The position numbers were made by a program, and so were the translations under genes. Under the pieces are notes generated by a model. It did no database searches, was not told where the DNA came from, and worked only from the letters and a program-made list of their open reading frames with translations. From positions 96,001 to 160,000 of IMG/VR virus record IMGVR_UViG_3300049893_001984: a stretch of DNA of 64,000 nucleotides; one strand, 5' to 3'. The stretch is from a virus. Positions within the stretch are counted from its first letter, which is position 1, and each line of letters begins with the position of its first letter. Below, piece after piece: positions 1 to 64,000 of this stretch.

Positions 1-286
1 TAAATGTTGATCGCAGCTCTTCTCCGTTAACTATTCTTTCTTTGCCAGCAGCTAACCGCCAGCAAATGTCTTCTACCACTTCCACACCGCCCTTGCCTTG
101 AAAGCAGGAAAGTGCCTGGTATAGCGCCCTTGTTGTGTCTTGTTCGAGCTTAGTTACCAGCGATGCTACGAACAGGATTCGGTCAAAGGCCGCGCCTTCC
201 AGTGTTACGTCTGTGAATGAGGGGGTGCAAAGTTCGGACATCAACTTACCCATTAAGTTGAAAACCGTTTTCACCTTTGTTTTCAT
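1..286 (-). CDS. Hypothetical protein, truncated at window edge
   Basis: ATG at 286 opens a frame (MKTKVKTVFNLMGK...) with no stop before position 1; directly follows the stop of the 291..1229 gene. Confidence 0.55.
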   Translation of the reverse strand, partial: MKTKVKTVFNLMGKLMSELCTPSFTDVTLEGAAFDRILFVASLVTKLEQDTTRALYQALSCFQGKGGVEVVEDICWRLAAGKERIVNGEELRSTF

Positions 287-290
287 TCCT

Positions 291-1229
291 TTAGGAAGAG
301 GCATTTGCCCTCCACCGTTCGTAAGCAACCCAGAGTTTCTTGTCCACAAACTGGTCTACGGATTGGAAAATGTCTTTGCTTAAATTCAAACGCACTAAAT
401 CTTGCTTACCGGATGCTGCCGCTATGCTTATGGATTTTAACTCTTTCAAGGATCTAGCCATCGGTTCAACCATAGTTGAAATAGACTTGTACACCGGATG
501 CATTAGCAGCAGTGGAGAACATCCAGAAGCCATGGCTCCAATTAAGTTAGGCGAAACAATTGACGCAGCTAGATCAGTTATGCGTGGCGCTGGTACATAG
601 TTTTTTATCCGCATGTACGAGATCTGATCACGGTCTACGTACGTGATGTCGCTGATCTCTTCTGGTATACGGTGGTGTGGGTCGCGGAATGCAAGAACTT
701 CAAGCTTAAGGCCATCTCCGGCTTGTTTGAGCCACTTTTGGGTCTGAGCTATCTGAGAGAAATCTGTATCGTTAACGGTGTTAATCACAGTCCCAAGTTT
801 TATCTCTTCCTGACCCAATGAAACTTTGGCGCTAGCTAAAGGTTTCCAGCTAAAAAGGACAGGGAATGCGGCTGACGCTCTTTTAACCACCGTAACGCTG
901 TTTGTGAACAAACAATGAAACCCAGATTCATGGATTGAGACGTTAAGTTGAATCAAGTGTCTAAGATCATCAAAGCAAGTTGAAACCAGTACGGTCCAGG
1001 GTCTTCCCAGTATGATAAGTTTGTTTGCCAAGTACCATTCTGCTGCATCAAGACACAGAATCATGTCATACTCTAAATAGAAGACTGACGGGTCGATGTT
1101 GTCGGTATCAACTGCTATTACTGTTACCTCTCCGCCAAACCCAGAATGGGCTGAGAGGCTAGCCGCCATTTCCTTAACGTAAGGATCTGTCCCAAGCTGT
1201 TTCACAGAGTAAAGGACCAACGTCTTCAT
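291..1229 (-). CDS. Putative divergent GT-B-like glycosyltransferase
   Basis: 312-aa ORF with SD; LIGAMASGCSPLL resembles the GT-B EAMAxGxPV signature; function weakly supported. Confidence 0.35.
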   Translation of the reverse strand: MKTLVLYSVKQLGTDPYVKEMAASLSAHSGFGGEVTVIAVDTDNIDPSVFYLEYDMILCLDAAEWYLANKLIILGRPWTVLVSTCFDDLRHLIQLNVSIHESGFHCLFTNSVTVVKRASAAFPVLFSWKPLASAKVSLGQEEIKLGTVINTVNDTDFSQIAQTQKWLKQAGDGLKLEVLAFRDPHHRIPEEISDITYVDRDQISYMRIKNYVPAPRITDLAASIVSPNLIGAMASGCSPLLLMHPVYKSISTMVEPMARSLKELKSISIAAASGKQDLVRLNLSKDIFQSVDQFVDKKLWVAYERWRANASS

Positions 1230-1344
1230 TCGGTATCTCCTTGCCTCCTTTATAGGTGTTACTGAAAATACGTCTAGCGCAAAAGAAAGGGCAGGCGCTC
1301 ACGCACCTGCCCTTACCCCCCTTTCTTGTAGGCGGTTTACCGCT

Positions 1345-1821
1345 CTACGGGGTTATGCTCTTACGAATAGTTTCAAGGCCGGTTGCAGCCCCATCACAAA
1401 ACGCAGCAACTAGCTCAGCCGAGCTACTGCCTTTTACCTTCCAGTCTGGATGCTTTTCAAACAGACGATCAAGTTCAGACAGCAGTAGTTTGGCTGCCTT
1501 CTTTGATGCAACCTTGTACAACTTCTGGTCATCTCGGAAAGCCTTATCAAGGGCAGCTTCAACTTCTGGGAGAATGACCGTGAAGCCTTCGTCTGTCCAT
1601 CCGTGAAGGTTCTCACGCAGTTTGTCTGTAACAATTCGGATACCGGAGACAACATCCGGAGATGGCTTGTCTATGGCCACGTAGAGAGCCATCGCTGCAC
1701 GTCCAGCAAGCTCCGCCATGTCCTTTTTGCTCTCGGCTGACGTAGTGTTGTTGCCACAGCTTGTGCACGTCAAAGCAGCGAGAGCAACCAAATAAACACT
1801 GATGGCCTTTAGGTTATGCAT
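1345..1821 (-). CDS. Putative lipoprotein
   Basis: Hydrophobic N-terminus followed by Cys (ALAALTCTSCG); start reassigned to MHNLK at 1821. Confidence 0.55.
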   Translation of the reverse strand: MHNLKAISVYLVALAALTCTSCGNNTTSAESKKDMAELAGRAAMALYVAIDKPSPDVVSGIRIVTDKLRENLHGWTDEGFTVILPEVEAALDKAFRDDQKLYKVASKKAAKLLLSELDRLFEKHPDWKVKGSSSAELVAAFCDGAATGLETIRKSITP

Positions 1822-2164
1822 CTTTTGTCTTTCCTTTTCTTCTTTCACCAGCCCTCAGCCTGAAAAGACCTAACGAGATCTCATCCGAAGGGAAGAAGGC
1901 CCTGAAACAGTCGTACTCCTTTATAAGCCAAGGATCCACATATATGACCTGTGGAGTTTTGGTTAAAGGTTTACTTAGCTGAACCGACCTCCCTGCTTTA
2001 CTGCAAAGAAGTTCGAAACAGTTTGAACAGTAGAACGTGAACCTGGTTACGTCGCCTCTGTAACTAAGCTGAATCACAGGTTCATTGTTTTCGGAGGGTA
2101 ACATACACAAGCGACAGCTTGCCGGTAAGTCCAGCAGCTCTGCTGTGAATGTAACCATTTCCAT
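1814..2164 (-). CDS. Hypothetical protein with two CxxC motifs
   Basis: CRLC and CSNC; tightly packed in minus-strand run. Confidence 0.5.
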   Translation of the reverse strand: MEMVTFTAELLDLPASCRLCMLPSENNEPVIQLSYRGDVTRFTFYCSNCFELLCSKAGRSVQLSKPLTKTPQVIYVDPWLIKEYDCFRAFFPSDEISLGLFRLRAGERRKGKTKDA

Positions 2165-2527
2165 TTATCTGTTATCGCCTTCGCTCTTTATCACATTGCG
2201 AATTTGACGATCTTTTAGCTTTTCCAAGTTTATCTTAGCCACGTCACCAAGCGTGAAACCGAGACGCAAAGCAAGATCGGCTATATACCATTGAACATCA
2301 CCAAGCTCCTTTATGAGCTCGATCTTCTGTTCTGGTGTATAGTCCTTGATCTCCCGCGCTTCGAAATTACGGTAGTACTTTCCAACCTTCTCCGCAAACT
2401 CACCTGATTCTCCAGCGAGCTTAAGGGTGGAGTACATTATAGACTTGTCTTTATCCGGGTATTGTGCAGTCAAGACTGCCAAAGCCTGGTATTCGTCTAA
2501 TGTCATTTTGTTGGTGAAGTTGCTCAT
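2165..2527 (-). CDS. MazG-like NTP pyrophosphohydrolase
   Basis: LAGESGEFAEKVGK and KELGDVQWYIADLA, NLEKL..R motifs of all-alpha NTP-PPases. Confidence 0.9.
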   Translation of the reverse strand: MSNFTNKMTLDEYQALAVLTAQYPDKDKSIMYSTLKLAGESGEFAEKVGKYYRNFEAREIKDYTPEQKIELIKELGDVQWYIADLALRLGFTLGDVAKINLEKLKDRQIRNVIKSEGDNR

Positions 2528-2718
2528 TGCCTATCCAACTCGGGTGGTATCTCAAGAGACGTTAGTAGATTAACTACCCCTGAGACGTCTTTTATGTTTG
2601 CACGACACGCAATTTGCGTGGCGTCATCGTAATTAAAATTAACTGGAATCCTAGGCCGTAGCCTATCCATCATTAGAACTTCTAGAACTAGTGCTCTGAC
2701 TTCGCGTTCATCCATCAT
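2524..2718 (-). CDS. Hypothetical protein
   Basis: ATGA overlap with MazG-like gene. Confidence 0.5.
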   Translation of the reverse strand: MMDEREVRALVLEVLMMDRLRPRIPVNFNYDDATQIACRANIKDVSGVVNLLTSLEIPPELDRQ

Positions 2719-2773
2719 GGCGGCAGTTTCCAGTTACTGTTACTGTTTTAATTAACCCCCAGCCTCCTCCTTT

Positions 2774-3439
2774 CTAAATGGACCCAGCAGGTTGCTCAGA
2801 CAACCCACGTCTAGCTGAGTCGTTTGTTTTAACACCGTAGCTATACGCCTTGAACTTATATCCATTTTGGCGTACAGCTTCCCCCAACTTTGTATCACCA
2901 CCATTGTGACTAAGCCTGGGGTCAGGCCAGTCAATGGCCCTTAGCACGTCAGTACGTATCCCCCAATAGGATCCTTGCGCAAATGTGACCCCTGGGACAT
3001 TACGTACCTTTTCAGGCGATATGCCTTTGTACCACGACGCTTTCTGTATGAACTCCAGCTCGCCCGGACGCCAAATCCAAAGCCAAGGTTCACCGAAGTA
3101 ATGGAAATCAGCAGACGGCGAAAGCATGTACCGAACACTCAAGAGCCAGTCTGGCTTGACTATGTGAGCATCGTCATCAAACCAAATAACCCATCTTGCC
3201 TGTATGTCTTTTTTGAACATGTTTCGCATGGCAATGTACTTGGGTACATTTTCACTGCTAAAGTGACAGTTAAACCCAAGATTGCCAACCAGTTCAACTG
3301 TTTGACTGCAGACCTGGTTACCCCAGAGATTAACTTCAATATCACTAACGCCACCAACCTGCTTATAGAGGCTAGTCAAGAACCTCTTATGCAGATCGTG
3401 GTAATCACCGTATAGCAGTCCAAATATCGATAAAAACAT
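2774..3439 (-). CDS. GT-A fold glycosyltransferase (GT2-like)
   Basis: WVIWFDDDA (DxD) motif, N-terminal beta-strand/helix pattern, GGDTKLGE late motif. Confidence 0.65.
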   Translation of the reverse strand: MFLSIFGLLYGDYHDLHKRFLTSLYKQVGGVSDIEVNLWGNQVCSQTVELVGNLGFNCHFSSENVPKYIAMRNMFKKDIQARWVIWFDDDAHIVKPDWLLSVRYMLSPSADFHYFGEPWLWIWRPGELEFIQKASWYKGISPEKVRNVPGVTFAQGSYWGIRTDVLRAIDWPDPRLSHNGGDTKLGEAVRQNGYKFKAYSYGVKTNDSARRGLSEQPAGSI

Positions 3440-3448
3440 TTTTACGCC

Positions 3449-3751
3449 TTAGGGTAGTATTAACGGGCGAAGGGTGGTTCCTGGCACACCTCCAGCTCCT
3501 GATCTTATTTCACGCATTCTGTCAAAATCGTTCTTCTCTTCGCCGTTCCTACTCCTGGCGGCTTGGTATGAGTGTTCGAGCTTTGACACAGTGCGCTTCA
3601 ACTCGCAAAGCATTGCCCACACCTGCTCAGGCGCCAGTTGTTTCTCAATTATCTTCTCCTCGAAGATAATACTATTCCGTTCTAGCGGCATACCATTTAC
3701 CGTAACCTCTCGGTTACCGTGAAGTTCCGCTTTGAACAAAATTAAAATCAT
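3449..3751 (-). CDS. Hypothetical protein
   Basis: ORF with SD in gene run. Confidence 0.5.
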   Translation of the reverse strand: MILILFKAELHGNREVTVNGMPLERNSIIFEEKIIEKQLAPEQVWAMLCELKRTVSKLEHSYQAARSRNGEEKNDFDRMREIRSGAGGVPGTTLRPLILP

Positions 3752-3771
3752 CGTCTCTCTCCAAGTTGACT

Positions 3772-4677
3772 TTACTGCGACCTACCTTTTCTAACATTAC
3801 GCCAGTATTCATCAAGCACAAGCAACGAATCTTCTTCCATCCCAGCCTTAGCTGCCTCTTCCATGGTCAAGTTTGTCCATACTATCTTGAGGGAAGGGTT
3901 TACAAATTGGTCGGCGATTATGGCTAGGCGTCCAAGAACCTTATGCCTGTAAATCTGCAAGTCACGACGTCTGTGCCACCATGCTGTGGCCACTACTTCT
4001 GTACACGAGAAGGCGACGTCGTACTCAGCTTTAGTTGAATTGTGCGCAGACCAATGCAGCTCATCAAGCGTATCGTCGTCTGGCAAATCACGCGTGTTTA
4101 GATGAAAAGCGGAGATTGCGTCTTCTATGTCAAATCTGAACCTGTCGTCGTAAACAGACCCCACCAACCTCTTTGCGTTGTCAGCCGCCAAGGTTGCGTC
4201 CACGTCAGTTACACTTACAGGTCGAAGTATCATCATCTTATCTGACAGCGCGTGTATTGGATGGCGCTCAACTACACCCTCCGAAATAGCCTCGACTATT
4301 CGGCATTCGGTTACATCTACAACCCTTTTCTTTTCACTGCGAATTGATTTGGGGCCCTGTGTAAATATAAAAGCGTGCTTAAACACGCCAGGTATGGCCA
4401 TATTTGAAAAAATAAAACCATGTTTAGTGGATACCCCAATGTCACCCTGCTCCACGTATTTAAGCGCTTCAAGCCACTCGTCATAGGATGTTTTGTAGGA
4501 ATGAACGCCAAACCCGATGTACGGGAAATGAGGGAAAACGCGTATATCGCCAGCCCAGAATGCTAGTCTTCGCCAGCCGCGCTGTAGCCGTGAATAATGC
4601 CCAACTGATCTGTCGGGTCGAGTGATGTACATAAACCACAGTACAAATACAAGCGTACAAATTAATCCGTATAGCAT
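3772..4677 (-). CDS. Permuted papain-like amidase (YaeF/YiiX, NlpC/P60 superfamily) with N-terminal membrane anchor
   Basis: QGDI, FKHAFIF (His), IVEAISEGV, LVGSVYD and AFSCTEVV (Cys) in permuted order; N-terminal hydrophobic segment. Confidence 0.8.
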   Translation of the reverse strand: MLYGLICTLVFVLWFMYITRPDRSVGHYSRLQRGWRRLAFWAGDIRVFPHFPYIGFGVHSYKTSYDEWLEALKYVEQGDIGVSTKHGFIFSNMAIPGVFKHAFIFTQGPKSIRSEKKRVVDVTECRIVEAISEGVVERHPIHALSDKMMILRPVSVTDVDATLAADNAKRLVGSVYDDRFRFDIEDAISAFHLNTRDLPDDDTLDELHWSAHNSTKAEYDVAFSCTEVVATAWWHRRRDLQIYRHKVLGRLAIIADQFVNPSLKIVWTNLTMEEAAKAGMEEDSLLVLDEYWRNVRKGRSQ

Positions 4678-4759
4678 AAGCAGGCCTCCTGATTGTCTTT
4701 ACAGTTTAAGGCTAGCTTATGCTACAGGCAATAAGACTGATATTTATTCGTTAGACATT

Positions 4760-4969
4760 TCAGAAACCTTCATCATCACCGTCATCATCATCATCCGAAT
4801 CTTCCTCAGAAATTAGTGCGTCATCAAGGGTTTCGAGCAGCTTGTGCAAAACTGTATCGTCGTCTGCCGCCGATATCTGACTGATGAGTACCCCAGAGCG
4901 GTTATAACCTGCAATGTAAAAACCGCCTGGGAACTGTTTCTCCAACAGTTCTAGAATATATTCTGGCAT
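4760..4969 (-). CDS. Small acidic hypothetical protein
   Basis: 69 aa with D/E-rich tail, SD present. Confidence 0.5.
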   Translation of the reverse strand: MPEYILELLEKQFPGGFYIAGYNRSGVLISQISAADDDTVLHKLLETLDDALISEEDSDDDDDGDDEGF

Positions 4970-5030
4970 GGTAGGCCCTCCAAGCGAAGACTCTATAACG
5001 ATAACGCTTAGCCTACCTCCCGTCCATTAT

Positions 5031-5267
5031 TTACTTGTACCACAACCGATAGTCAAACTCGTCGAACCCAAACCACGTTTTGCCGTCTTTTGACCACTTC
5101 CACACATCGTTCTGCCAGAAATCGTACTTGTGAGGGAGATCTATGCACCCGTTCTTTATTAGCTCCCGTACCTTACGGCGCTCTGCACGGTGCGCTCTTA
5201 CTTTATCTTCTTTCTCGGATTCGCTGCATGCGCCCATTTTAGGTGTGTGTCGTAGGCTTCTGCTCAT
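5031..5267 (-). CDS. Small basic conserved hypothetical protein
   Basis: MSRSLRHTP...SEKEDK...W..KDGK pattern recalled from phage/bacterial small proteins; SD GAGGA. Confidence 0.6.
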   Translation of the reverse strand: MSRSLRHTPKMGACSESEKEDKVRAHRAERRKVRELIKNGCIDLPHKYDFWQNDVWKWSKDGKTWFGFDEFDYRLWYK

Positions 5268-5282
5268 TATGTCCTCCTCGAG

Positions 5283-5447
5283 CTAATAAAGATTTTCTGT
5301 GTCTTCCTTCTCACTCTGCGTACGTTGCCTGGTCTTGGCTGTGCCGCATCGGCTACACTTCCCTTTATGTGCTCCTTTCGGGAACAGGTGTTTAGTGGTG
5401 GTCATACAGAACGAACAGTAATTAAGATCTTTTTGTCCTCGGCGCAT
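5283..5447 (-). CDS. Small zinc-ribbon protein
   Basis: CSFC and CSRC; start moved to MRRGQ behind AGGAGG. Confidence 0.55.
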   Translation of the reverse strand: MRRGQKDLNYCSFCMTTTKHLFPKGAHKGKCSRCGTAKTRQRTQSEKEDTENLY

Positions 5448-5455
5448 ATAACCTC

Positions 5456-5851
5456 CTACTCGTATCCGGGTAGGGTTATAGTCGCCATAAGGCACCAGGC
5501 CTCCGGATTAAGCTTTTCTATTATACATAAAGCAAGTGATCGTTCCCCGGATTCATTTGAAGAAGTCCAGACCCATCCTTTTTTACTGTCCAAAACGGCC
5601 CTTACTTGAGGGGTCCACCCTTCCCTAAGAACTGCTTCGCTAACCAGCTTGCCAGGTACAACAATGCTTGGCTGATCAAACTTATTGTCCATGTCCGCTC
5701 TAATATACCGCGCTGTAAGCGGAAGAGACCATGGAATAATCCTAAACTTAAAGTTAGGGGCCATCTTCTTTAACAGGTGTAGCGCACTCATTCTTGGATG
5801 CCGACCGCAGTTACTCAGCACAGTCAGTATGTTGTTATTTTCAGAGTGCAT
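5456..5851 (-). CDS. Hypothetical protein
   Basis: ORF in minus-strand run. Confidence 0.5.
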   Translation of the reverse strand: MHSENNNILTVLSNCGRHPRMSALHLLKKMAPNFKFRIIPWSLPLTARYIRADMDNKFDQPSIVVPGKLVSEAVLREGWTPQVRAVLDSKKGWVWTSSNESGERSLALCIIEKLNPEAWCLMATITLPGYE

Positions 5852-5869
5852 AATTCACCTTAGCAAAGG

Positions 5870-6565
5870 TCATACCGATTTTCTTTTAATGGTTTCTCTT
5901 AAAGAAGATTGGAAGTAAGGGTCGCTGCAGTTTTCTACGAAATTATCTGCGTCTAAAGTTACATCAAGTAACTCGGCCCTTTTATCTTTTATGTTTGACC
6001 ACCCCAATTCCTGGTAAGCCAGGATTGGACGAACTTTGTACTTAGTGGCGATCGCGTGGTTATACGCCAGGTCTATTGAAAGCCCTTCTCTTCTTTCTGT
6101 TGACCTCAGCGCCTCAGCTGCGCAGCTTAAATTAATCCCAATCAGGTGTGTCTGGACCTGTTTTTGTATTAGTTCCAAATGTTTGCTGACCTTTACGGTC
6201 TTGTGAGGAGCCAGGTCTAAGCCCCCCATAAAAAGAAAGCCCCAGGTTTTTAAGGCCGCTATCTCTTCCAGGGTCTCCTTCCATATTTCGTGAAAGTCAT
6301 CCCTGAACACAGCGTCGTCTTCAATTATTAAAATGCTTTTCCATCTCTTGTCTATCATCTCATCAAGTAGCTTTCGGTGCATCATGGCAATACCTCGGTC
6401 ACCAATAGAGTGAAACTTACCTCTATCGGGAGGTCTTGTGGCTTCCAGCCTTTCCGCCTTGATACCGAGTTTATCTAGACGAGCTGTCATGCGTTCGAGC
6501 CTATCCGTACGTATGCTTAGATTAATTAAAAACACCTTTTCGAATAAACCTAAATGCAGACTCAT
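5870..6565 (-). CDS. Glycosyltransferase family 25-like
   Basis: INLSIRTDRLERM and LIIEDDAVF motifs; start at MSLHL behind GGAGG. Confidence 0.8.
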   Translation of the reverse strand: MSLHLGLFEKVFLINLSIRTDRLERMTARLDKLGIKAERLEATRPPDRGKFHSIGDRGIAMMHRKLLDEMIDKRWKSILIIEDDAVFRDDFHEIWKETLEEIAALKTWGFLFMGGLDLAPHKTVKVSKHLELIQKQVQTHLIGINLSCAAEALRSTERREGLSIDLAYNHAIATKYKVRPILAYQELGWSNIKDKRAELLDVTLDADNFVENCSDPYFQSSLRETIKRKSV

Positions 6566-6582
6566 TAACCCCTCCCTTAATT

Positions 6583-6608
6583 GCCCCCAGAGCAATCGCT
6601 CTGGGGGC
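6583..6608 (-). terminator. Stem-loop, possible terminator
   Basis: GCCCCCAGAGC-AATC-GCTCTGGGGGC, perfect 11-bp stem; weak U tail. Confidence 0.55.
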
Positions 6609-6616
6609 GTTTGACT

Positions 6617-7153
6617 TCACGGAACATAATACGGACGTGGCTGCTGCGAAACCTCGTCATTGTACTTTTTGCCAGCTCTTTCAATTTCTTCCCACTCTCT
6701 GTTCTTCTTCTTCTGCTCGCGCAGATAGATCTCGAACATGTCGCACTCCATGGGAGACTTGCTCATGTCCAGCTTGTGAATGGGGTCTACGTGGATCTGA
6801 CCAAGACGATCGGCGGCACTTTTGGCTTTTGCTTCCGTGTCAAGGAACGAGAACGGAACGGGGCCAGAAATGGAAGCCGGTACAACTGGTCCAGGTCCTG
6901 AACTTTTCTTGAGGTTTGACACCCTCCACTCATGCCGACCGCTGTCGATGTCCAAGAGGGCGCATACCTGGTTCCACGGATCAAATCCAGTGAATCCAGT
7001 TATCTTGGCTCTCAATCCAACGTATTGATCCATGTCCTGACTCCAGTGGTCTGAACTTGGGTCGGTTGGATCAATTTGAATGTGCTTGCTGGCGATTACT
7101 TCCTCGCCAACATTAAACCCAGCGTAATTCTTTATGCTTGTCCAACTAGCCAT
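6617..7153 (-). CDS. Hypothetical protein, SH3/KOW-like N-terminal domain
   Basis: Start reassigned to MASWT (GAGGAG SD); FNVGEEV...YVGLRAKITG pattern. Confidence 0.55.
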   Translation of the reverse strand: MASWTSIKNYAGFNVGEEVIASKHIQIDPTDPSSDHWSQDMDQYVGLRAKITGFTGFDPWNQVCALLDIDSGRHEWRVSNLKKSSGPGPVVPASISGPVPFSFLDTEAKAKSAADRLGQIHVDPIHKLDMSKSPMECDMFEIYLREQKKKNREWEEIERAGKKYNDEVSQQPRPYYVP

Positions 7154-7167
7154 TTTCTCCTCAAAGC

Positions 7168-7195
7168 AAAACCCCGAGTGAGAGGCTCGGGGTTT
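7168..7195 (-). terminator. Rho-independent terminator
   Basis: AAACCCCGAG / CTCGGGGTTT stem with T-run on minus strand. Confidence 0.7.
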
Positions 7196-7199
7196 ATCT

Positions 7200-7530
7200 T
7201 TTGATGCCGAGCAGACTCCTGGCGCTGCTCGTGCCCGCCTGTCTACAGGCTTCCGTCGTTGTAAGGCCGCCACTCCTCTAAGTGACGAATTAATTTATGG
7301 GTTTGGAGTCTACCACATAAGAACAAGCGTGGTAGACCCCAAACGAGGTGGAGGTCAGAGTTAGCTTTACAGATTGAGAAAAAGCTTTGCCAGAGGTGTC
7401 ACGAGTTCCCTTTACGCCCTAAGTGGCTGCAGCAGCCAAGCGTACTTAGCGGGTATAGTGTGAACCTTGGTCTAGGCTGTTAGTCATTGTATTTCTACAA
7501 TCACGCTTGTGTATAACTAACTCGCACCCC
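7200..7530 (-). ncRNA. Candidate structured non-coding RNA
   Basis: About 330 nt without a convincing gene, several hairpins incl. a 16-bp one at about 7300-7345, ends at a terminator. Confidence 0.35.
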
Positions 7531-7536
7531 ACACCT

Positions 7537-8046
7537 TTACTCTTCCTTCGGGAAGTGCTCTTCAGTCAAGAAGGGCACTTCGATTTCGTTATTGTTTGCC
7601 TCAGCAATAGCCGAGCGAAGTTTACCTGCAAACTTAGCTGCGCTAGTTGCTTTTGAAAGTACTACTTGGTTATGAACCTTCTGAACAGCCGCTACTTCTC
7701 CAGCCGACCTGTAGGTTGAGTAATGGTCTCTTTTTCCTTTTATTACGGTTCTCCACAGCTTTTCAAGCCGACCTGCGCCGCCGATCAACTTAACAGCCTC
7801 AGCCAAAGAGCCAGAACTAAGCCCTTCAACCTTTACCTGCACTTGTAGGTTGAACAGCGACTGAGCGGTCTGCAACAGTGCAATGTTCCTCTCGCACACC
7901 TCAACCTCCTTGAAGAATAAAAGAGGGTCGCCGTGGTCTTCGTCCGCGAAAGAAACTATGGACTGGGTGAAGCCATTGGTAGCTGCTGTTTTACGCAGCT
8001 CCCAAACCCGTATGCCTTCACGTAGTTTGTATCCTGTGACTTTCAA
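7537..8046 (-). CDS. Hypothetical protein
   Basis: 169-aa ORF, GTG start behind GGAGG. Confidence 0.65.
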   Translation of the reverse strand: MKVTGYKLREGIRVWELRKTAATNGFTQSIVSFADEDHGDPLLFFKEVEVCERNIALLQTAQSLFNLQVQVKVEGLSSGSLAEAVKLIGGAGRLEKLWRTVIKGKRDHYSTYRSAGEVAAVQKVHNQVVLSKATSAAKFAGKLRSAIAEANNNEIEVPFLTEEHFPKEE

Positions 8047-8058
8047 GATTACCTCCGA

Positions 8059-8745
8059 TTAGACGATTGTGAAAGGGTCCACTCGAGAAGCGTTATGGGA
8101 GCCATCCGCCCTGTTTGTCGGTATGGAGCTCAAAATACTTGAAACAGTCGAAAGTTCGCTCCGTGGTACCAGTACCTCTCCAATTTTGAATGGTATCTTG
8201 CTGGCCATCTCTTGCACTTTGTCCATTGTTCTTTCGTTAAACGGCACTATCTCACCGTCGTAACTAACAAGGTGATTTGAAACTTCGGCAAACTTAATGC
8301 AAGCATTTCCAGGAATAAACAGCGTGACCAGTTCTAAGCGTATACCTGATCCGCAGTCGCTTAGGTTTTCCTCGTCAGTGTGAAAACTTCCAAGGCACTC
8401 TGACATTTGGAAACTCACTTGTTTATTCTCCAAGAAAGTGGCTAGCTCGCGTATTGAGCTGGGTTGGCCATTAAAAATAAGTCTTTTCTCTCCCCTGACA
8501 GCCATAGCCACCTTCAACTTATCGAGGGAGGTTAATGTGTCGCAGTGCAATCCTGACGGTCGGCCGTCCTCGTCATCGTCATAATATTCGTCATCATCTT
8601 CATCCTCATCTTCGCCGACCATCTGCTCTTTTTGCCCTACTTCGGGTAAGTTGATGCACAGGTCTTTACCGTGACTGAAAAGTAGAACCTTTTCCATAAC
8701 AGCCTTACTCACTGCCCCACCAATCTCAACCATGGCAATGCTCAT
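8059..8745 (-). CDS. Hypothetical protein with acidic tract
   Basis: Start reassigned to MSIAM behind AAGGAG. Confidence 0.6.
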   Translation of the reverse strand: MSIAMVEIGGAVSKAVMEKVLLFSHGKDLCINLPEVGQKEQMVGEDEDEDDDEYYDDDEDGRPSGLHCDTLTSLDKLKVAMAVRGEKRLIFNGQPSSIRELATFLENKQVSFQMSECLGSFHTDEENLSDCGSGIRLELVTLFIPGNACIKFAEVSNHLVSYDGEIVPFNERTMDKVQEMASKIPFKIGEVLVPRSELSTVSSILSSIPTNRADGSHNASRVDPFTIV

Positions 8746-8769
8746 TGCGTTCTCCTTTAGCGATGTCAC

Positions 8770-8801
8770 AAAAAAAAGCCACCATTTAAATGGTGGCTTT
8801 T
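8770..8801 (-). terminator. Rho-independent terminator (possibly bidirectional)
   Basis: AAAAGCCACCATT-TA-AATGGTGGCTTTT with 8-A run. Confidence 0.8.
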
Positions 8802-8805
8802 ATTC

Positions 8806-9105
8806 CTACATCCAGCTGTTCTTTTTTGACGAAAAGGTGAACGTTATTTGTTCATCCTTCTCTAGTATGAAAGACTCGAAGCCCTTTACACTTAATGGGT
8901 TTCTTTTGTAGTTCTTCTTGAACTCTATGGCTTTAGCCCTCAGCGCTGCTTTAGATCCTGAGGGCCCTACTGCAACTATCGATGGTTCTTTCTTTTTCCT
9001 TCTCCTCTTTGCGGCCTCGAGGCAGTTTATAAACCTTTGAATCTCCTTAGCACTGTTGAAGGAGATAAATGTTATGCCATCCTCACCTGGCAAATGAAGT
9101 TCCAC
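8806..9105 (-). CDS. Hypothetical basic protein
   Basis: ORF directly downstream of RNR. Confidence 0.55.
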   Translation of the reverse strand: MELHLPGEDGITFISFNSAKEIQRFINCLEAAKRRRKKKEPSIVAVGPSGSKAALRAKAIEFKKNYKRNPLSVKGFESFILEKDEQITFTFSSKKNSWM

Positions 9106-9114
9106 TCGACCCCC

Positions 9115-11088
9115 TTATTTAATTGGGCACTGTCCAGAAGAACACTCTAGTGAGCTCTGGAGCTGGCTCATGCCGTCGTCCTTTAGAGAGTTTATTGGGC
9201 GAGTCTTTGCCACCATGCTCTCATACTGCTCCTTCGTTATCTCCTCGTAAGGAGCCTGAACAAACCCATGTCCAGAGTGCAGCAGGAAAGAAACGGTTTT
9301 TATTCCGTCGTCGTAATTCTTGGAAAGCCAATCCTTTATGGCATCCAGCTCTTCCAGCTTGTAGTAAACAGTAACAGAAACTGAATTGTCCGCCCAATAC
9401 GCCTGCATGTGTTTAGTCTTTTCCAACTGCTCAATCGCTGTCATGTCCTTGGCCAGGATTGCCTTGCTATTAGGTTTGCAGGGGAACGAGACAACCATGC
9501 TGTCGTAGTTGATAGTACCGTCCAGGTTCTGTTTAGGTTCAACGTGGAACCCGTGCTCACGACACACTTCGATCAGCGGATCATTAGTGGCCATCATGAT
9601 CCGCCTAATATAGTACTGTGCAAAGGCCGGATGGATTCCAGGAGTCACACCTGCCAAGAGGGACAGGGTACCAGATGGCTTGACCGTTGTCAGTTTGATG
9701 GACTTACTAACACCGATCAGCTTGGAGTAATTTTCATCTTCCAACTCAATGCGGCGGTAGACACGATCGAGAACTTCCTTGGTAGTAAGTTCAGGAGCCT
9801 CGAGAACACCAGTGACGCCAATTCCCAGACGGTGGTTACGACTAACAACCTCGTTTGTCTTCTCGTGAATAAACGGAAGACAGCTTATTGTCTTAACAGC
9901 CTTCAGCATCAGAGCCGCAACATCTTCAAATTCTTCAATGGAACGGATGTTGGGCAAGAACAGCTCAGCCAAATTGCAGCTCTCATACGGTTCCAACGGA
10001 ACTTCACCGCAAGGGTTTGTACCTATAACACGTGGGTCAGGCCGGTAGTTTGGGCCGTCAACCAGACGTCCGTACTTCCGACAGTTGTTAAGGTTGACAA
10101 GGCCATAAGGCTCGCCCTGGCCATTGTAGCCAGACCAGAACGTGTTTGTAAGGCGTTTGATAATGTTACAGATCACGCTGTTGTTGCTCATTGCGCGCCA
10201 TTTAGGGATGGATCCCTTATCCCAGCGCTTGGCGTCCAAGTACTGTTCGTCAGAGGCGTCGCCAAGCGCAATCTGCGCTGAACGGCGTACATTCCCCGCG
10301 ACAACAATGCTGCCAATAATGTTCATGATGTCCAGGCAGTCTATAGGCCGGAGCTTCTTACCAACCCGGCTACGCAGTACCGTGCAAATGCGGTCTATGC
10401 CTTCACACAGTTCCTCAGGACCAGATGCCGTGCCACCAAATCTCTTAATAGGCACACCTTTTCCACGCACGCAGGTCGTGGAATAAGTAAACCCTTTTCC
10501 AGTAAAGAAGAACGCCGTCAATGTGCGACGAAGAAGCTCAACCCAACCTTCCCGGTTATCCGGGATGATAAAGTTGACGTCCTTCTCATCCTTACGCACA
10601 ATTTTCACATTGTACTTAACCTTAGGCATTTCATACACGTACTCTGCCTGGAGGTTATAACCAAGGCCACCACCGAGCATCAGCTCATCAAACGTAAAGC
10701 AGAAAGGCTCAATGGGGTCATTAACAACACATGCCCAACAGTTCTGAAGACTGTCGCCACCAAGGGCGTCAACAGTCTCTGTCCCCAACTGCCACAGCGC
10801 CCTACCTGAAAACGAGCATCGAAGATTGAAGACGTGGTCGTACATCCGCTCCGCTTCATCCTTCGTAAGTTTACACCCTATGTGGATAATACCGTTAACA
10901 CACCGCTCAACGGTCTCGAACCACTCCTCTGTTGTGTCCTTGGAAACACGGCGAGCGTAAGTACGCTTGTACGTAATATAGCCCACAGGGCCCCAAGGCG
11001 GCATCTTTGTACGGTAGGACTCAACAAACGCAGGTTCGAGTTCGTCCACGTAAAGTCCGGTGTTCTTTGTTTCTGTTGTCTTCAGCAT
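9115..11088 (-). CDS. nrdJ: Class II (adenosylcobalamin-dependent) ribonucleotide reductase, monomeric RTPR-like
   Basis: RTYAR, GRALW, LQNC, GNVRRSA, GTNPCGE, CNLAE, TTVKPSGTLS, C-terminal CSSGQCPIK; start at MLKTT behind AGGAG. Confidence 0.95.
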   Translation of the reverse strand: MLKTTETKNTGLYVDELEPAFVESYRTKMPPWGPVGYITYKRTYARRVSKDTTEEWFETVERCVNGIIHIGCKLTKDEAERMYDHVFNLRCSFSGRALWQLGTETVDALGGDSLQNCWACVVNDPIEPFCFTFDELMLGGGLGYNLQAEYVYEMPKVKYNVKIVRKDEKDVNFIIPDNREGWVELLRRTLTAFFFTGKGFTYSTTCVRGKGVPIKRFGGTASGPEELCEGIDRICTVLRSRVGKKLRPIDCLDIMNIIGSIVVAGNVRRSAQIALGDASDEQYLDAKRWDKGSIPKWRAMSNNSVICNIIKRLTNTFWSGYNGQGEPYGLVNLNNCRKYGRLVDGPNYRPDPRVIGTNPCGEVPLEPYESCNLAELFLPNIRSIEEFEDVAALMLKAVKTISCLPFIHEKTNEVVSRNHRLGIGVTGVLEAPELTTKEVLDRVYRRIELEDENYSKLIGVSKSIKLTTVKPSGTLSLLAGVTPGIHPAFAQYYIRRIMMATNDPLIEVCREHGFHVEPKQNLDGTINYDSMVVSFPCKPNSKAILAKDMTAIEQLEKTKHMQAYWADNSVSVTVYYKLEELDAIKDWLSKNYDDGIKTVSFLLHSGHGFVQAPYEEITKEQYESMVAKTRPINSLKDDGMSQLQSSLECSSGQCPIK

Positions 11089-11283
11089 GACAGTTCTCCT
11101 GAACCCAATCAACTATTTCGATCGACATCTCACCAACTCCGATGGAGAGATTAACCGAATCGCAAACAAAAACAACTGCGAGTTGAAGGAATTCAGTTTC
11201 CTTTGTTTTAAAAATTAATCTTTGAATATTGAACCAATGATTACCGTCTTTATATTAGAGGTAACCCCTTGGAGGATAAGGAA

Positions 11284-11586
11284 ATGCTTAAGTATATTGC
11301 AGCCGCTATTCTATGCGTAACAGCACTTTCTGGTAAAGCCGAAGCCGCCGATGTTCATGTGGGCTTCGGATTTAATTTTTGGCCAAGACCGGTTTACGTC
11401 GTCGATCCTTGTCCTCCGGTCTACGTACCTGTATGCCGACCAGAGGTGACTTACGTCACTGTTTGCGTGGAACGTGAGTATATTTCTTACGAATGGGTCT
11501 GTGGACCCGGTGGCAGACACTACTATAGGTCTGTCTACCACCCCGCAAGATATGAAAGACGACCAGTCAGGGCTTATGGCAGATAG
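11284..11586 (+). CDS. Secreted Pro/Val/Tyr-rich small protein
   Basis: Sec signal (MLKYIAAAILCVTALSGKAEA), PVYV repeats; SD and AT-rich promoter-like region upstream. Confidence 0.7.
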   Translation: MLKYIAAAILCVTALSGKAEAADVHVGFGFNFWPRPVYVVDPCPPVYVPVCRPEVTYVTVCVEREYISYEWVCGPGGRHYYRSVYHPARYERRPVRAYGR

Positions 11587-12106
11587 ATAAGGGCTTATTG
11601 TTGTGGCCAAAATCAGTGGCCACAACCTTGCCTGCCCAGTCCATAGGAAAATCTACCCCAGGAACTGGTGCTTTTTGTTCTGTCTGCGTGCTGGTATTGT
11701 CCTTGGTTGTCTTACCTTGTCTAACAACAGTCTGGGGTGGGTAAGTGGGCTTAATCCCCGATGCGCCGCACCACTTCTCAAAATTAGCAAGCGCACGCTT
11801 CTTCTTACTTTTCTTGTAACTCAAAAACTTCTCCTCCAAACTGTCAAGATTCCCCAGAGGAAAAAGCAGGGGCGCCTCAGTAGCTGGCGCCTCTGTCTTC
11901 ATTGGTAATGAGTAGATTGTCGTCTCACCGCCAGACGGGCAGCTCGTTACCAAGCTGCCACTAGGCGACCTGACGATAATTCTTTCGGAATTGAGGCTCG
12001 GAACAATCTCTATTTTAGGGCTTTCCTTGCCTATGAAGACTATCTTGTCCCCAGGTTTTAGCAGCATCCGGCCGCCATTCGGGGTTTCAACCGCAACGTA
12101 AAACAT
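11567..12106 (-). CDS. Hypothetical protein
   Basis: 179-aa ORF with SD AGGAGG. Confidence 0.55.
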   Translation of the reverse strand: MFYVAVETPNGGRMLLKPGDKIVFIGKESPKIEIVPSLNSERIIVRSPSGSLVTSCPSGGETTIYSLPMKTEAPATEAPLLFPLGNLDSLEEKFLSYKKSKKKRALANFEKWCGASGIKPTYPPQTVVRQGKTTKDNTSTQTEQKAPVPGVDFPMDWAGKVVATDFGHNNKPLSICHKP

Positions 12107-12194
12107 TTATCCTCCTGTAATGAGTTAAAGTCCCATTTGCTCCCGCTGTCTCTTAAGTTGACAGACAAAGCATAAAGAGGAATTGTTATAAGCA

Positions 12195-12602
12195 CTAAGT
12201 ATCGAGATACAGTCCTTGCAGCTCCGCCCTTGCTTTGTACCTGATTTTATATTTTCGGTTTTGGGTTTTCGGCGAGCTGTCAGGGGTTTCTTCGTTGACA
12301 TGATTGGGCGACTCTGTGCTTTGAGAAGATAGAAGGCATGGATAAGACGTTCGGCATTCAACTCCACAAAACAAAGCCATACGAGCAGCGGACATGTCAG
12401 AAGAAATAGTGTTGCATACGTCGCATGACTTAACCGCAAGTTTACCGTTACAGTCAAGCCATTCCTCGCGGCCGTAGTTGGACACTCTGAAAACAGCCCA
12501 ACCACGCCCAGCACATATGTTACAGTTAGGGTCTCCTGACGGGTCAGGTCTCCCTATGTTTCTCATGTCGTACTGCTTTTCAACTTTGTAATGAGGTGCC
12601 AT
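12195..12602 (-). CDS. Zinc-binding hypothetical protein
   Basis: CNICAGRG (DnaJ-like CxxCxGxG) and CDVC; SD GGAGG. Confidence 0.55.
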   Translation of the reverse strand: MAPHYKVEKQYDMRNIGRPDPSGDPNCNICAGRGWAVFRVSNYGREEWLDCNGKLAVKSCDVCNTISSDMSAARMALFCGVECRTSYPCLLSSQSTESPNHVNEETPDSSPKTQNRKYKIRYKARAELQGLYLDT

Positions 12603-12658
12603 GTTACCTCCCTTGAACTAAAATTAACATCAAGGGAAATTTTTGTAAAATGCAGAAC

Positions 12659-13333
12659 CTAAGCAGCCACCTTTAGGTCATTCTGGTGCTCAATGGCCAC
12701 TTTTACAATTTCCTCTTCCATCACCTTTAGCATCAACAACTGTGCGGCAAACACATCAAAGTTTGGCATGAAACCACCATTTACAAACTTAGGTGGGTGG
12801 GCGCACAGCCGTCTTACTGCCACAAGTTGCGGTACCCCTTCAGTAGATAACCTCTCCGCCATCTGGTAGACGTTGGCTATCGCTGTCGTGCATTTAATCC
12901 GGTAAATCTTTCCGGATGGGGCCCTAACTGTTACAAACTTAGTTCTTTCGAACTCCTCTCTCTGGTCTCGGGTTAACAAACCTAAGAACAGTTCTTTTGC
13001 TTTTTTATCTGCTGCTTCCGCAGATATCTTCTCTATGGCAGCTATCTTAGGGTCTACTACGACTGGTTTGTCCCACGCTGAAGACGTACAGGAGGTTGTT
13101 GCATAAACCGAGTGCCAGTACAAACCGTCCCTGCATTTAAGTTTAACCAATGTGGCGTCCGGGTAGTATAGCGTAGACGTACCTACTGTGCTGATTGAAT
13201 ACGTATCGCTATAATATGTTTCATACGTGTTAAACAGAGGCGTAGTGGCAGTGGTCGGTGCTACTTTTTCCTCTGGGGCAATTAACGTCGCTGAGTCTGT
13301 CAAGAGGGTTCGACCTGCAACCGCTAACTCCAT
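12659..13333 (-). CDS. Conserved hypothetical protein with LCAHP motif
   Basis: A.ELFLGLLT..Q...F, YRI, NV, LCAHP, D..AAQLLML pattern; coupled to the upstream GG-ending gene. Confidence 0.7.
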   Translation of the reverse strand: MELAVAGRTLLTDSATLIAPEEKVAPTTATTPLFNTYETYYSDTYSISTVGTSTLYYPDATLVKLKCRDGLYWHSVYATTSCTSSAWDKPVVVDPKIAAIEKISAEAADKKAKELFLGLLTRDQREEFERTKFVTVRAPSGKIYRIKCTTAIANVYQMAERLSTEGVPQLVAVRRLCAHPPKFVNGGFMPNFDVFAAQLLMLKVMEEEIVKVAIEHQNDLKVAA

Positions 13334-13334
13334 G

Positions 13335-13691
13335 CTATCCTCCTACTGGTGGTTTTGTGAAGATCAGAGTCTCAGCTCCTGGATCAAATGAATCGACACG
13401 CTCGCCTTGTTCCCCGTTCCTACCCACAGAAAATGCGATGTGGCCTTCGGCTAAAAGCTTGTTGAACAGGCTCCTTGCCTTTTCCACCGCTATCTCATCT
13501 CCGGAATCCCACACGTGGCGTGTGTCACCTGTGCGGTCCAACACCCTGAAAAGCCTTGACGTTGGTTTAGATAAAGCCTCGGCGAGAGCCTTTTCGGCCT
13601 CCGCCTCTTCTTCTACATTACCAGCTTCGTAATAAAACACTTTGTTAGTAACTAGATCCCGGTACATTGCCGGCTTGACACCTTCTTCCAT
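13335..13691 (-). CDS. Small protein with C-terminal PPVGG
   Basis: VLDRTGDT..W, FDP.AE, ends TKPPVGG; SD AGGAG. Confidence 0.7.
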   Translation of the reverse strand: MEEGVKPAMYRDLVTNKVFYYEAGNVEEEAEAEKALAEALSKPTSRLFRVLDRTGDTRHVWDSGDEIAVEKARSLFNKLLAEGHIAFSVGRNGEQGERVDSFDPGAETLIFTKPPVGG

Positions 13692-14079
13692 CGTCCTCTC
13701 CTTTGCTTAAGTCCTTAAGAAAAATCTTTCTAAGCTTTTTAGCAACTTCAACCGCTTTACTGCACTGCTCCAGGTCAAACATACCTATATGACACATAGA
13801 TACGTCAACACCTAACTCAGAAGCTAGCTTATGGTAAGCCTCCGAACGGGTCAGGGCGCCTGACTTCCATAACGGATCAAATTCATTGTGAGCTTCAATC
13901 CTAGCCTTACGCACGTCAGCGTCGGCAGGAGTTCCTCTCGGATTCTTTGTTACCTGATTAGCCGCCTGTGTGAATGTGCAGTTCGGCCAGTTTGGGCAAC
14001 CAAAGAAATAACCGTACCTTCTTCTCTTCTGGAGTAGAAACGGCACGGCGCATCGTGGGCAACAAGGTGTTCTGCTCAC
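13645..14079 (-). CDS. DUF3268-like zinc-finger protein
   Basis: CPRC...GCPNWPNC, GTPAD, R..AH..FDPLW, AY..LA..LG, CHIGMFD. Confidence 0.8.
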   Translation of the reverse strand: MSRTPCCPRCAVPFLLQKRRRYGYFFGCPNWPNCTFTQAANQVTKNPRGTPADADVRKARIEAHNEFDPLWKSGALTRSEAYHKLASELGVDVSMCHIGMFDLEQCSKAVEVAKKLRKIFLKDLSKGEDDGRRCQAGNVPGSSY

Positions 14080-14096
14080 GAGTATTCCTATAGATG

Positions 14097-14579
14097 TTAC
14101 GGGTATTCATGCGAAGCGCGATTCGCCTCTGCTACTGAGATGTTTTCAGCCACAAACGTGGCTCTTCTTAATTCGTGTTTACCAACGACCCAGGTTTCGG
14201 CTGGTTTGACCACCAGGCTTATGTCTTTGTCCAAGGTTGCTCCGGTGAACCCAAACATCGGGGCAAGTGTGTATACCAAGAAGGGATGTGGGTATCCGCC
14301 CGTCTTGTTTATACACAGTAGATACCTGACCAGGTCGTAGTTTACCTTTGAAACTGTCTTGTTGATCCAAACAAAGGTAAATCTGTAATCCTTCAGCTCG
14401 AGCACGTGGTCTGCCTCTATGCCTCCAGGTGCCCATTTCGCATGTTCAGGGTTCCACCAGCTGCCTGGCAGCTTAGAGCGAGACTTTATCATGTTAATGC
14501 GCCGGATATGATCATCCGTGAACCCGAGTCTTGGTACTGTTTCAAGTGCTCTGACTTCTTCCAGAGTTGCTTCTTCCAA
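14097..14579 (-). CDS. Hypothetical protein
   Basis: 160-aa ORF, SD GGAGG. Confidence 0.6.
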   Translation of the reverse strand: MEEATLEEVRALETVPRLGFTDDHIRRINMIKSRSKLPGSWWNPEHAKWAPGGIEADHVLELKDYRFTFVWINKTVSKVNYDLVRYLLCINKTGGYPHPFLVYTLAPMFGFTGATLDKDISLVVKPAETWVVGKHELRRATFVAENISVAEANRASHEYP

Positions 14580-14603
14580 AAGGCACCTCCTTTACCAAGG
14601 GTT

Positions 14604-14633
14604 AAAAAAAAGCCCCCACCATTAGGTGGGGGC
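14604..14633 (-). terminator. Rho-independent terminator
   Basis: GCCCCCACC-ATTA-GGTGGGGGC followed by 8 T on minus strand. Confidence 0.85.
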
Positions 14634-14641
14634 CAAGTCCT

Positions 14642-15271
14642 CTACTGTGAGTACTGACTCACAGCTATTGCGTCGTTAAAACTACCAGTGGCCTTAGCTG
14701 AACACAGAACAGTTCCGACGTCGGCAAGTGCTTTCTTGATTCCGCAGTCGGTCTGAACGTAATTCATTGCATTCCGGGCTCTAAATCCGTACTGGAGTGC
14801 TTGTTTAACGCTTTCAAGGTCAGCTCCCAGGAATATGAACCCCCAGGAGTACACACTTGTCTGGTGTTCGATCCTCCGTTTGATCTCCTCTTTTGTAAAC
14901 CTCTTAGAGGAGTTCTCCTGTCCGTCTGTCATTACTACAAATACCACCTTATTGGGACGCTCAGACTCAGGGATAGACGAGAAGTATGTACCTCGCATAT
15001 CCATGACATCACCAATAGCATCAAGCAGTGACGTTGATCCGCCGTCAGGGATGTAGAGTTCAGGAGTTATCAACCCCACCTCCTGTGCTGGGCGGTTGAC
15101 AAACACAGGCTCAACGTTAGTGGAAAACAGATACAGGTTCATTACTGTGGGGTAAGGATCCTGTTTTTGCTTCATAATGAACGCATTTACACTTTCTATG
15201 GTGCTATTAGCTGTGGCAGCCATAGAAGCCGACTTGTCCAGCACAATGGTGATGTCCATCTGGTCTTTCAT
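14642..15271 (-). CDS. von Willebrand factor A domain protein
   Basis: MIDAS motif LDKSAS, GSTSLLDAIG, MTDGQENSS, FIFLGA. Confidence 0.9.
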   Translation of the reverse strand: MKDQMDITIVLDKSASMAATANSTIESVNAFIMKQKQDPYPTVMNLYLFSTNVEPVFVNRPAQEVGLITPELYIPDGGSTSLLDAIGDVMDMRGTYFSSIPESERPNKVVFVVMTDGQENSSKRFTKEEIKRRIEHQTSVYSWGFIFLGADLESVKQALQYGFRARNAMNYVQTDCGIKKALADVGTVLCSAKATGSFNDAIAVSQYSQ

Positions 15272-15888
15272 TTTTGATCAGCCCTAGTGTATTTTGAAAG
15301 GAAAGATTTTACGGGCAAAGACTTTGCCCTTACTCTCTCTCCCTCGTCTGTTATCGGTTTGAAGACGACAGAGTACTCCCCTGTTAACACAGTAACAGCT
15401 AGTACATTGACTTTGTTTCGGGGAGCTCTGTTTTCTCGCCATACCTCGCAGGCAGATACGCGTGTATGTTCTTCTTGTTCTTCCTTGTCTGCTTCTTTCT
15501 TATTTGTAAAAAGATCGAGCTTGCGTGGAATCGGGTCAATGTTGTCCCAAACATACTCAACTAAGTCTTTATTGTTAAAGCAGAGTGAGACACTTAATAC
15601 CCTGATCATCGATCTTCCAAACTGTAATGCACTGTGGTCAACAATTAGGCGTGCAATCCCCATTGCGACCTCCATGTCTTCTGAAAAGATATAGCCAGGG
15701 TCAACGTCAAGACTTGAAAGTAGTCTGTCGATGGTTTTCTTATCCAAGTGAAATGCGTACGGTGCGTCTGCGGCATATGTCACTTTGATAACCCTGCTGG
15801 CGTTAATCTTCTCGATCTTTTCTTTGGATCCGTCATTCGCAGCCTTGGCGACAGTAACGGTTCCTGCGTAACTCGTGACAAGTTTCAA
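15268..15888 (-). CDS. Hypothetical protein
   Basis: TTG start behind AAAGGAGG; ATGA overlap with VWA gene. Confidence 0.65.
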   Translation of the reverse strand: MKLVTSYAGTVTVAKAANDGSKEKIEKINASRVIKVTYAADAPYAFHLDKKTIDRLLSSLDVDPGYIFSEDMEVAMGIARLIVDHSALQFGRSMIRVLSVSLCFNNKDLVEYVWDNIDPIPRKLDLFTNKKEADKEEQEEHTRVSACEVWRENRAPRNKVNVLAVTVLTGEYSVVFKPITDEGERVRAKSLPVKSFLSKYTRADQK

Positions 15889-15914
15889 CTATACCTCCTT
15901 TCTAAGTATGTTTA

Positions 15915-16085
15915 GTGGTGTCCCGTGGATTAACATGGCCGACACCAGGTAGCCTTTCCCACGCCCACGCCCTCATCGGTCGTGGGCTTGTACGGCTCTC
16001 ACGGTTTGCCGCCTGATCTAAGGGGGTCCGTATTCAGTTTTACGCTGAGTAGGGTATCAGCCAATGAAACGGTAGATCAGAATTT
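15915..16085 (-). ncRNA. Candidate structured RNA / leader
   Basis: Intergenic; nested stems CTGATCTA/TAGATCAG, GCCCACG/CGTGGGC, GGTGTC/GACACC. Confidence 0.3.
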
Positions 16086-16094
16086 TAAGCTGGG

Positions 16095-17582
16095 TTAGCT
16101 CCGGACTTCTTCGCCAGAGTAAGTCAAGGTTTCGCTCTTGTTGACAATTTCACCCTCGACGATGGGTCGGGGGCTTTCATTTGCTGACTTAAGGGCAGAC
16201 GATGCTTCGATGATGCCCTGTCCGACCATGTCGCCAATAGTGCGGCCGATCTGGTTTGCCACCATCGACCACACTATTTCGGGCGATTTTCTCAGGTTTG
16301 ATGGAGCCTGCCCGATCACTCCCTTGGCAGCGATCATAAGATCGTTCTCGTTCAAAGAGAGCTTGTCGCTCTCGTGCTTCATACGACGTATGGCCGAAAG
16401 CTTCGCACGCTCCACAACTTCGCGGATACGCGCTGGGATTGACTGTGCGCTGGTCAACAGCTTGGCCACGTTATCCAGCTGCACAGCGTTGTCGATCAGT
16501 CCACGCCCGTACTTTACCAGCAGGCGCTTTGTGGTTGCTTCGTTTGGAACGTCGAAATGGATGATGGCATCCATACGACCTTCACGAAGCATGGCCGGGT
16601 TGATGTTCTCAACGTGGTTCGTGGTCAGGATGGTCATAAGTTCGACCCCCTTGAGCTCGATACCGTCGATCGTGTTGAGTACGTCGTTCACGTCTCCGTC
16701 TCTGGTCGTACCCACGTACTGGTCGACGTCTTCGGCGAAGACAATCGAAGGGGCGTACTGCTTGGCGAACAGCAGTGCCTCAGCAAGGCCTGTCACCTTG
16801 CTCAAATAAATAAACGTCCACCCGTTTTCGGTGCCCACCTTGGCAACCACGGATCCAAGCAGCGTCTTGCCGGTTCCATACCGGCCAGAAGCAAGGACGC
16901 CTCTTTTCAGAGGAATCCCCAACTTCCGACACATATTGCTGCTGCGCAGGGGGGTCAGCACAGCCGAGTCAACAAGGTCCATCGTGTCCTTGTTCAGCAT
17001 GAGGTCCTCGGCCCGGATCTTCGTGGCGTCCACGAAGGAGGGGACTTCTTTCGTCGGATCAAATGAGTCTGGATCTGCCCCGTCGAAGTCCACCTTGATA
17101 GCCTTACCTTTGTAAAGAGACTCCTCCAAAAGGATCTTTCGGATGAGTGTGGAGATTTTCAGGACTTCGTCCTGGAACTTGCGCTGAACTTGGCCGCACA
17201 GTGAGAACACCCACCGGCCCTTGTCGAACACGGCCCCAGCGGAAAGCCAGCCGCCTTCGAACTTGGCCACCTCAAGCCGCCCCCACGGAACGGAGATAAC
17301 CTTGCCCAGGTGGTCCACTGGCACCTGGAGCATGTGCGGTGGGCGATTTCCGAAGAACGAGGGGGTAGGCACCATGTCCACCCAGCGGTAGATGGTGGAC
17401 AAGGCCTTATGGAGAGCGTATGCACCCTCAATGGGGAAGCACTCCATTTTCTCGTTTATGTCGATGATTCTGGCCTGATCCTCATCGTGCCGCTTGATAG
17501 CGCGTATAGCATCAGCCGAAGACATCCCTTCGGGAAGTATGATTTGATCCCCCTGACGCTTGACCTGGTGTTCGTCGGACAT
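16095..17582 (-). CDS. Classic-clade AAA+ ATPase (single AAA module)
   Basis: KRGVL, Walker A GRYGTGKT, Walker B IVFAEDVD, SRH TTNHVENINPAMLREGRMD. Confidence 0.9.
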   Translation of the reverse strand: MSDEHQVKRQGDQIILPEGMSSADAIRAIKRHDEDQARIIDINEKMECFPIEGAYALHKALSTIYRWVDMVPTPSFFGNRPPHMLQVPVDHLGKVISVPWGRLEVAKFEGGWLSAGAVFDKGRWVFSLCGQVQRKFQDEVLKISTLIRKILLEESLYKGKAIKVDFDGADPDSFDPTKEVPSFVDATKIRAEDLMLNKDTMDLVDSAVLTPLRSSNMCRKLGIPLKRGVLASGRYGTGKTLLGSVVAKVGTENGWTFIYLSKVTGLAEALLFAKQYAPSIVFAEDVDQYVGTTRDGDVNDVLNTIDGIELKGVELMTILTTNHVENINPAMLREGRMDAIIHFDVPNEATTKRLLVKYGRGLIDNAVQLDNVAKLLTSAQSIPARIREVVERAKLSAIRRMKHESDKLSLNENDLMIAAKGVIGQAPSNLRKSPEIVWSMVANQIGRTIGDMVGQGIIEASSALKSANESPRPIVEGEIVNKSETLTYSGEEVRS

Positions 17583-17664
17583 TCTTTTTCTCCTTTTCAG
17601 TTATCCACACTTTTCACGCTGTTACACACTATTCGCAGGTTGCCACTACCTCCTTTCAGGCAAC

Positions 17665-17692
17665 AAAAAACCCCGCCACAAGGCGGGGTTTT
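17665..17692 (-). terminator. Rho-independent terminator
   Basis: AAAACCCCGCC-ACAA-GGCGGGGTTTT with A/T runs on both sides. Confidence 0.85.
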
Positions 17693-17713
17693 AACAAGAT
17701 TGGTACTGACTAA

Positions 17714-18532
17714 CTAAGCAAGGAACGGTTTATTAATCAGGGAGCCTTCTGCTTGCGGTACCTGATCAAAGCCGTCACGTGCCAAAGATGTTGCAGTTTC
17801 AGCCACTACGTCTGCCACGGAGGTGTTTACTGGAAGTCTGCGCAACGCATCCAGCAGGTAGTAGGTTAGTGCTCCGTTAGGCCGATTGTTAAAGTAGGCA
17901 TCAGCACTTGTCTGATCTGACCGACACCCTGAGATGAAAGCACATTCCAGTTTGTTGGTTACGAAATCCTTCAGGTCGTTGCTTTTGACAATGGAAAGCT
18001 CGGACAACTTTTCATGGTCAAAGCCAATCTCCATAGGAATGTTCGGGTACGCTCGCGGCTTAACCTTATACTTTACAGCATGCGGATTAATGTCACGAGT
18101 CATTCCTCCTGAGTGGCAACTATCCGAAACCCAGAACAGCCGAACGCCGGGTGCAAACTGCTTAAACAGTTCTATAAGCTGCTTGTCCCGGATCATGTGT
18201 TCATCTGACCAGTCGAAGTCGACAGGGCAGATGACTTCATCCAGACCATCGGGCTCCAGATCGGGCGTGTAGGTCGGAGCGGGGGCACCGTGACCAGAGT
18301 ACCAGAACAGAACTACGTCTCCGCCTTTGGCCTTGCGCACCATACGCGGAAGACGTTCGTTAAGAATGTTCCGTGTAGTGGCCTTACTATCAGTGAGTGT
18401 AGCAAAATCCCAAGAGCTCCACCCTCTGTTTCTCTGTGCCCAGGATCGGGCATCAGCAATATCGTTCTTACAGCCAGACAAGGGAGCCCCAGGATAGGCG
18501 TTAATCCCTGTCAACGTTCCGTAATGGGCCAT
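17714..18532 (-). CDS. Caspase-family peptidase (C14, metacaspase/orthocaspase)
   Basis: GINAY, LSGCKND, YSGHG (His), SDSCHSG (Cys), SGCRSDQTSAD, GALTYYLL, QVPQ. Confidence 0.92.
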   Translation of the reverse strand: MAHYGTLTGINAYPGAPLSGCKNDIADARSWAQRNRGWSSWDFATLTDSKATTRNILNERLPRMVRKAKGGDVVLFWYSGHGAPAPTYTPDLEPDGLDEVICPVDFDWSDEHMIRDKQLIELFKQFAPGVRLFWVSDSCHSGGMTRDINPHAVKYKVKPRAYPNIPMEIGFDHEKLSELSIVKSNDLKDFVTNKLECAFISGCRSDQTSADAYFNNRPNGALTYYLLDALRRLPVNTSVADVVAETATSLARDGFDQVPQAEGSLINKPFLA

Positions 18533-18607
18533 CTCTATCTCCTCGAGGTTTAACCTCCACCTTCACCCCCGAAGAGTACGTCTGGTCCTTTTTATTTCAA
18601 ATGCATT

Positions 18608-20176
18608 TTACAGAATATGGCCCGTTCCGATTATTGACATAGAGATAAGCCTACCGGGAGCGAACCCCCTGTCCTCCAGTTCCTTTCTTGTTTCCTTTAC
18701 CTTGTTTGTCATATCGTCCTCATTGGCAACCTGTCTAACAACCACCAAGTTTTCCTTCTTTCCCGTGTGGTTGTTGTTTATCTGCGCTTCATACGTAAAC
18801 AGGACCAAGGTGTTGCCGGTTTCGTCCACAGGACCGTATGCGCCTATGTTGGGCGTAGACTTACGCTTAACAGCTTTTATGTTCTGATGCTTTTCATACT
18901 CAGAGTCCACAGGCTTATGTACAGACAAACCGAACGGACATCCTCGGTTTATGCACGGACTATCGTACGCAAGTTGGAACTTGCCTTCGATCGGGTTTAA
19001 AAACCCAGGATCCGTTCCACGGATGGAGGGTAGTGCTTCTTTTACAGCTCCGTTTCCTGGTGTGCAGATATCTCCAACATCTGTCCTTAGCCAGTTGGAG
19101 CGGGTTATTATTTCTCCGTGCTCCTCAAGCAAATACAGCTCTCCGCCGTAACCATGGAATATGTTATTGTGCACAGACCCAAACCCTTTGTAATGGGGGT
19201 TGATTGAAAGCAAGACCGTGCGGTTAGTGTTCATGGCAATAAAAGTATTGTTGTCTATGTACAGATTCTGTGCCCTGATCGTGTCCTCTTCGTCAAAATC
19301 TGAAGAGACTTTGATCATTGTGTTACTTAGCCTTTGTATCTGATGGGCTATAACGATATTTCCGTAAATGCCGTCAACATGGTACTTTACGCCTTTGAAT
19401 TCTGGACTTACAGCCGCGAGCTCAATTTGAGGGTCGCCGCCCTCGATCCAGTTGTAGCGCAAGGTCATGTTTGCCGACCTGTCCTGGATGTTGCTACCAC
19501 GTGCGTTTTCAATCAATGGTCCGTACCAATTTCCTTCGTACAACATGCCATCTACTTCGCATTGGCTGTTGTTCTGGTCGGATTCCTCTGCGACTCCATT
19601 GTTGTAGAAGCGGCAGTTCTTTATGGACATCTCCGATACTCTGTTCCACGTGACAAGCCCGTTTGCATTATTTGCAAATACGCAGCGTGACACATGGATG
19701 TTGTTGCCGGTTACAACGAACAACCCAGCGGCTTGTAAACTGTAGTTTCCAGGGTTGCTGTTGTTATCCAGAAACGTGTTGGTCGGGTGCGCCCCAGAGA
19801 ACTTTATGTTACGGATGTGGATATGCTGCGGTTGTTCTCCGCCGTTGAGTAAAGCTGACAGATTGCCAACCTGCACTATTGACTGTTCCTGCCACTCTAC
19901 TTCCGTACAAGCCACGGCGCCGTCTCCAAACAGCACCGGCATCTCCCCTTTCTCGGAGAGCACGCCCTCTATTACAATGGGCTTATCTGCGCTCCCTACC
20001 CCATACACATTGAACTTACAGTGGTAAGCGCCAGGTTCCAAGCGCACTACATCACCGGCCTGTAGGTTACTCCAAGGAACGCCCCCTATGGTTTGGGGTG
20101 AGACTTTATACTCAGTTGACACTGTACCCTCCATCCTGTCTTTCACCTGATTTCTTGCCCAGGTGCTCTTTCTCAA
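18608..20176 (-). CDS. Right-handed parallel beta-helix protein (pectin-lyase-like)
   Basis: LQAGDVVRLEPGAY start, repeated Asn-ladder strands (F.NN.NG, YNWIEG, GNI, NNTF, HNNIF), DPGF...L...SPCIN tail. Confidence 0.8.
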   Translation of the reverse strand: MRKSTWARNQVKDRMEGTVSTEYKVSPQTIGGVPWSNLQAGDVVRLEPGAYHCKFNVYGVGSADKPIVIEGVLSEKGEMPVLFGDGAVACTEVEWQEQSIVQVGNLSALLNGGEQPQHIHIRNIKFSGAHPTNTFLDNNSNPGNYSLQAAGLFVVTGNNIHVSRCVFANNANGLVTWNRVSEMSIKNCRFYNNGVAEESDQNNSQCEVDGMLYEGNWYGPLIENARGSNIQDRSANMTLRYNWIEGGDPQIELAAVSPEFKGVKYHVDGIYGNIVIAHQIQRLSNTMIKVSSDFDEEDTIRAQNLYIDNNTFIAMNTNRTVLLSINPHYKGFGSVHNNIFHGYGGELYLLEEHGEIITRSNWLRTDVGDICTPGNGAVKEALPSIRGTDPGFLNPIEGKFQLAYDSPCINRGCPFGLSVHKPVDSEYEKHQNIKAVKRKSTPNIGAYGPVDETGNTLVLFTYEAQINNNHTGKKENLVVVRQVANEDDMTNKVKETRKELEDRGFAPGRLISMSIIGTGHIL

Positions 20177-20816
20177 TCTGCTTAACCATTACCTCCAGGA
20201 GCTTAAGCTTCCCTGGGTTAATAATAAGTTCAAAGTCGTTCTTACTAATAATGCTATGGTCTGCGTTTACCTGCTTCAGTATGTTGGTTGCTGCGAAGGC
20301 CTTGACTAGATAGTAAAACGGAAAGTCTGAATTGGCGCTTGTCTCAACCATTTTGACACTTAAGGGCTTAACCAGTTCAGTTTCTTCCTTTCCAGTGCAA
20401 AGGTCCATAATGATTACACTACGTGCTACCTCTTTCAAAAAGCATACATCCATGACGAGCTTCTTTTCGTTGTTGTTGTTAACGCCAAGATGATACTTTG
20501 TTTTGTTGTTGTTATCGGTGCTAACAAGAGCTTCGGTTAAAAAGCAGAACGAGCTTGGGTAAACACTTGTCCTTGCCCCAATATTGTATCCTATCTCCGC
20601 CATTTCAACCTTCTGTTGCTCTTCTGTCATACTTTTAAAATTGTGCAATGATATTCCTGTCACACCTATGTGTTCACCTCCTTCATCCAGGGCTAAAGGA
20701 TACATAACCGTGGGCATAAGTCTTTTCCCGTCAGACTCTTCGATGAGCCTTGTCATGCTTTCCTTGAACACGTACATGTCTGCCACCATTGACGCCGAGA
20801 GTGGTGCATTAAGCAT
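20112..20816 (-). CDS. Hypothetical protein
   Basis: 234-aa ORF. Confidence 0.55.
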   Translation of the reverse strand: MLNAPLSASMVADMYVFKESMTRLIEESDGKRLMPTVMYPLALDEGGEHIGVTGISLHNFKSMTEEQQKVEMAEIGYNIGARTSVYPSSFCFLTEALVSTDNNNKTKYHLGVNNNNEKKLVMDVCFLKEVARSVIIMDLCTGKEETELVKPLSVKMVETSANSDFPFYYLVKAFAATNILKQVNADHSIISKNDFELIINPGKLKLLEVMVKQIEKEHLGKKSGERQDGGYSVN

Positions 20817-20828
20817 TATTGGCCCCCT

Positions 20829-20865
20829 AAAAAGACAGGCGCCCCGCTGTTAACAGGGCGCCTGT
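20829..20865 (-). terminator. Rho-independent terminator
   Basis: ACAGGCGCCC / GGGCGCCTGT stem, T-run on minus strand. Confidence 0.7.
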
Positions 20866-20869
20866 GACT

Positions 20870-21019
20870 TTACTTCTTCTTTGCCTTTCGCCACCTTTTC
20901 ACTTTTGTAATCGCCTTATCAGCGACTGCAGTCGTGGCTTCGACTGCAACTCTCGTTGCGGCATCACGAAGAGCAATTACTAAAGCTCCGACAACCGCCT
21001 TTCCAGCGGCTTTCCACAC
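20870..21019 (-). CDS. Small basic protein (49 aa) below ORF-track cutoff
   Basis: GTG immediately after the upstream TAG; VWKAAGKAVVGALVIALRDAATRVAVEATTAVADKAITKVKRWRKAKKK; fills the gap to the terminator. Confidence 0.55.
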   Translation of the reverse strand: MWKAAGKAVVGALVIALRDAATRVAVEATTAVADKAITKVKRWRKAKKK

Positions 21020-21403
21020 CTACCGCTGCTCGACTGGTAACTGTGGGCGGCGGGTTGCCCGGTACACAGTCAACCCTTCGAACTGATTGAAGTGTTGGGC
21101 AAACTTAGTCCACTCGTTGACATCGGTGGTCAACGCCCGATGCCGCAGTGCTGAAGCGTTGACCTTCATTATCTTTCGGTCCTCACCTTCACCGTCTTCC
21201 AACCCGAGGAAGTCGTGACGGGAAGGCATGGTTGTAACGACCAAGGAATCAATCACCTTGACCGCTGTATTTGCCTGCGACATGTCCTTACATTGTAAGG
21301 CTTCACGCAAGACGATTGTCGCCTCGTCGTCCTGCTTGACGTCGAAGTCTTTGAAGTAATCATCGAACTGTGGTTTGTTCATCTGGCTCTCCTCTTTTGA
21401 CAA
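21020..21403 (-). CDS. Hypothetical protein
   Basis: ORF in run. Confidence 0.55.
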   Translation of the reverse strand: MSKEESQMNKPQFDDYFKDFDVKQDDEATIVLREALQCKDMSQANTAVKVIDSLVVTTMPSRHDFLGLEDGEGEDRKIMKVNASALRHRALTTDVNEWTKFAQHFNQFEGLTVYRATRRPQLPVEQR

Positions 21404-21470
21404 CTGAATTCACGCGAATCCAGAGTTTAACACGGCGTAGCCACACGGGCTACTTACAAGACTTCGGTGT

Positions 21471-21728
21471 TCACCTGAGTACGTGGGTCTCTGAATGGAA
21501 CGAGACGCGGGTTGTGACGATTCCGTTTTGCTTCTGTAGGTATTCGTCATAAGCCGCTGGGGAGAACCCAGGTGCGTATATCCACTGATTAGGACTGACG
21601 AATATTCGGCCCCACTTATCGTGCAGGGGGGCCTCTGGTGTGACTTCTGGTTTGACTTCGCGCTTACCATCCTCCGCGTAGCAGAAGCTGCCTACAAGAA
21701 GTAGTGCGCTTAATCCAACAATCCGCAT
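21471..21728 (-). CDS. Putative secreted small protein
   Basis: Signal-peptide-like MRIVGLSALLLVGSFCYA; SD GAGGAGG. Confidence 0.6.
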   Translation of the reverse strand: MRIVGLSALLLVGSFCYAEDGKREVKPEVTPEAPLHDKWGRIFVSPNQWIYAPGFSPAAYDEYLQKQNGIVTTRVSFHSETHVLR

Positions 21729-21740
21729 TCTTCCTCCTCA

Positions 21741-22052
21741 TCACGAACCAAGTTCCTTCTCCACTCTGTTTTGCAAATCCACGAGACACTTTACAGCTGC
21801 GTTAATCATGACGGGTATCTTATCCTCTGTGCTGCATACCCGTATCTTAACGCTATTGTAAGACTTTTTGTTCTCTAGATAAGCAAAAACATTGACTTTA
21901 CCTTGCAAACGAACATCACCACTTTCAACATTCTTGCTAACGCTTACCATGACATTCCTGTCGCCCGGAAGCTTGACTTTGAAAAATGCGTCAGATCCAG
22001 TCTTCCTGTGCTCTTCCGGGTCCAGCCTTTCAATCTCATACGTCATGTTCAC
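21741..22052 (-). CDS. Hypothetical protein
   Basis: ORF with SD. Confidence 0.55.
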   Translation of the reverse strand: MNMTYEIERLDPEEHRKTGSDAFFKVKLPGDRNVMVSVSKNVESGDVRLQGKVNVFAYLENKKSYNSVKIRVCSTEDKIPVMINAAVKCLVDLQNRVEKELGS

Positions 22053-22470
22053 TCCCCAAAAGCTGAACTACCCAGGCTACGCTTTCTTCTGGGTCAGCTT
22101 CGTATCGCCAACTCCTTCCTGGGTAGTAAGTTAGGTTATCACATTCAACTCCTCCCTCAAACCCCAACAAGCTTGCTAGTGTGAAAACAATTGTTGGGTT
22201 TGGAACCTTCCCAGGTACAGGCGTTCTAACTGTTATGCATCTAAACAGTTCGCCGGGGTATCCCTTTTTAATGTAGTAAGATACTCTGTACCCATTTATA
22301 TGAAGAGCGTACTCTTCACATTCATCGGGAGAGAACCTAGAAACATAGGGGTCGTATAGGGCGGCTGGGTCATTTGCAAACCTAGCTAGATTTTCCAGCG
22401 CCTGTCTAGCCCCCTTGTCTATTATCAGGTTTGTTGACATGCGAAGCCTTTTGTATGTACCTATCTCCAT
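22036..22470 (-). CDS. Hypothetical protein
   Basis: ORF in run; true start may be MSTNL. Confidence 0.55.
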   Translation of the reverse strand: MEIGTYKRLRMSTNLIIDKGARQALENLARFANDPAALYDPYVSRFSPDECEEYALHINGYRVSYYIKKGYPGELFRCITVRTPVPGKVPNPTIVFTLASLLGFEGGVECDNLTYYPGRSWRYEADPEESVAWVVQLLGSEHDV

Positions 22471-22834
22471 TTTCCTCTGTTAACTTATATATTTCCCCTG
22501 ACCTGACATGAAGAAGAAGCCCATCGCCTTCGTCTTGCCACCGCCATCCTAGATATTGGTTTATTACGATGTTACGCCCTTCCTTCATTTGGCCAGTGTC
22601 TAGAACGTAAAACTCAACAACCTTTACCTTGGCACCAGATCCGAGCTCATGGTTAGGGTAAGAATACATACGCGGCGGTGGGTGTTTCAACGGCTCGTTG
22701 CCTAGCAGCATCCACCGTAGCAAGGCCGAGTGTGTGATGTCTGCGGCTGTCGGTTCTCTGCCTGTCTCTTTTGTAAAAATTATTTTCCAGGCTGAGAACG
22801 TGTGGATGGCAAAAACGAGGTCTTCATTATTCAT
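22406..22834 (-). CDS. Hypothetical protein
   Basis: ATGA overlap with upstream gene. Confidence 0.55.
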   Translation of the reverse strand: MNNEDLVFAIHTFSAWKIIFTKETGREPTAADITHSALLRWMLLGNEPLKHPPPRMYSYPNHELGSGAKVKVVEFYVLDTGQMKEGRNIVINQYLGWRWQDEGDGLLLHVRSGEIYKLTEENGDRYIQKASHVNKPDNRQGG

Positions 22835-23700
22835 GTTGACAGAAGATTCCTTAGAAAGGTTCTTGATGCAGTGGTCTTCTCTTTTTCTATGTAGCTAAGC
22901 ATGATGTCAAACAAATGCTTAAGCGCCTTTACGTCAACCTTTGCGGAATCAAACCTTCCATAATGAAGTGCTACGTTTAAAAACTTAGTTATATGCTTAC
23001 CTAAATCTGTACGAGGGTTGACGCTGTTTAGCGTCTTGTTACCATATTCATTACCACCCGTCTTTACTACAAACGCACATGTGTGCGGGTACCATTCCAT
23101 ATTAATTCTCTTGTACGTAGTTCTGTTCTGTTCTATTCCACGCACGGCTATACTTAAGCACCCCTCACTTTCGTGTGTACTTATAATAAATCCATTTGCG
23201 TAGTTTGCGACTATACGTGCTAAGTCACTTATTGATTGAACCTCCGGTTCTGCCGCTGTAGCCGCAGGAGCTTCGATCTCCGTTTTAGCCTTCGGCTTTT
23301 GGTCAACCCCGTTATCCACAAGGGTTTCCAGGTTATTGAAATGCTGCACTAGAGCACGGACAGTGGGCGACAGTTGCTCTTCTGGCATCGCCTGTAGCTT
23401 TTTAATGAAGCTGACGAACCGTGGGTTGACCACAAAAGGGTTGCCCCCGTTATGTTCAACATTTACAAACAGGTCCATCAGGTCGTTGACGGGCTCCACG
23501 TAGTCTAGAAACCTATCAAAATTTAGCTGTGATGCAATTTCTCGCATGAACGTTCTCGCAAAAACGCTGGCAAGAACGTCCTCCACTTTGGAAGAAAACC
23601 GGTGTACGTGTTTTTCGGGTGTTTGAACTTCTTCCACGACTTTCTTCGCTAATTTCTTCTTCAACTTAGCTTTACTTTTGCAGCTCATTATTCCTCCCAA
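22831..23700 (-). CDS. Hypothetical protein
   Basis: 289-aa ORF, SD GGAGG. Confidence 0.6.
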   Translation of the reverse strand: MGGIMSCKSKAKLKKKLAKKVVEEVQTPEKHVHRFSSKVEDVLASVFARTFMREIASQLNFDRFLDYVEPVNDLMDLFVNVEHNGGNPFVVNPRFVSFIKKLQAMPEEQLSPTVRALVQHFNNLETLVDNGVDQKPKAKTEIEAPAATAAEPEVQSISDLARIVANYANGFIISTHESEGCLSIAVRGIEQNRTTYKRINMEWYPHTCAFVVKTGGNEYGNKTLNSVNPRTDLGKHITKFLNVALHYGRFDSAKVDVKALKHLFDIMLSYIEKEKTTASRTFLRNLLST

Positions 23701-23707
23701 GGTGTGC

Positions 23708-24418
23708 CTACTGGCTGTTAATTAAATCCTGTAGCTGCTTATGAAGAAGTGATGTTTCCACTTTCTTACCACAGGTACCACACGTTGGTACTGTTGCCCT
23801 CTTCAACTCGTACTTCACGCCATTTAGGACGGTGCTGAAGTCTTCAACAACTTTATTAACAGTTTTTGTAGCGCAGGCCACGCAGGTCCATGGCATAGGC
23901 TTTAGTGCCACCCCGTCCCTATCAGGGCTGTACTCACGGCTAATAATCTTTATTTCTTCCTTAGGCGCTGCGACAGCGCCTAACTCCGCCGCAGGCCTCT
24001 CTACTACACAAGCTTTAGCCTTTTTTACGGGGATATCACGCACAGAACGTGCAAGGGCCATACGCATGTAGCTCTGCAGTGACTTATCGTCGTGAACACC
24101 ATGAGCCTTAAGCATAGTGAACAAGGGGTACTTACCTTTTCTACTTACTGCCTTAAGAACGTGAAGACATCCGTAAAGCCTTGACACCTCTTTCTTTAAC
24201 CCCTTGTACGTTCTCCAAAGAGGGTGTCCAGGTCTGATACCTCTAACCAAGGTCGGAACTGTCTCTCGTAGAGCGATCGACCTTGTGACCTCTACTGGGA
24301 AAACTACTTTGTGCTTCCCAGTTACAGCAATTGAAGACGTGGCGGCTATGCGCTTAATCCAGTATATAGCCGTGCATGTCGTTGCTATGGCTTTACGGAT
24401 GTCTTCCTCTGATTTCAT
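23708..24418 (-). CDS. Hypothetical protein with C-terminal YgiT/MqsA-type zinc finger
   Basis: CVAC...V...TCGTCG; HPLW motif shared with 28103..28597. Confidence 0.6.
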   Translation of the reverse strand: MKSEEDIRKAIATTCTAIYWIKRIAATSSIAVTGKHKVVFPVEVTRSIALRETVPTLVRGIRPGHPLWRTYKGLKKEVSRLYGCLHVLKAVSRKGKYPLFTMLKAHGVHDDKSLQSYMRMALARSVRDIPVKKAKACVVERPAAELGAVAAPKEEIKIISREYSPDRDGVALKPMPWTCVACATKTVNKVVEDFSTVLNGVKYELKRATVPTCGTCGKKVETSLLHKQLQDLINSQ

Positions 24419-24421
24419 GGT

Positions 24422-24697
24422 CTATTCCTTTACCACCAAGTTCCTGAGTTCAACGTAAGGTATTCGCGCAAGTATCACGCGGTCGTCCACCAAGTGTATA
24501 TTGGTATGTTCGAACTCGGCCTCATCCACCGCTTCAAGCCCTTCGGCCTCCAGTTCTTCTTCGACATCTTCATTGTCGTCTGGTGGATCTTTGACGATTT
24601 CCTCAATGCTAATTATTGCTGATATGTCAATCAGCTTGAGGCTGGTGCTTGCGTCGTACTCAGTCTCCACACAGGGGACTTGTATAAAACGTGGCAT
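24422..24697 (-). CDS. Hypothetical acidic protein
   Basis: SD GGAGG. Confidence 0.55.
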   Translation of the reverse strand: MPRFIQVPCVETEYDASTSLKLIDISAIISIEEIVKDPPDDNEDVEEELEAEGLEAVDEAEFEHTNIHLVDDRVILARIPYVELRNLVVKE

Positions 24698-24708
24698 TGC
24701 GTGGCCTC

Positions 24709-24960
24709 CTAAAATTTGTTTTTGCCCCGTGGTTGCCTGCCTAAGGCAAATCCCTCTAACTGGGTTGGCGGTTTGTAGAAGTAGATGGCTCTTTTACCTT
24801 CTGGCGTACGGCTTGGCGGTGGCAATTTTTCTCCACACTCTTTGAGCCTTTCTACCGCCATTTTGTGCTGCAAAAGATCTTCCTCTTGTCTGACTGTGAG
24901 ATCTTCTTTTCGTGCTTTTGACGACATTACACTTCCTCCTTTAGTGTATTGATGACACAA
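24709..24960 (-). CDS. Hypothetical protein
   Basis: ORF in run. Confidence 0.5.
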   Translation of the reverse strand: MCHQYTKGGSVMSSKARKEDLTVRQEEDLLQHKMAVERLKECGEKLPPPSRTPEGKRAIYFYKPPTQLEGFALGRQPRGKNKF

Positions 24961-25345
24961 CTACCCACTCGGATGGAGCAGACAAACAGAAAGTAACAGT
25001 GTCGTGGTGGTCCCAGCGGCCAGCTGGAAAAAGCAGGGCGCACTCAGCTACTGCCTTAAGCTTTTCTTTATCTGTGGAGGCATGGTCGATGACCATAATC
25101 TCGCCTTTATTCTCTCTATTTACTCTCCACCTAACACCGAGTGACCCTCGTATGTCAGTCAGTAGAGGAATAAAGTGCAATCTTGCCTGCGAAGGTGCAC
25201 CTGCGTCGGTCATGCATTTCTTTATTCGCCCCTTAAGTTCCAGAATGTCTTTACCGTCCTTGAACAAACACAGATCAACAGCCAAGGACGCTGCAATGGA
25301 CATTGGGCCGTGGATTAGGGGGTGGCTTATATTTCCAGAGGTCAT
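24941..25345 (-). CDS. Hypothetical protein
   Basis: ORF with SD. Confidence 0.55.
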   Translation of the reverse strand: MTSGNISHPLIHGPMSIAASLAVDLCLFKDGKDILELKGRIKKCMTDAGAPSQARLHFIPLLTDIRGSLGVRWRVNRENKGEIMVIDHASTDKEKLKAVAECALLFPAGRWDHHDTVTFCLSAPSEWVVVSSIH

Positions 25346-25356
25346 GTTTGTTTCCT

Positions 25357-26037
25357 TTATTTCACACCATCCTTTCTCATTGCCTTATCTACCATTTGCA
25401 TATCCGCCTCTAGTTTCTTTAACCCTTTGTCGTACCAGTGTCTTTGGTGTTTGGAGTATTTATCAAGGTTGCCTAAATACTCTTCCACGTACTCATACAC
25501 ACCGTCAAGGGTAGCCTCTCCATCAGCGTAACCCAGGTTATAACACTTGCTTGCCTGTATAATATTCTTCGAGGTTAACAGGTCGAACTCCGGGTCGTAA
25601 GGACACTCCGGAGAACTTGAATCTGTTAAGAGCTTGTCATAGTTTTGGTAGGATACAATGGCGATAGCCATCAGCTCTTGTACTACCGGAGCTGTGGTTA
25701 CGCTTTTTAACCTTGTCTCGTCTATAACTGGTTTTTTGATTCTAGGCGGTATAAGAGAGCACATCTCTCGGCCGCTAATCAATGTGTAGTAACACCTCGA
25801 CCAAGCCCTCCATTTTCTGACATCTTCTATTACCACCTCGGGAGTTCTTGCGGACAAAAACCCAACCTCTACCTTATGTTTAAAATACTCTTTATTTATC
25901 CTTTCAACCCTGAGCGATCGCTGACTAAACAGCGTTTTCTTGCCTGTACTTCTTAACAACTCCGCAGACGCTCTCGCCACCAGCTCTAGAATGGCTAATC
26001 TGCTTAGTCTGGATGTTGCAGCTCGGTTGTGAAGCAT
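25357..26037 (-). CDS. Hypothetical protein
   Basis: 226-aa ORF, SD GGAGGAG. Confidence 0.6.
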   Translation of the reverse strand: MLHNRAATSRLSRLAILELVARASAELLRSTGKKTLFSQRSLRVERINKEYFKHKVEVGFLSARTPEVVIEDVRKWRAWSRCYYTLISGREMCSLIPPRIKKPVIDETRLKSVTTAPVVQELMAIAIVSYQNYDKLLTDSSSPECPYDPEFDLLTSKNIIQASKCYNLGYADGEATLDGVYEYVEEYLGNLDKYSKHQRHWYDKGLKKLEADMQMVDKAMRKDGVK

Positions 26038-26452
26038 GGTTTTTGACTCCTCCTTTCTTTAATTCTAAATATCTCCTATCTACATATTGAAGAGCACGCA
26101 TGCGTAACAACTTTATTGTGTCTGAGCAACACAGGAGCAACGAATTGTAATCGTTGGTTAACTGTATCTGTTGCCGCCTTTCTGGTGGCATAACAAACGG
26201 TCTGTACATATACAAAAATTCCTTAAGGCAATATTCTATTCTTTCAACATCTTCCTCGAGACTTTCAACATCGAAATCTAGAAGTTTAATAGTTTTAGGG
26301 CGACGCAATACTTTGGAAATCAAGAACATGTGTCTCATTAACTCATTGGCAGTTGCTGCTAATATTTTATTAGCTGTTTGGATTGTCATCTCGCCACCCT
26401 TACTGCCCTTACAACCCCGTATCTCTACCGCCATCGCTACACCCCCTCCCAT
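25925..26452 (-). CDS. Hypothetical protein
   Basis: Helical ORF in run. Confidence 0.55.
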   Translation of the reverse strand: MGGGVAMAVEIRGCKGSKGGEMTIQTANKILAATANELMRHMFLISKVLRRPKTIKLLDFDVESLEEDVERIEYCLKEFLYMYRPFVMPPERRQQIQLTNDYNSLLLCCSDTIKLLRMRALQYVDRRYLELKKGGVKNHASQPSCNIQTKQISHSRAGGESVCGVVKKYRQENAV

Positions 26453-26520
26453 CCTCGCTTAGACTAAAAGTCTAACTCGGTTGTGTACCACAAACTTAAC
26501 GATTGCTCTTTGCTTTAGAA

Positions 26521-26556
26521 AGCAGGGTTGGCGGCCGGTATGCTGCCAACCCTGCT
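26521..26556 (-). terminator. Stem-loop, probable terminator
   Basis: AGCAGGGTTGGC...GCCAACCCTGCT 12-bp stem followed by TTTCT on minus strand. Confidence 0.65.
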
Positions 26557-26589
26557 TCATAGGCAGCAGACCTAGCCATGTTTACCCCA

Positions 26590-26823
26590 TCATCCCCGGA
26601 CGAGTTTCTTCCAGAACGCACCATTAGGAGCGTAGACTTGCTCGAACAGCGACAGATCCACAAGACATTGCGGGATTGACACCGACATCGTCCCGTCTTC
26701 CTTAACCGTTACAAACAAGTGTGCCCTTGAGTTGCGAGGCAGAACCTCGTAGGTTCCTGGGGCGAGTTTACTCACGTCTACTGGACGATGAGTTTGACCT
26801 CGCCCTGCTTTCCGTCTATCCAT
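26590..26823 (-). CDS. Hypothetical protein
   Basis: Start at second MDRRK behind GGAGG. Confidence 0.55.
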   Translation of the reverse strand: MDRRKAGRGQTHRPVDVSKLAPGTYEVLPRNSRAHLFVTVKEDGTMSVSIPQCLVDLSLFEQVYAPNGAFWKKLVRG

Positions 26824-26831
26824 GTTTCCTC

Positions 26832-27461
26832 CTAACGCCGTCTCGTAGCATTTGCCGCTCGAGATGGTGTTTTTACCTTTCTGACCGTCTTCTTTGCGGT
26901 CCACTTTACCTTTTTGTCTTTAGCTGCTCTGAGCTTCTTTAGCTCAACCTCCATCAGCTGTAACGTATTCTTCAAATCCTTCTCTGGATCAGTCGCCATC
27001 AGGCTAATCAATAGGTCTGCATTTCTAGCGCTGGTGGTTCCCACTATCGGTATTACGTCGTCTTCAATAGCCACATTACCGTGGTTATATCGGGCATAAT
27101 TAACAGCCTTTTCTTTATTTAATGCTCCCGGAGCTACGCATAATAAACGCGCAGTTAAACCTGAAAAGATAAGGGTGACTGTCTCCCCGTTTCTTGATTC
27201 TTGCTTCATCTTCTGCACATCCATAAGGGATTGCCTGAACTCACTTAGAAACCGGGCGTCGATGAGGTCGGGGTTGTATCCGAATGTTGAACTAATTTCC
27301 TGGTATAGTTTTCTGTACTTATTATATAAAATACACAGGCAGGCAGACATAGTTTTATCTATGTCTGCCGTCATCGTAGCTCTGCTATAGTTGTTCGACA
27401 CTTGCACCTCCCTTCTTCGGCTGGCTACCAAAGACCACTTTCCTTTAGTAGACTCTCCCAC
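26832..27461 (-). CDS. Hypothetical protein with basic C-terminus
   Basis: ORF in run. Confidence 0.55.
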   Translation of the reverse strand: MGESTKGKWSLVASRRREVQVSNNYSRATMTADIDKTMSACLCILYNKYRKLYQEISSTFGYNPDLIDARFLSEFRQSLMDVQKMKQESRNGETVTLIFSGLTARLLCVAPGALNKEKAVNYARYNHGNVAIEDDVIPIVGTTSARNADLLISLMATDPEKDLKNTLQLMEVELKKLRAAKDKKVKWTAKKTVRKVKTPSRAANATRRR

Positions 27462-28102
27462 GCTTCAAGCTGTGAGAACGGGACTGTGGATGTTATGCCG
27501 TCTGCGTTGTCCGGTTGGCTGAAGAACCGTATCCTTACCCCTATGCTAGAAACGAGGAGGCTGGTCTTCATCGAATTTGCAACCTCCTTCTTTTCAAGAC
27601 GAAAAACCTCATTTTCAGGAATTGTCTTATCCGCATAGAGGATTGTGTTCTGAGTCCAATCCACTATGGGACGGCTGTACATCTCACCCAAACTGTACTT
27701 TGGACCGCCTTTTACCAGTTCGTACTTATGCGCCGGAAATGAGTTAGCTAGCGGGGTTACCTTTGAGATAAATAACCCCTTTAGCAGCAGCTGCAGCTCC
27801 GTAGGCAGTGTCGCTTCTACTATTGAAAGGCCAGCCATGCTGACGGTTGGCTCTATCTCCTTAAAAGCCTTGAACTTACTTTCAAGATATCGGAGAGCCT
27901 CCACGTGTGCTCTGTCCAGAGGCATGCCCCAACACCTTAGGGTGCCCAGCATTGTGTCTGGGCTTGACAGGTTGTAAGACATGAACGCATACCTGTTTAT
28001 CCCCATTATGTACGGCTTAGACACAGGCCGGAATGATACCGGGTCTACGCCTCCGAGCTTATTTGCAGCTTCAGTGGCCTTTGTAACTGCCGCTACATCC
28101 AT
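27425..28102 (-). CDS. Hypothetical protein
   Basis: 225-aa ORF abutting upstream stop. Confidence 0.55.
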   Translation of the reverse strand: MDVAAVTKATEAANKLGGVDPVSFRPVSKPYIMGINRYAFMSYNLSSPDTMLGTLRCWGMPLDRAHVEALRYLESKFKAFKEIEPTVSMAGLSIVEATLPTELQLLLKGLFISKVTPLANSFPAHKYELVKGGPKYSLGEMYSRPIVDWTQNTILYADKTIPENEVFRLEKKEVANSMKTSLLVSSIGVRIRFFSQPDNADGITSTVPFSQLEAWESLLKESGLW

Positions 28103-28597
28103 TTACTGTTCCCCCGAGGTGGTTATCTCTTGCAGTGAGGGCACCCCCCTCACGTAATTAGCGTAAAGTTTTACGGCTCTTAACTTCGCTTTTTCCCATA
28201 TATGATTACTTTTTGTAGGCATGCCAGAAGCCGTAACAAAATAGGGGAACGCTCTTCCTGTTTTTGGACAGGAGGAGTACGTTCCCCAGTAATCAAGCGC
28301 GTCTTTAAGACTTCCGTACACAAACACTAGAATAAGAATATTTACACATGTACGCCAAACCGCCGCCTCTAGCCTTACAGCGTTGTATCTGTTCCACAGG
28401 GGGTGGCGAGGGCATATGTGTTTAAACTTTAAAACGCTTCCATTTACCTGCTTTATAACTTCGCCTTTACTGTTATTACTGATGTCCCTCACAAACTGTT
28501 CTGCTAGGGACTGATGCCGCATAGCTTTCAAAACCATCACATCTATGTCCTTCTCCGACACTTGGGTTTTGAGAGCCTTCTCCATGTCGGCTTTCAA
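28103..28597 (-). CDS. Hypothetical protein, paralog of 23708..24418
   Basis: Shared I.P.HPLW..Y.....E......C...L..V motif. Confidence 0.6.
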   Translation of the reverse strand: MKADMEKALKTQVSEKDIDVMVLKAMRHQSLAEQFVRDISNNSKGEVIKQVNGSVLKFKHICPRHPLWNRYNAVRLEAAVWRTCVNILILVFVYGSLKDALDYWGTYSSCPKTGRAFPYFVTASGMPTKSNHIWEKAKLRAVKLYANYVRGVPSLQEITTSGEQ

Positions 28598-29009
28598 TGT
28601 GCCCCTCCTCTAATCTCAGAGATTTTTTGCGGGACAAGATTTCTTGATACGTAACACGCCTATGGCAGTTAGCGCACATGGGTACACACTTGGCTAATTC
28701 CTGCTTAACCTTTTTGGGAGAAAAGCCACCGCTCATTAGTCTTGAAATTGTGGCTACCTTTTGTCGCGGGTCTATATGATGAAATTCGATAACAACAGGG
28801 TCTGATTCACCGCACAATATACACTTGCACCCCCGCTTATACTCCCAGAACATCTCTCTATTTCTTCTTGCCTTTCGACGGCTTCTAGCTTTCTCACACT
28901 GAAGGCACATGGTTAAAAAACACGTGCTTCCGTCGGGTCTATTCTTTCGGGTGAATAAATTAGCCGCCTTTTCTTCTTTACACACTCTACAGATTTTTAA
29001 TTGTACCAC
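28476..29009 (-). CDS. HNH endonuclease (possible homing endonuclease)
   Basis: CRVC, CLQC, CILCG, EFHHIDP, CVPMCANCHR; GTG start 8 nt after GGAGG. Confidence 0.85.
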   Translation of the reverse strand: MVQLKICRVCKEEKAANLFTRKNRPDGSTCFLTMCLQCEKARSRRKARRNREMFWEYKRGCKCILCGESDPVVIEFHHIDPRQKVATISRLMSGGFSPKKVKQELAKCVPMCANCHRRVTYQEILSRKKSLRLEEGHIESRHGEGSQNPSVGEGHRCDGFESYAASVPSRTVCEGHQ

Positions 29010-29042
29010 GTGGTATTCCTCCAAAGATTACCACATGGTACA
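29002..29042 (-). promoter_or_regulatory. Hairpin covering RBS/start codon of the HNH gene
   Basis: 14-bp stem TGTACCATGTGGTA / TACCACGTGGTACA (one G-U), GGAGG in loop, GTG start in the stem. Confidence 0.55.
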
Positions 29043-29068
29043 CGCTGTGCTGTAAATTCAAGTTACAG

Positions 29069-29500
29069 TTACAGTTTGATATTGTGCCCAGCCTTTAAAA
29101 GGTGCCGCCTTTTTAAGAAAAACCTCGCTATTTTGTCGTCCAACCACTCCGCAAGATCTGCGCTGCTGGAGGTGATGCTCACTTTCATGTCGTCACCCGC
29201 TGGACTCCAGGCGCTGGGCCTTATCCCTGGGTCCATTACACGTAGAATCAAGTGCTCGCTACTAAAAGCGATCTGCATCTTGAATCTATAAGGACATACT
29301 ATTTGTAAGAATGGCCACTTAACAGGCTGCTCTTCTGAGGGTGGTTTGCATTCTACTACACAGTCCTTCTCGAGGTCGTCTCTTATGTTATTGAGCACCA
29401 TCACCAGGAAAAATCCCCTTGCCTCCTGGTACGCCTCGTTCAAGTAAAAGAGGGTGCCCTCTCTACTCGGTCTTGCCTTTCGAAATTTCCTGCTATCCAT
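29069..29500 (-). CDS. Hypothetical protein
   Basis: ORF with SD. Confidence 0.55.
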   Translation of the reverse strand: MDSRKFRKARPSREGTLFYLNEAYQEARGFFLVMVLNNIRDDLEKDCVVECKPPSEEQPVKWPFLQIVCPYRFKMQIAFSSEHLILRVMDPGIRPSAWSPAGDDMKVSITSSSADLAEWLDDKIARFFLKRRHLLKAGHNIKL

Positions 29501-29506
29501 TTTTAA

Positions 29507-30028
29507 CTACTCCTTTTTATTAACAACGAAAATGGATTGAAACATGTCGCGCAGACTTCTTTTCACTGACTCTGCGGCCCTGATCATGTCTTCGTCTTCG
29601 TCATCTTCATCATCGTTCGCAACGTCAGCGGATGTGACAGGTGTTGGAATCTCGTGTTTCACGTCTGGCTTGTTTTTGCTCATGGGTTTAAAGACTGATG
29701 GCGGCGTCTCGTCTTTCAGCGGTTCACTGTCCATTATAAGATCGAAAAGCGGTTCACCTTTGGGGGTGTAGAGCATTTGGAACTTGTCGCTGAGATTATC
29801 TTTTAAAACTTTCTCAGCCTCTTGCTTGGTTTCACCCTCTGCGTACACGGTGAGGTTCACGACTGCATGCTCATTAAGAGCACCAGTCTTCTCCACAACT
29901 GGCAGCTTGTTATCAAACAAGCCGAGCTGAACGCCCACAAGGTTCAACGCTGAAACTTGTGCTGCTTCAATTGAGTTGTTTTTGACCGTGACAAACAACT
30001 TGACGATGGCCTTGTAAACATTACACAT
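29507..30028 (-). CDS. Hypothetical protein
   Basis: ORF with SD, acidic tract. Confidence 0.55.
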   Translation of the reverse strand: MCNVYKAIVKLFVTVKNNSIEAAQVSALNLVGVQLGLFDNKLPVVEKTGALNEHAVVNLTVYAEGETKQEAEKVLKDNLSDKFQMLYTPKGEPLFDLIMDSEPLKDETPPSVFKPMSKNKPDVKHEIPTPVTSADVANDDEDDEDEDMIRAAESVKRSLRDMFQSIFVVNKKE

Positions 30029-30500
30029 GCTGTGTTCCTTTCAAAGAATCCCAAGTTAGCTCATCCAAACATTCAAGCGCGTTGGACACTGCCTGCTTGT
30101 AGTCCCTAAAAGAGTCCTTTGACGGTAGGATCTCTGAACCGTGTCTAGCACACTCTCTGCGCAGTTGCTCAAGGTACGGGCCGCCACAGGGAACAACCTG
30201 AACATCTAACTCTGTGATATCCTGCGCCAGGTAATTCTTGATTACGGCGTAGGTGTACCCCTCCGGGTTGTACGGTAATGCACCCAGTTTGTCCGAGAGT
30301 CTTGTTTCACTCCTCACACCACAATGTTCAGTGACCCATAGTAGAGTCCTTTTTTCTATGTCGTACCTCAGATCAACAACCGGAAGCATTGCCATGGGCT
30401 CAAGAACCTCTCCGCTCTTAAACACGAGCCCATTTCTGAAGCAGACCAAGAACATTGCTATCCCCCTGTTTACAATCCGAAAGAAACCCCCGGACCACAA
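30021..30500 (-). CDS. Hypothetical protein
   Basis: True start likely MFLVC (about 30455), downstream of the terminator. Confidence 0.55.
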   Translation of the reverse strand: MWSGGFFRIVNRGIAMFLVCFRNGLVFKSGEVLEPMAMLPVVDLRYDIEKRTLLWVTEHCGVRSETRLSDKLGALPYNPEGYTYAVIKNYLAQDITELDVQVVPCGGPYLEQLRRECARHGSEILPSKDSFRDYKQAVSNALECLDELTWDSLKGTQHV

Positions 30501-30515
30501 TGGTCCGGGGGTTTT
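30484..30515 (-). terminator. Rho-independent terminator closing the Ubl cassette
   Basis: AAACCCCCGGACCA-CAA-TGGTCCGGGGGTTT 14-bp stem, 3 nt after the 30519 stop. Confidence 0.85.
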
Positions 30516-30518
30516 GCC

Positions 30519-31136
30519 TTATTTGGAAGGTACAACCGGCTTAATGTCTGGCGAGAACTTGCCAAATACGTGTTTTTCTATGTACGCAGAGAATAACTTT
30601 TCGATATTTAATTCATCACTATCATTTATCCAGCTGTTCGCTTTCGCGCGCCTACGAAAATCACGGACAAATGGCGCGCAGTTTGTATTACATATCCATA
30701 GCCCCCGTTCATCCCTGGCCAGCTTGCATAATCTGCAATTCTCATTCCTGGCGTTTTGCATAAGAGTTTTCAGGTTCTCAGGATTATATTTATTCCTATT
30801 TTTCGTAAACTCTGGAAAGCACTCAAGATAAAAACCAATAGCTATCTTTTGCAACCTTGGGCTGAGGCCAACGCGAGAAAACATCTGGTTGGAGACCAGC
30901 GTTATATCTGTGTCAAACCCACGAAAGTCAAAGAATTCTCTGAAGGACATGAGTTCTTTAACCAGACGTATCGTCACTTCTAAGAATTGAACCCGTGCCT
31001 CTTCGAAAGCCGTTGACACGGATTCTTCTGTAACCACATTTATTTCTGGGACATGTGGTATTTGAATATCTTTTGTGGGTCTTGGGGTTACCATAGAAGA
31101 TTCTACGCTAACCATGCACGCTTCAGTGTACCTCAT
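30519..31136 (-). CDS. Hypothetical protein with Cys cluster, last gene of Ubl cassette
   Basis: ATGA overlap with E1; CRLC...ICNTNC. Confidence 0.7.
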   Translation of the reverse strand: MRYTEACMVSVESSMVTPRPTKDIQIPHVPEINVVTEESVSTAFEEARVQFLEVTIRLVKELMSFREFFDFRGFDTDITLVSNQMFSRVGLSPRLQKIAIGFYLECFPEFTKNRNKYNPENLKTLMQNARNENCRLCKLARDERGLWICNTNCAPFVRDFRRRAKANSWINDSDELNIEKLFSAYIEKHVFGKFSPDIKPVVPSK

Positions 31137-31993
31137 TGGCTACTTTCCTTCTTCTTTGCCCGTTTCCTTGCTTTTCTTACTACGTGGGCGTGTTGAGGTA
31201 GCTTATCGGCGCTGCTGTCCGTAGCAGAACTTACATCGGGGATAGTAGGGATATGCAACGCAGAGACCGCTGTTTGATCCTCCGCGCCTTTAGGTTTATC
31301 AACGTCATACACAACGGCTTTTCCTACCTCGAGGTTAAAGAAAGCCTCCTGCGGTAGGTTTTCTTTGTCCTCCGTTACCCAAAGCCGGTGAAACAAGGAG
31401 AAGGCCATAGTAGCGGCCATGAGATTTGTTACCAGGAGCTGTGTAACACCCTGGTTTATCTCGTCCTCGCAGCCCTTTCCTGTGCGATCACCCTCAGTGG
31501 CCGTCAGTATCTCGGGATGGCGTTCGAGCACAGTCTGGGTCAAGTTTTTACCGTCAACCCGGATCTGAACACAAACGTCACCATCGATCAGCTCGTTGCC
31601 TGCTGAGATCATGATACCATTTTCAAGCTTGGACAAGGCCTGTGAAATGGTACGACGGGCCGGGTGGTTATCCACACAGGAGATAACCACGCAGTTCTCG
31701 GTGACGGCCCTTCGAACGCTGTCTTCAACCACCCACTCCGGGTAGGCGGTTATACGGAGGGAGGGATACTCCCCCGCCATATCGGTTACCAGGGCTTCGG
31801 CTTTGTTAACGCCAATGCTTGGAAACCGAAAGCGCTGACGGTTACGGTTTCCTTCTGTGTACACGTCCCGGTCCCACAGTGAGATCCGGCCTTGAAAGTC
31901 TTTGGCACACAGAAACTGGCAGAGCGGGGGGATGAGGTGTGACCCTATCCCCCCGCAGCCAACTATGACAACCTCGCTGACTTTAAACAGCAC
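31133..31993 (-). CDS. ThiF/E1-like ubiquitin-activating enzyme
   Basis: VGCGGIGS, DRDVY...NRNRQ, NKAEA, SCVDNHPAR, SAGNE, putative catalytic Cys in GKGCED, Q...N..AA. Confidence 0.93.
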   Translation of the reverse strand: MLFKVSEVVIVGCGGIGSHLIPPLCQFLCAKDFQGRISLWDRDVYTEGNRNRQRFRFPSIGVNKAEALVTDMAGEYPSLRITAYPEWVVEDSVRRAVTENCVVISCVDNHPARRTISQALSKLENGIMISAGNELIDGDVCVQIRVDGKNLTQTVLERHPEILTATEGDRTGKGCEDEINQGVTQLLVTNLMAATMAFSLFHRLWVTEDKENLPQEAFFNLEVGKAVVYDVDKPKGAEDQTAVSALHIPTIPDVSSATDSSADKLPQHAHVVRKARKRAKKKESSQ

Positions 31994-32025
31994 AGTACTG
32001 CCCTCGCTGTGGTTTTGTAATGCGG

Positions 32026-33192
32026 CTACTGATACGCCTCAGTAGACCTGTAGTCGTAATTTGTTAAGTCATTCGGGTCCAACTCCTGGTGCATAGACCC
32101 GCCGTTTCCTCCTTGTTCAAAACTGCTCTGGGGATTTGTGGCTTCCAACTGGGTCGATGGTGCAGCCGTGGGTGGTATCGTAGACTCCACCTCAGCTTTT
32201 ACTGCTGGAAGTATAGCGGTGCTGCTTTTTGCTTCTTTGTCCGCCAAGTCTGTTGTGGTGGTGGTGGGGGTAGTGGCGGTGGGGGTTTCTGTCTTTTCTA
32301 CGTGCGGTGCCTTTGGATCTAAGTCTATGCGCGACAAATAGTAGTCGTCGTCATCGCTCACATAGTAGGGATGTGTGTTGGGGGTGGATCTGGTCACCCT
32401 TTTTTCTTTGTAATACGCACTGTCCGCCCATTTACTCGCATGTGCGCTGTATCCAGAGTAGCTCGAGTAGCCCGAGTAGCTCGTGGGTTCAATCGTATGC
32501 TTAGCTACAAGGGCGTCCCATTTTGGGTCATGAAGAGCTCCGTATGCTCCTTCAACAACACCGGGCAATTCTGCGTCAAAGAATTTGCCGCCAAGTTGCC
32601 ACCGACAGCTGTAGCTGTGATTCAACTTGTCCAGGTTGCCCACAGTGATGTGCAGCCCGTCAAATTGCTTCTCGTCGTTGTCGTCCGTTCCTGAGTGGAA
32701 CGCATTCATTGACGCATGACTGTGAATGGTCCCAAACCGGAACCAGCCGTCTGGCGGATCCGCCAAGGTCGATATGTCGTACTTTGCAGAGGCTGCAGAT
32801 ACTGTCTGGACCGGTACCTGCGCATCCCATTGCTTACTCGTGGGATTATAGATCAACACAACAACGGCCTCTGACTTGTGATCGATGTACACCTTCTCGA
32901 AGAAGGACTCGATCTGGCGAAATAACTGTAACGGAAGTTTTACCACCTTGATTTCCACTGATTCAGCCAAGGTGGCCATCCCCGGAAGGGTGTCAACTTT
33001 CACCCTGACAGTGTAGAAGTCGTTGCTTATCTGTTTGAAGATCCCGTTACTCCCAATCAGATAGCAAAACTTGTCCTCCGGGTAAGTAACCGCTTGTACT
33101 TCGTCCTTTTCAGTGGAAACCGGTGGGTTGCCCACCATAGTTACCACCTTTGAGACCTTCTTTTCTATCAGATGTATTGGAAGCCTTGGCAC
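32026..33192 (-). CDS. Prokaryotic JAB/MPN+ metalloprotease (PRTRC protein A-like)
   Basis: YLIGSNG, SEAVV (Glu), VPVQTVS, GTIHSHASMNAFHSGTDD (HxH-x7-S-x2-D), GLHITVG; start reassigned to GTG 33192 behind AAAGGA. Confidence 0.92.
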   Translation of the reverse strand: MPRLPIHLIEKKVSKVVTMVGNPPVSTEKDEVQAVTYPEDKFCYLIGSNGIFKQISNDFYTVRVKVDTLPGMATLAESVEIKVVKLPLQLFRQIESFFEKVYIDHKSEAVVVLIYNPTSKQWDAQVPVQTVSAASAKYDISTLADPPDGWFRFGTIHSHASMNAFHSGTDDNDEKQFDGLHITVGNLDKLNHSYSCRWQLGGKFFDAELPGVVEGAYGALHDPKWDALVAKHTIEPTSYSGYSSYSGYSAHASKWADSAYYKEKRVTRSTPNTHPYYVSDDDDYYLSRIDLDPKAPHVEKTETPTATTPTTTTTDLADKEAKSSTAILPAVKAEVESTIPPTAAPSTQLEATNPQSSFEQGGNGGSMHQELDPNDLTNYDYRSTEAYQ

Positions 33193-33262
33193 AGGTCTAT
33201 TCCTTTCTTGTGCTAAGTGATTTTCGGTTAAACTCGCATTGTGCGAATTTAAATTGTTTGGA

Positions 33263-33793
33263 CTACTGCGGGTCTGCGCCGCTGACAGTGCCTGCAACTT
33301 CGGCTGTTGCTTCGGCTGTTGTTGCCGCTGTTTCTGTTGATGCTTGAACGGGTTCCGTGACAGACGGGGCAGATGCTGGGGTGATTGCTGGCAGCGTCTC
33401 AAGTTGTGCAAGTTTGAGTGCTTCAGCTTCAGTCTCCTGCCTTTCAAGTATCGCTCTCTGTTCATTCAATTCCCTCAGCAACTGGCTTCTTCTTGCAGAA
33501 GCCTGCCTTGCCTTCGTCTTGTCGTAGTGTTCTGTCCGTGACAAAATTCTTTGTAGCTGGGCATACGTTCCAGATTCGTCAATTTGTGACTCTTTTATGC
33601 AAAACCTCAACCTAATAGAATGTACTGCGTGTGCCACTAGGCTTTGCATTGGGGTGCCAACAAAGTTTTCCAAATCCTCGATTGGGCACACTAAAAAAGG
33701 ATGTAAAATATCCACGATGCTCAGTTTTTTCTGGGAAGGGATCGCGCTTAGTGAATTTTTGAGTTTTATAAATTCTTCTGACTCACGGGTCAT
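33263..33793 (-). CDS. Hypothetical coiled-coil protein inside Ubl cassette
   Basis: ATGA overlap with E2 stop (start MTRES); helical core plus A/T/E-rich tail. Confidence 0.7.
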   Translation of the reverse strand: MTRESEEFIKLKNSLSAIPSQKKLSIVDILHPFLVCPIEDLENFVGTPMQSLVAHAVHSIRLRFCIKESQIDESGTYAQLQRILSRTEHYDKTKARQASARRSQLLRELNEQRAILERQETEAEALKLAQLETLPAITPASAPSVTEPVQASTETAATTAEATAEVAGTVSGADPQ

Positions 33794-34512
33794 GAATTCT
33801 CCTCTCTGCCTAGTATGGCGCTGCAAAGACCGTCTAAGGTCTTTAGCTTGTGTCTCTTAAGTGATAACTTCTTGTAAAACTCCTTGTCGTTCTGGGTCTT
33901 GGCGTTCCAATCCTCTAGATTTAAGATGGCGCCACCGCTGTCTTCTTCGTACCGGACCTCCAGGTCGTCATTCCACGTTGAATTATAGATGAGCTCCTGC
34001 GCCAACGTGTTAATGCGAACAACGCGGGGAAGTGAGGCGTCGACTCCTACCTCGCCAGTGCAAAAGTGCCCGTGCCCTTGCTCATGTACATTGGGCAAGC
34101 ACAACGTATGGATCTGTGCACCAGTTCCCAGCAGGCACACATCATCCTTTACGCCTACTGCGTACACACTGGAGGGTATTTCTTCGGAGAAGTGAAAGAG
34201 CCAAAGTGTCCATCCGATGGACAGTTTGTAGTTGTATGACTTGTTCCGGTCCAGGCCAGGACCGCCACGTTTGTAATGCATACGTACAGGTAGTATCTGC
34301 GGCGGTTTCTGAATTACGTACAGCGATGATGGTCTACCTCCGCGCAGACCCGTCATGTACCGAACACAGTCCTTTGGCAAAGGTCCAGTGTCCGTACCGC
34401 GACCCTCTTGTGTTTGCTTCAAGTACTCCGTCAGGTTCACGTCGTGCATTATCATACGACGTATCTGGAGTACATGGTCACCGCGTATTTCAATCACATC
34501 CTCTTCTTCCAT
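33790..34512 (-). CDS. Prokaryotic E2-like conjugating enzyme (Prok-E2 family D / PRTRC protein B-like)
   Basis: GPLPKDC, LPNVHEQGHGHFCTG (catalytic Cys), STWNDDL, DWNAKT; SD GGAGG. Confidence 0.75.
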   Translation of the reverse strand: MEEEDVIEIRGDHVLQIRRMIMHDVNLTEYLKQTQEGRGTDTGPLPKDCVRYMTGLRGGRPSSLYVIQKPPQILPVRMHYKRGGPGLDRNKSYNYKLSIGWTLWLFHFSEEIPSSVYAVGVKDDVCLLGTGAQIHTLCLPNVHEQGHGHFCTGEVGVDASLPRVVRINTLAQELIYNSTWNDDLEVRYEEDSGGAILNLEDWNAKTQNDKEFYKKLSLKRHKLKTLDGLCSAILGREENS

Positions 34513-34529
34513 TACTGCGCCTCCTTTTT

Positions 34530-34571
34530 AAAAGAAAAAGCCGAGGAGCGCGGCAGGTGCGCTCCTCGGCT
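34530..34571 (-). terminator. Rho-independent terminator between Ubl and E2
   Basis: Perfect 13-bp stem AGCCGAGGAGCGC / GCGCTCCTCGGCT followed by TTTTCTTTT on minus strand. Confidence 0.85.
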
Positions 34572-34606
34572 GGTGTTTATGCTACGACAAACTGCTTACG
34601 TAACGG

Positions 34607-34831
34607 CTAGCAGCCCTTCTCGGACGCCATCTTCACGAACTCCAGGCGCTGACCGGCCTGGAGGCGGGTTTCGCCGCTGACGGGCATGCCGTCGATGCGG
34701 GCCTCGACGTTGCTCGGGAGGTTCAGAACATCCGTGTACTCATTCCGGATGTCGTTGACCGTGTGGCCAACGATGCTGTCGAGGGTCATCTGGTGCACAT
34801 TGAACTTCAGCATTGCGGTTTCGCCGTTCAT
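34607..34831 (-). CDS. Ubiquitin-like (beta-grasp) protein
   Basis: 74 aa; G.TV..IR...LN.P...IDG..V...L..G..LEFVK..SEKG-C; strong SD AAGGAG. Confidence 0.85.
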   Translation of the reverse strand: MNGETAMLKFNVHQMTLDSIVGHTVNDIRNEYTDVLNLPSNVEARIDGMPVSGETRLQAGQRLEFVKMASEKGC

Positions 34832-34982
34832 CTTTCTTTTCTCCTTTGACGCTTGGCGTCAGGGTTGTGTTTTGGTGTGTGTTCGCAGCAGTGTATTCCA
34901 TAGCCACACCTTGTATGGATACCCTGCCAACTGCTGTGGGCGTGGCTGTGCCTGAAATCGCTCTTTCTAAGCACAGTATATG

Positions 34983-35345
34983 TCAATCAATGTCAAGCTC
35001 GGAGAATACTACCCGGTTAGTTGGCATTGATTTATAAACAAGCGGTTTCACAGCTTCGGCAGTAACTACTGGCGATGCTTGTTTCTCCGCCTTTATTAGG
35101 GGCAACTCGAAGTCAAACCCACGGGGAGGGGATAGGGGCTTCACGGTTCCACTGTCCCAATCCGAGAGGCGTGTTACCACGCACTTGAACCCTTTATTGC
35201 CTGCTTTGTGTTCTGATGTAAGGTACAGGTGGGCGGACCTCCACCCGAGCTCCAAGGTGACGGGGAGTGATATTACCTCCCAGTCACCTTTCTCTTCCTT
35301 ACCCAGAATAGCAAAGCGCTCCTTGCCCTCTGCTGTCTGTGCCAC
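34983..35345 (-). CDS. Hypothetical protein
   Basis: GTG start with SD. Confidence 0.55.
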   Translation of the reverse strand: MAQTAEGKERFAILGKEEKGDWEVISLPVTLELGWRSAHLYLTSEHKAGNKGFKCVVTRLSDWDSGTVKPLSPPRGFDFELPLIKAEKQASPVVTAEAVKPLVYKSMPTNRVVFSELDID

Positions 35346-35350
35346 GTGCC

Positions 35351-36103
35351 TTATTCTCCTTCAAGTACGTTGAGGAGCTTTTCGGCTTTGTCACGGACGG
35401 TCCTGACTGTTGCGCGAAGATCTTTTACAACCAGCTTCAAGGTTTCGCGCTTAGCCTCATCGGGCATTTTGTTGACTTCACGCAAGGCTTCTACCACCTC
35501 GTCCAGCTTACGGGTAAGGCCGTCAGCCATAGAGGTTGTAGACCGGAAGACGACGGCAGGGGATATGCCCCCACGGTTGTCGACCTTGTGCCCACGCTTA
35601 ACAGCTTCAACTTTCGTCTTCTTATTCAACTGCTTTACTGTCTCCTGCATGTCTTGTCTTGAAATCTCACCATTGACAAGATTTGTCAGGAGTTCCTTTC
35701 GCTTGGTGTGATCCTGGATGGAAAGTGTGTAATTGAGATCTCGCCAGGAGACTTTCATCTCAATGTAAGGATCCAGGCTCTTCACATCTGGAAATGCCTT
35801 GTACAGACGGTGGAATGCTCGTACAGATTCCACGTCGTACCCAATGCTCTGCCCGAAGTACTCGGCTGTGCTCTTACCGTACTTGTCCGGACTATCCAAG
35901 AGTTCGGCCACAAACTCACCTTTCTCCCAGTGAGATGTGATAATGTCCTCGCGGATCTTCCTATCCTTCTTCGTGAAGTATTCAACCTTTTGGTTAAAAC
36001 GCTCAACCAGTTTCTTGTCCTTGATTTCAAGTTTCAAGGTGTGGTTGATTGTCTTAACAGGTGCTGCACTCTTGGCCTCAGCCAGTTGTGACGACATGGC
36101 CAT
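35351..36103 (-). CDS. YhcG N-terminal (DUF1016_N)-like helical DNA-binding protein
   Basis: HWEKGE, KYG, LYKAFP, VSWRDL, D...R..L pattern. Confidence 0.55.
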   Translation of the reverse strand: MAMSSQLAEAKSAAPVKTINHTLKLEIKDKKLVERFNQKVEYFTKKDRKIREDIITSHWEKGEFVAELLDSPDKYGKSTAEYFGQSIGYDVESVRAFHRLYKAFPDVKSLDPYIEMKVSWRDLNYTLSIQDHTKRKELLTNLVNGEISRQDMQETVKQLNKKTKVEAVKRGHKVDNRGGISPAVVFRSTTSMADGLTRKLDEVVEALREVNKMPDEAKRETLKLVVKDLRATVRTVRDKAEKLLNVLEGE

Positions 36104-36542
36104 CTCCTAGTAAATCGTGTAAAAGCGGCGGTTTTATGGATGATTCGGATTCAGCTGCAGCGGTTCTAAACGACTTAGAAAGCGACTTCAGCATGATCCA
36201 TCTGTCGTAAAGGTTTAGGAGCCAGTGAGCCACCTCTAGCTGTTTCTCCGGAACCCCTACTAAATGCAGCTCAACTAGAGCTTTGTATTCTCTTTCGGAG
36301 AGCAGATCTTTTGGTACGTTTCGTATCTCGCGCAAGGCCATCTGACCGAGCACAACCCTCAGGTTTATTGCCAACCTGTGTGTTGGGTTGTATGTAGCGA
36401 GATTGAAGAAAACATTCGTAGTGCTCTTCGAAACTTTTAATTCATTAAGTTTGTTGAAAAGCTCTCCAAGCTGCCTTCTGTCGCCAGGCGCCGAAGCTTT
36501 TACCCTTTTTAGTGATGCTGGTTCTACGGGTTCCATATGCAA
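36078..36542 (-). CDS. Hypothetical protein, possible sigma-region-4/LuxR-like HTH
   Basis: LSEREYKALVELHLVG..E..VAHWL. Confidence 0.4.
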   Translation of the reverse strand: MHMEPVEPASLKRVKASAPGDRRQLGELFNKLNELKVSKSTTNVFFNLATYNPTHRLAINLRVVLGQMALREIRNVPKDLLSEREYKALVELHLVGVPEKQLEVAHWLLNLYDRWIMLKSLSKSFRTAAAESESSIKPPLLHDLLGDGHVVTTG

Positions 36543-36991
36543 GCCAACCCTTCCAAAAAGTCACTCCATGTTTGTAAGTAACACAAACCCATGTCATGAC
36601 TGCAAGCAAGCCTTACCTGGTCTTTTAGGTAGGGCATTGGCGTGAAATTGTGCAAAATCACAATGTTGGAAGGTCCAAGGGTGCACACAAGCCCCTTGTA
36701 CTCTTTTCCTCCTTCAAGCATCTCTTCAAAATATGCCCAGGCTTTTGTTGATTTTATGTTTAAAAGCGTCTTACCTGGATCGATCGAAACTCTTGCTGAA
36801 GCCAGGTATATTGGCATCCCACCGATCCTGCTTCTAAGCCAGTCAAAACCACGCTCAGAAGCTTGGCTGTCCTCGGTTGATATTTCGAACTTTTGAACAA
36901 ACGCTTTAACCGCCCGCACAGCTAGAGTGCAGTTGCCTTTTGCGTTCCTTTCTTCTGCGTTTAACTGCATGTTTTCTAGAAACCCGCCCAT
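36524..36991 (-). CDS. Hypothetical protein
   Basis: ORF in replication region. Confidence 0.55.
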   Translation of the reverse strand: MGGFLENMQLNAEERNAKGNCTLAVRAVKAFVQKFEISTEDSQASERGFDWLRSRIGGMPIYLASARVSIDPGKTLLNIKSTKAWAYFEEMLEGGKEYKGLVCTLGPSNIVILHNFTPMPYLKDQVRLACSHDMGLCYLQTWSDFLEGLACIWNP

Positions 36992-37003
36992 TTCATCCCC
37001 TTA

Positions 37004-37549
37004 TTAGTCAGCTCTTCTGACAAGAGCCATGAACTTGGCTATGTCTTTTAGAGTGGGTTTATCTTCTATGTTCATAAACAGAACAGAGGGGTGGATACTT
37101 AAAACTAGGGCAAGAGCTTTGACCTTTTCTTCGTCAGGAACGACATTATTACTCTCTATGTAAGAGATAACTGATTGAGGAGTCTTATGACCTATTCCTG
37201 ACATCAGTTTTGAAATCTGAAGCTGCGACATGTTTCTTGCCTTACGCCACAGCTTAATGTTATGTCCGAAGGAAAACGACAAGTCGCCTGAGTAGGTCGG
37301 TAATTTTACCTGCTCCGGCTTTTCTTCTCTTTGTACGTAATCTGCTGGGTTTTCACCGCCATTGAATTGGAGGTGACTGGGCTTTACCCAGTAAGGCTTG
37401 TGCTTGTTCCCGAAGAGGGTTGCCACACGCCCAAGGTTCTTCTTGTCGTGTGGTCTTACATCCTTGATAGCAAAGCCAACTTCTCCGCGCTTTGCTATCT
37501 TCATCCCCTTATCAGTCCTGATGCAACATCTAGCTGTTACGCTAGCCAT
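37004..37549 (-). CDS. XRE-family HTH transcriptional regulator with N-terminal extra domain
   Basis: FGHNIKLWRKARNMSQLQIS...ISYIES...P...VKALALVL. Confidence 0.8.
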   Translation of the reverse strand: MASVTARCCIRTDKGMKIAKRGEVGFAIKDVRPHDKKNLGRVATLFGNKHKPYWVKPSHLQFNGGENPADYVQREEKPEQVKLPTYSGDLSFSFGHNIKLWRKARNMSQLQISKLMSGIGHKTPQSVISYIESNNVVPDEEKVKALALVLSIHPSVLFMNIEDKPTLKDIAKFMALVRRAD

Positions 37550-37611
37550 GAAAGTTCCTCCGCCCGTAATCCATGTGTACGATACGGGCGGAGTGAACTA
37601 TGTCAAATGCA

Positions 37612-38880
37612 TTACAACTCTGCGTCTTCCGGCAAGGACTCAACCTTGCTGGCGTTCTCCAGTATGTTCAAGTCAACGTTATGTTTAGAACAAGCTGGCA
37701 TTTCTCCGTCGTAGATCTTGTGGCGGATGATTCCAAGCGCCTTCTGTAAATCTACGAACAGGTTACGGTCTTCTCTGATCATACGACCAAGGTCTCGACC
37801 ATGAGTACCACTGACCCCAAGCCGCTTACAGTCGTAGAAGTCAGACCCAACTGACCGGACAGCACAAATGTCCTTTAGCTGGTTACGCATGTTCTCGCCC
37901 AGGTAATCCGAAGAATTCTGGGCAAGGTCCAGGAATCTGGCCGTTGACTCGTCCCAATCCCACAAGGCGCCACTGGTGTCGGTTTCAGGGTCCTTGTAGC
38001 TGATAAAGTCAAAGTTGAACTTACGGTCAGAAACACCCCAGCTAGACTTCTGACAATGGAACTGCACGGAGTGGATCTCGTGGTCAAGTTTTCGGACCTC
38101 TCCGTTTATGTAGAACTGTGCTCGTTCCTTCTTGCCTACGTTAGCCAGGTAGTAATACAAGGAGGCGAAGAACTTCTGTGCGACACCCCCAGGTGTGTGC
38201 TTGACTGCAGGTCTCCCAGGCATGGCACTTGGCTTTTCCTTCAGATGGTTAATTACCACAAGTGTTTGCGGGTAACCAACCAACAGCGGTATGAACACCT
38301 TGAAGTACTTGTCCCAGCCCAAGGCTGCTATGGCAAACGCCTTATCTGCAAACCCATCCTTCATGACCTTCTCAACCTGGGTAGCAGCGTCGACGCCTGT
38401 TAGGGAGTCAATAATCATGCACAAGGGCGTATCGGTAGCCTTTATCTTATGCGTGTATCTTATGCAGTCTGTGAGAATACTCATAACCTGCTGTGCGTCT
38501 GTCGCAGGATCTATGAGCATCTTCTTGTTTTCGTAATGACCCCGAAGCATGGCCTTAACCATACTGTGCGAGATCTTTTCACCTTCTGTGTCAACCAGTC
38601 TGGAGAAGCCTCCGATGTCAGCAAACCATCTTGCTATCTCGAAGCCCATCCCTGACTTGTGTGAAGCAGGAAACCCAGCAAACCCAACCATCTTGGATAG
38701 TGGCAGCACGTTTGAGTCGGATACCCACATTAGGGCCAGACTCGGGAACTCAATCCCTACGACACGGCTTTCGCCTGTTTCTGCGAAGTACGATCCAGAG
38801 GTCTTCGCTCCTATCATCTTTGAAAGAAAGTTGGGTTCCTGTTCCTTGTCTTCTGTTGAAACTTTATTTCTCTTAGCCAT
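37612..38880 (-). CDS. RecA/UvsX-like recombinase
   Basis: Walker A-like GFPASHKS, IIDSL, VINHLK, TPGG.A.KFFAS, QKSSWG. Confidence 0.85.
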   Translation of the reverse strand: MAKRNKVSTEDKEQEPNFLSKMIGAKTSGSYFAETGESRVVGIEFPSLALMWVSDSNVLPLSKMVGFAGFPASHKSGMGFEIARWFADIGGFSRLVDTEGEKISHSMVKAMLRGHYENKKMLIDPATDAQQVMSILTDCIRYTHKIKATDTPLCMIIDSLTGVDAATQVEKVMKDGFADKAFAIAALGWDKYFKVFIPLLVGYPQTLVVINHLKEKPSAMPGRPAVKHTPGGVAQKFFASLYYYLANVGKKERAQFYINGEVRKLDHEIHSVQFHCQKSSWGVSDRKFNFDFISYKDPETDTSGALWDWDESTARFLDLAQNSSDYLGENMRNQLKDICAVRSVGSDFYDCKRLGVSGTHGRDLGRMIREDRNLFVDLQKALGIIRHKIYDGEMPACSKHNVDLNILENASKVESLPEDAEL

Positions 38881-38958
38881 GTACTACCTCGCCTACTACA
38901 AATTACAAAAAGGTCAGTGCCCTTTACACTGACCTGTCAAAGGTATGTTGGCTAAGAT

Positions 38959-40320
38959 TTACTTGCCGTTCACCATAGGCAGCATTGACTGTTGCATCGT
39001 GCGCTTCATTTCAGCAACACGGGCAAGGTGCTGAGCCCTTGTGTCTATGATCGGTGTTGGAACCTTGGGTTCCTCGGCGGGTTCGGCAGCAGGGGTTGAA
39101 GCCCGCTCGCTGCCTCCCTCAAAAGGGATTTCATTCTCCGGGATACCAAGGTACTCCTGTGAGCCCTGCGGGTTCGGCTTTACGTTGGGCTTTGCCTGGC
39201 TAAACGGATTGACAGGCGTTGCGGCATACGTAGGACGAGCCCCAACAAAGGGAGATGGCGCGACAGACACAGGGGTCTGCGCTGCCATCTTTGGCTTACC
39301 AACAGCGGGAGCGTACTGATGCTCGGGCTGTGGAGCGGCAGGCTGGACAGATTGTGGTACTGATATCTGCACAGACTGCTGGTAAGGCGTTCGCGGAGGC
39401 GGATAATTGACAGTTGTCTGTCCCATCCGCTCAAACGAACCATGAATTTCATTCGGAAGCATGCCGTAGAATTTGGTCTCACGAAGACCAATATCAACAG
39501 CTTCAACCGGATAGTGCTCAAGCAAGGTATTAACCTGCTGTTCTGCTGTCATGTAGTACAGCAGTTTTTCCCATGGGACGTATTCCGCAGCGACAAACGA
39601 AAGGTCGAGCGGCATGGGTTCGGGGTCCAAGGTGATTTCGTACCTCTGTACAGTTTTTCCAAGTACAGCCGGTATGTTTGTAACTATCAATGCCCGACCT
39701 TTTGTGGTGGAGCAAACATCGCTAGCAACGAACGACCCATTAGTGTCACGAGCGTTACAAATCGCTTCCATAGACTGACGGCCAGACTCGCTCAAGCAAA
39801 GCACCATGGGGTGCGAAGGCTCGGGCTGCTTCTGGTCATTGAGTACTGGAAGACCGCCGAGGGTTATCAGGGCACCCTGAACCATCATAGCCTGCGCAAC
39901 ACGCGGAAGCTTGAGGAAGGAAGGCCCACCTTTTGGCATCGTTGCGCGGTACTTCGGCCAGGATTCCCAATCCTCAGGGAACCGGCGCGGGGTGTCCTTG
40001 AGTGCCTTTGACAAGTTAAACGTAAACTTATCCAGAGGACCCCATTCACCAACTGGTGCACCTTTCATTGCCGTAAGGCAGGTCAGGCGACCATCACGAC
40101 CACCGTTGCGGATCATACGACGAGCGGTGACCCAACCGGAGAAGTCAAAGTCGCTGGGGCTGTTGCGCCAAGGAACTTCAACTCCGTCCTTTACTTCCGG
40201 ATAGGGCCTAAAAACAGTAACCCCTTTTGCATTTGGAAAGACCACTTTATGCGGATATTCGCCGTTCAGCATCAAAAAGTTGCCACCTGCACTCTTAGTC
40301 ACATCCTCTTTGTACGACAT
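38959..40320 (-). CDS. Putative ssDNA-binding / recombination protein
   Basis: Between polymerase and recombinase; globular N-domain plus P/A/Q-rich tail; start MSYKE behind GAGG; function inferred from position only. Confidence 0.4.
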   Translation of the reverse strand: MSYKEDVTKSAGGNFLMLNGEYPHKVVFPNAKGVTVFRPYPEVKDGVEVPWRNSPSDFDFSGWVTARRMIRNGGRDGRLTCLTAMKGAPVGEWGPLDKFTFNLSKALKDTPRRFPEDWESWPKYRATMPKGGPSFLKLPRVAQAMMVQGALITLGGLPVLNDQKQPEPSHPMVLCLSESGRQSMEAICNARDTNGSFVASDVCSTTKGRALIVTNIPAVLGKTVQRYEITLDPEPMPLDLSFVAAEYVPWEKLLYYMTAEQQVNTLLEHYPVEAVDIGLRETKFYGMLPNEIHGSFERMGQTTVNYPPPRTPYQQSVQISVPQSVQPAAPQPEHQYAPAVGKPKMAAQTPVSVAPSPFVGARPTYAATPVNPFSQAKPNVKPNPQGSQEYLGIPENEIPFEGGSERASTPAAEPAEEPKVPTPIIDTRAQHLARVAEMKRTMQQSMLPMVNGK

Positions 40321-40333
40321 GTTAACCTCTCTC

Positions 40334-43306
40334 TTAGCTCTTTTTCCTATTCTCAGCACTATATCTCTCAACGAAGCGCTCAGCCACACCAGCTGCGCGT
40401 AATTCCTCGCTGCTCGCGTGCGTTCCCCACCTTGTACTAACATCAACATCGATGTCGAGGGTGAAGCCGCATGGCGAGTACCAGACTCCCGGTATGTCCC
40501 ATTCCGGGCAGACGGTAAGCTTTTTCATGCACAATGGGAGGACCTCGTCCACCATTGTAGCTATATGTTCAGAAGGCACTTCCAGCAAAAGTGCGTCATG
40601 CACTGCCAGAAGTATCTTGAACTTCACCGGCTTTGAAACTTCATAGTCCCGTCTATGCAATCGCATGACGGCCATGTTCAGCATGTCAGCAACAGTTGAC
40701 TGTATCGGGAAATTCACAAACTCCCGTTCCTGTGCTGCCAGTTTTGTCCTGTCTGTGTCTGTCGTGGCCCTCCTTCTTCTGCCCATGGGGTTCTCGATGT
40801 ACCCCGGATTGTGAACCATATTCTTACTCATTTTCACGTATCCGTCAACTTCAGTATACGTGGAGTAGTAGTTGTTAATCAGGGCCTGGGCCTGGTCCTG
40901 GGAACAGTCAATCTTACCCTTCGTTTCCTTCTTGATCTGACGGGCAACAGCTTTGGCTCCACGCTGGTAAGGAATGCCAAAGTTTATGGTTTTCGTAGCA
41001 ACTCGCTCCGCCTTGTACGTTTGCAACCAGTCATCAGGCGGAGGAAGGAAGCTGTCAAAGCCATCCCATTTTGGACACCCAAAGTAATTAACTGCTCCTC
41101 GTGCATGCAGGTCAGCCGCTGCGTCTCGTATGAGGTCAGGGCAGTTAGCAAGGTATCCCAGTGTAAAGATTTCTGCTGATTTAAAATCAGCTTCAATAAT
41201 GACATTCCCAGGTCCAGCAATGAAACACGAGCGTATCGTTTCGAACGATTCGCCCATTATTCTCTGCAACTCCTTGTCCTGCTTTTTAGGCAAATTCTGC
41301 AGGTTGGGGTTGCTTGACTTCCAACGCCCTGTCTCGCTCATCTGTGAAATGCTTGTACGTATACGCCCGTCAGGGTCGATCAGCCCCACTAGGCCATCTA
41401 CGTACTGCTCTTCACCATATTCGTCTACCGTTTCAGCAGACCTCAAAAACGTCTTCGTAATCTGATCAATCAGCTTGAAATCACGAAGCTTACTGACAAT
41501 GGGGTTGGTTGACTGTACAGCCAACTGCTCCAATGTCTCTGAGTCTGTTGAAGGAGACACGCCCAACCTATTCTGCGCTGGCAGCCTTACTATATCCTCC
41601 CACATACGAGCGGGCTTCTCGGTTGTCTTGTAGGGGACGAGGTTCAGGTTTCCCTTCTCAACCGGACCGTAAAGGAACTCTCTGAGCTGTATTACTGAAC
41701 GGGGGTTAAACTGTTCGTCCCCGTGCATTTCACGTATTTCCTTTAGCAGCTCACGCTTCTTGCCTTCATATATATGGACGAGCTCGATCATCTTCTCGCG
41801 GTCAACGAGGATGCCTGTATTTTCGATCTCATGTATTGCTGCTGTTACCGGTAAAACAATGTCTGTGAAACAGCGCAGAGGTCCTTCGTTGCCCTCTGAT
41901 ATGAGCTCTTTAACCATAGACTCTGATATTCTGAATGTTGCGTCAACGTCGCAAGCAGAGTAAGGAAGCAGGAGCTCGTCGGGAACATCTAAGTAGCCCC
42001 TTTCAGACAACTGCTTCTCATTTACTTTGTTATCCTTAAGCCACTTAGCCGTAGGGTAATCGTACCTGCCCATGTCGGTATGACGCAGCGTACACATTTC
42101 CAAACCATGCTCGGCATTCTCGTTTAGGATGTGGTCCGCGAGCATGGTGTCAAACACCATGTGTTTTACGACTGGGACGCCTAGGTCTTCTAGCCACAAG
42201 GCATCAGCACGAAGATTGTGTCCAATAACCCCCATTCCATCGGCAGTTACAAGTCTTCTCAACTCATCGATCATAAGAGAACGAGCTTGCAACGATTGGA
42301 GATCAACGCCACCTGCGCCACGTAGGCACATTACACAAGCACTCATCGGTTTCCAGCTGAACTGGATATAACGAAGAAGGCCTGACTTAGGTCTGCCACC
42401 CCACTCACAGTCAATGGATATGCGCCTGTACCCGGCTTCTAGTATTTCATTAACTGTGCTTGTCATCTCTTCCGGCGTGCTTATGTACCTGTAGTCGCGC
42501 TCTTCTACGGGCGTGTAAGGTCTGCCGGTTAGAACAATATTCTTAAACTGCTTGAGGTCAGAGACTATGCCATGTTTGGCCCCTGCCTCAGAAAGAAGTA
42601 CGCTTGGGTGGTTAGTTGCAAACACCCGTATCACATCTTCATCGCCGTCAAAGACCTCGATCGGAGGTAAGGCAGTGCCAAGGCTCCTGACATTCTTAAG
42701 CCCAAAAACCTTGCCCCTAACCTTTTCCAAGGTTGTCTGTTGCTCAAACACTGCCTTAACTGCTTCTGACCCCAGACACAATATGCACTTAGGCTTCGTG
42801 AGTGCTATCTCCTGGGCCAGAAAGGGGTAACTGTCTTTCTTCCACTGTGACTTTATGGTCTTACCACCGTCAGGTGGTGGAAACCGTAACGTGTTAACAC
42901 AATAGAATGAAGATAGCATTTCATGTTCAAAGCCAGCCTCCTGCAGCAGCGTTGAAAATATGCTACCGACCTTGCCCGACATGGTCCTGCCAAAATCGGT
43001 GTCGTCCTTGTTGGGCGCCTTACCGATTATCATGACAGGATATTCTACTATGGGCCCCCTAGGTGTTCTGCCGTCAAGGCAGCTAGAGGGCACAAAGTTG
43101 GCGTTATGGGAAACGCCCGTGCGCATGTCAGTAACCGCGATGACTGTTGGCTCGTAAAGCAGCCGCCTGGCCATCTCGTTACTTGTTATCCCCCATCTAG
43201 CGGCCTGCTCATCTACGCAGTCCGTGAATGGGAACTGGTCAAGTATCTCCGCCAGTTGCTTATCACTTGGCAACGGCGGGAGATAGGGCTGACCTAACGC
43301 TCTCAT
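40334..43306 (-). CDS. polA: Family A DNA polymerase with N-terminal family-4 UDG-like domain and 3'-5' exonuclease
   Basis: UDG-like GKAP, NHPS; exo IDCEW, GHNLRAD, YSACD; pol TGRWKSSNPNLQNLP, ADFKSAE, R..TKTINFGIPY, VHDAL. Confidence 0.95.
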   Translation of the reverse strand: MRALGQPYLPPLPSDKQLAEILDQFPFTDCVDEQAARWGITSNEMARRLLYEPTVIAVTDMRTGVSHNANFVPSSCLDGRTPRGPIVEYPVMIIGKAPNKDDTDFGRTMSGKVGSIFSTLLQEAGFEHEMLSSFYCVNTLRFPPPDGGKTIKSQWKKDSYPFLAQEIALTKPKCILCLGSEAVKAVFEQQTTLEKVRGKVFGLKNVRSLGTALPPIEVFDGDEDVIRVFATNHPSVLLSEAGAKHGIVSDLKQFKNIVLTGRPYTPVEERDYRYISTPEEMTSTVNEILEAGYRRISIDCEWGGRPKSGLLRYIQFSWKPMSACVMCLRGAGGVDLQSLQARSLMIDELRRLVTADGMGVIGHNLRADALWLEDLGVPVVKHMVFDTMLADHILNENAEHGLEMCTLRHTDMGRYDYPTAKWLKDNKVNEKQLSERGYLDVPDELLLPYSACDVDATFRISESMVKELISEGNEGPLRCFTDIVLPVTAAIHEIENTGILVDREKMIELVHIYEGKKRELLKEIREMHGDEQFNPRSVIQLREFLYGPVEKGNLNLVPYKTTEKPARMWEDIVRLPAQNRLGVSPSTDSETLEQLAVQSTNPIVSKLRDFKLIDQITKTFLRSAETVDEYGEEQYVDGLVGLIDPDGRIRTSISQMSETGRWKSSNPNLQNLPKKQDKELQRIMGESFETIRSCFIAGPGNVIIEADFKSAEIFTLGYLANCPDLIRDAAADLHARGAVNYFGCPKWDGFDSFLPPPDDWLQTYKAERVATKTINFGIPYQRGAKAVARQIKKETKGKIDCSQDQAQALINNYYSTYTEVDGYVKMSKNMVHNPGYIENPMGRRRRATTDTDRTKLAAQEREFVNFPIQSTVADMLNMAVMRLHRRDYEVSKPVKFKILLAVHDALLLEVPSEHIATMVDEVLPLCMKKLTVCPEWDIPGVWYSPCGFTLDIDVDVSTRWGTHASSEELRAAGVAERFVERYSAENRKKS

Positions 43307-44309
43307 ATATTAACTCCCATAGTCCCTCTCTGGTCATGGTCGCTGGATCTTCGCCTTTTGGCAAAGTAACGCAGTTGACCAGGCCATTGAAAGACGATGC
43401 CCTTATGTTTGAGGCTATTTGTTGCATGTCCTTCTGGGCGTCATCGTCCAGTACGATGATTATTGTCTTTCCATTCCAGGCTTCGAGACAATGCCCTTGC
43501 TGCATGCATGACATTGACTTACCAAGTAGAGCCACTGCACAGGGGCCTACCCGAAAGGCGTCAAACACGCCTTCTACAACAACCCCAACAGGGTAAGTCT
43601 TTGCCCGATCACCGTTGAACAACATCCGGCCTTTTGGCAATCCAGGCATAGTAAAGTATTTAGGCGTTGACCCCTCAGTAATGGCTCTAGCCTGCCAACC
43701 TACCTGCTTGCCTTGCCAGAAGGCTGGTACGACTATTCGATTAGAAGCAAGCCCATGAGGCGGAGGTGCGCTTATACAAAACTGCACCTGCCATACGTTC
43801 CATAGCTCCTCAACTGAGAACTTGCGCGCCTCTATGTACTTAACTGCAGGATGTGATGCATCCAAGTCAACTATAGGAACACATGTGCCCGGAAGAGGTG
43901 CTTCGTTGAATGATTGATAAGTTTCGGGAGATTCAATAATAATGCTCTCACCAAGACGAACGCCTCCTGAGGCGTACATCCTCAACTCATCCTCAAACCT
44001 AGACAGCTCCTGGCAGTTTTCATTGAAACAATGGATAAGCCATTTACCAAATGGCTTACCCTGCTCGTCAACTGTGTTCCACCTATAGCTGATGTACAGC
44101 CTGTACCTTTTGTCCCCACAATACGGGCAGCATACTCTGTACTGCTCTCCGTGTTGTGCTATCTGCTGTTTAGTCTTTCGCTCTCGCCCTACGGCGAAAG
44201 GGTCGTCAACGTTAGCTACGGTTAGTGCCTGCCCTTGGTTGGCGACCTTCACTTTCCCATTAAACCTACGGCTTAATGCTGAAAACAACTGTTGATTAAG
44301 TACGGCCAT
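43263..44309 (-). CDS. DNA primase (DnaG-like: zinc finger + TOPRIM)
   Basis: CCPYCGD...HCFNENC, YIEARKF, GWQAR, KY, VEGVFDA, VLDDDA, GEDPA. Confidence 0.9.
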   Translation of the reverse strand: MAVLNQQLFSALSRRFNGKVKVANQGQALTVANVDDPFAVGRERKTKQQIAQHGEQYRVCCPYCGDKRYRLYISYRWNTVDEQGKPFGKWLIHCFNENCQELSRFEDELRMYASGGVRLGESIIIESPETYQSFNEAPLPGTCVPIVDLDASHPAVKYIEARKFSVEELWNVWQVQFCISAPPPHGLASNRIVVPAFWQGKQVGWQARAITEGSTPKYFTMPGLPKGRMLFNGDRAKTYPVGVVVEGVFDAFRVGPCAVALLGKSMSCMQQGHCLEAWNGKTIIIVLDDDAQKDMQQIASNIRASSFNGLVNCVTLPKGEDPATMTREGLWELIYESVRSALSPAVAK

Positions 44310-44317
44310 TGAACCCC

Positions 44318-45775
44318 CTACGTTTTAACTGGTTTGGGGAACGATTTAACACTATACCCAACCGGCTCGTCCTTGATGAGCGGAGATATAGATGAGCCTG
44401 GTATGGCATTAGGTCTATTCTTAGGCACAAGGTCACCAGTTCTCTTGTCCAGCGCGAGGTCCTCACTTGTGGCCTTGAATGTAGCTATAGCTCCATCAAG
44501 CTGAAGGACTTGCTTTACACCGCTTTCCATAGACCGGCCTTTGGTCATCATCACCTCGCAAGTCTTCTTCTCAGGATTGACAGTGGAGGCATGGAAAGTG
44601 CAATCAAAGTACCAGGCAAAAGACTTAAACTCTGCTGAGTCTCCTTGTGTCTTTGCCCCCTTCTTTCCAGCGGCTGCGGGCGTCAGCTGATGTGTGACAA
44701 GCCCCCAAGTGTTGGTCCGCATAGCCACGCCTTTAAGCTCGTAGCATAGCGCCTGGTAATACAGCCGATCTTCCTTGATGTTCTTGTACTTAGCCCTGAA
44801 TCTGCAGCGATTGGCCATGGGCAAGAACCAGTCAACAGCAAAGCCGCTGACTTTCTTTCCTTCCTTAGCAAGCTGCACAATAAGGCTTTCTATTTCGTCA
44901 GCTCCGCCGTCACCTACTTTGGTGGTCCCGGAGCAGTCGATGAAAATCAGTCGATCGCCGATGTCCGCAATGGCTTTCTTAAGCTTTGCTGCATCGGCTG
45001 GTTTTAGTGAATCCATGTCGCCAGCCTTCTCAATAGTGTTTCGAGTAAGGCCTGAGGCGCATGCATACACGGGTATCATGTACTCGTTGCTCGTGCTCTG
45101 TTCGTACGAGAAAACAACGAAGTACTTTTCAATCTTTGCTACGTTTATACCTATCTGGCAACACATGGTAGTCTTTCCACCGCCAGACGGTGCCACGTAA
45201 CCGTAGAGCTCACCTGGTCTAGTTCCGCCCCCTAGAAAATGGTCGAAGAACATTGTTCCAGTTGTCTCCCTTGGCTTAACGCCTAACATCAACGCCGATG
45301 AGTTAAAAGGCGTTACAAGTGATGTAGGCGCTTGTTTTATTGGTTCTGCTGCCTTCGCCAGCTCTATCAGGCGCTGAGCAGTCAAGTCTTGTGCCAACTG
45401 TGGCACAATCATTCGCTGGTAAAGGAAATCCTCCAACAACGAAATGCCGTACTCTGGGTTTAGGGACTCCGTAGGGTAATTTGAAAAACAGTTGTGCAAA
45501 AGCCTGTAGGTGTCTTCGATCTGGGCTTTTGTCAACGTAACACTGTTGTTGGTCCTGGCATCCAAATCAGTAATCAACAACGGAAGTTCTGGCATAGCCT
45601 TAAACTGGTCGTAGTAAGATTTTGTGCACAGCCATGCGAGAATAAATGGTATTTCTGCAGGGGAGTAGAAAGCTGTTATTGTCAGCTTATCAACAGCCTG
45701 CTTAAGGACGGCTGGGCACCTCATCAAGTGCACCATGAACGTTTCTAATTGTATTCGCGTGAACTGCTTCATCAC
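44318..45775 (-). CDS. Replicative SF4 (DnaB-like) helicase
   Basis: GGGTRPGELY..APSGGGKT, FSYEQ, AVDW, THQL, TKGR. Confidence 0.88.
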   Translation of the reverse strand: MMKQFTRIQLETFMVHLMRCPAVLKQAVDKLTITAFYSPAEIPFILAWLCTKSYYDQFKAMPELPLLITDLDARTNNSVTLTKAQIEDTYRLLHNCFSNYPTESLNPEYGISLLEDFLYQRMIVPQLAQDLTAQRLIELAKAAEPIKQAPTSLVTPFNSSALMLGVKPRETTGTMFFDHFLGGGTRPGELYGYVAPSGGGKTTMCCQIGINVAKIEKYFVVFSYEQSTSNEYMIPVYACASGLTRNTIEKAGDMDSLKPADAAKLKKAIADIGDRLIFIDCSGTTKVGDGGADEIESLIVQLAKEGKKVSGFAVDWFLPMANRCRFRAKYKNIKEDRLYYQALCYELKGVAMRTNTWGLVTHQLTPAAAGKKGAKTQGDSAEFKSFAWYFDCTFHASTVNPEKKTCEVMMTKGRSMESGVKQVLQLDGAIATFKATSEDLALDKRTGDLVPKNRPNAIPGSSISPLIKDEPVGYSVKSFPKPVKT

Positions 45776-46323
45776 GGCTCCTTTGGAAGCATCTTTGCCA
45801 GATGCGTCCTGTACGCAGGCTCGAACATAAGCATTCTTCGAGCCGCGCTTTCAAATGTTTTTGCAACTGCAGTTAGTCCGCCGTCGCTCGCTACTGCAAA
45901 TCTAAATACAGCAGAAAGAGACGCGTCAGGATCCATTAAAATTTCTTCTAGTTTCTCGCCCCTACGCATCCTTCTTAAAACTTCCTGTGACTGCAAGCTG
46001 CAGAGAAGCTCTATCTCTTTTTCTCTTTCTGGTCTAGCTGCTAGGTACCGAGCAACTGTACTTGGGCTTGTCACCATCTGCTCATAAACGTTGTCACAAC
46101 TTTGACAGTAAAACTCAAAAGCGTACCTCATAAAACACCCAGGTTCGATCATGTTCTCAGCCAAAGTTCTGCCCAAGTCCCACCACAGCCTCTCACACTT
46201 CTTACCAGGGCCTTTATACGAAGGCTCGTAGGTCTGCCTTAAGTATGTGTAGGCTGTTTGAGCCGCCGATACGTAAACGGCTATCGTGGAGTCGTCCACG
46301 GTCGTATCTGTTTTATCTCCCAT
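45772..46323 (-). CDS. Hypothetical protein
   Basis: GTGA/ATGA coupling to helicase. Confidence 0.6.
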   Translation of the reverse strand: MGDKTDTTVDDSTIAVYVSAAQTAYTYLRQTYEPSYKGPGKKCERLWWDLGRTLAENMIEPGCFMRYAFEFYCQSCDNVYEQMVTSPSTVARYLAARPEREKEIELLCSLQSQEVLRRMRRGEKLEEILMDPDASLSAVFRFAVASDGGLTAVAKTFESAARRMLMFEPAYRTHLAKMLPKEP

Positions 46324-47723
46324 CCCTTTTTCCTGTAGAAGGCCATACGCTGTCTGGCTCTTCGCTCCAAGCCTTGATCGTGCTCGTCCAGGAAATCATA
46401 CATGATTCCAATTGTTTTGCCTGGATAAGCGCGACAGACACGCCCTGGTATCTGTGTGCAAGCTATAGGGTTCGTCTGCCCTCCTGCATTTATGAGTACC
46501 TGAAGTTGTGGAAAATCAACCCCGGTTGACCACAGTGAGGTGGCGATCGCTCGCCTCAGCTCACCACTCTGAAATGAGTCGTGTAGCTGTATCCGCCTTT
46601 TGGTTGTAATCGGATGAACACCGCGCTGTATGTAACCCTTTCGCTCTGCGTTAATTCTGAGCGCTGGTTCCATGTTGCCGTAGACAAGTTCAAAATCCGG
46701 TAAGTGCTTTGCTATCTCTATGACGTGCTCAACTTTTTCCACCAAAATAAGTATCTGCACATCCTTACCAAACTCAGCCTTCGCTTCCGTAACAGCGTCA
46801 ACAATCATCCCATTACGGTCTGTGTTTCTCCATATGCCATTTCTCTTTATGGAGATTGGTGTTACGTTTTGAATCCTCTGCGCATCCCTCATGCTAAGCA
46901 TTCGTACCTCAATAGGTACAATCGCCCCAGTTTCTTGCACCTCTGCGTATGACACCTCAACTAAACGAGGGCCAAACATGGCCATTATTTCTATGTCAGC
47001 CTTGTCTCCCCTTCCGAATGGCGAGGCGCTAAACCCAAACCTTCTTGCTTTCTTTAGATAGGCCATTGCGTCTGCTGGCGTTCTAGACGCACTCCTGTGT
47101 ACTTCGTCGTAGATGAATATGTCGCAGTTCTCAAGATCGCATTTCATCAACGACTTATCAACAGCGCACGTTATGCGCCTGCCTGTTTCGTTTTTCCCTC
47201 CGCCGACCATTCCAACAGCCTGGTTAGGGAAAATCTCTGAAAGCTTATCGTAAAAATCCCTGACAATTTCGGTGCTGTAACATGTGATTATTATCTTGGC
47301 TTCTCGCCACATGTTACATATCTGCTTTATTATGAAAGACTTCCCGGCACCGGTGGGGGCCTCAAATACGCCGCCGAATTCAGCTGCGGCTATGTTTGCC
47401 ACGAGCTCAATCTGATGTTCGTCACGAAGAACGTGCATCTGACTAAGATCAGGGTCAGAAAGTCTGTAGCTCCTGCAGTCAGTTTCAGTTACTACATTTC
47501 CTGCCGCTTGAAGTTCGTCTATGACGAGGTCTCTAAGTCCAGCAGGCACAACAAGATGTCCGTCTTCTTCGCGGAAGAGGCGAAAAGTTACGTACTCCAC
47601 GTCCTGTTGCCTGCCTCCTGTTTGCACTCGCCTTTCGTATGTTAGCGTGTCCTTAAGTACGTCAAGACACGAAGGTTCAATGTGGATCAGGTGATGATCC
47701 ACTCTTGAAACAATCACTTTCAT
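46281..47723 (-). CDS. SF2 helicase (UvsW-like)
   Basis: APTGAGKS, YDEVH, FSASP, STGVDFP, QIPGRVCR. Confidence 0.92.
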   Translation of the reverse strand: MKVIVSRVDHHLIHIEPSCLDVLKDTLTYERRVQTGGRQQDVEYVTFRLFREEDGHLVVPAGLRDLVIDELQAAGNVVTETDCRSYRLSDPDLSQMHVLRDEHQIELVANIAAAEFGGVFEAPTGAGKSFIIKQICNMWREAKIIITCYSTEIVRDFYDKLSEIFPNQAVGMVGGGKNETGRRITCAVDKSLMKCDLENCDIFIYDEVHRSASRTPADAMAYLKKARRFGFSASPFGRGDKADIEIMAMFGPRLVEVSYAEVQETGAIVPIEVRMLSMRDAQRIQNVTPISIKRNGIWRNTDRNGMIVDAVTEAKAEFGKDVQILILVEKVEHVIEIAKHLPDFELVYGNMEPALRINAERKGYIQRGVHPITTKRRIQLHDSFQSGELRRAIATSLWSTGVDFPQLQVLINAGGQTNPIACTQIPGRVCRAYPGKTIGIMYDFLDEHDQGLERRARQRMAFYRKKGWEIKQIRPWTTPR

Positions 47724-47740
47724 TTTTCTACCTCTGCTAA

Positions 47741-48052
47741 TTAAACAAGTGCTGCCAAAATTATCCGCATCAAGAACTTAAAAGCTAACTCTTTAGTAAG
47801 CGCTATTGTGTCCAGTTTTCCTATTACAGCATTACGCGCGCCAGATAGCACTTCATTCTCTAGTTTATCTCTTTCTTCCTGGGTCATGTGAACGTACATC
47901 AGCATGTCAATTCGCGGCCAATTCTTATTAAGGAAATGTTTTATGAAGCCCTCGAAAACATGCTGGGCAGCTCTGCCTAGAGCGGGCAAATAAGGCTTAA
48001 CTGCCTCCAGTACGACCTTTTCACTCTCGTTAAGACCTTTTATCTCTTTCAC
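47741..48052 (-). CDS. Hypothetical protein
   Basis: GTG start behind GGAG, downstream of tRNA. Confidence 0.55.
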   Translation of the reverse strand: MKEIKGLNESEKVVLEAVKPYLPALGRAAQHVFEGFIKHFLNKNWPRIDMLMYVHMTQEERDKLENEVLSGARNAVIGKLDTIALTKELAFKFLMRIILAALV

Positions 48053-48069
48053 TATTCAACATCTCCAAT

Positions 48070-48146
48070 TGGTAGCGAGGGTGGGATTTGAACCCACGAC
48101 TTCCAGGGTATGAACCTGGCGATCTACCAGACTGATCTACCTCGCG
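48070..48146 (-). tRNA. tRNA-Met(CAT), initiator (fMet)-like
   Basis: Full cloverleaf CGCGAGGTAGATCAGTCTGGTAGATCG-CCAGG-TTCATAC-CCTGG-AAGTC-GTGGG-TTCAAAT-CCCAC-CCTCGCT-A-CCA; C1:U72 mismatch; encoded CCA. Confidence 0.95.
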
Positions 48147-48153
48147 CCATTGT

Positions 48154-48189
48154 TGGCCTGGCTACGCCGTCTCAGACGTAGCCAGGCCA
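48154..48189 (-). other. 13-bp hairpin immediately 5' of the tRNA
   Basis: TGGCCTGGCTACG / CGTAGCCAGGCCA, 10-nt loop, no U-tract. Confidence 0.6.
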
Positions 48190-48193
48190 TGCC

Positions 48194-48550
48194 TTATTCC
48201 ATCGGGGGAGAGCCAGATACTTTGACACAACCTTGAGGCACATTTGGTTGTGTCGTCATATTGTACCCGGACATCTCCAGTTTCACACGGGCTTTTACCC
48301 CAGCGGACGGCTCTTGTCCAAACACATAATCAACAGCCAGTTGTGTGAAACTCGGGGCGGTATTGAAATACCGTTCCGCAATTTCCACTTTTTCCGCATC
48401 GGTTTTGGCTGCCTTGAACTCGTCGGCGGCGGTTGTAGTTTTGACGTTGAAGAAGCTAACGGCTCTCTTCACGCGATCGTCAGTACATCCAGCCAGCCCC
48501 GCAACAACGAACATAACAACCAAAATACCCGTCGTCAACTTCTTCATCAT
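48194..48550 (-). CDS. Lipoprotein
   Basis: MMKK, hydrophobic core, lipobox LAGC. Confidence 0.8.
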   Translation of the reverse strand: MMKKLTTGILVVMFVVAGLAGCTDDRVKRAVSFFNVKTTTAADEFKAAKTDAEKVEIAERYFNTAPSFTQLAVDYVFGQEPSAGVKARVKLEMSGYNMTTQPNVPQGCVKVSGSPPME

Positions 48551-48565
48551 TTGCCCCTCTGTGGT

Positions 48566-50665
48566 TTAAAGCGTTATCACCTGGTCACAAACGGACGCCA
48601 ACCTCGGCTCGTGTGTAACCACAATTAACTGCAGGCCAGCAGAACGGCTGTACCCCCTCACCGATTCCAGTACACCACACACATTTTCAACGTTGTCGTG
48701 ATCTAGAAAAGTGGTTGGCTCATCCAGGACCATCAGACCAAAATGGCCAACAAACATCTGGTACACCGCGAAACGGAAGGCAAGACCAAGCATTACTTTC
48801 TGCCCTCCGCTTAACCTTTCTGCTGCTTCCTCAAAGCCACCCGGCAAAATACACTTTACGGAAAAGTCTTCCTGAAACGCAGCTACAAACGGCGATGAAA
48901 ACTTTTCCAAGTAATGTGCCAGGTGCACATTTAAGGCTTTTATGTATGACTGTGAGACAAGTCTCGGCAACTGGTCTCTATGCAGAAGTGACTTGGCGCC
49001 TTCAAGAAGATTTCGATACCTCTTCTTGCTGTCTAGCGCCTGCTCTTCGTATTTTAATTTATCTATAGCCAGCTGGTACTGCTCAATCTGTTTCGTGAGC
49101 AGTTCGCACTTTCCCTCTAAGGATGAAATTATAGCCGAGAACTGCCCCCAGTCGGAAACAATTGCTTTGGCATTTTCAAACTCGGAGTGTGACATAACCT
49201 CTTTCTGGCTGGCTATTTGAGCTTTAAGATATTCTTGCGAGTCTTTTCTGTGCCCTTCGTGGAACTTGAGCTTATTGGTTGCCACCTCGAATGCGTTGGC
49301 AACCTTATTTCGTGTCTGCTCAAAGGTGTTGAATGCCTCCAGTACGTTTTTGCACTGTTCAATCACCTCATTGCTGACTGGCATTACATCAGCCAGTTGC
49401 TCAAATTCCTCCATTATGTGAACGCAGTCTTTTTCTGCGTTCTTGCAGTCACTCTCCCACTTTGAATAAAGCCTAGTGTGCGAGGAGAGTTCAGATTCCA
49501 TTCTATCCATCTCTGCCTTCATGGTAGTGCCCATCGGCTCCAGAAGCTTCACTTCAGATAAGTGTTTATCAATGTGAAGTGGGCTCAGCTCCTGTTGACA
49601 CGTTGGGCAAGTATGATCTTTTTCAGCGGCAGCCATAACTTTTCTGCTTATGGCTAGGCGGCTGGAAATCTCCATATACTTATCTACCAATGCTGAGAGA
49701 TCTTTCTTTGTCACGGAGCAGGTGGGGGGAGGGGTGCCGAGGACGCTCTCCGCAACCTGCAGACGTGCAAAGAGGTCTTCTTTGCGCTTATACTTTTTGT
49801 TTGTTTCTTCGGCCCGAGAAATTATGTTTCTAGCTTCTCCAGCTTTAAAGCAGAAGTCTTCCATTTCCAACTCGTAATCGGCCAGGGTGTTGCTTAGATC
49901 TTTCATTTCAGCTTTGATCTCAGCAATTGCCAATTCATCTTTTCTTATGGACTCAGTCAAATTCTCGATGCTTGATCTCGTGGATTCGTTTTTAAGGTAC
50001 TCTTGGATTTTCAGGTTAAGGTGTTCAATCTCTGTGTGGCTGCGCTTTGTCCCAAGTTTTGCCAGTGTGCTCTCGGCCTCTCTCAGACTCTCTTGTGCCT
50101 CTTTTTGCTGTTTTACCAGCGTCTCTATTGTTGCCGCCTGACTACCAATAATAATCGTGCTTATTTCTTCAGACAGTGCCTCACGTATACCCTCAGTACG
50201 GTCAAGTCCAAACAAAAGCTGCAATGCCTCTTTTCTGTCGGATGCTCTCTGGAAGATGATCTGCTCAATCGCTCCCTGTTGCACAAATATCTGCCGCTTA
50301 AGTGTATCCGGTGTGACTCCTATGAGTTCTGACATGTGTTGCTCAATTTCCGTCGCAGTGTTCCACTCCTGTTCACCGTAGGTCATCTTACCTTTAGCGG
50401 ATGCAAGCGACCTCCGTATGTACCCATCATGACCGTTACTGTGAAACCAGAGCTCAATGGTGCCTTTGGTCTCACCTCGGGTAAGATCGTCTTCCTTCTT
50501 ACCGATATTACCTGTCTCACCTGTCAAAGCCCTATAGATAGCCTTGGTCAGGTTGCTTTTGCCCTTGCCGTTAGCTCCTAGAATGCCGACGACGCCAGGG
50601 TTGAACTGGATGTCGAGATTCTTGTGCTGACAGAAGTTGTTGAGCTTTAAGGCTTTAATTCTCAC
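48566..50665 (-). CDS. sbcC: SbcC/Rad50-like ATPase (recombination nuclease subunit)
   Basis: GANGKGKS, FVQQG, coiled coil with CPTC hook, LSGGQ, LDEPT, VTH. Confidence 0.93.
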   Translation of the reverse strand: MRIKALKLNNFCQHKNLDIQFNPGVVGILGANGKGKSNLTKAIYRALTGETGNIGKKEDDLTRGETKGTIELWFHSNGHDGYIRRSLASAKGKMTYGEQEWNTATEIEQHMSELIGVTPDTLKRQIFVQQGAIEQIIFQRASDRKEALQLLFGLDRTEGIREALSEEISTIIIGSQAATIETLVKQQKEAQESLREAESTLAKLGTKRSHTEIEHLNLKIQEYLKNESTRSSIENLTESIRKDELAIAEIKAEMKDLSNTLADYELEMEDFCFKAGEARNIISRAEETNKKYKRKEDLFARLQVAESVLGTPPPTCSVTKKDLSALVDKYMEISSRLAISRKVMAAAEKDHTCPTCQQELSPLHIDKHLSEVKLLEPMGTTMKAEMDRMESELSSHTRLYSKWESDCKNAEKDCVHIMEEFEQLADVMPVSNEVIEQCKNVLEAFNTFEQTRNKVANAFEVATNKLKFHEGHRKDSQEYLKAQIASQKEVMSHSEFENAKAIVSDWGQFSAIISSLEGKCELLTKQIEQYQLAIDKLKYEEQALDSKKRYRNLLEGAKSLLHRDQLPRLVSQSYIKALNVHLAHYLEKFSSPFVAAFQEDFSVKCILPGGFEEAAERLSGGQKVMLGLAFRFAVYQMFVGHFGLMVLDEPTTFLDHDNVENVCGVLESVRGYSRSAGLQLIVVTHEPRLASVCDQVITL

Positions 50666-51825
50666 AGCAGGGGCACCTCGATGACGTGTTGTTTCCTCAC
50701 AGATTCGATCACGGATCTGGCGTGACCACCTTTCAACAAACTAAGGACAAAGGAATGAAGCGCTGGGTCTTTTTCCCTGGGTAGAAGTTGCCCCAAGCAC
50801 TGTTCCATGGTCTGGTGGGAAACCTTGGCAATAGCACCCATGTCAGGAAGTTCGCTCTCCAGGACAGTGGGTTTAAACATGAAATGAAGATTCCCCCCTA
50901 TTGCTTTAAATGCATCCTGCACCTTCTGTATCGTTGCTTTGAATTTAACGACGATCAAAGAGTGCGGAGGCATGTTCTTGGCTTCGGCAATTGCCTGCTC
51001 CAACTCTGCATCACTTTGGATATTGAACATCTTGAACGGGCGGGTGTTTAGCTTAACCCTTTCCAAGACTATCTTGCGGTTTTTAGCGTCCCCAGAGATG
51101 TCAATCACGACAAAGCTCTTATCTGGGACTTCGTCTACTGACTGCATGGCGATGGATCCGGTGTATTCAACAATGGTTGTCTCACCGTTATTATGCTTTA
51201 CAGTCTTAGACCAAGGTGCGTGGTAATCACCAAGCATTACCAGCTTTACGTGTGAAGGAACCCAGGCTGGATCAAAGTCCCAGTTGCTGTGTCCTTCAAT
51301 TTCCGGCACAGTGCCGCGAGCCATCTGGTGTAAGAACAAAATGCTCACGTCTTCGGGTATAGCTTTTATTCGTGCTTCGAGTTCGTCTGCCGGTAAGTTG
51401 TCAAAGCAGATAAACTTTAAAGCGTGATCATTGCTGTAATACATCTCCTGAATTTCGTTGTGAACCCATCCAACGCTGGGGGCTATGCTTGTCCAGGGAA
51501 CAACGACAGGCCTAGGCTTACCCTTATCATCAGGAAGAAGTACTGATCGAACACGACCGTGCTGGCCTTGTATGGCCATTGTTCTGACGGATGCATCATC
51601 AAGCCGTTTCATCTCGTCAATATAAAACTTTGCGGCATCAGACGGTGGTTCTGCATCAAAAACATCACCGATTAACACCAAACAATCTACAGCGTTGGCC
51701 TTGTCAACGCAGTAGTCAACAATCTGTTTGGCTGAGCTGTATGCGTCACCGCAAACTTCGGGATATGATTTCCAGGCACATGTGGCTAAGTGCCAGTCTC
51801 CGGATACGGCTATCCGCAAAGACAT
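50662..51825 (-). CDS. sbcD: SbcD/Mre11-like metallophosphoesterase nuclease
   Basis: GDWHL, GDVFD, GQHG, LHQ, GDYH, YTGS; start MSLRI behind GGAGG. Confidence 0.9.
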   Translation of the reverse strand: MSLRIAVSGDWHLATCAWKSYPEVCGDAYSSAKQIVDYCVDKANAVDCLVLIGDVFDAEPPSDAAKFYIDEMKRLDDASVRTMAIQGQHGRVRSVLLPDDKGKPRPVVVPWTSIAPSVGWVHNEIQEMYYSNDHALKFICFDNLPADELEARIKAIPEDVSILFLHQMARGTVPEIEGHSNWDFDPAWVPSHVKLVMLGDYHAPWSKTVKHNNGETTIVEYTGSIAMQSVDEVPDKSFVVIDISGDAKNRKIVLERVKLNTRPFKMFNIQSDAELEQAIAEAKNMPPHSLIVVKFKATIQKVQDAFKAIGGNLHFMFKPTVLESELPDMGAIAKVSHQTMEQCLGQLLPREKDPALHSFVLSLLKGGHARSVIESVRKQHVIEVPLL

Positions 51826-51826
51826 C

Positions 51827-52402
51827 TTACCTCCGTTTCGTCGCCCTCTTATTAACGGGCGAATGGTTTTCACGAGCCTCACGCCATCCCTGCAAGAACA
51901 GGTATGGTAACGGATCCATCACGGGTTGAGATGCACACAGGTTTTCAGGTCCGCGCTCCATATAAGCGTCGGGCTCTGATGAGTCCAAATAGATCCATGT
52001 GTTGTTCGCATGGTTCCACCTTGACATTCCCGTTATGTATATTGCTTGCCGACCGTACTGGTCGAGTTTCATGGGTTTCTGTGAGATGTCGATCACATAC
52101 CCATCTTTAACTTCATTTACATTAGCGAGGATTGCCATGTAAATGAAATCTATCTCTGCGAGGTCCGAGTCTCCGAAGAACCGCTTGCCTACGGTTTTGG
52201 CTATAGACTCGCGGGCTGCCGTATCCTGGGTCTCCAGGCGTAGAAGTTTTATCTCAACTAGTTTGTCTTCTGCCTTTTTGTCACGGCCGAACACAAAGAT
52301 AGTCGGTACAAAATCCTCCACCCCATTGTGGATAGCGGCTTCATACTGCTCCGTGAGGTGGAGTAGTATGTTGTCGAAACTGCTTTCCTCTTCTCGTGCC
52401 AT
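51827..52402 (-). CDS. Hypothetical protein
   Basis: 191-aa ORF. Confidence 0.6.
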   Translation of the reverse strand: MAREEESSFDNILLHLTEQYEAAIHNGVEDFVPTIFVFGRDKKAEDKLVEIKLLRLETQDTAARESIAKTVGKRFFGDSDLAEIDFIYMAILANVNEVKDGYVIDISQKPMKLDQYGRQAIYITGMSRWNHANNTWIYLDSSEPDAYMERGPENLCASQPVMDPLPYLFLQGWREARENHSPVNKRATKRR

Positions 52403-52480
52403 GGCGTTACCCTTGTCTTCCTTCTCGGAGCATAGACTTTACGTAACCTTCACGCTCCGTTAATTATATACACAAGAGCA

Positions 52481-52512
52481 AGAAGGCTGAGGTTATTCTG
52501 CCTCAGCCTTCT
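52481..52512. terminator. Stem-loop, possible terminator
   Basis: AGAAGGCTGAGG / CCTCAGCCTTCT perfect 12-bp stem in AT-rich intergenic region. Confidence 0.6.
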
Positions 52513-52542
52513 AAAATCGCCATTAAGTTAATAAAAATTTTA

Positions 52543-52782
52543 CTAATTGTCTTTCGCAGCCAGCTTCTCTTTCTTCTTGACGACAGCTTCCTGCTCCTCC
52601 TGCGTACGGTTTAAACGTGTGTTTAACTCCGTAACGAGATTGGCCGCGATCTCAGCGCATTTGGCCGTAAGCTTGTCAACTGAATCAAGTGACACGTCTT
52701 TCAGGTCAACCTTCTGAACAAGTTCGATCTTTGTCATCGGGTTTACCTGGTGTGTCATCTTCAGTGTGATTGGTGCCATCAC
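52543..52782 (-). CDS. Small hypothetical protein
   Basis: GTGA overlap with upstream gene. Confidence 0.55.
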   Translation of the reverse strand: MMAPITLKMTHQVNPMTKIELVQKVDLKDVSLDSVDKLTAKCAEIAANLVTELNTRLNRTQEEQEAVVKKKEKLAAKDN

Positions 52783-53354
52783 GCTAGTTCCCCCTTCATT
52801 CTTCTAAGTGCTTCTTCTACCTCACGTTGAACCCACTGAAGGCCAACATGTGCTGATGTATGAAGCACGTTCGAATGCGTGGGCACCTGAACAGCTACAC
52901 CACCAGCTTTACGCCAAGCAGCTATCTGCTTATCGGAGTCGTCAATGAGAAGCCTGTTTGGCGCGGCTAGCTCATGTTTTTCCCTAATAAAGACAAATTT
53001 ATTCTCCATGCCGTAAGGCAGGAAGTTCTCCAGCCATAACATCTTTCCGGCGACCCCAGCTATACCTTTGGGGGGCGAAGTGCAGATGTATGTGTCTCCC
53101 TGCGTTGTCAAGAAGTTGTAAAACTCCCTGGCAAACGGTTTAAGCTCAAGTGTAGCCCAAAACTCTACGCTCAAGTTGTTCAGTACTTCAAAGAACCTTT
53201 CCTGCGGAAACCCGAGTGTGTAGGTGTTTCCATAGCTTGTTGGCGGTGGCTTGCTGAGAAACTCAGGCATAGATGTGCCCAGTAGGTTCAGCGCTGGTGA
53301 TGTAAAATCAACCAATGTGTCATCTAGGTCTACGAATATCTTTACCTTACTCAT
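52779..53354 (-). CDS. 5'(3')-deoxyribonucleotidase (NT5C-type HAD)
   Basis: FVDLDDTLVDF, CTSP, GKMLWL, K..LA, LLIDDS; start MSKVK. Confidence 0.88.
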   Translation of the reverse strand: MSKVKIFVDLDDTLVDFTSPALNLLGTSMPEFLSKPPPTSYGNTYTLGFPQERFFEVLNNLSVEFWATLELKPFAREFYNFLTTQGDTYICTSPPKGIAGVAGKMLWLENFLPYGMENKFVFIREKHELAAPNRLLIDDSDKQIAAWRKAGGVAVQVPTHSNVLHTSAHVGLQWVQREVEEALRRMKGELA

Positions 53355-53372
53355 GTCAACCTCAAGGTTTAA

Positions 53373-53404
53373 ACCTGGGACGGTGCTAGAACACCGCCCC
53401 AGGT
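53373..53404 (-). terminator. Stem-loop between thyX and nucleotidase
   Basis: 13-bp stem with one G-U on minus strand, short T tail. Confidence 0.5.
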
Positions 53405-53420
53405 CCCGTCTAAACACAGG

Positions 53421-54299
53421 CTATACCGTTTCGAGCCACTCTCGGAACGGGCAATCCTTCAACAAAGATTCCCTATTTATCCAAGCTTTGTGCTCTCTGC
53501 TAAACGTTTTCCTGTAGGGGAGCCACCCTACGTAACAGCCTGTGTCCAGCAGTTCCGGCTTTCTACTGTCAACCGCCTTAGCACAATGCTCAAACGGTGA
53601 CCAATGCCCATCGTTTGCCAGATTGTCGTGCAGCTCAATATCCTTTTTGAAGTCTATCAAGCCCTCGTGGTTTAGATAAGATGTACGCGCACATCGTGCT
53701 GTACATATCTTTAACTTATCCTCCACGGAAATTCCTTCTTCCTTGATGGTGTCACTAAATGGCATGTGCCATTGCCCAAAATTAAGTATGGATGGGGTGC
53801 TCTCCACCATACGTTTAAGCATCAACCAGGCAATCCTTTGCATCTCAGGTTGAGCTTCCTTTGAACACCTGAGGGAAAAGAAGTTGTCCCAGGCTGTGGC
53901 TGTTATAACAACGGTGATCGTGTTAAAGGGTTCGATCACTCTGTTTAGCCACTGCTTGTGCACTCCTATCTCGAGGAGGCGCTCTCCCGCTGACACCGAC
54001 TCTTGGGCAATTCTACTCCACTCCTGCTCAGCTGCGGTCGCTGCTGCTGCTTCCAGCGGGGAGTTTGACTCCATGCCCTTGTTATTCGCTCCCCACTCGA
54101 TCGGTACAACTGGATTTTTCCTTACCCTGCTTATCGTCTTTGCAGCAGGCATGGCCCTCGACGATTCGCTGTTTCTAGCAAACACCCGGTGTGTCATCAT
54201 TTCCGAGTGTATAAACCGAGGGTAAGTGACCAACATTGTAGTTATTCTGTCCACTGAGGGGCTCAGGCTATCTGCTATTACTCGGGCTGAGTAGTGCAC
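53421..54299 (-). CDS. thyX: Flavin-dependent thymidylate synthase
   Basis: VIADS, YPRFIHSEMMTHRVFARNSESSRAMP, KQWLNR, WDNFFSLR, AQPEMQ, ARCARTSY, HWSPFEH; GTG start behind GGAGG. Confidence 0.93.
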   Translation of the reverse strand: MHYSARVIADSLSPSVDRITTMLVTYPRFIHSEMMTHRVFARNSESSRAMPAAKTISRVRKNPVVPIEWGANNKGMESNSPLEAAAATAAEQEWSRIAQESVSAGERLLEIGVHKQWLNRVIEPFNTITVVITATAWDNFFSLRCSKEAQPEMQRIAWLMLKRMVESTPSILNFGQWHMPFSDTIKEEGISVEDKLKICTARCARTSYLNHEGLIDFKKDIELHDNLANDGHWSPFEHCAKAVDSRKPELLDTGCYVGWLPYRKTFSREHKAWINRESLLKDCPFREWLETV

Positions 54300-54615
54300 T
54301 TTTTGCCTCCAGGGTCTTGCGCTCTTTGACTGCAGTCGAGCTTGTTGATGTGGTTGCCGGTTTTGGCTCGGCATGTTGCTGGAGCCACTCCCAAAACATT
54401 GTGGCCTGTGCGCTGTGTAGCGTGTATTCAAGCTTGGGGTTGGAAAGGAAAGCGTACACCAAGTTCGGAAGCTTACTCAGTTCTTCTTGACTGTTAAGAT
54501 CTTCGACAAGGTAGTTCAACTTGACAAAGGCAAGCTGGTCGGCCCTGATCAGGATTTCTTCTTCTTCATCACAAAAAGCCGGTATTCTGCACAATGTTGA
54601 GCTGTAAAGCGCCAT
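54268..54615 (-). CDS. Hypothetical protein
   Basis: ORF with SD GAGGAG. Confidence 0.5.
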   Translation of the reverse strand: MALYSSTLCRIPAFCDEEEEILIRADQLAFVKLNYLVEDLNSQEELSKLPNLVYAFLSNPKLEYTLHSAQATMFWEWLQQHAEPKPATTSTSSTAVKERKTLEAKSALLSPSNSR

Positions 54616-54629
54616 CTTTCGTTCTCCTC

Positions 54630-55193
54630 TTAAAATCTCAAATCCAAAAGAACCCCAAAAACGTGGTCAGTTTTGCTCAGTTGAAGCGGATCCCTCTTTC
54701 TGTTTTCCCGGTAGTCGTACACTCTGGCATCCACTGTTGCGTCCGCAAGACTCCTTCCTTCAACAAAATTTAACAAGTTTCTAAGTTTGCTGGCATTCCA
54801 CAAGGCATCTTTAAATGTTGTCTCGTGGCACATTTCCTGCCCTGCCTCAGCAAGCCCAGCCACACCACGACCTAGCCTGTACATAACCATGAACGTGTCG
54901 TCTATGTCTGGCACAGAATCAGCCTCTCCTAAAGATAGGACAGCCTGTCTTATGTGCTGCCAGTACTGCAAAGCAGTATCTTTTTCATTCTTGAAAGCTG
55001 TACGTATTGTCTCCCGGAAAATATCTGTTCCACTCTGTAGACAGAAGTGTTTGTTTTCAAGCTCCGGTAGACATCCTTCTACGTATACATTCTGCCCGTG
55101 CAGTAAGGTATACGCCTGCAAGAATGAAAGAGCCTGACCTTTTGCAGCCTCAGCGTCCTCCGCATCAACTAGAACAACTGGGTGTGTCCGCAT
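54630..55193 (-). CDS. Hypothetical protein
   Basis: ORF with SD AAGGAG. Confidence 0.6.
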   Translation of the reverse strand: MRTHPVVLVDAEDAEAAKGQALSFLQAYTLLHGQNVYVEGCLPELENKHFCLQSGTDIFRETIRTAFKNEKDTALQYWQHIRQAVLSLGEADSVPDIDDTFMVMYRLGRGVAGLAEAGQEMCHETTFKDALWNASKLRNLLNFVEGRSLADATVDARVYDYRENRKRDPLQLSKTDHVFGVLLDLRF

Positions 55194-55785
55194 AGCGTAT
55201 CTCCTTTGGATAAAACAACTTATCCGTAAGAGCGTACACCTTGCTCACCAGTTGTTCAATTGTTCCTTCGTTTGTAACTACTTCGTCCCATCCGTCCCAA
55301 TCCTTAAGCTCAGAGTCGGCGTCGTCATCAAACATTTGCTCACTACTACGTGTAACCTTTACAAAAGTAGTGGCTCCCGTTTTCGACAACTTCTCCACTT
55401 CGTTCAAGAACCTAAGGTCAGTGACAATTAAAATGTCTGGGTTTGTCAACGTGATGCGGTGCATGAATGAGTTTATCCATACCTCATTGCACAGGGATTT
55501 CCGCATCAACTTCGTCGCAAATTCTATCATCAGCTCCCGAACCGTCATGCCCAGTGGTTCGAGGTAATCACTCTTACGCTCCGGATACACTTCATAAAAA
55601 GCAGGACTCTTTACACCAGCCCAGGCAAACAACCTAAACAGTGTGTCCTTTACATCAAAAGCAATTGAATCAGATACAATGTTACAAAGTTTTAGATCTT
55701 CTTTTGACTTCAAGTAGTTGCGCATAATAGAAGCACACAGATTCTTACCTGTACGCCTTCTATGTCCAAATGCAATTATTCTCAT
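55165..55785 (-). CDS. Deoxynucleoside monophosphate kinase
   Basis: IAFGHRRRTGKN P-loop, IAFDVKD, VRELM, VWI, VTDLRFLNE, SE..L, NEGT. Confidence 0.85.
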   Translation of the reverse strand: MRIIAFGHRRRTGKNLCASIMRNYLKSKEDLKLCNIVSDSIAFDVKDTLFRLFAWAGVKSPAFYEVYPERKSDYLEPLGMTVRELMIEFATKLMRKSLCNEVWINSFMHRITLTNPDILIVTDLRFLNEVEKLSKTGATTFVKVTRSSEQMFDDDADSELKDWDGWDEVVTNEGTIEQLVSKVYALTDKLFYPKEIRYADTPSCSS

Positions 55786-55804
55786 CGCCCCCTCCTAAAA
55801 CTTC

Positions 55805-55864
55805 GGGCGGGAGTGTAACTTCTTTATTAAAAACGTAAAGTAAAGATTTATTACACTCCCGCCC
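55805..55864. repeat. 14-bp perfect inverted repeat around AT-rich spacer
   Basis: GGGCGGGAGTGTAA ... TTACACTCCCGCCC. Confidence 0.8.
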
Positions 55865-55870
55865 TTAAAC

Positions 55871-57742
55871 CTACCGCACCCACGGATCAGGCATGGCCAG
55901 TTCACGTCGCAGCCGCTCGACATTTTCTGCTTGCTCTTTACGAGCCCTCTCGTCGGCCTCTTTCCTAATTTTGACAGAAAACTCTGCCATTTCGGTCAGA
56001 CGTTTACGGCATGGAAAACACGAAAATCGTACAGCCCCGTTTCGACTGTTTAACTCGAAGTGGTTAAGGCTGTATATGATTTCGTCAGGCGTCAATTTCT
56101 TTTTATGTGAACGTGCTTCAAACTCTCTCCCCCTAGAGCACAGGGTAGATTCACAGCTGTAGGTACTTGTTAACTCTATAGCTGCTCTAGGCTTCTTTGC
56201 TGAGCAGTTAAAGCACAGCAAAGGGCGCACTTCTGTCTTGTAATAGTCACGCAACCAATTGGTATACGCTACGTTGAGCGTAGTGACTGGACCAGCACAG
56301 CTAGTGCATTTTTCGCCAGGCACTTCAAGGAATAATGCGTTACGGAAGTTGAGACTGTCAACAAAACACATGTAACACTGCTTATACCCAGCAGAAGCGC
56401 CTCTTATTCTTAGGGCGCCATCGTGCAAGCCGAGCTCGTCTTGTATGTAATAGTTCCCAAACAGGTAATAATCCATAAGGTCAACGTGAGCGCATAATTT
56501 ATAAATTTTTGTGTTTTGAATAAACTGGTTAATGCGGTTTGAAACATCCATATGCGTACGACTAACACACACGTGTGGAGATAGGGGTATTGGTTTTATA
56601 ACTGTTGTGTGCCAACAATCCAAACACATGCGTTTATCCCCACAAAGTTCTCTTAACTCTCTAGTGTATATCGGCGGCCGCATATTTAGATATTCTAACT
56701 CGGACAAAGGTCTAGCACATTGAAGGCAATTATAGGCCGTTAAAGGTCCGGGTATGCATGGCCCGTCCGGTCTAGTATGAAGGCCGTCGATACATATAGG
56801 CCAATTTATTTCTAAGGCCAGTGGTGCGTTCGGGGAGGGGAAACTGTCAAACAGATCACCTGGTTTTTCTATTAGTTTCTTTTGGTAAAGACCGACAGGG
56901 TCTGGCGATCTTTGGATTTTAGGCTCTAAAGAAAGCGTAAATACAAATTTAGGGCCTGTTTCTTTTGAAGGCGAAACTGGTTTAGGGCTGTCTTCGCCTC
57001 TCAAATCAGCGGGAAGCTGGTCAAAACAACCGCCACAATACTTATCTCCGTTTATGTCTCTATACAATACGCTTATGGGGTAGAAGTCCCCGCATTCCTC
57101 GCATTGTTCTTCTTCTTCTGGTTCTTCTTCTCTTGTTTCTTCGTCTTCTGTTTCTTCTTCTTCGTCTTCGTTTACGTTATTTACAGGTGGCGTCAACACC
57201 CGACCGATAGCTATGGGATTAGAAGACGGATCCGAACCGGCGAGGCGAATTTTTATCTGCTCGCTGGTTGTGACGTTCTTCACGCGCGCGAAGAGCGTTG
57301 AGCGTGGGTCTGGCTTGGTACTGTAGTGGTTAGGCAACAGAACCCTTCGTACGTAGCGCAGTGACGCGTCGTTGAATATCTGGTCCTCTCGGTGCGACAC
57401 GTGTTGAAGCAAATGCATTACGACCGAGCCTGCCAGCTCTCCGTGGAGTAATCGGTCGGCGCACTCAATCGCTGTATGTGGTTTGCGGAATGTGACATTG
57501 AATATTATGTCTGATTCAATCTTTGCCGGATCGTGTTTATATATTTTTAGGTTGTAGTGGCATTGTCTATCCACTTGCACAATAAATGTTGACGTACGTT
57601 CATCGTCAGTAACGATATAAATTATCGTACCGGGTAAAGGCCTGTTTATTTTTGCACAAAGTTCATCGGACTTCTTATTCATATCAACGATTGTGTTGTA
57701 CATCTCAATCTGTTCATCTTTTGTTAGTAGCTTTGTATCCAC
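55871..57742 (-). CDS. Large hypothetical protein with multiple CxxC zinc-binding motifs
   Basis: CEECG, CGGC, CLQC, CLDC, CYMC, CTSC, CFNC, CFPC; E-rich linker. Confidence 0.65.
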   Translation of the reverse strand: MDTKLLTKDEQIEMYNTIVDMNKKSDELCAKINRPLPGTIIYIVTDDERTSTFIVQVDRQCHYNLKIYKHDPAKIESDIIFNVTFRKPHTAIECADRLLHGELAGSVVMHLLQHVSHREDQIFNDASLRYVRRVLLPNHYSTKPDPRSTLFARVKNVTTSEQIKIRLAGSDPSSNPIAIGRVLTPPVNNVNEDEEEETEDEETREEEPEEEEQCEECGDFYPISVLYRDINGDKYCGGCFDQLPADLRGEDSPKPVSPSKETGPKFVFTLSLEPKIQRSPDPVGLYQKKLIEKPGDLFDSFPSPNAPLALEINWPICIDGLHTRPDGPCIPGPLTAYNCLQCARPLSELEYLNMRPPIYTRELRELCGDKRMCLDCWHTTVIKPIPLSPHVCVSRTHMDVSNRINQFIQNTKIYKLCAHVDLMDYYLFGNYYIQDELGLHDGALRIRGASAGYKQCYMCFVDSLNFRNALFLEVPGEKCTSCAGPVTTLNVAYTNWLRDYYKTEVRPLLCFNCSAKKPRAAIELTSTYSCESTLCSRGREFEARSHKKKLTPDEIIYSLNHFELNSRNGAVRFSCFPCRKRLTEMAEFSVKIRKEADERARKEQAENVERLRRELAMPDPWVR

Positions 57743-57761
57743 ACAGTTTCCTTTCTTTTGT

Positions 57762-57840
57762 GAAAGAGGGACTTCTAAAATCGGTCCAGTTTTTCGAAAC
57801 TTAAGTGGAGAAAAATGGACGACTTTTAGGAGTCCCTTTC
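57762..57840. repeat. Long imperfect inverted repeat in divergent intergenic region
   Basis: AGGGACTTCTAAAA-TCGGTCCAGTTTTTC ... GAAAAATGGACGAC-TTTTAGGAGTCCCT with central ACTTAAGT palindrome. Confidence 0.7.
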
Positions 57841-57986
57841 TTCTTTAGAAGAAGCGGATGGTTTTCCGACAGTTTTCAGCAGAAGGTACCCCCCTTGAAT
57901 CTGAAAACCGGATTTGCATTAGACAGATCAAGAATCTCGATTATTCTAGCCTCTGTCAGTTTCACCCAACCAGCTTGGAGAACCGA

Positions 57987-58967
57987 ATGCCTCGCTCGTC
58001 CACTCTCACAATCCAGTCCTTGGCAGACGTATTCACAGCCCATCACAAAGCTCCCGCCGTATGGGTAGCTTTAACCCTGTTAGCTGCTGATCGTGGTACG
58101 GTCTGCCTTTCCCTTAACCGTAAGGCCATCGCACGTTACCTTAACGTTAAGACACAAAACGCTTTACGATGGATTGGCACGTGTATACGAGTGTTGGAGA
58201 AAGCAGGCTGGGTACGTACGGCAAAACACACTGTGCACACGGCGAAAGGTCCACGCACTGTGCGTCGGGTTTGGCTCTTATTCCATTGGCAGAACTCATC
58301 ACCAAATCTTATGCACCCGTTAGTTGATGCAACCATGCCGAAAGGCCGAAAGGCAACAGCAGGTAAATCTAAGAAGGGCAATAAGGCCGTTGCAGACGCA
58401 GCTGTCGAGCTTAAACCCGTTAAAGCGGTGGAAACGCCTGTATCGCCCGAGGAGGCTCGTCAGAGCCTCGTAAACGAGCTCTGGAAGCGTGTCTCTTCTT
58501 CCTACACGCAACCGACCTACGCAGACTTCTGGTCAGCAATACAGGACCACATTGTGCGTCTTGACTGGAATCCAGATACTGCAACGGTGCATATTGTTCT
58601 CAATTCACCTTTGGCGCAGTTACATACCAGGGTGGCTGAGCGGCGTGGTGTACTGATTAACCCACAAGTCTTTTATGCAGCCGCTAATACACTTCAATGG
58701 GATTACGAACCTTGTGATATCAATGACGTGGTTATGACAGGGGGCCCGCTAACAGACGGGCCCCCCAGGGTCGATACGGACGAATCTGAAACCAGCGGTC
58801 AGCCTGCGGTTTCAGTTGATGGCCTGTTAAAGACTTGCGCGCTTAAGTCTCTAACTCACCACGGTAACGCACTAGCCGAGGAAGAAGTAGCGCCCCTCCT
58901 CTTCAGCGTTCCTCCGCCATCTCTTGGATCCCATGGAGATGGCCTCGTTGATCCGCTTGTTGATTGA
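57987..58967 (+). CDS. Winged-HTH DNA-binding protein, possible replication initiator/regulator
   Basis: LNRKAIARYLNV...IRVLEKAGWV wHTH pattern, basic linker, second alpha/beta domain; start MPRSS behind GGAG. Confidence 0.5.
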   Translation: MPRSSTLTIQSLADVFTAHHKAPAVWVALTLLAADRGTVCLSLNRKAIARYLNVKTQNALRWIGTCIRVLEKAGWVRTAKHTVHTAKGPRTVRRVWLLFHWQNSSPNLMHPLVDATMPKGRKATAGKSKKGNKAVADAAVELKPVKAVETPVSPEEARQSLVNELWKRVSSSYTQPTYADFWSAIQDHIVRLDWNPDTATVHIVLNSPLAQLHTRVAERRGVLINPQVFYAAANTLQWDYEPCDINDVVMTGGPLTDGPPRVDTDESETSGQPAVSVDGLLKTCALKSLTHHGNALAEEEVAPLLFSVPPPSLGSHGDGLVDPLVD

Positions 58968-59468
58968 TTTACACATACGCTCAACTGAGCGGGCCTTCTT
59001 ACGATTGGAGGAGTAGCCCCACCGGTACAAGCACTTTCCAATGCTTGTGTAGTGGAGCTCCGTTGCGCCAAGGTGCCTGTAAATAGCAGCCGCCGCCTCA
59101 AGCATGTCCAGCCCTGCAAGAGACGGAAGTTTCGACCGGAGTTCGTAGCTCTCAACGACGGTCGTGTCATCGGTTATTGCGGTTGAGTTTGCAGGGCTTA
59201 CAACAGGCGCAGCCTTAACCTGGGCTCTACGCCGCATTGTACGTGCAACTGATTCCCGAGAGTCCTCTGTTACCATCGAAGTCAAAAACTGTATCTGTGT
59301 CTGAACCTTGTCCAAGTTGACTTCGACATCATGCTTCAGCTTTTCCACCTCAGACCGGGTAGTAAGCAGATCTGCTTCCTTCGACATCAAATCAACCAGT
59401 GTTGGCTTCAAGTCAACCTGGATGACTTCCGAGTTATTGCTCTTCTCTGCAATTGTTGCAATTTCCAT
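58872..59468 (-). CDS. Coiled-coil + HARE-HTH-like DNA-binding protein
   Basis: LEAAAAIY...LHYTSI...GY...R...GRYFFL. Confidence 0.5.
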   Translation of the reverse strand: MEIATIAEKSNNSEVIQVDLKPTLVDLMSKEADLLTTRSEVEKLKHDVEVNLDKVQTQIQFLTSMVTEDSRESVARTMRRRAQVKAAPVVSPANSTAITDDTTVVESYELRSKLPSLAGLDMLEAAAAIYRHLGATELHYTSIGKCLYRWGYSSNRKKARSVERMCKSINKRINEAISMGSKRWRRNAEEEGRYFFLG

Positions 59469-59477
59469 CGTCTACTC

Positions 59478-60875
59478 CTACTTTACAGTAGCCTTGGTGG
59501 CCTTGACTGCCTTAGCGGGTGTGCTTGCTTCAACCAGAGGCTTGAGCTCCATACCATAGGCCCTTGCCATTGCCAGAAGGAAGCTTTTCAACCCGGTAGA
59601 CAGAATGGTCACGATCTTCACGCCATTAGATTCGGCAACAGACCGGATCCGGCTCCAGTCATTCCCGCAATGGCGTTTTAAAGCAATAATTCCGGTGGTT
59701 CCGCCTGTCCGAATGCTTTCCACCAACTTGGAACTCTCGCCACCAGCACGCGAGGCAGAGTACCACTTGTGCACTTTTGCGCCGATCACCTTCTCCAGCG
59801 CAGTTGTCATGTTACCTGCATCCCTGGACAATGCCTCACTACCGTAGAAAGACCAGGTACGACTTGTGATGGCCTTAATCACAGCGGGGTTTCTGGTAAT
59901 CTGCTGCAGTAGGTAGTGCACTTCCGGGTCCTTGCCTTTCACCGCCTCCATCTTTCTGGAAGCTTCTTTCACGTCCGACTCCACGAGAACCTTACAAATT
60001 TCCACGTCAGTAAGTTCCGGAGCCGTTATTGCCTCTTCCTGGGCGAGGATTTTATCCTCCACGTCCTGAAGAGCCTTGATCCAGCCCACTGGCGGTTGTG
60101 CAAACGACGAAGACCAGTAACACGGATCTTCAAGCTTGTGGGCCGCCGCTACACTCTTGTAAATCTCAGTGCAGTTGTTGAACAGCACAGTTTCGTACAC
60201 GCAAAGACTTTCAGTGGGGCACTCAACTTCTAACAGCGCCTGCCTCATACGTATTTCCTGCCGAGCGAGATAGTAATCAGCAAGGGGTCTAATCCCATTA
60301 ACAGCCCTGATCTCTGAATCCAGGGTCAACGCCGCTGCATACACATCTCGAACGCACTCACGACTTCCGGCGATCGCAACCTCCGCCGAAATCTTGTTCA
60401 TCGGTATCGCATACTTCTGTATTACATGCAGGGGATTCCTTTCAAACTCTTCCCTCTGGCCTATCAGGAAATTCATCTTATCCCACGTCTGATTCATCTC
60501 AACCATAAGACGCTCAGACTCACTAATGTATTTGTCCCGCTTCACAATGGCTTCGGCAAGTCTTGCCCTTGAGCCGTTTATTCCCTGCTCAACCATTGTG
60601 ATCTGATCTTTCGTTGACGCATACGGCTTTATAGCTCGGAAGTCGTCGAGCATTGTCGTAAAGGTTGCCACCTCTTTTCGGTGGACAGCCACACTGTTCT
60701 CCGCTGAATTGCGCTGCTCAGTCATTTTCACTGCGCTTGCTCGCAACTCTTCAATTTCTCTAGACAAAGACGTCAGCTTGGGGATGTCTTTGACTTTGTT
60801 GAGAAGCAGTGATAATGCTTCGAAGTTCAACTCCGAGCCAGGTAATGGCTCTTGGTTAAGGACAACGTTATCCAC
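59478..60875 (-). CDS. Coiled-coil protein with C-terminal DUF2325-like Rossmann domain
   Basis: N-terminal heptads; C-terminal GG...IIALKRHCG...AESNGVKIV...GLKSFL. Confidence 0.5.
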   Translation of the reverse strand: MDNVVLNQEPLPGSELNFEALSLLLNKVKDIPKLTSLSREIEELRASAVKMTEQRNSAENSVAVHRKEVATFTTMLDDFRAIKPYASTKDQITMVEQGINGSRARLAEAIVKRDKYISESERLMVEMNQTWDKMNFLIGQREEFERNPLHVIQKYAIPMNKISAEVAIAGSRECVRDVYAAALTLDSEIRAVNGIRPLADYYLARQEIRMRQALLEVECPTESLCVYETVLFNNCTEIYKSVAAAHKLEDPCYWSSSFAQPPVGWIKALQDVEDKILAQEEAITAPELTDVEICKVLVESDVKEASRKMEAVKGKDPEVHYLLQQITRNPAVIKAITSRTWSFYGSEALSRDAGNMTTALEKVIGAKVHKWYSASRAGGESSKLVESIRTGGTTGIIALKRHCGNDWSRIRSVAESNGVKIVTILSTGLKSFLLAMARAYGMELKPLVEASTPAKAVKATKATVK

Positions 60876-60877
60876 GT

Positions 60878-61264
60878 CTAATTCCCTCCCTTTTTTAACT
60901 CATTTAACCAAAACCCGCTTGCACTTGTCTTCACATTTACTGGCGTAACCAGTATCAGGCGAAGTAGATCTCGTTTATAGTTTGAGAAATTTCCACTGAA
61001 GCTGAAGACTAACCTTTCCGTTGGTTTCATCCACTTTGAAACCCTCGTGTAGAAAAACTCCTCAAGGTCAGGAGGAGGGCTGTCCCAGAACTGTAGGACG
61101 ATATTTCCAGCGGACAGCAAGTCGCCGTTTTCCAGCTTTATTACCTCGATGTCCTTACTGCTTGCGGCCAACTCGCTAAACTCCTCGACGATTGGTCGCC
61201 AGTTTTCCACAAAGGTGCTCTCCACTAATTGGAGAACGCCTGTTAAACATCCATCGACCGCCAT
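60878..61264 (-). CDS. Hypothetical protein
   Basis: ORF with SD. Confidence 0.55.
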   Translation of the reverse strand: MAVDGCLTGVLQLVESTFVENWRPIVEEFSELAASSKDIEVIKLENGDLLSAGNIVLQFWDSPPPDLEEFFYTRVSKWMKPTERLVFSFSGNFSNYKRDLLRLILVTPVNVKTSASGFWLNELKKGGN

Positions 61265-61287
61265 CCTTGCATCCCCCCTTTTTTGCT

Positions 61288-61785
61288 TTACGGCACAAAC
61301 TCCTCGTTAACCTGCGCTATTCTTTTTGTTGTCGAAAAGGTTTGGTCATACGGAGAGAAGAGAATCCTCCCGCCATGCCGCAGCACTGCGCACTCTTCTG
61401 GCAGTTGCTTACCTTCATACTCCGAACCCTTAACGTAAAGACGTGGCTTATATAGCTCTATTGCTGTTTCCGGTGTGTCATCTGTGTCGCCAAGGATAAA
61501 GACCTCGTCAACACACCAAAGACTGTACAACATCTCTCGTCTTACGGAGGCAGGCCATCTTGGTCTGTCTACCCCTTTCAATCTCCTTACGCTTGCATCT
61601 GAGTTTATTACTGCAATTAAAGAAATATTGTTTTGAGCTCCAAACACATCTATTCCTTTTGATTTCGCCCATTTTAGTGTTCTGACATGCCCTGGATGTA
61701 GTAGATCAAAACACCCAGCGCACATCACACTTATGTCCTGACTAAGCATCAGTGCCGCTCTCCTTCTCTTCTGGTTTAAAGTCAA
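61288..61785 (-). CDS. RfaE2/HldC-like sugar-phosphate adenylyl/cytidylyltransferase
   Basis: GCFDLLHPGH (HxGH), NSDASVRRLKG..RP, DTP..I...KP..YVKGSEY...LPE, GG.I, STT. Confidence 0.88.
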   Translation of the reverse strand: MTLNQKRRRAALMLSQDISVMCAGCFDLLHPGHVRTLKWAKSKGIDVFGAQNNISLIAVINSDASVRRLKGVDRPRWPASVRREMLYSLWCVDEVFILGDTDDTPETAIELYKPRLYVKGSEYEGKQLPEECAVLRHGGRILFSPYDQTFSTTKRIAQVNEEFVP

Positions 61786-62089
61786 ACGCTATATCCTTTT
61801 GAATCCTGTTTTTAGAGTGGAACAGGTCGTGCAGCAGCTGTGACACTCTGATAGCCGAGAGCACATAGGCGGGAGTATTTATGTCATATAAGTGTAGGAC
61901 GACCAACAGCAGACCAGTCCAGTGGCTAAGACAAAACGCGCACAGGAGCAGGTCTGAAATAAAACCGCCCCGCGCTTCTAACCATGCGCGGGGCTTTTCA
62001 AATATTGAACCGTGTTTGAATGTCTCAACAGCTTGCCAGTTTGCCAGAGCTATTATCAGCAAACTGGGCAGGTAGCTACCGCTGGACAA
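61742..62089 (-). CDS. DUF1360-like membrane protein
   Basis: IFEKPRAWL...LLLCAFCLSHW, hydrophobic segments. Confidence 0.65.
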   Translation of the reverse strand: MSSGSYLPSLLIIALANWQAVETFKHGSIFEKPRAWLEARGGFISDLLLCAFCLSHWTGLLLVVLHLYDINTPAYVLSAIRVSQLLHDLFHSKNRIQKDIAFDFKPEEKESGTDA

Positions 62090-62295
62090 GGTATGTCTCC
62101 CTTGTGTGGCACACGATCTTTCTCCTCAATCGTGTACACTCTGTTACCGGGCTTATCCGGTGGTATCAACGCAGGCAGAGGCACAACTGGACGAAGCTGT
62201 ACATGACTGTTGTTGACGGCGTAACGGGGCACGTGACGCTCGGATAAGAATATGCGCTGGCGCTGGAGGAAGGCCATTGACCCTTGTGAAAGCAT
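62056..62295 (-). CDS. Small hypothetical protein
   Basis: Start reassigned to MLSQG behind AGGAG; ends CPAVATCPVC. Confidence 0.55.
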   Translation of the reverse strand: MLSQGSMAFLQRQRIFLSERHVPRYAVNNSHVQLRPVVPLPALIPPDKPGNRVYTIEEKDRVPHKGDIPCPAVATCPVC

Positions 62296-62345
62296 GGTTT
62301 TTCTCCTATGGTATGCTGCCGTAATGATAAGGAGAATAAAACCGT

Positions 62346-64000
62346 ATGTCCACACAAACCATGGCAAGCACCAGAGATCTAATTCTTTCTGGTAGCTCAA
62401 AGCCATCTGATATTTTGAAGGCTATGAGTGAACTGCTGCACAAGCAGCCCCACACGCTGGTACCTCTTCTAGGTCTTCTGTCTATTCGTGGTAAACCGTA
62501 CACGCTAAACAGACATTTCAGCATGGAGCCCTTGTATAAGCTAGCACTCCCCAAACAGTCGTTATGGAAGTGCGGCCGTCAGGTTGGTAAATCAGCGTCA
62601 TTGGCCAGCTCGGGTATTCTTAGGGCAGCTGGCACGTCAGATATCAACATGCTCTACTGCACCCCCCGGTATGAACAGATACGACGTCTGTCTACCAACT
62701 ATGTGCGCCCATTTATTAACAACTCCCTTGTCAAACACCTTCTAGTGGACGAGAGCTGTACTCAGCACGTCTTACAGCGGTCTTTCCTCAACCGCTCGAC
62801 GTTGTACTTCTCTTTTGCCTTCCTGGACGCCGATCGTATCCGTGGACTTTTCACAGATATTAACAACATCGACGAAACCCAGGATATGGACTTTGAATTC
62901 TTGCCGATCATCCAGGAGTGTATGTCGGCAAGTGATTACGCTATAACTATTTACTCGGGCACGCCAAAAACGCTCGACAACACCATTGAAGCACTTTGGC
63001 AGGACTCCACAAAGGCCGAATGGGTTGTCCCTTGCCAGGCCTGTGGTTACTGGTCCATGGCAAGTATCCACGCCGATCTTATGAAGATGATAGGCAAGGA
63101 TGGGGTTGTATGCGGACGCTGTTCAAAGCTGATTAACCCAGCTATTGGCCATTGGCACCATACGGACAAGTCCAAGACTGACTTCCATGGATTCCATGTG
63201 CCACAGATTATCCTACCTGTGCACTACTCTAACCCAGAGAAGTGGTACGAGCTGCTTTCCAAGCGTGATGGGAAAAAGAACTACTCATCCAGCAAGTTTT
63301 TGAACGAGGTGCTGGGAGAATCCGCCGACTCCGGTGTGAAACTCATTACAGTAACGGACATTAAGGAGGCTTCTGACCTTGGCGTCAACGAGTTTAACGG
63401 AGCCATGCTTGATAGGTTCAGGGAGCGTTGTCCGTATCGTGTTATGGGCGTAGACTGGGGCGGTGGCGGCAAAGACCAGGTGTCGTTCACAACAATTGCA
63501 CTTGTAGGCATGACAGCCACAGGCAAGATCGAGTGTCACTATTGTTTCAGGTTTCACTCGGGCTATGCCCATGACGACGAGGCCAGGTCAATCCTGAAAA
63601 TGTTCAGGGAATCTGGTTGCCAGTTCCTTGCTCATGACTTTGGTGGGTCTGGATCTGTACGTGAAACCCTGCTCATACAGTCTGGGCTGCCCATGGATCG
63701 TATTATGAACTTTATGTACGTCCGGGCATCTGCCAGAAACATGGTGCATTGGCATCCGCCCCCGGAAGGCGAAATCCGTGGATACTATGCGCTGGACAAG
63801 GCGAGAAGCCTCGTGCTACAGGCCACGGCCATGAAGTCCAAAATTATCAGGCTACCTGAATATGAGTCGAGCCGGAATGTAACATCTGACCTCTTGGCCT
63901 TGATGGAAGATAAGCACGAGATGCCAGGCGGCGCCGACGTTTACCTTGTGCGCAAACAACCAAAGCTTTCTGACGACTTTGCGCATGCCCTTAACTATGC
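62346..64000 (+). CDS. Terminase large subunit (GpA-like), truncated at window end
   Basis: ATG 62346 behind AAGGAG, open to 64000: KCGRQVGKS (Walker A), DRIRG...IDETQD (Walker B), SGTPKTLDN, CQACG/CGRC, NEVLGE, MGVDWGG (RNase H Asp), DDFAHALNY. Confidence 0.93.
   Translation, partial: MSTQTMASTRDLILSGSSKPSDILKAMSELLHKQPHTLVPLLGLLSIRGKPYTLNRHFSMEPLYKLALPKQSLWKCGRQVGKSASLASSGILRAAGTSDINMLYCTPRYEQIRRLSTNYVRPFINNSLVKHLLVDESCTQHVLQRSFLNRSTLYFSFAFLDADRIRGLFTDINNIDETQDMDFEFLPIIQECMSASDYAITIYSGTPKTLDNTIEALWQDSTKAEWVVPCQACGYWSMASIHADLMKMIGKDGVVCGRCSKLINPAIGHWHHTDKSKTDFHGFHVPQIILPVHYSNPEKWYELLSKRDGKKNYSSSKFLNEVLGESADSGVKLITVTDIKEASDLGVNEFNGAMLDRFRERCPYRVMGVDWGGGGKDQVSFTTIALVGMTATGKIECHYCFRFHSGYAHDDEARSILKMFRESGCQFLAHDFGGSGSVRETLLIQSGLPMDRIMNFMYVRASARNMVHWHPPPEGEIRGYYALDKARSLVLQATAMKSKIIRLPEYESSRNVTSDLLALMEDKHEMPGGADVYLVRKQPKLSDDFAHALNY

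Follow-up and report, generated by a model that had tools for sequence, protein, structure and literature searches.

The gene pair described here lies on the minus strand of a 64,000-nucleotide window that forms part of a 192-kb uncultured phage, whose probable source sample is a freshwater sediment metagenome. Among sequencing runs this sample alone contained the sequence, and no RNA run was listed. The first gene (13335..13691, minus; ATG at 13689-13691, stop TAG at 13335-13337) encodes a small protein of 118 aa and is preceded by a ribosome-binding site, AAGGAGAGG (13695..13703, minus), in which AAGGAG stands 6 nt 5' of the ATG. The second gene (12659..13333, minus) encodes a protein of 224 aa, which we call the partner, and begins 1 nt past the stop of the small gene. 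A first-pass annotation of this DNA, made without database searches, had described a 118-aa protein ending in TKPPVGG and, one base after its stop, a protein with YRI, NV, LCAHP and AAQLLML motifs. The open reading frames are as described: the small protein ends TKPPVGG-stop, and the partner carries KIYRIK, IANVY, RLCAHPP and FDVFAAQLLML.

On the minus strand the junction reads GTA GGA GGA TAG C ATG, in which the GGA GGA codons of the terminal Gly117-Gly118 (13338..13343, minus) double, in this phage, as the Shine-Dalgarno sequence AGGAGGA of the partner. The partner consists of an N-terminal region (residues ~1-94; 13052..13333, minus), modelled with pLDDT below 50 over residues 1-81, and a conserved C-terminal domain (residues 95-216; 12686..13051, minus), the predicted fold of which resembles E2, RWD and UEV domains in weak matches. 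The LCAHP motif of this domain contains Cys177, a residue invariant in the family; its codon (12803..12805, minus) is GCA on the plus strand and TGC on the minus strand.

An intrinsic-terminator-like hairpin (14611..14634, minus), with a 10-bp stem of which 8 pairs are GC and a following T run, closes an upstream vWA/AAA unit. Four co-oriented genes then run from 14579 down to 12659, the pair last, and no further minus-strand terminator was predicted in this interval. The upstream unit (14642-17582, minus) comprises a vWA-domain protein (14642-15271), an unnamed 206-aa protein and an AAA ATPase (16095-17582, minus) that matches phrog_10440 with an E-value of 1e-103. Upstream of the small gene, a gene at 13645-14079 (minus) encodes a DUF3268/Top1-type zinc-ribbon protein (PF11672, E-value 1.4e-25), and its final 47 nt also cover, in a different frame, the beginning of the small gene. 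Beyond the pair, an ORF of 665 aa at 9115-11112 (minus) looks, on inspection by eye, like a ribonucleotide reductase of the B12-dependent class II type.

Search, linkage and distribution of the pair

Neither protein gave a meaningful match in Pfam, PHROGs, NCBIfam or PADLOC, the two profiles gave low-complexity chance matches only when run against PDB sequences, and the literature that we searched does not describe the pair. Single-sequence word-index searches retrieved only the query proteins themselves; the families surfaced through exhaustive search and through a profile of the neighbouring gene. The pair is undescribed, and both of its families are large and unnamed. The partner family has 174 representatives at an E-value of 0.001 or lower in the exhaustive search, all of which match the C-terminal domain (residues ~100-216). 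The small family has 632 clusters at the same E-value limit (<=0.001), none with a Pfam domain, as collected by a profile of six members. Small GG-ended proteins had come to light upstream of two partner homologues, and three IMG/VR loci yielded three more.

The two genes travel together. Of 58 loci with 900 nt or more of downstream sequence, 56 have the partner after the small gene on the same strand, and the pair is usually translationally coupled, with the first possible partner start falling within -14 to +4 nt of the small-gene stop in 51 of 67 pairs. Where the gap between the pair genes is larger, another small gene is inserted. At about 11 loci this insert belongs to a third family, whose members are 140-160 aa long, always start with Met-Cys-Leu-Ser and lie between the pair genes (L057:1197-1634, L066:3423-3839, L087:3236-3691 and L048:913-1377; also L027, L039, L040, L047, L058, L062 and L086). 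Both apparent exceptions to the linkage belong to this subgroup. Like the pair, the third family has no match in Pfam, PHROGs, PADLOC or NCBIfam.

The pair is widespread in uncultured phages. Among 50,697 GenBank phage records, relatives occur in only two uncultured phages, Rctr197k and the 595-kb LR756511, and in no cultured phage. In Rctr197k the same two genes adjoin, and its small protein, the nearest GenBank relative of ours, ends in PG, not GG; this protein also has an insertion before its last strand. Some 1.2-3 kb upstream of the Rctr197k pair (KX853510; L001:3333-3587, 1692-3095) lie an annotated CRISPR repeat region and a transposase-like gene. Just upstream of the pair in LR756511 is a small Cys-rich ORF (L129:2467-2832) without a Pfam match. 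One locus places the pair among early recombination genes.

In cellular genomes the family was found in 2 of 401 Planctomycetota genomes and at one locus in a scan of species genomes, and both families are essentially viral. The very divergent Planctomycetota pair (G057, L133:1507-2490) consists of a 75-aa protein ending in PPVVGG, a spacing of 9 nt and a 248-aa partner, in which the Cys and the Pro-x-x-Asp at the start of the helix are both retained.

The Gly-Gly terminus and the partner cysteine

Gly-Gly is the exact C-terminal end of 119 of the 120 members listed from the 632 clusters, the remaining one ending in AG. The fetched loci, with 88 complete small genes, give the same picture: 80 end in GG, three in AG, one in PG, two in GGI and one in GG followed by 13 residues, and one is truncated. 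Chance alone would give well under 1% of proteins a GG end, far below the observed frequency.

The overlap of the glycine codons with the ribosome-binding site offers a trivial explanation, namely that GG is an artefact of an overlapping Shine-Dalgarno sequence and that the pairing is functionless. The first-pass annotation had itself raised the caveat that this overlap could explain the tail. Its observation stands, as the window's GGA GGA codons do form the partner's AGGAGGA; its suggested consequence does not. In the 80 GG-ending genes the commonest codon pair is GGCGGC (15), followed by GGCGGG (11), GGTGGC (10), GGAGGC (10), GGAGGG (7) and GGAGGA (6), and GGAGGN, usable as a GGAGG site, occurs in only 26 of the 80. 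The tail is also kept where another gene splits the pair (L002, L129 and the third-gene loci). Because the glycine codons vary across these 80 genes, we conclude that Gly-Gly is selected as protein and is not a Shine-Dalgarno by-product. A Shine-Dalgarno origin of GG is excluded by the codon counts, and we give the idea of a functionless pairing practically no credence.

A few members extend past the glycines. The proteins of L013 and L016 end in GGI, that of L036 continues for 13 residues after GG, and that of L088 has GG and then more residues running off the contig end; in this they are like Ubl precursors that need trimming. No protease gene was identified near these four members.

The conserved core of the small family covers ~70 residues (about 45-118); the 44 residues before it are specific to each lineage. 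Invariant positions are G55, D56, W61, V69, A72, F76, F102, D103, A106 and G118.

Conservation of the partner is sparse and centres on the cysteine. In the alignment of 149 partner members, whose mean column identity is 7%, Cys177 is the sole fully invariant column (149/149); N154, P190 and Q198 are conserved in 99% of members, D193 in 98%, A213 in 97%, and H179 and P180 in 80%. The Cys is also present in 68 of 68 partners identified independently, by their position downstream of small genes. Together with the counts for the terminal GG and for linkage, these figures confirm the statement of the first-pass annotation that the pair recurs in phages with its GG tail and its Cys kept. A papain-like protease reading of the partner was rejected, as no His is invariant.

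Upstream of the conserved domain, the N-regions of the partners are between 0 and 469 residues long (median 55), with disorder predicted, and no known domain was found fused to them. Their composition is 16.7% Thr, 8.2% Ser, 5.5% Trp and 0.8% Lys, against 4.3% Lys in the C-domain. Several N-regions (P0027, P0033, P0035, P0043, P0052 and P0087) contain two to four W-x-x-W repeats; the window copy is rich in Thr, Ser and Tyr.

Predicted folds and a predicted complex

The AF2 model of the small protein has a mean pLDDT of 66, rising to 76-86 over residues 61-110, and its core elements follow the order beta-beta-alpha-beta-beta-beta, which is the beta-grasp order. Among the best 50 structural matches (Foldseek, VIA-align) to this pLDDT-66 model, no ubiquitin-like or beta-grasp chain was present; a beta-grasp fold is suggested by the order of elements in the model and is not shown.

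The first-pass annotation had likened the tail to the ends of MoaD, ThiS and SAMP proteins. The family shares with the ThiS/MoaD/Urm1/SAMP group (PF02597) its small size, a free C-terminal Gly-Gly after a hydrophobic strand and a Pro-rich linker, the beta-beta-alpha-beta-beta-beta order and a tightly coupled partner gene; it differs in having no adjacent E1 and in that the beta-grasp was not recovered. At the level of sequence the likeness is confined to the tail. When the small family was aligned with 30 ThiS/MoaD sequences by hhalign, the global probability was 1%, whereas a local alignment of the last 13 columns reached P = 0.005 (probability 7%). Pfam ThiS and ubiquitin profiles matched neither the window protein nor any of 42 members at E-values up to 1, and the nearest named ESM Atlas cluster to the small protein is ThiS, with a weak score of 0.76. 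The tail, by sequence, may be called ThiS/MoaD-like; membership of that family is not shown. To our knowledge, the G-D-T near the first hairpin and the F-D-P before the last strand of the small family are not features of ThiS or MoaD.

The partner C-domain is modelled with pLDDT above 90 in the order alpha-alpha-beta4-(Cys loop)-alpha-alpha. Its four-strand meander ends at Cys177, which sits at the end of the strand 168-177 and before the helix 191-204. For this domain two aligners ranked RWD, E2, UEV, FANCL, Atg10, Cap2 and CdnG-E2 chains first or nearly so; Foldseek returned no significant match, its list consisting mostly of E2 enzymes and RWD-like kinetochore domains. We tentatively regard the modelled domain as E2/RWD-like, with scores below the level that would prove kinship. 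What it has in common with E2/UBC, RWD and UEV domains is an alpha - four-strand meander - alpha arrangement with the invariant Cys after strand 4, then a conserved Pro. The next helix lies ~14 residues past the Cys, a spacing that we take to equal that between Cys85 and helix 2 of UbcH5. The HPN motif of classical E2 enzymes is missing; N154 opens strand 3 and lies 23 residues N-terminal to the Cys. A His two residues past the Cys, present in 80% of members, recalls the bacterial E2-like group with a conserved His C-terminal to its Cys (Iyer, Burroughs and Aravind 2006, PMC1779556). No rhodanese, PP-loop, MoaE-like or peptidase fold appeared among the structural matches of the partner. The partner profile gave no match by hhalign to the window's own E2-like protein (33790-34512), and no Prok-E2_B (PF14461) sequences were found in 151 genomes.

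In profile comparison the partner shows similarity to DUF7737 (PF24879), with P = 5e-4 and a probability of 31% over 64 columns in hhalign, against a template of only 6 sequences. Partner residues Y144, N154, C177, P190 and D193 align to the conserved Y, N, C, P and D of that domain, and DUF7737 is on this evidence probably a cellular relative of the partner. Neither the window partner nor 47 family members match at the DUF7737 Pfam threshold. DUF7737 differs in being the C-terminal domain of bacterial DUF4132 proteins, in open frames of 223-1657 aa, mostly above 500, and its Cys is kept in 3 of 6 copies sampled. We found no paper on DUF7737.

A co-fold of partner residues 92-224 with residues 44-118 of the small protein gave an ipSAE of 0.81, compared with 0.00 for the best of 3 controls. 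Of 80 solved complexes 58 reach the mark for this score, as do 2 of 110 mismatched pairs; the counts hold only roughly here, where custom alignments were used. Agreement between runs is 97% of contacts or higher, and the pLDDT of the partner is 87 or more. The predicted interface comprises ~100 contacts between conserved residues on both sides, for example D193 with the loop 51-56 of the small protein. On the partner it covers 177-181, 184-190 and 192-193 plus the flanking helices, and on the small protein the conserved loop 51-56, residues 87-98 and the tail 110-118. Binding of the two proteins is predicted with confidence in this model, the tail and the Cys loop both lying in the interface. 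As to whether the tail reaches the Cys, which the first-pass annotation had proposed checking by co-folding, the prediction places residues 110-118 and 177-181 in a shared confident interface and does not state a Gly118-Cys177 contact.

Such an interface would also be expected of a stable heterodimer with no transfer chemistry at all, in which an RWD-like partner acts as a non-catalytic binding module, the GG tail is retained solely because threading a narrow pocket takes two residues devoid of side chains, and the Cys is structural or redox-sensing. The complex might then serve as an adaptor or regulator in early infection, possibly against host defence. In favour of this are the RWD domains, themselves non-catalytic, that head the structural matches of the partner, the frequent absence of the Cys from DUF7737 relatives, the want of a linked E1, and the large interface of conserved residues. 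Against this stand the 149/149 retention of the Cys in very divergent sequences and a GG end at ~99%, together the usual signature of carboxylate chemistry, and the rarity with which AG and PG endings are tolerated. We consider a purely non-covalent heterodimer unlikely, while giving it real weight.

A possible modifier with a mini-E2, and its activation

A minimal ubiquitin-like modifier and a mini-E2, with E1 supplied in trans, best fit the evidence as a whole: an invariant free GG, a Cys that never varies in a domain of E2/RWD-like appearance, close coupling of the two genes, and a predicted complex with the tail in a groove. We assign this reading a probability of roughly 40%. The 13-column tail alignment to ThiS/MoaD, the members with residues beyond GG and the Planctomycetota pair also speak for it. 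The E1 being unlinked, the complete 190-kb phage without ThiF, the lack of any Ubl/ThiS sequence match, the absence of beta-grasp proteins from the best 50 structural matches of the small protein, the PG ending in Rctr197k and the Cys in 3 of 6 DUF7737 copies count against this reading. The first-pass annotation had suggested a minimal modifier with a Cys-dependent ligase or transpeptidase, an interpretation that our results partly support. We infer the covalent chemistry, the E1 source, the target and the E2-like fold alike, the fold from weak matches.

As modifier and mini-E2, the two genes would form an obligate two-protein module. The flexible Gly-Gly tail, with its free carboxylate, would lie in a groove of the C-domain beside Cys177. 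An E1-type adenylating enzyme acting in trans, either a host enzyme of the MoeB/ThiF class or a phage ThiF such as that at 31133-31993 of the window, would activate the Gly-Gly; the carboxylate would then be held as a thioester on Cys177 and handed to a target. The variable, Lys-poor, Thr- and Trp-rich N-region of the partner may select that target.

No ThiF or JAB homologue lies within the 3-4 kb flanks of the pair in any of 88 loci. The window's ThiF adjoins a JAB protein, and this E1-JAB cassette is 18 kb from the pair; ThiF is also encoded in Rctr197k and LR756511. A 100%-complete 190-kb phage that carries the pair has no ThiF, from which it follows that the module does not require a phage E1. 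Enzymes of the MoeB/ThiF class are common in the cellular genomes examined, PF00899 being found in 12 of 14 control genomes.

The presence of PF00899 in cellular genomes would serve a sulfur relay, in which a host MoeB/ThiF-type enzyme thiocarboxylates the GG and Cys177 acts as persulfide or acceptor for a thiolation, such as the modification of a nucleic acid or a cofactor. The tail resemblance to ThiS/MoaD over 13 columns and the ThiS cluster of the ESM Atlas point the same way. We nevertheless judge a sulfur relay improbable: the partner has no rhodanese, PP-loop or MoaE-like fold, the small protein falls outside PF02597 by sequence, and among the neighbours of the pair, most of which could not be named, none was recognised as a gene of sulfur metabolism.

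The bacterial Ubl operons Bil, type II CBASS and Bub (PMC11601596) are defence systems of the host, in which an E1 and a protease are always present. The pair resembles Bil (Ubl, E2, JAB and E1), type II CBASS Cap2/Cap3 and Bub in combining a Gly-ended protein with a Cys-bearing E2-like protein in a setting of phage-host conflict, and differs in being phage-encoded, in having two and sometimes three genes, and in the lack of an adjoining E1 or JAB in 88 loci. Conceivably the pair acts against such defences, the GG protein mimicking a substrate of Bil or of type II CBASS Cap2 and the Cys partner intercepting or hydrolysing thioester or isopeptide intermediates. Families that are essentially viral and rare in cellular genomes, and a locus among early recombination genes, are what this would lead one to expect. 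It is nonetheless a long shot, as His179 is only 80% conserved and provides no Cys-His dyad, and there is no peptidase fold, no PADLOC match and no experimental link.

Prokaryotic Ubl conjugation is currently known as host equipment, for sulfur transfer or for anti-phage defence (Bil, CBASS type II and Bub), and always comes with an E1. The pair differs as a widespread two-gene module carried by phages, all of them uncultured. It has both chemical hallmarks of Ubl conjugation, a free GG end and an invariant Cys on an E2/RWD-like domain, and no activating enzyme of its own. Should it conjugate, bacterial viruses would use, and perhaps hijack, ubiquitin-type tagging, and the pair would offer a very small model for the origin of E2-type chemistry as well as a compact tagging tool. 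Should it not, a Gly-Gly tail and an RWD-like pocket would have been reused for plain binding.

A more far-reaching version of the modifier and mini-E2 reading extends to the third gene. The pair could be the smallest Ubl conjugation system so far seen, borrowing a host MoeB/ThiF enzyme or using no E1 and tagging host or phage proteins during infection, with the third-gene product among its targets and the mature N-terminal Cys of that product perhaps linked to the thioester in a ligation-like step. We regard this whole scheme as unlikely. As for the substrate itself, the third-gene product may be one, since a Cys at its mature N-terminus might be able to attack a thioester. Several third-gene proteins end in PGNA or PGNC, and the small proteins of most third-gene loci share the tail LH-x-x-M-[IV]-GG.

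Follow-up and report, generated by a model that had tools for sequence, protein, structure and literature searches.

Conjugation of ubiquitin-like (Ubl) proteins by bacteria was recently shown to be an anti-phage weapon, in the form of type II CBASS, Bil, and Bub systems. In Bil, a JAB peptidase trims the Ubl precursor, protein conjugation has been shown experimentally, and the operons tag phage tail proteins (PMC11601603). Iyer, Burroughs, and Aravind (2006) described a class of E1/E2/JAB/multi-Ubl operons (PMC1779556), which is also known as PRTRC (ParB-Related, ThiF-Related Cassette; TIGR03734-03742). Prok-E2_D, Prok_Ub, and Prok-JAB are the Pfam families of the PRTRC-type class. The literature searched contained no biochemical or genetic evidence for PRTRC or for the family described here. 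The only earlier described phage Ubl/JAB pair is that of lambda/T1 tail assembly, comprising a Ubl (TAPI) and a JAB-NlpC protein (TAPK) (PMC1779556).

The cassette analyzed here is carried by a 192-kb uncultured phage of lytic type (its IMG/VR record spans 192,334 bp and is 92% complete by CheckV), of which a 64-kb stretch, the window, was examined. A first-pass annotation had placed the cassette in a phage genome on the strength of terminase, polymerase, and primase genes, and this setting was confirmed by the presence of PolA, a primase, a DnaB-like helicase, and a large terminase. The cassette is located in the replication arm, and its neighbors are replication genes, not structural genes. 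At window positions 30519-34831, on the minus strand, six co-oriented genes are arranged in the order Ubl-E2-X-JAB-E1-Y. The set is intact, with five conserved proteins (the Ubl tag, E2, X, JAB, and E1) plus the orphan Y:

34607..34831, minus strand: Ubl, 74 aa, beta-grasp modifier precursor ending in Lys-Gly-Cys
34539..34571, minus strand: hairpin of 13 pairs, then TTTTTCTTTT, between Ubl and E2
33790..34512, minus strand: E2-like carrier protein, 240 aa, divergent Prok-E2_D / PRTRC_B relative
33263..33793, minus strand: X, 176 aa, ATG overlapping the E2 stop (ATGA)
32026..33138, minus strand: JAB/JAMM metallopeptidase, PRTRC_A-related, likely 370 aa
31133..31993, minus strand: E1, ThiF-family adenylating enzyme, 286 aa, GTG start
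30519..31136, minus strand: Y, 205 aa, orphan, ATG overlapping the E1 stop (ATGA)
30483..30515, no strand assigned: strong hairpin of 15 pairs after Y, closing the operon

The four core proteins proposed earlier (Ubl, E2, JAB, and E1) are all present at these positions with the motifs attributed to them, and the partial ATGA coupling is seen at the E2/X and E1/Y junctions. The single closing terminator that had been claimed gave way to two hairpins, one after Y and one after Ubl, the latter of which resembles an attenuator or an intrinsic terminator. The start of X was corrected to the ATG at 33793, yielding 176 aa. The JAB reading frame (479 aa) is open up to 33465, overlapping X by 67 codons; its most likely start is Met110 (33138), giving the 370-aa product.

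The E1 matches Pfam ThiF (PF00899) at 2e-20 (73.4 bits versus a cutoff of 28.1). Its best NCBIfam match is PRTRC_ThiF at 6e-21 (74.8 bits, below the curated cutoff of 144.75). The protein aligns with E. coli ThiF (1ZUD) over GxGGxG, NxxRQ, and CVDN (CxDN), and the adenylation site is intact, with the Rossmann GxGxxG, the Arg finger, and the Mg-binding Asp all in place. A distal cysteine, Cys174, is conserved only in E1s linked to E2 and JAB and is missing from the unlinked Rctr197k ThiF; it is the candidate thioester-forming catalytic residue. These features bear out the E1 assignment. The JAB identity is likewise upheld by the E...HxH-x7-S-x2-D metal/catalytic motif of JAMM/MPN+ enzymes, present as an upstream Glu and HSH-x7-S-x2-D, in which E90, H139, S140, H141, S149, and D152 are invariant across 5 phage and 30 metagenomic homologs. 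PRTRC_A is its best NCBIfam match (7e-14, 51.8 bits, below the curated cutoff of 101.8). Its own match to Pfam Prok-JAB (PF14464) is also below the cutoff (6e-4, 20.1 versus 25 bits); many of its more than 648 relatives, at ∼50% identity, carry that domain.

The Ubl of this phage gave no direct match to any Pfam or NCBIfam model, and the AF2 model built in this analysis reached a pLDDT of only 64.7. The proposed beta-grasp fold was nevertheless recovered by other routes: the ESM Atlas model has a TM score of 0.86 to ThiS clusters, the best 50 VIA neighbors are all beta-grasp proteins, and the homolog L015 passes Pfam ThiS. The C terminus reads EFVKMASEKGC. Among 70 distinct homologous Ubls, Lys-Gly closes the domain in every one; 42 end exactly at KG, 18 carry one extra Cys (KGC), and in tandem poly-Ubl copies the junction falls directly after KG. 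The modifier end is a single Gly, not Gly-Gly. These comparisons strongly support the earlier suggestion that JAB trims the Cys cap to expose Gly. Because 42 of the 70 Ubls need no trimming, JAB may serve mainly to remove conjugated Ubl or to cleave poly-Ubl.

The E2 of this phage likewise had no direct match among Pfam or NCBIfam models, and a Foldseek search with it returned nothing significant. Its AF2 model is confident, and the structural neighbors of this model are UEV/E2/RWD proteins, including Cap2, CdnG-E2, and BubCD-BubB. The protein has 80 relatives and contains LPNVHEQGHGHFCTG, with Asn141 lying within the LPNV motif. Asn141 and Cys151 are ten residues apart and invariant across 56 E2 homologs, 29 of which match Prok-E2_D (PF14460). 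The HPN...C signature of E2 enzymes has a comparable Asn-to-Cys spacing. Cys151 is the candidate catalytic residue, and the UBC-fold model, the two invariant residues, and the matches of relatives to Prok-E2_D agree with the E2 identity first proposed.

No E3 was recognizable. X and Y matched nothing in Pfam, PHROGs, NCBIfam, or PADLOC. A leave-one-out profile built from 11 X-slot proteins, this phage's X omitted, found X as its sole match (E value of 1.6e-7) among the 263 ORFs of the window, and the X slot is filled in all loci of this phage's type except that of Bacillus phage WH1. Judged by this profile, the sub-lineage has conserved X as a fifth component. Y contains a four-Cys cluster (C-x2-C-x12-C-x3-C) and has no homolog among 114 related loci.

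To estimate how widely the cassette occurs, 84 phage loci were picked by JAB similarity. Ubl was found in 79/84, E2 in 74/84, and E1 in 84/84 of these loci, figures that are conditional on the presence of JAB. Just two peptide patterns gave 99 matches in IMG/VR, and the ESM Atlas clusters of the family are 56 to 100% viral. The E2-JAB-E1 triad is found in the cultured phages WH1, Edson, and KLEB27-3 of Bacillus, Arash of Salmonella, and D69 of Vibrio. That such homologs are expressed is indicated by Arash, whose E2, JAB, and E1 gene products were detected by LC-MS (PMC10585845). Phage metagenomes commonly contain cassettes of this kind, and cultured jumbo phages carry them without annotation; the cassette of this phage is therefore not a one-off.

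We consider it probable, at roughly 70%, that the operon is a functional Ubl-conjugation system of a large phage and a diverged, ParB-less relative of PRTRC. The analysis establishes what the five conserved proteins are, that their catalytic residues are intact, how the operon is laid out, and that its parts strictly co-occur across phages. From these parts, we infer the target and every chemical step, including the order in which Ubl is passed on, as follows. Ubl would be made in excess, from a gene with its own strong ribosome-binding site (AAAGGAG), GC3-rich codons (GC3 of 0.88), and an attenuating hairpin ahead of the enzyme genes. The JAMM peptidase would take off the one-residue Cys cap, exposing Lys72-Gly73. 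With ATP, the ThiF-type E1 would adenylate Gly73 and then hold Ubl as a thioester on Cys174, from which the UBC-fold E2 would accept it at Cys151 and pass it on to lysines of target proteins; the same JAB could reverse the modification. The sub-lineage-conserved X and the orphan Y, with its four cysteines and translational coupling to E1, may act as an adaptor, provide specificity in the manner of an E3, or be a substrate. The location in the replication arm, the Rho_N/SAP-like motif fused to Ubl in the related majority phage architecture, and the canonical link of PRTRC to ParB hint weakly that, early or midway through infection, tagging may be tied to processes associated with DNA. The chances are about even for a broader proposal, that tailed phages from ∼25 kb to >270 kb, among them culturable jumbo phages that infect Bacillus, Salmonella, and Vibrio, have a Ubl conjugation system of their own that operates during infection in at least two conserved architectures, in which a Lys-Gly modifier and specificity factors particular to each lineage, X for example, rewire host or phage proteins.

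Other roles for the operon can be envisaged. Bacterial Ubl systems serve in phage defense (PMC11601603), and the same chemistry in phage hands could tag and disable host immunity proteins, or JAB could strip host Ubl marks (Bil, type II CBASS) from phage or host proteins. Such counter-defense would fit the distant similarity of E1 to CBASS Cap2 E1 modules in PADLOC, the early/middle replication arm, and the fast-evolving or lineage-specific X and Y expected of an arms race. We hold it to be somewhat unlikely, as the proteins have no similarity to known anti-defense proteins, a bare deconjugase needs no E1, E2, or Ubl of its own, and the closest relatives lie in bacterial metagenome-assembled genome (MAG) loci and not solely in phages.

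All four core proteins match Planctomycetota MAG loci best, in identical gene order and with X conserved there as a fifth component, and one match lies within a 3.26-Mb contig. The cassette might therefore be a recent gain from a Planctomycetota host or, as Bil shares the Ubl-E2-JAB-E1 order and tags phage tail proteins, a phage-carried defense or exclusion module directed at the structural proteins of rival phages. Several of the MAG contigs may, however, be mis-binned phage or prophage DNA, the viral abundance of the family exceeds what recent capture would lead one to expect, and no PADLOC defense model matched apart from generic E1 hits; this origin and role are unlikely.

A role in the virion, with Ubl or poly-Ubl built into or conjugated onto particle proteins or with the enzymes packaged and injected with the DNA, has a precedent in the lambda/T1 tail-assembly pair. 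Gp211 of WH1, a five-repeat poly-Ubl, is annotated as a virion structural protein; Gp246-249 of Arash were detected by LC-MS in purified particles (PMC10585845). With 116 proteins in that preparation, ribonucleotide reductases and ligases among them (PMC10585845), detection is no proof of specific packaging, and the present operon lies among replication genes; such a role appears quite unlikely. It is very improbable that Ubl is a ThiS/MoaD-type sulfur carrier, activated by E1 for cofactor, tRNA, or DNA thiolation with no protein tagging, even though ThiS and MoaD are its closest neighbors by structure and profile and ThiF and MoeB are the closest solved relatives of E1, because 74 to 84 of the 84 JAB-selected loci have an invariant-Cys E2 and a JAMM peptidase as obligate partners, poly-Ubl precursors exist, the last residues of Ubl are a single KG rather than GG, and the Pfam and NCBIfam searches showed neither a rhodanese domain in E1 nor desulfurase or sulfur-acceptor genes in the neighborhood.

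If the system conjugates proteins, post-translational tagging by the virus would form a new layer of phage-host interaction: the phage side carries a complete, intact kit of the chemistry that bacteria deploy, in a family abundant in viral metagenomes. It would also offer the first functional handle on the long-predicted PRTRC / Prok-E2_D operon class. The broader proposal would amount to a viral ubiquitination system of prokaryotic viruses, experimentally unstudied so far. The question is directly testable because cultured phages carry the E2-JAB-E1 triad and WH1 also carries a poly-Ubl; from the Lys-Gly terminus, trypsin digestion is predicted to leave one Gly on each target lysine, a simple mass-spectrometric signature of +57 Da.

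Among known systems, lambda/T1 TAPI/TAPK likewise pair a phage-encoded Ubl with a JAB, but they lack E1 and E2, lie in a tail module, and act in assembly via processing, not conjugation. Type II CBASS Cap2/Cap3 and Bub ("6E") share the ThiF-type E1 chemistry, UBC-fold E2, and JAMM peptidase. In those systems E1-E2 or Ubl-E2 are fused, whereas all parts of the phage cassette are separate proteins; in CBASS the CD-NTase itself is conjugated, so that a free Ubl is lacking, and Bub includes a DUF6527 serine protease in addition. Bil (BilA-D, types I and II) also encodes Ubl, E2, JAB/JAMM, and E1 separately, with its genes ordered as in the phage cassette. It differs in that its Ubls usually have two beta-grasp domains and in serving host defense, while the present cassette is phage-borne; in searches made without dedicated Bil profiles, membership of the Bil sequence families was not detectable, as no Bil chains were among the PDB sequence matches of the cassette proteins and PADLOC gave only CBASS-type E1 matches.

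The resemblance to PRTRC that had been claimed holds, with PRTRC_A and PRTRC_ThiF as best NCBIfam matches of JAB and E1. The PRTRC_B and PRTRC_C models match relatives rather than this phage's own E2 and Ubl: the E2 homolog L014 matches PRTRC_B at 1.5e-7, under the curated cutoff, and WH1 gp211 passes PRTRC_C (73.6 bits versus a cutoff of 45.95), linking E2 to PRTRC_B/Prok-E2_D and Ubl to PRTRC_C/Prok_Ub. In both groups, mono- and poly-Ubl precursors occur, and both reside on mobile DNA. Unlike in PRTRC, every direct match of this phage's proteins is under the curated cutoff, the order is Ubl-E2-X-JAB-E1, another conserved fifth protein (X) and the orphan Y are present, and the carrier is a lytic-type phage instead of a plasmid or ICE. 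The absence of a ParB partner (TIGR03734; ParB_N), noted earlier, extends to the whole 192-kb genome, which has no ParB_N match at an E value of ≤0.01, and X, Y, and the flanking ORFs have no PRTRC_D, PRTRC_E, or PRTRC_F match at an E value of ≤1. Thus, as judged from these profile comparisons, the cassette is a diverged, ParB-less PRTRC variant and not itself a PRTRC member.

Six tightly packed open reading frames (ORFs) occupy positions 30519-34831 of the window on the minus strand and encode a ubiquitin-like modifier (Ubl), an E2-like protein, protein X, a JAB/JAMM peptidase, a ThiF-type E1, and protein Y.

Features of the cassette, by window position

34607-34831, minus strand: Ubl, 74 aa, with an AAAGGAG ribosome-binding site and the C-terminal end ...LEFVKMASEKGC
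Between the Ubl and E2 genes: hairpin of 13 pairs plus a T run, directly 5′ of E2's own AAGGAGG site
33790-34512, minus strand: E2, 240 aa, including LPNVHEQGHGHFCTG
ATG at 33793, minus strand: X, 176 aa, in an ATGA overlap with the E2 stop codon
32026-33138, minus strand: JAB, most likely 370 aa, reading frame open from 33465
31133-31993, minus strand: E1, 286 aa, GTG start
30519-31136, minus strand: Y, 205 aa, in an ATGA overlap with the E1 stop codon
30483-30515: hairpin of 15 pairs directly after Y

The cassette described in the first-pass annotation was borne out, except for the number of terminators and two start codons. A single terminator had been claimed, and two were found, one after the Ubl gene and one after Y. 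The start of X was moved to the ATG at 33793 and that of JAB to Met110, which is the most likely position because the full ORF overlaps X by 67 codons and the homologs start near this residue. The phage setting that had also been claimed agrees with the surrounding genes: the replication-arm neighbors include PolA with a fused uracil-DNA glycosylase (UDG) domain, a DnaB-like helicase, a primase, a UvsX-like recombinase, an SbcC-like ATPase, a class II ribonucleotide reductase, and thymidylate synthase, and a large terminase gene lies at the end of the window. The window belongs to a virus genome from IMG/VR that is 192,334 bp in length, with a CheckV completeness of 92%. The family A DNA polymerase (40334-43306, 990 aa) carries an N-terminal domain of the uracil-DNA glycosylase superfamily, followed by 3′-5′ exonuclease and polymerase domains.

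The E1 matched Pfam ThiF (2e-20), and its top NCBIfam model was PRTRC_ThiF, of the ParB-Related, ThiF-Related Cassette (PRTRC), at 74.8 bits versus a cutoff of 144.75. Its GCGGIG, GNRNRQ, and CVDN motifs align to the ATP, Arg-finger, and Mg residues of Escherichia coli ThiF, and Cys174 (GKGCEDE) aligns to an S-C-A-E/D motif present in all phage E1s linked to E2 and JAB; the equivalent Cys is absent from the unlinked ThiF of phage Rctr197k. The JAB scored under the curated cutoffs of Prok-JAB (20.1 bits) and PRTRC_A (51.8 bits), and its Glu...HSH-x7-S-x2-D signature is invariant in 5 phage and 30 metagenomic homologs. More than 648 JAB relatives were found, many of which carry PF14464 or the JGI name "PRTRC genetic system protein A."

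The E2 had no direct match to any profile searched, tblastn against phages returned nothing, and word-indexed homolog searches with the E2 and with the Ubl recovered only self-matches. An exhaustive HMMER search yielded 80 E2 relatives at 24 to 39% identity. Alignment of 56 of these relatives showed P46, N141, C151, G153, and N181 to be invariant, and 29/56 match Prok-E2_D. Canonical E2 enzymes carry an HPN...C signature, and the ten-residue Asn...Cys spacing of the window E2 matches it. An AF2 model built on the 56-relative alignment was confident (pLDDT, 93.3); a Foldseek search of the PDB with this model returned no hit at E≤0.001. Support for the folds of the E2 and of the Ubl is moderate.

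Direct profile searches with the window Ubl were also empty, and the complete genome, when searched with Pfam Prok_Ub and ThiS, yielded no match either. Plain BLASTP aligned it to the Ubls of related loci at 33 to 41% identity (E values down to 7e-16), a tri-domain homolog in one of these loci (L015) passes Pfam ThiS (8e-10), and the ESM Atlas model of the Ubl reaches a TM score of 0.86 to ThiS-family clusters. All 70 distinct Ubl proteins have Lys-Gly at the domain end: 42 stop exactly there, 18 end in KGC as in the window, and 10 carry other short tails. Where Ubl domains occur in tandem, the junction falls directly after KG. Since the domain invariably ends in KG, with a stop or a tandem join at that point, Lys-Gly is the predicted mature C-terminus, and the terminal Cys of the window Ubl would be a common one-residue cap. 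Eukaryotic polyubiquitin precursors likewise end with an extra residue. The JAB is the obvious candidate for the processing enzyme.

The third-position GC content (GC3) of the Ubl gene is 0.88, compared with 0.44 to 0.60 in the five neighboring cassette genes and 0.55 in PolA. This value, the separate ribosome-binding site of the gene, and the attenuator hairpin behind it together indicate an operon arranged for Ubl excess. GC3 is also raised, to 0.69, in a distant AAA ATPase gene (16095-17582), which suggests that the two genes belong to a class of highly expressed genes. A small protein with a Gly-Gly tail at approximately 12.6 kb (within 12659-13691) was considered as another Ubl; it is unmatched by the cassette profiles and represents a different family. 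No second Ubl, E2, JAB, or E1 was detected anywhere in the window by the profiles of this study.

The distribution of the cassette was surveyed in 80 IMG/VR loci retrieved with the JAB alignment (contigs of 17 to 277 kb) and four GenBank phage loci. Iterative searches seeded with the window proteins found the Ubl in 79/84, the E2 in 74/84, and the E1 in 84/84 of these loci, which were selected via JAB, so that the co-occurrence counts are conditional on its presence. X and Y had no matches in the same 84 loci. Two architectures were distinguished. The window type, Ubl-E2-(X slot)-JAB-E1, with the X slot being the position between E2 and JAB, occurs in six loci, five of them metagenomic (contigs of 175 to 185 kb) and one in the 230-kb Bacillus phage WH1. 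The majority type, represented by at least 59 IMG/VR loci (within L017-L092; e.g., L021:3410-9648) on contigs of 24 to 277 kb, consists of an approximately 850-aa protein with an N-terminal Prok-E2_D-like domain, JAB, an E1 of approximately 227 aa, a Ubl fused to a Rho_N/SAP-like motif, and another ThiF-like protein (approximately 300 aa); Pfam checks on L021 bear out these domain calls. A blastn search of the window cassette against INPHARED phages gave no match. Such cassettes are common in phages.

In a prokaryote scan covering one genome per species, the closest JAB relatives (44 to 54% identity) were found in Planctomycetota metagenome-assembled genomes (MAGs), often in several copies per MAG. 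Their loci share the window order Ubl-E2-X slot-JAB-E1, with a Ubl tail of ...VEFVKVAGEKG-A, and provide the top direct BLASTP matches of all four core proteins (E1, 45 to 47%; JAB, 44 to 50%; Ubl, 33 to 41%; E2, 27 to 29% identity). Several of these MAGs (L093-L104) hold two to four window-type cassettes each, mostly on short contigs. One copy (L100:2546-11988) is embedded in a 3.26-Mb contig; it is bordered by genes for a PD-(D/E)XK nuclease and a WGR-DNA ligase, and the downstream genes encode a 289-aa protein rich in Cys, a DUF6744-like protein, and an AAA ATPase of the classic type. The Planctomycetota copies may represent prophages, genomic islands, or phage DNA that was mis-binned. The relationships of the core proteins suggest, as an inference, that the phage infects Planctomycetota or that genes have been exchanged with this phylum. 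The stand-alone classic AAA ATPase of the window (16095-17582) was evaluated as a specific ortholog of the cassette-adjacent one and rejected: their similarity is confined to the generic core (27% over 149 aa), and no specific link of the gene to the Ubl operon was found.

Eleven X-slot proteins from the Planctomycetota loci and locus L013 were combined into a profile that excluded the window X. Among the 263 window ORFs it matched X only, over nearly the entire profile (E value of 1.6e-7), and X is thus a conserved fifth component in the sub-lineage comprising the Planctomycetota loci, L013, and the window. The X-slot ORFs of four more distant window-type loci (L014, L015, L016, and L051) have no detectable relation to it. 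Y had no relatives in the related loci searched, and it is unrelated to the Cys-rich family of 249 to 289 aa found 3′ of E1 there; it nonetheless contains a cluster of four Cys residues, and its translation is coupled to that of E1.

Three cultured phages also carry the E2-JAB-E1 triad, as does one metagenomic contig of a fecal phage; the E2 in these was confirmed by a hidden Markov model built from an E2 alignment. The cultured carriers are as follows.

Cultured phages encoding E2-JAB-E1, in that order

Bacillus phage vB_BceM_WH1 (LC597490): gp214-216
Salmonella phage Arash (OQ632216): gp248c-246c
Vibrio phage D69 (OZ195729): genes 0304, 0303, and 0301

Bacillus phages Edson and KLEB27-3 and Vibrio phages D181 and D148 are known here from the JAB match alone. 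Three genes upstream of the WH1 triad, gp211 (L003:1146-2045), annotated as a "virion structural protein," contains five tandem 57-aa repeats, each ending in ...IEFKVQAGTKG-A, and passes PRTRC_C; it is predicted to be a polyubiquitin-like precursor of Prok_Ub/PRTRC_C repeats. A NADAR-family gene follows E1 in WH1. In Arash and D69, no Ubl was recognizable in the loci or by whole-genome Prok_Ub/ThiS profile searches, and the small ORFs directly upstream of E2 were not recognizable as Ubls. In these phages, the modifier may have diverged beyond recognition, may be encoded at another site, or may come from the host. Gp246-249 were among 116 proteins detected by LC-MS in purified Arash particles (PMC10585845); because many of the 116 are enzymes, the detection indicates expression rather than specific packaging. 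Rctr197k (KX853510, L005:6001-6624) was rejected as a cassette carrier, as it encodes only a truncated ThiF of 207 aa, lacking the conserved Cys and accompanied by neither E2 nor JAB. The gene lies directly upstream of a tRNA gene array, and ThiF may serve a purpose other than conjugation in this large phage.

The analysis thus shows that five proteins are conserved, that their catalytic residues are intact, that co-occurrence across phages is strict, and that the operon is arranged for Ubl excess. In the proposed pathway, JAB would trim the Ubl between KG and the terminal Cys, E1 would adenylate Gly73 and then form a thioester on Cys174, and the Ubl would pass to Cys151 of E2 and from there to lysines on target proteins, with JAB potentially reversing the modification and X and Y possibly serving as specificity factors or substrates. 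That the Ubl and E1 instead act in sulfur transfer is unlikely, given the obligate partnership with E2 and JAB, the existence of poly-Ubl precursors, and the lack of a rhodanese domain and of any sulfur-acceptor gene nearby. Candidate roles for Ubl conjugation are counter-defense, the exclusion of competing phages, a function tied to replication or DNA, and one in the virion.

The operon class combining Prok-E2_D, Prok_Ub, and Prok-JAB, to which PRTRC corresponds, was predicted in 2006 (PMC1779556). Searches of the literature recovered neither an account of an E1/E2/JAB/Ubl cassette carried by a phage nor any functional work on PRTRC. The PRTRC resemblance proposed in the first-pass annotation holds at the level of distant homology, with JAB, E2, Ubl, and E1 corresponding to PRTRC A, B, C, and ThiF, and the ParB partner noted as missing is absent across the whole genome. 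However, every direct score of the window proteins falls under the curated cutoff, and PRTRC_D, E, and F are absent in addition to ParB; the cassette is therefore not a PRTRC member. The bacterial ISG15-like (Bil) antiphage operons, for which protein conjugation has been demonstrated experimentally (PMC11601603), share the gene order Ubl-E2-JAB-E1, whereas the window proteins have no detectable membership in the Bil families. The cassette is a real and intact system with a putative function in protein conjugation, diverged and outside PRTRC proper, and the occurrence of the same triad in cultured phages makes it testable.
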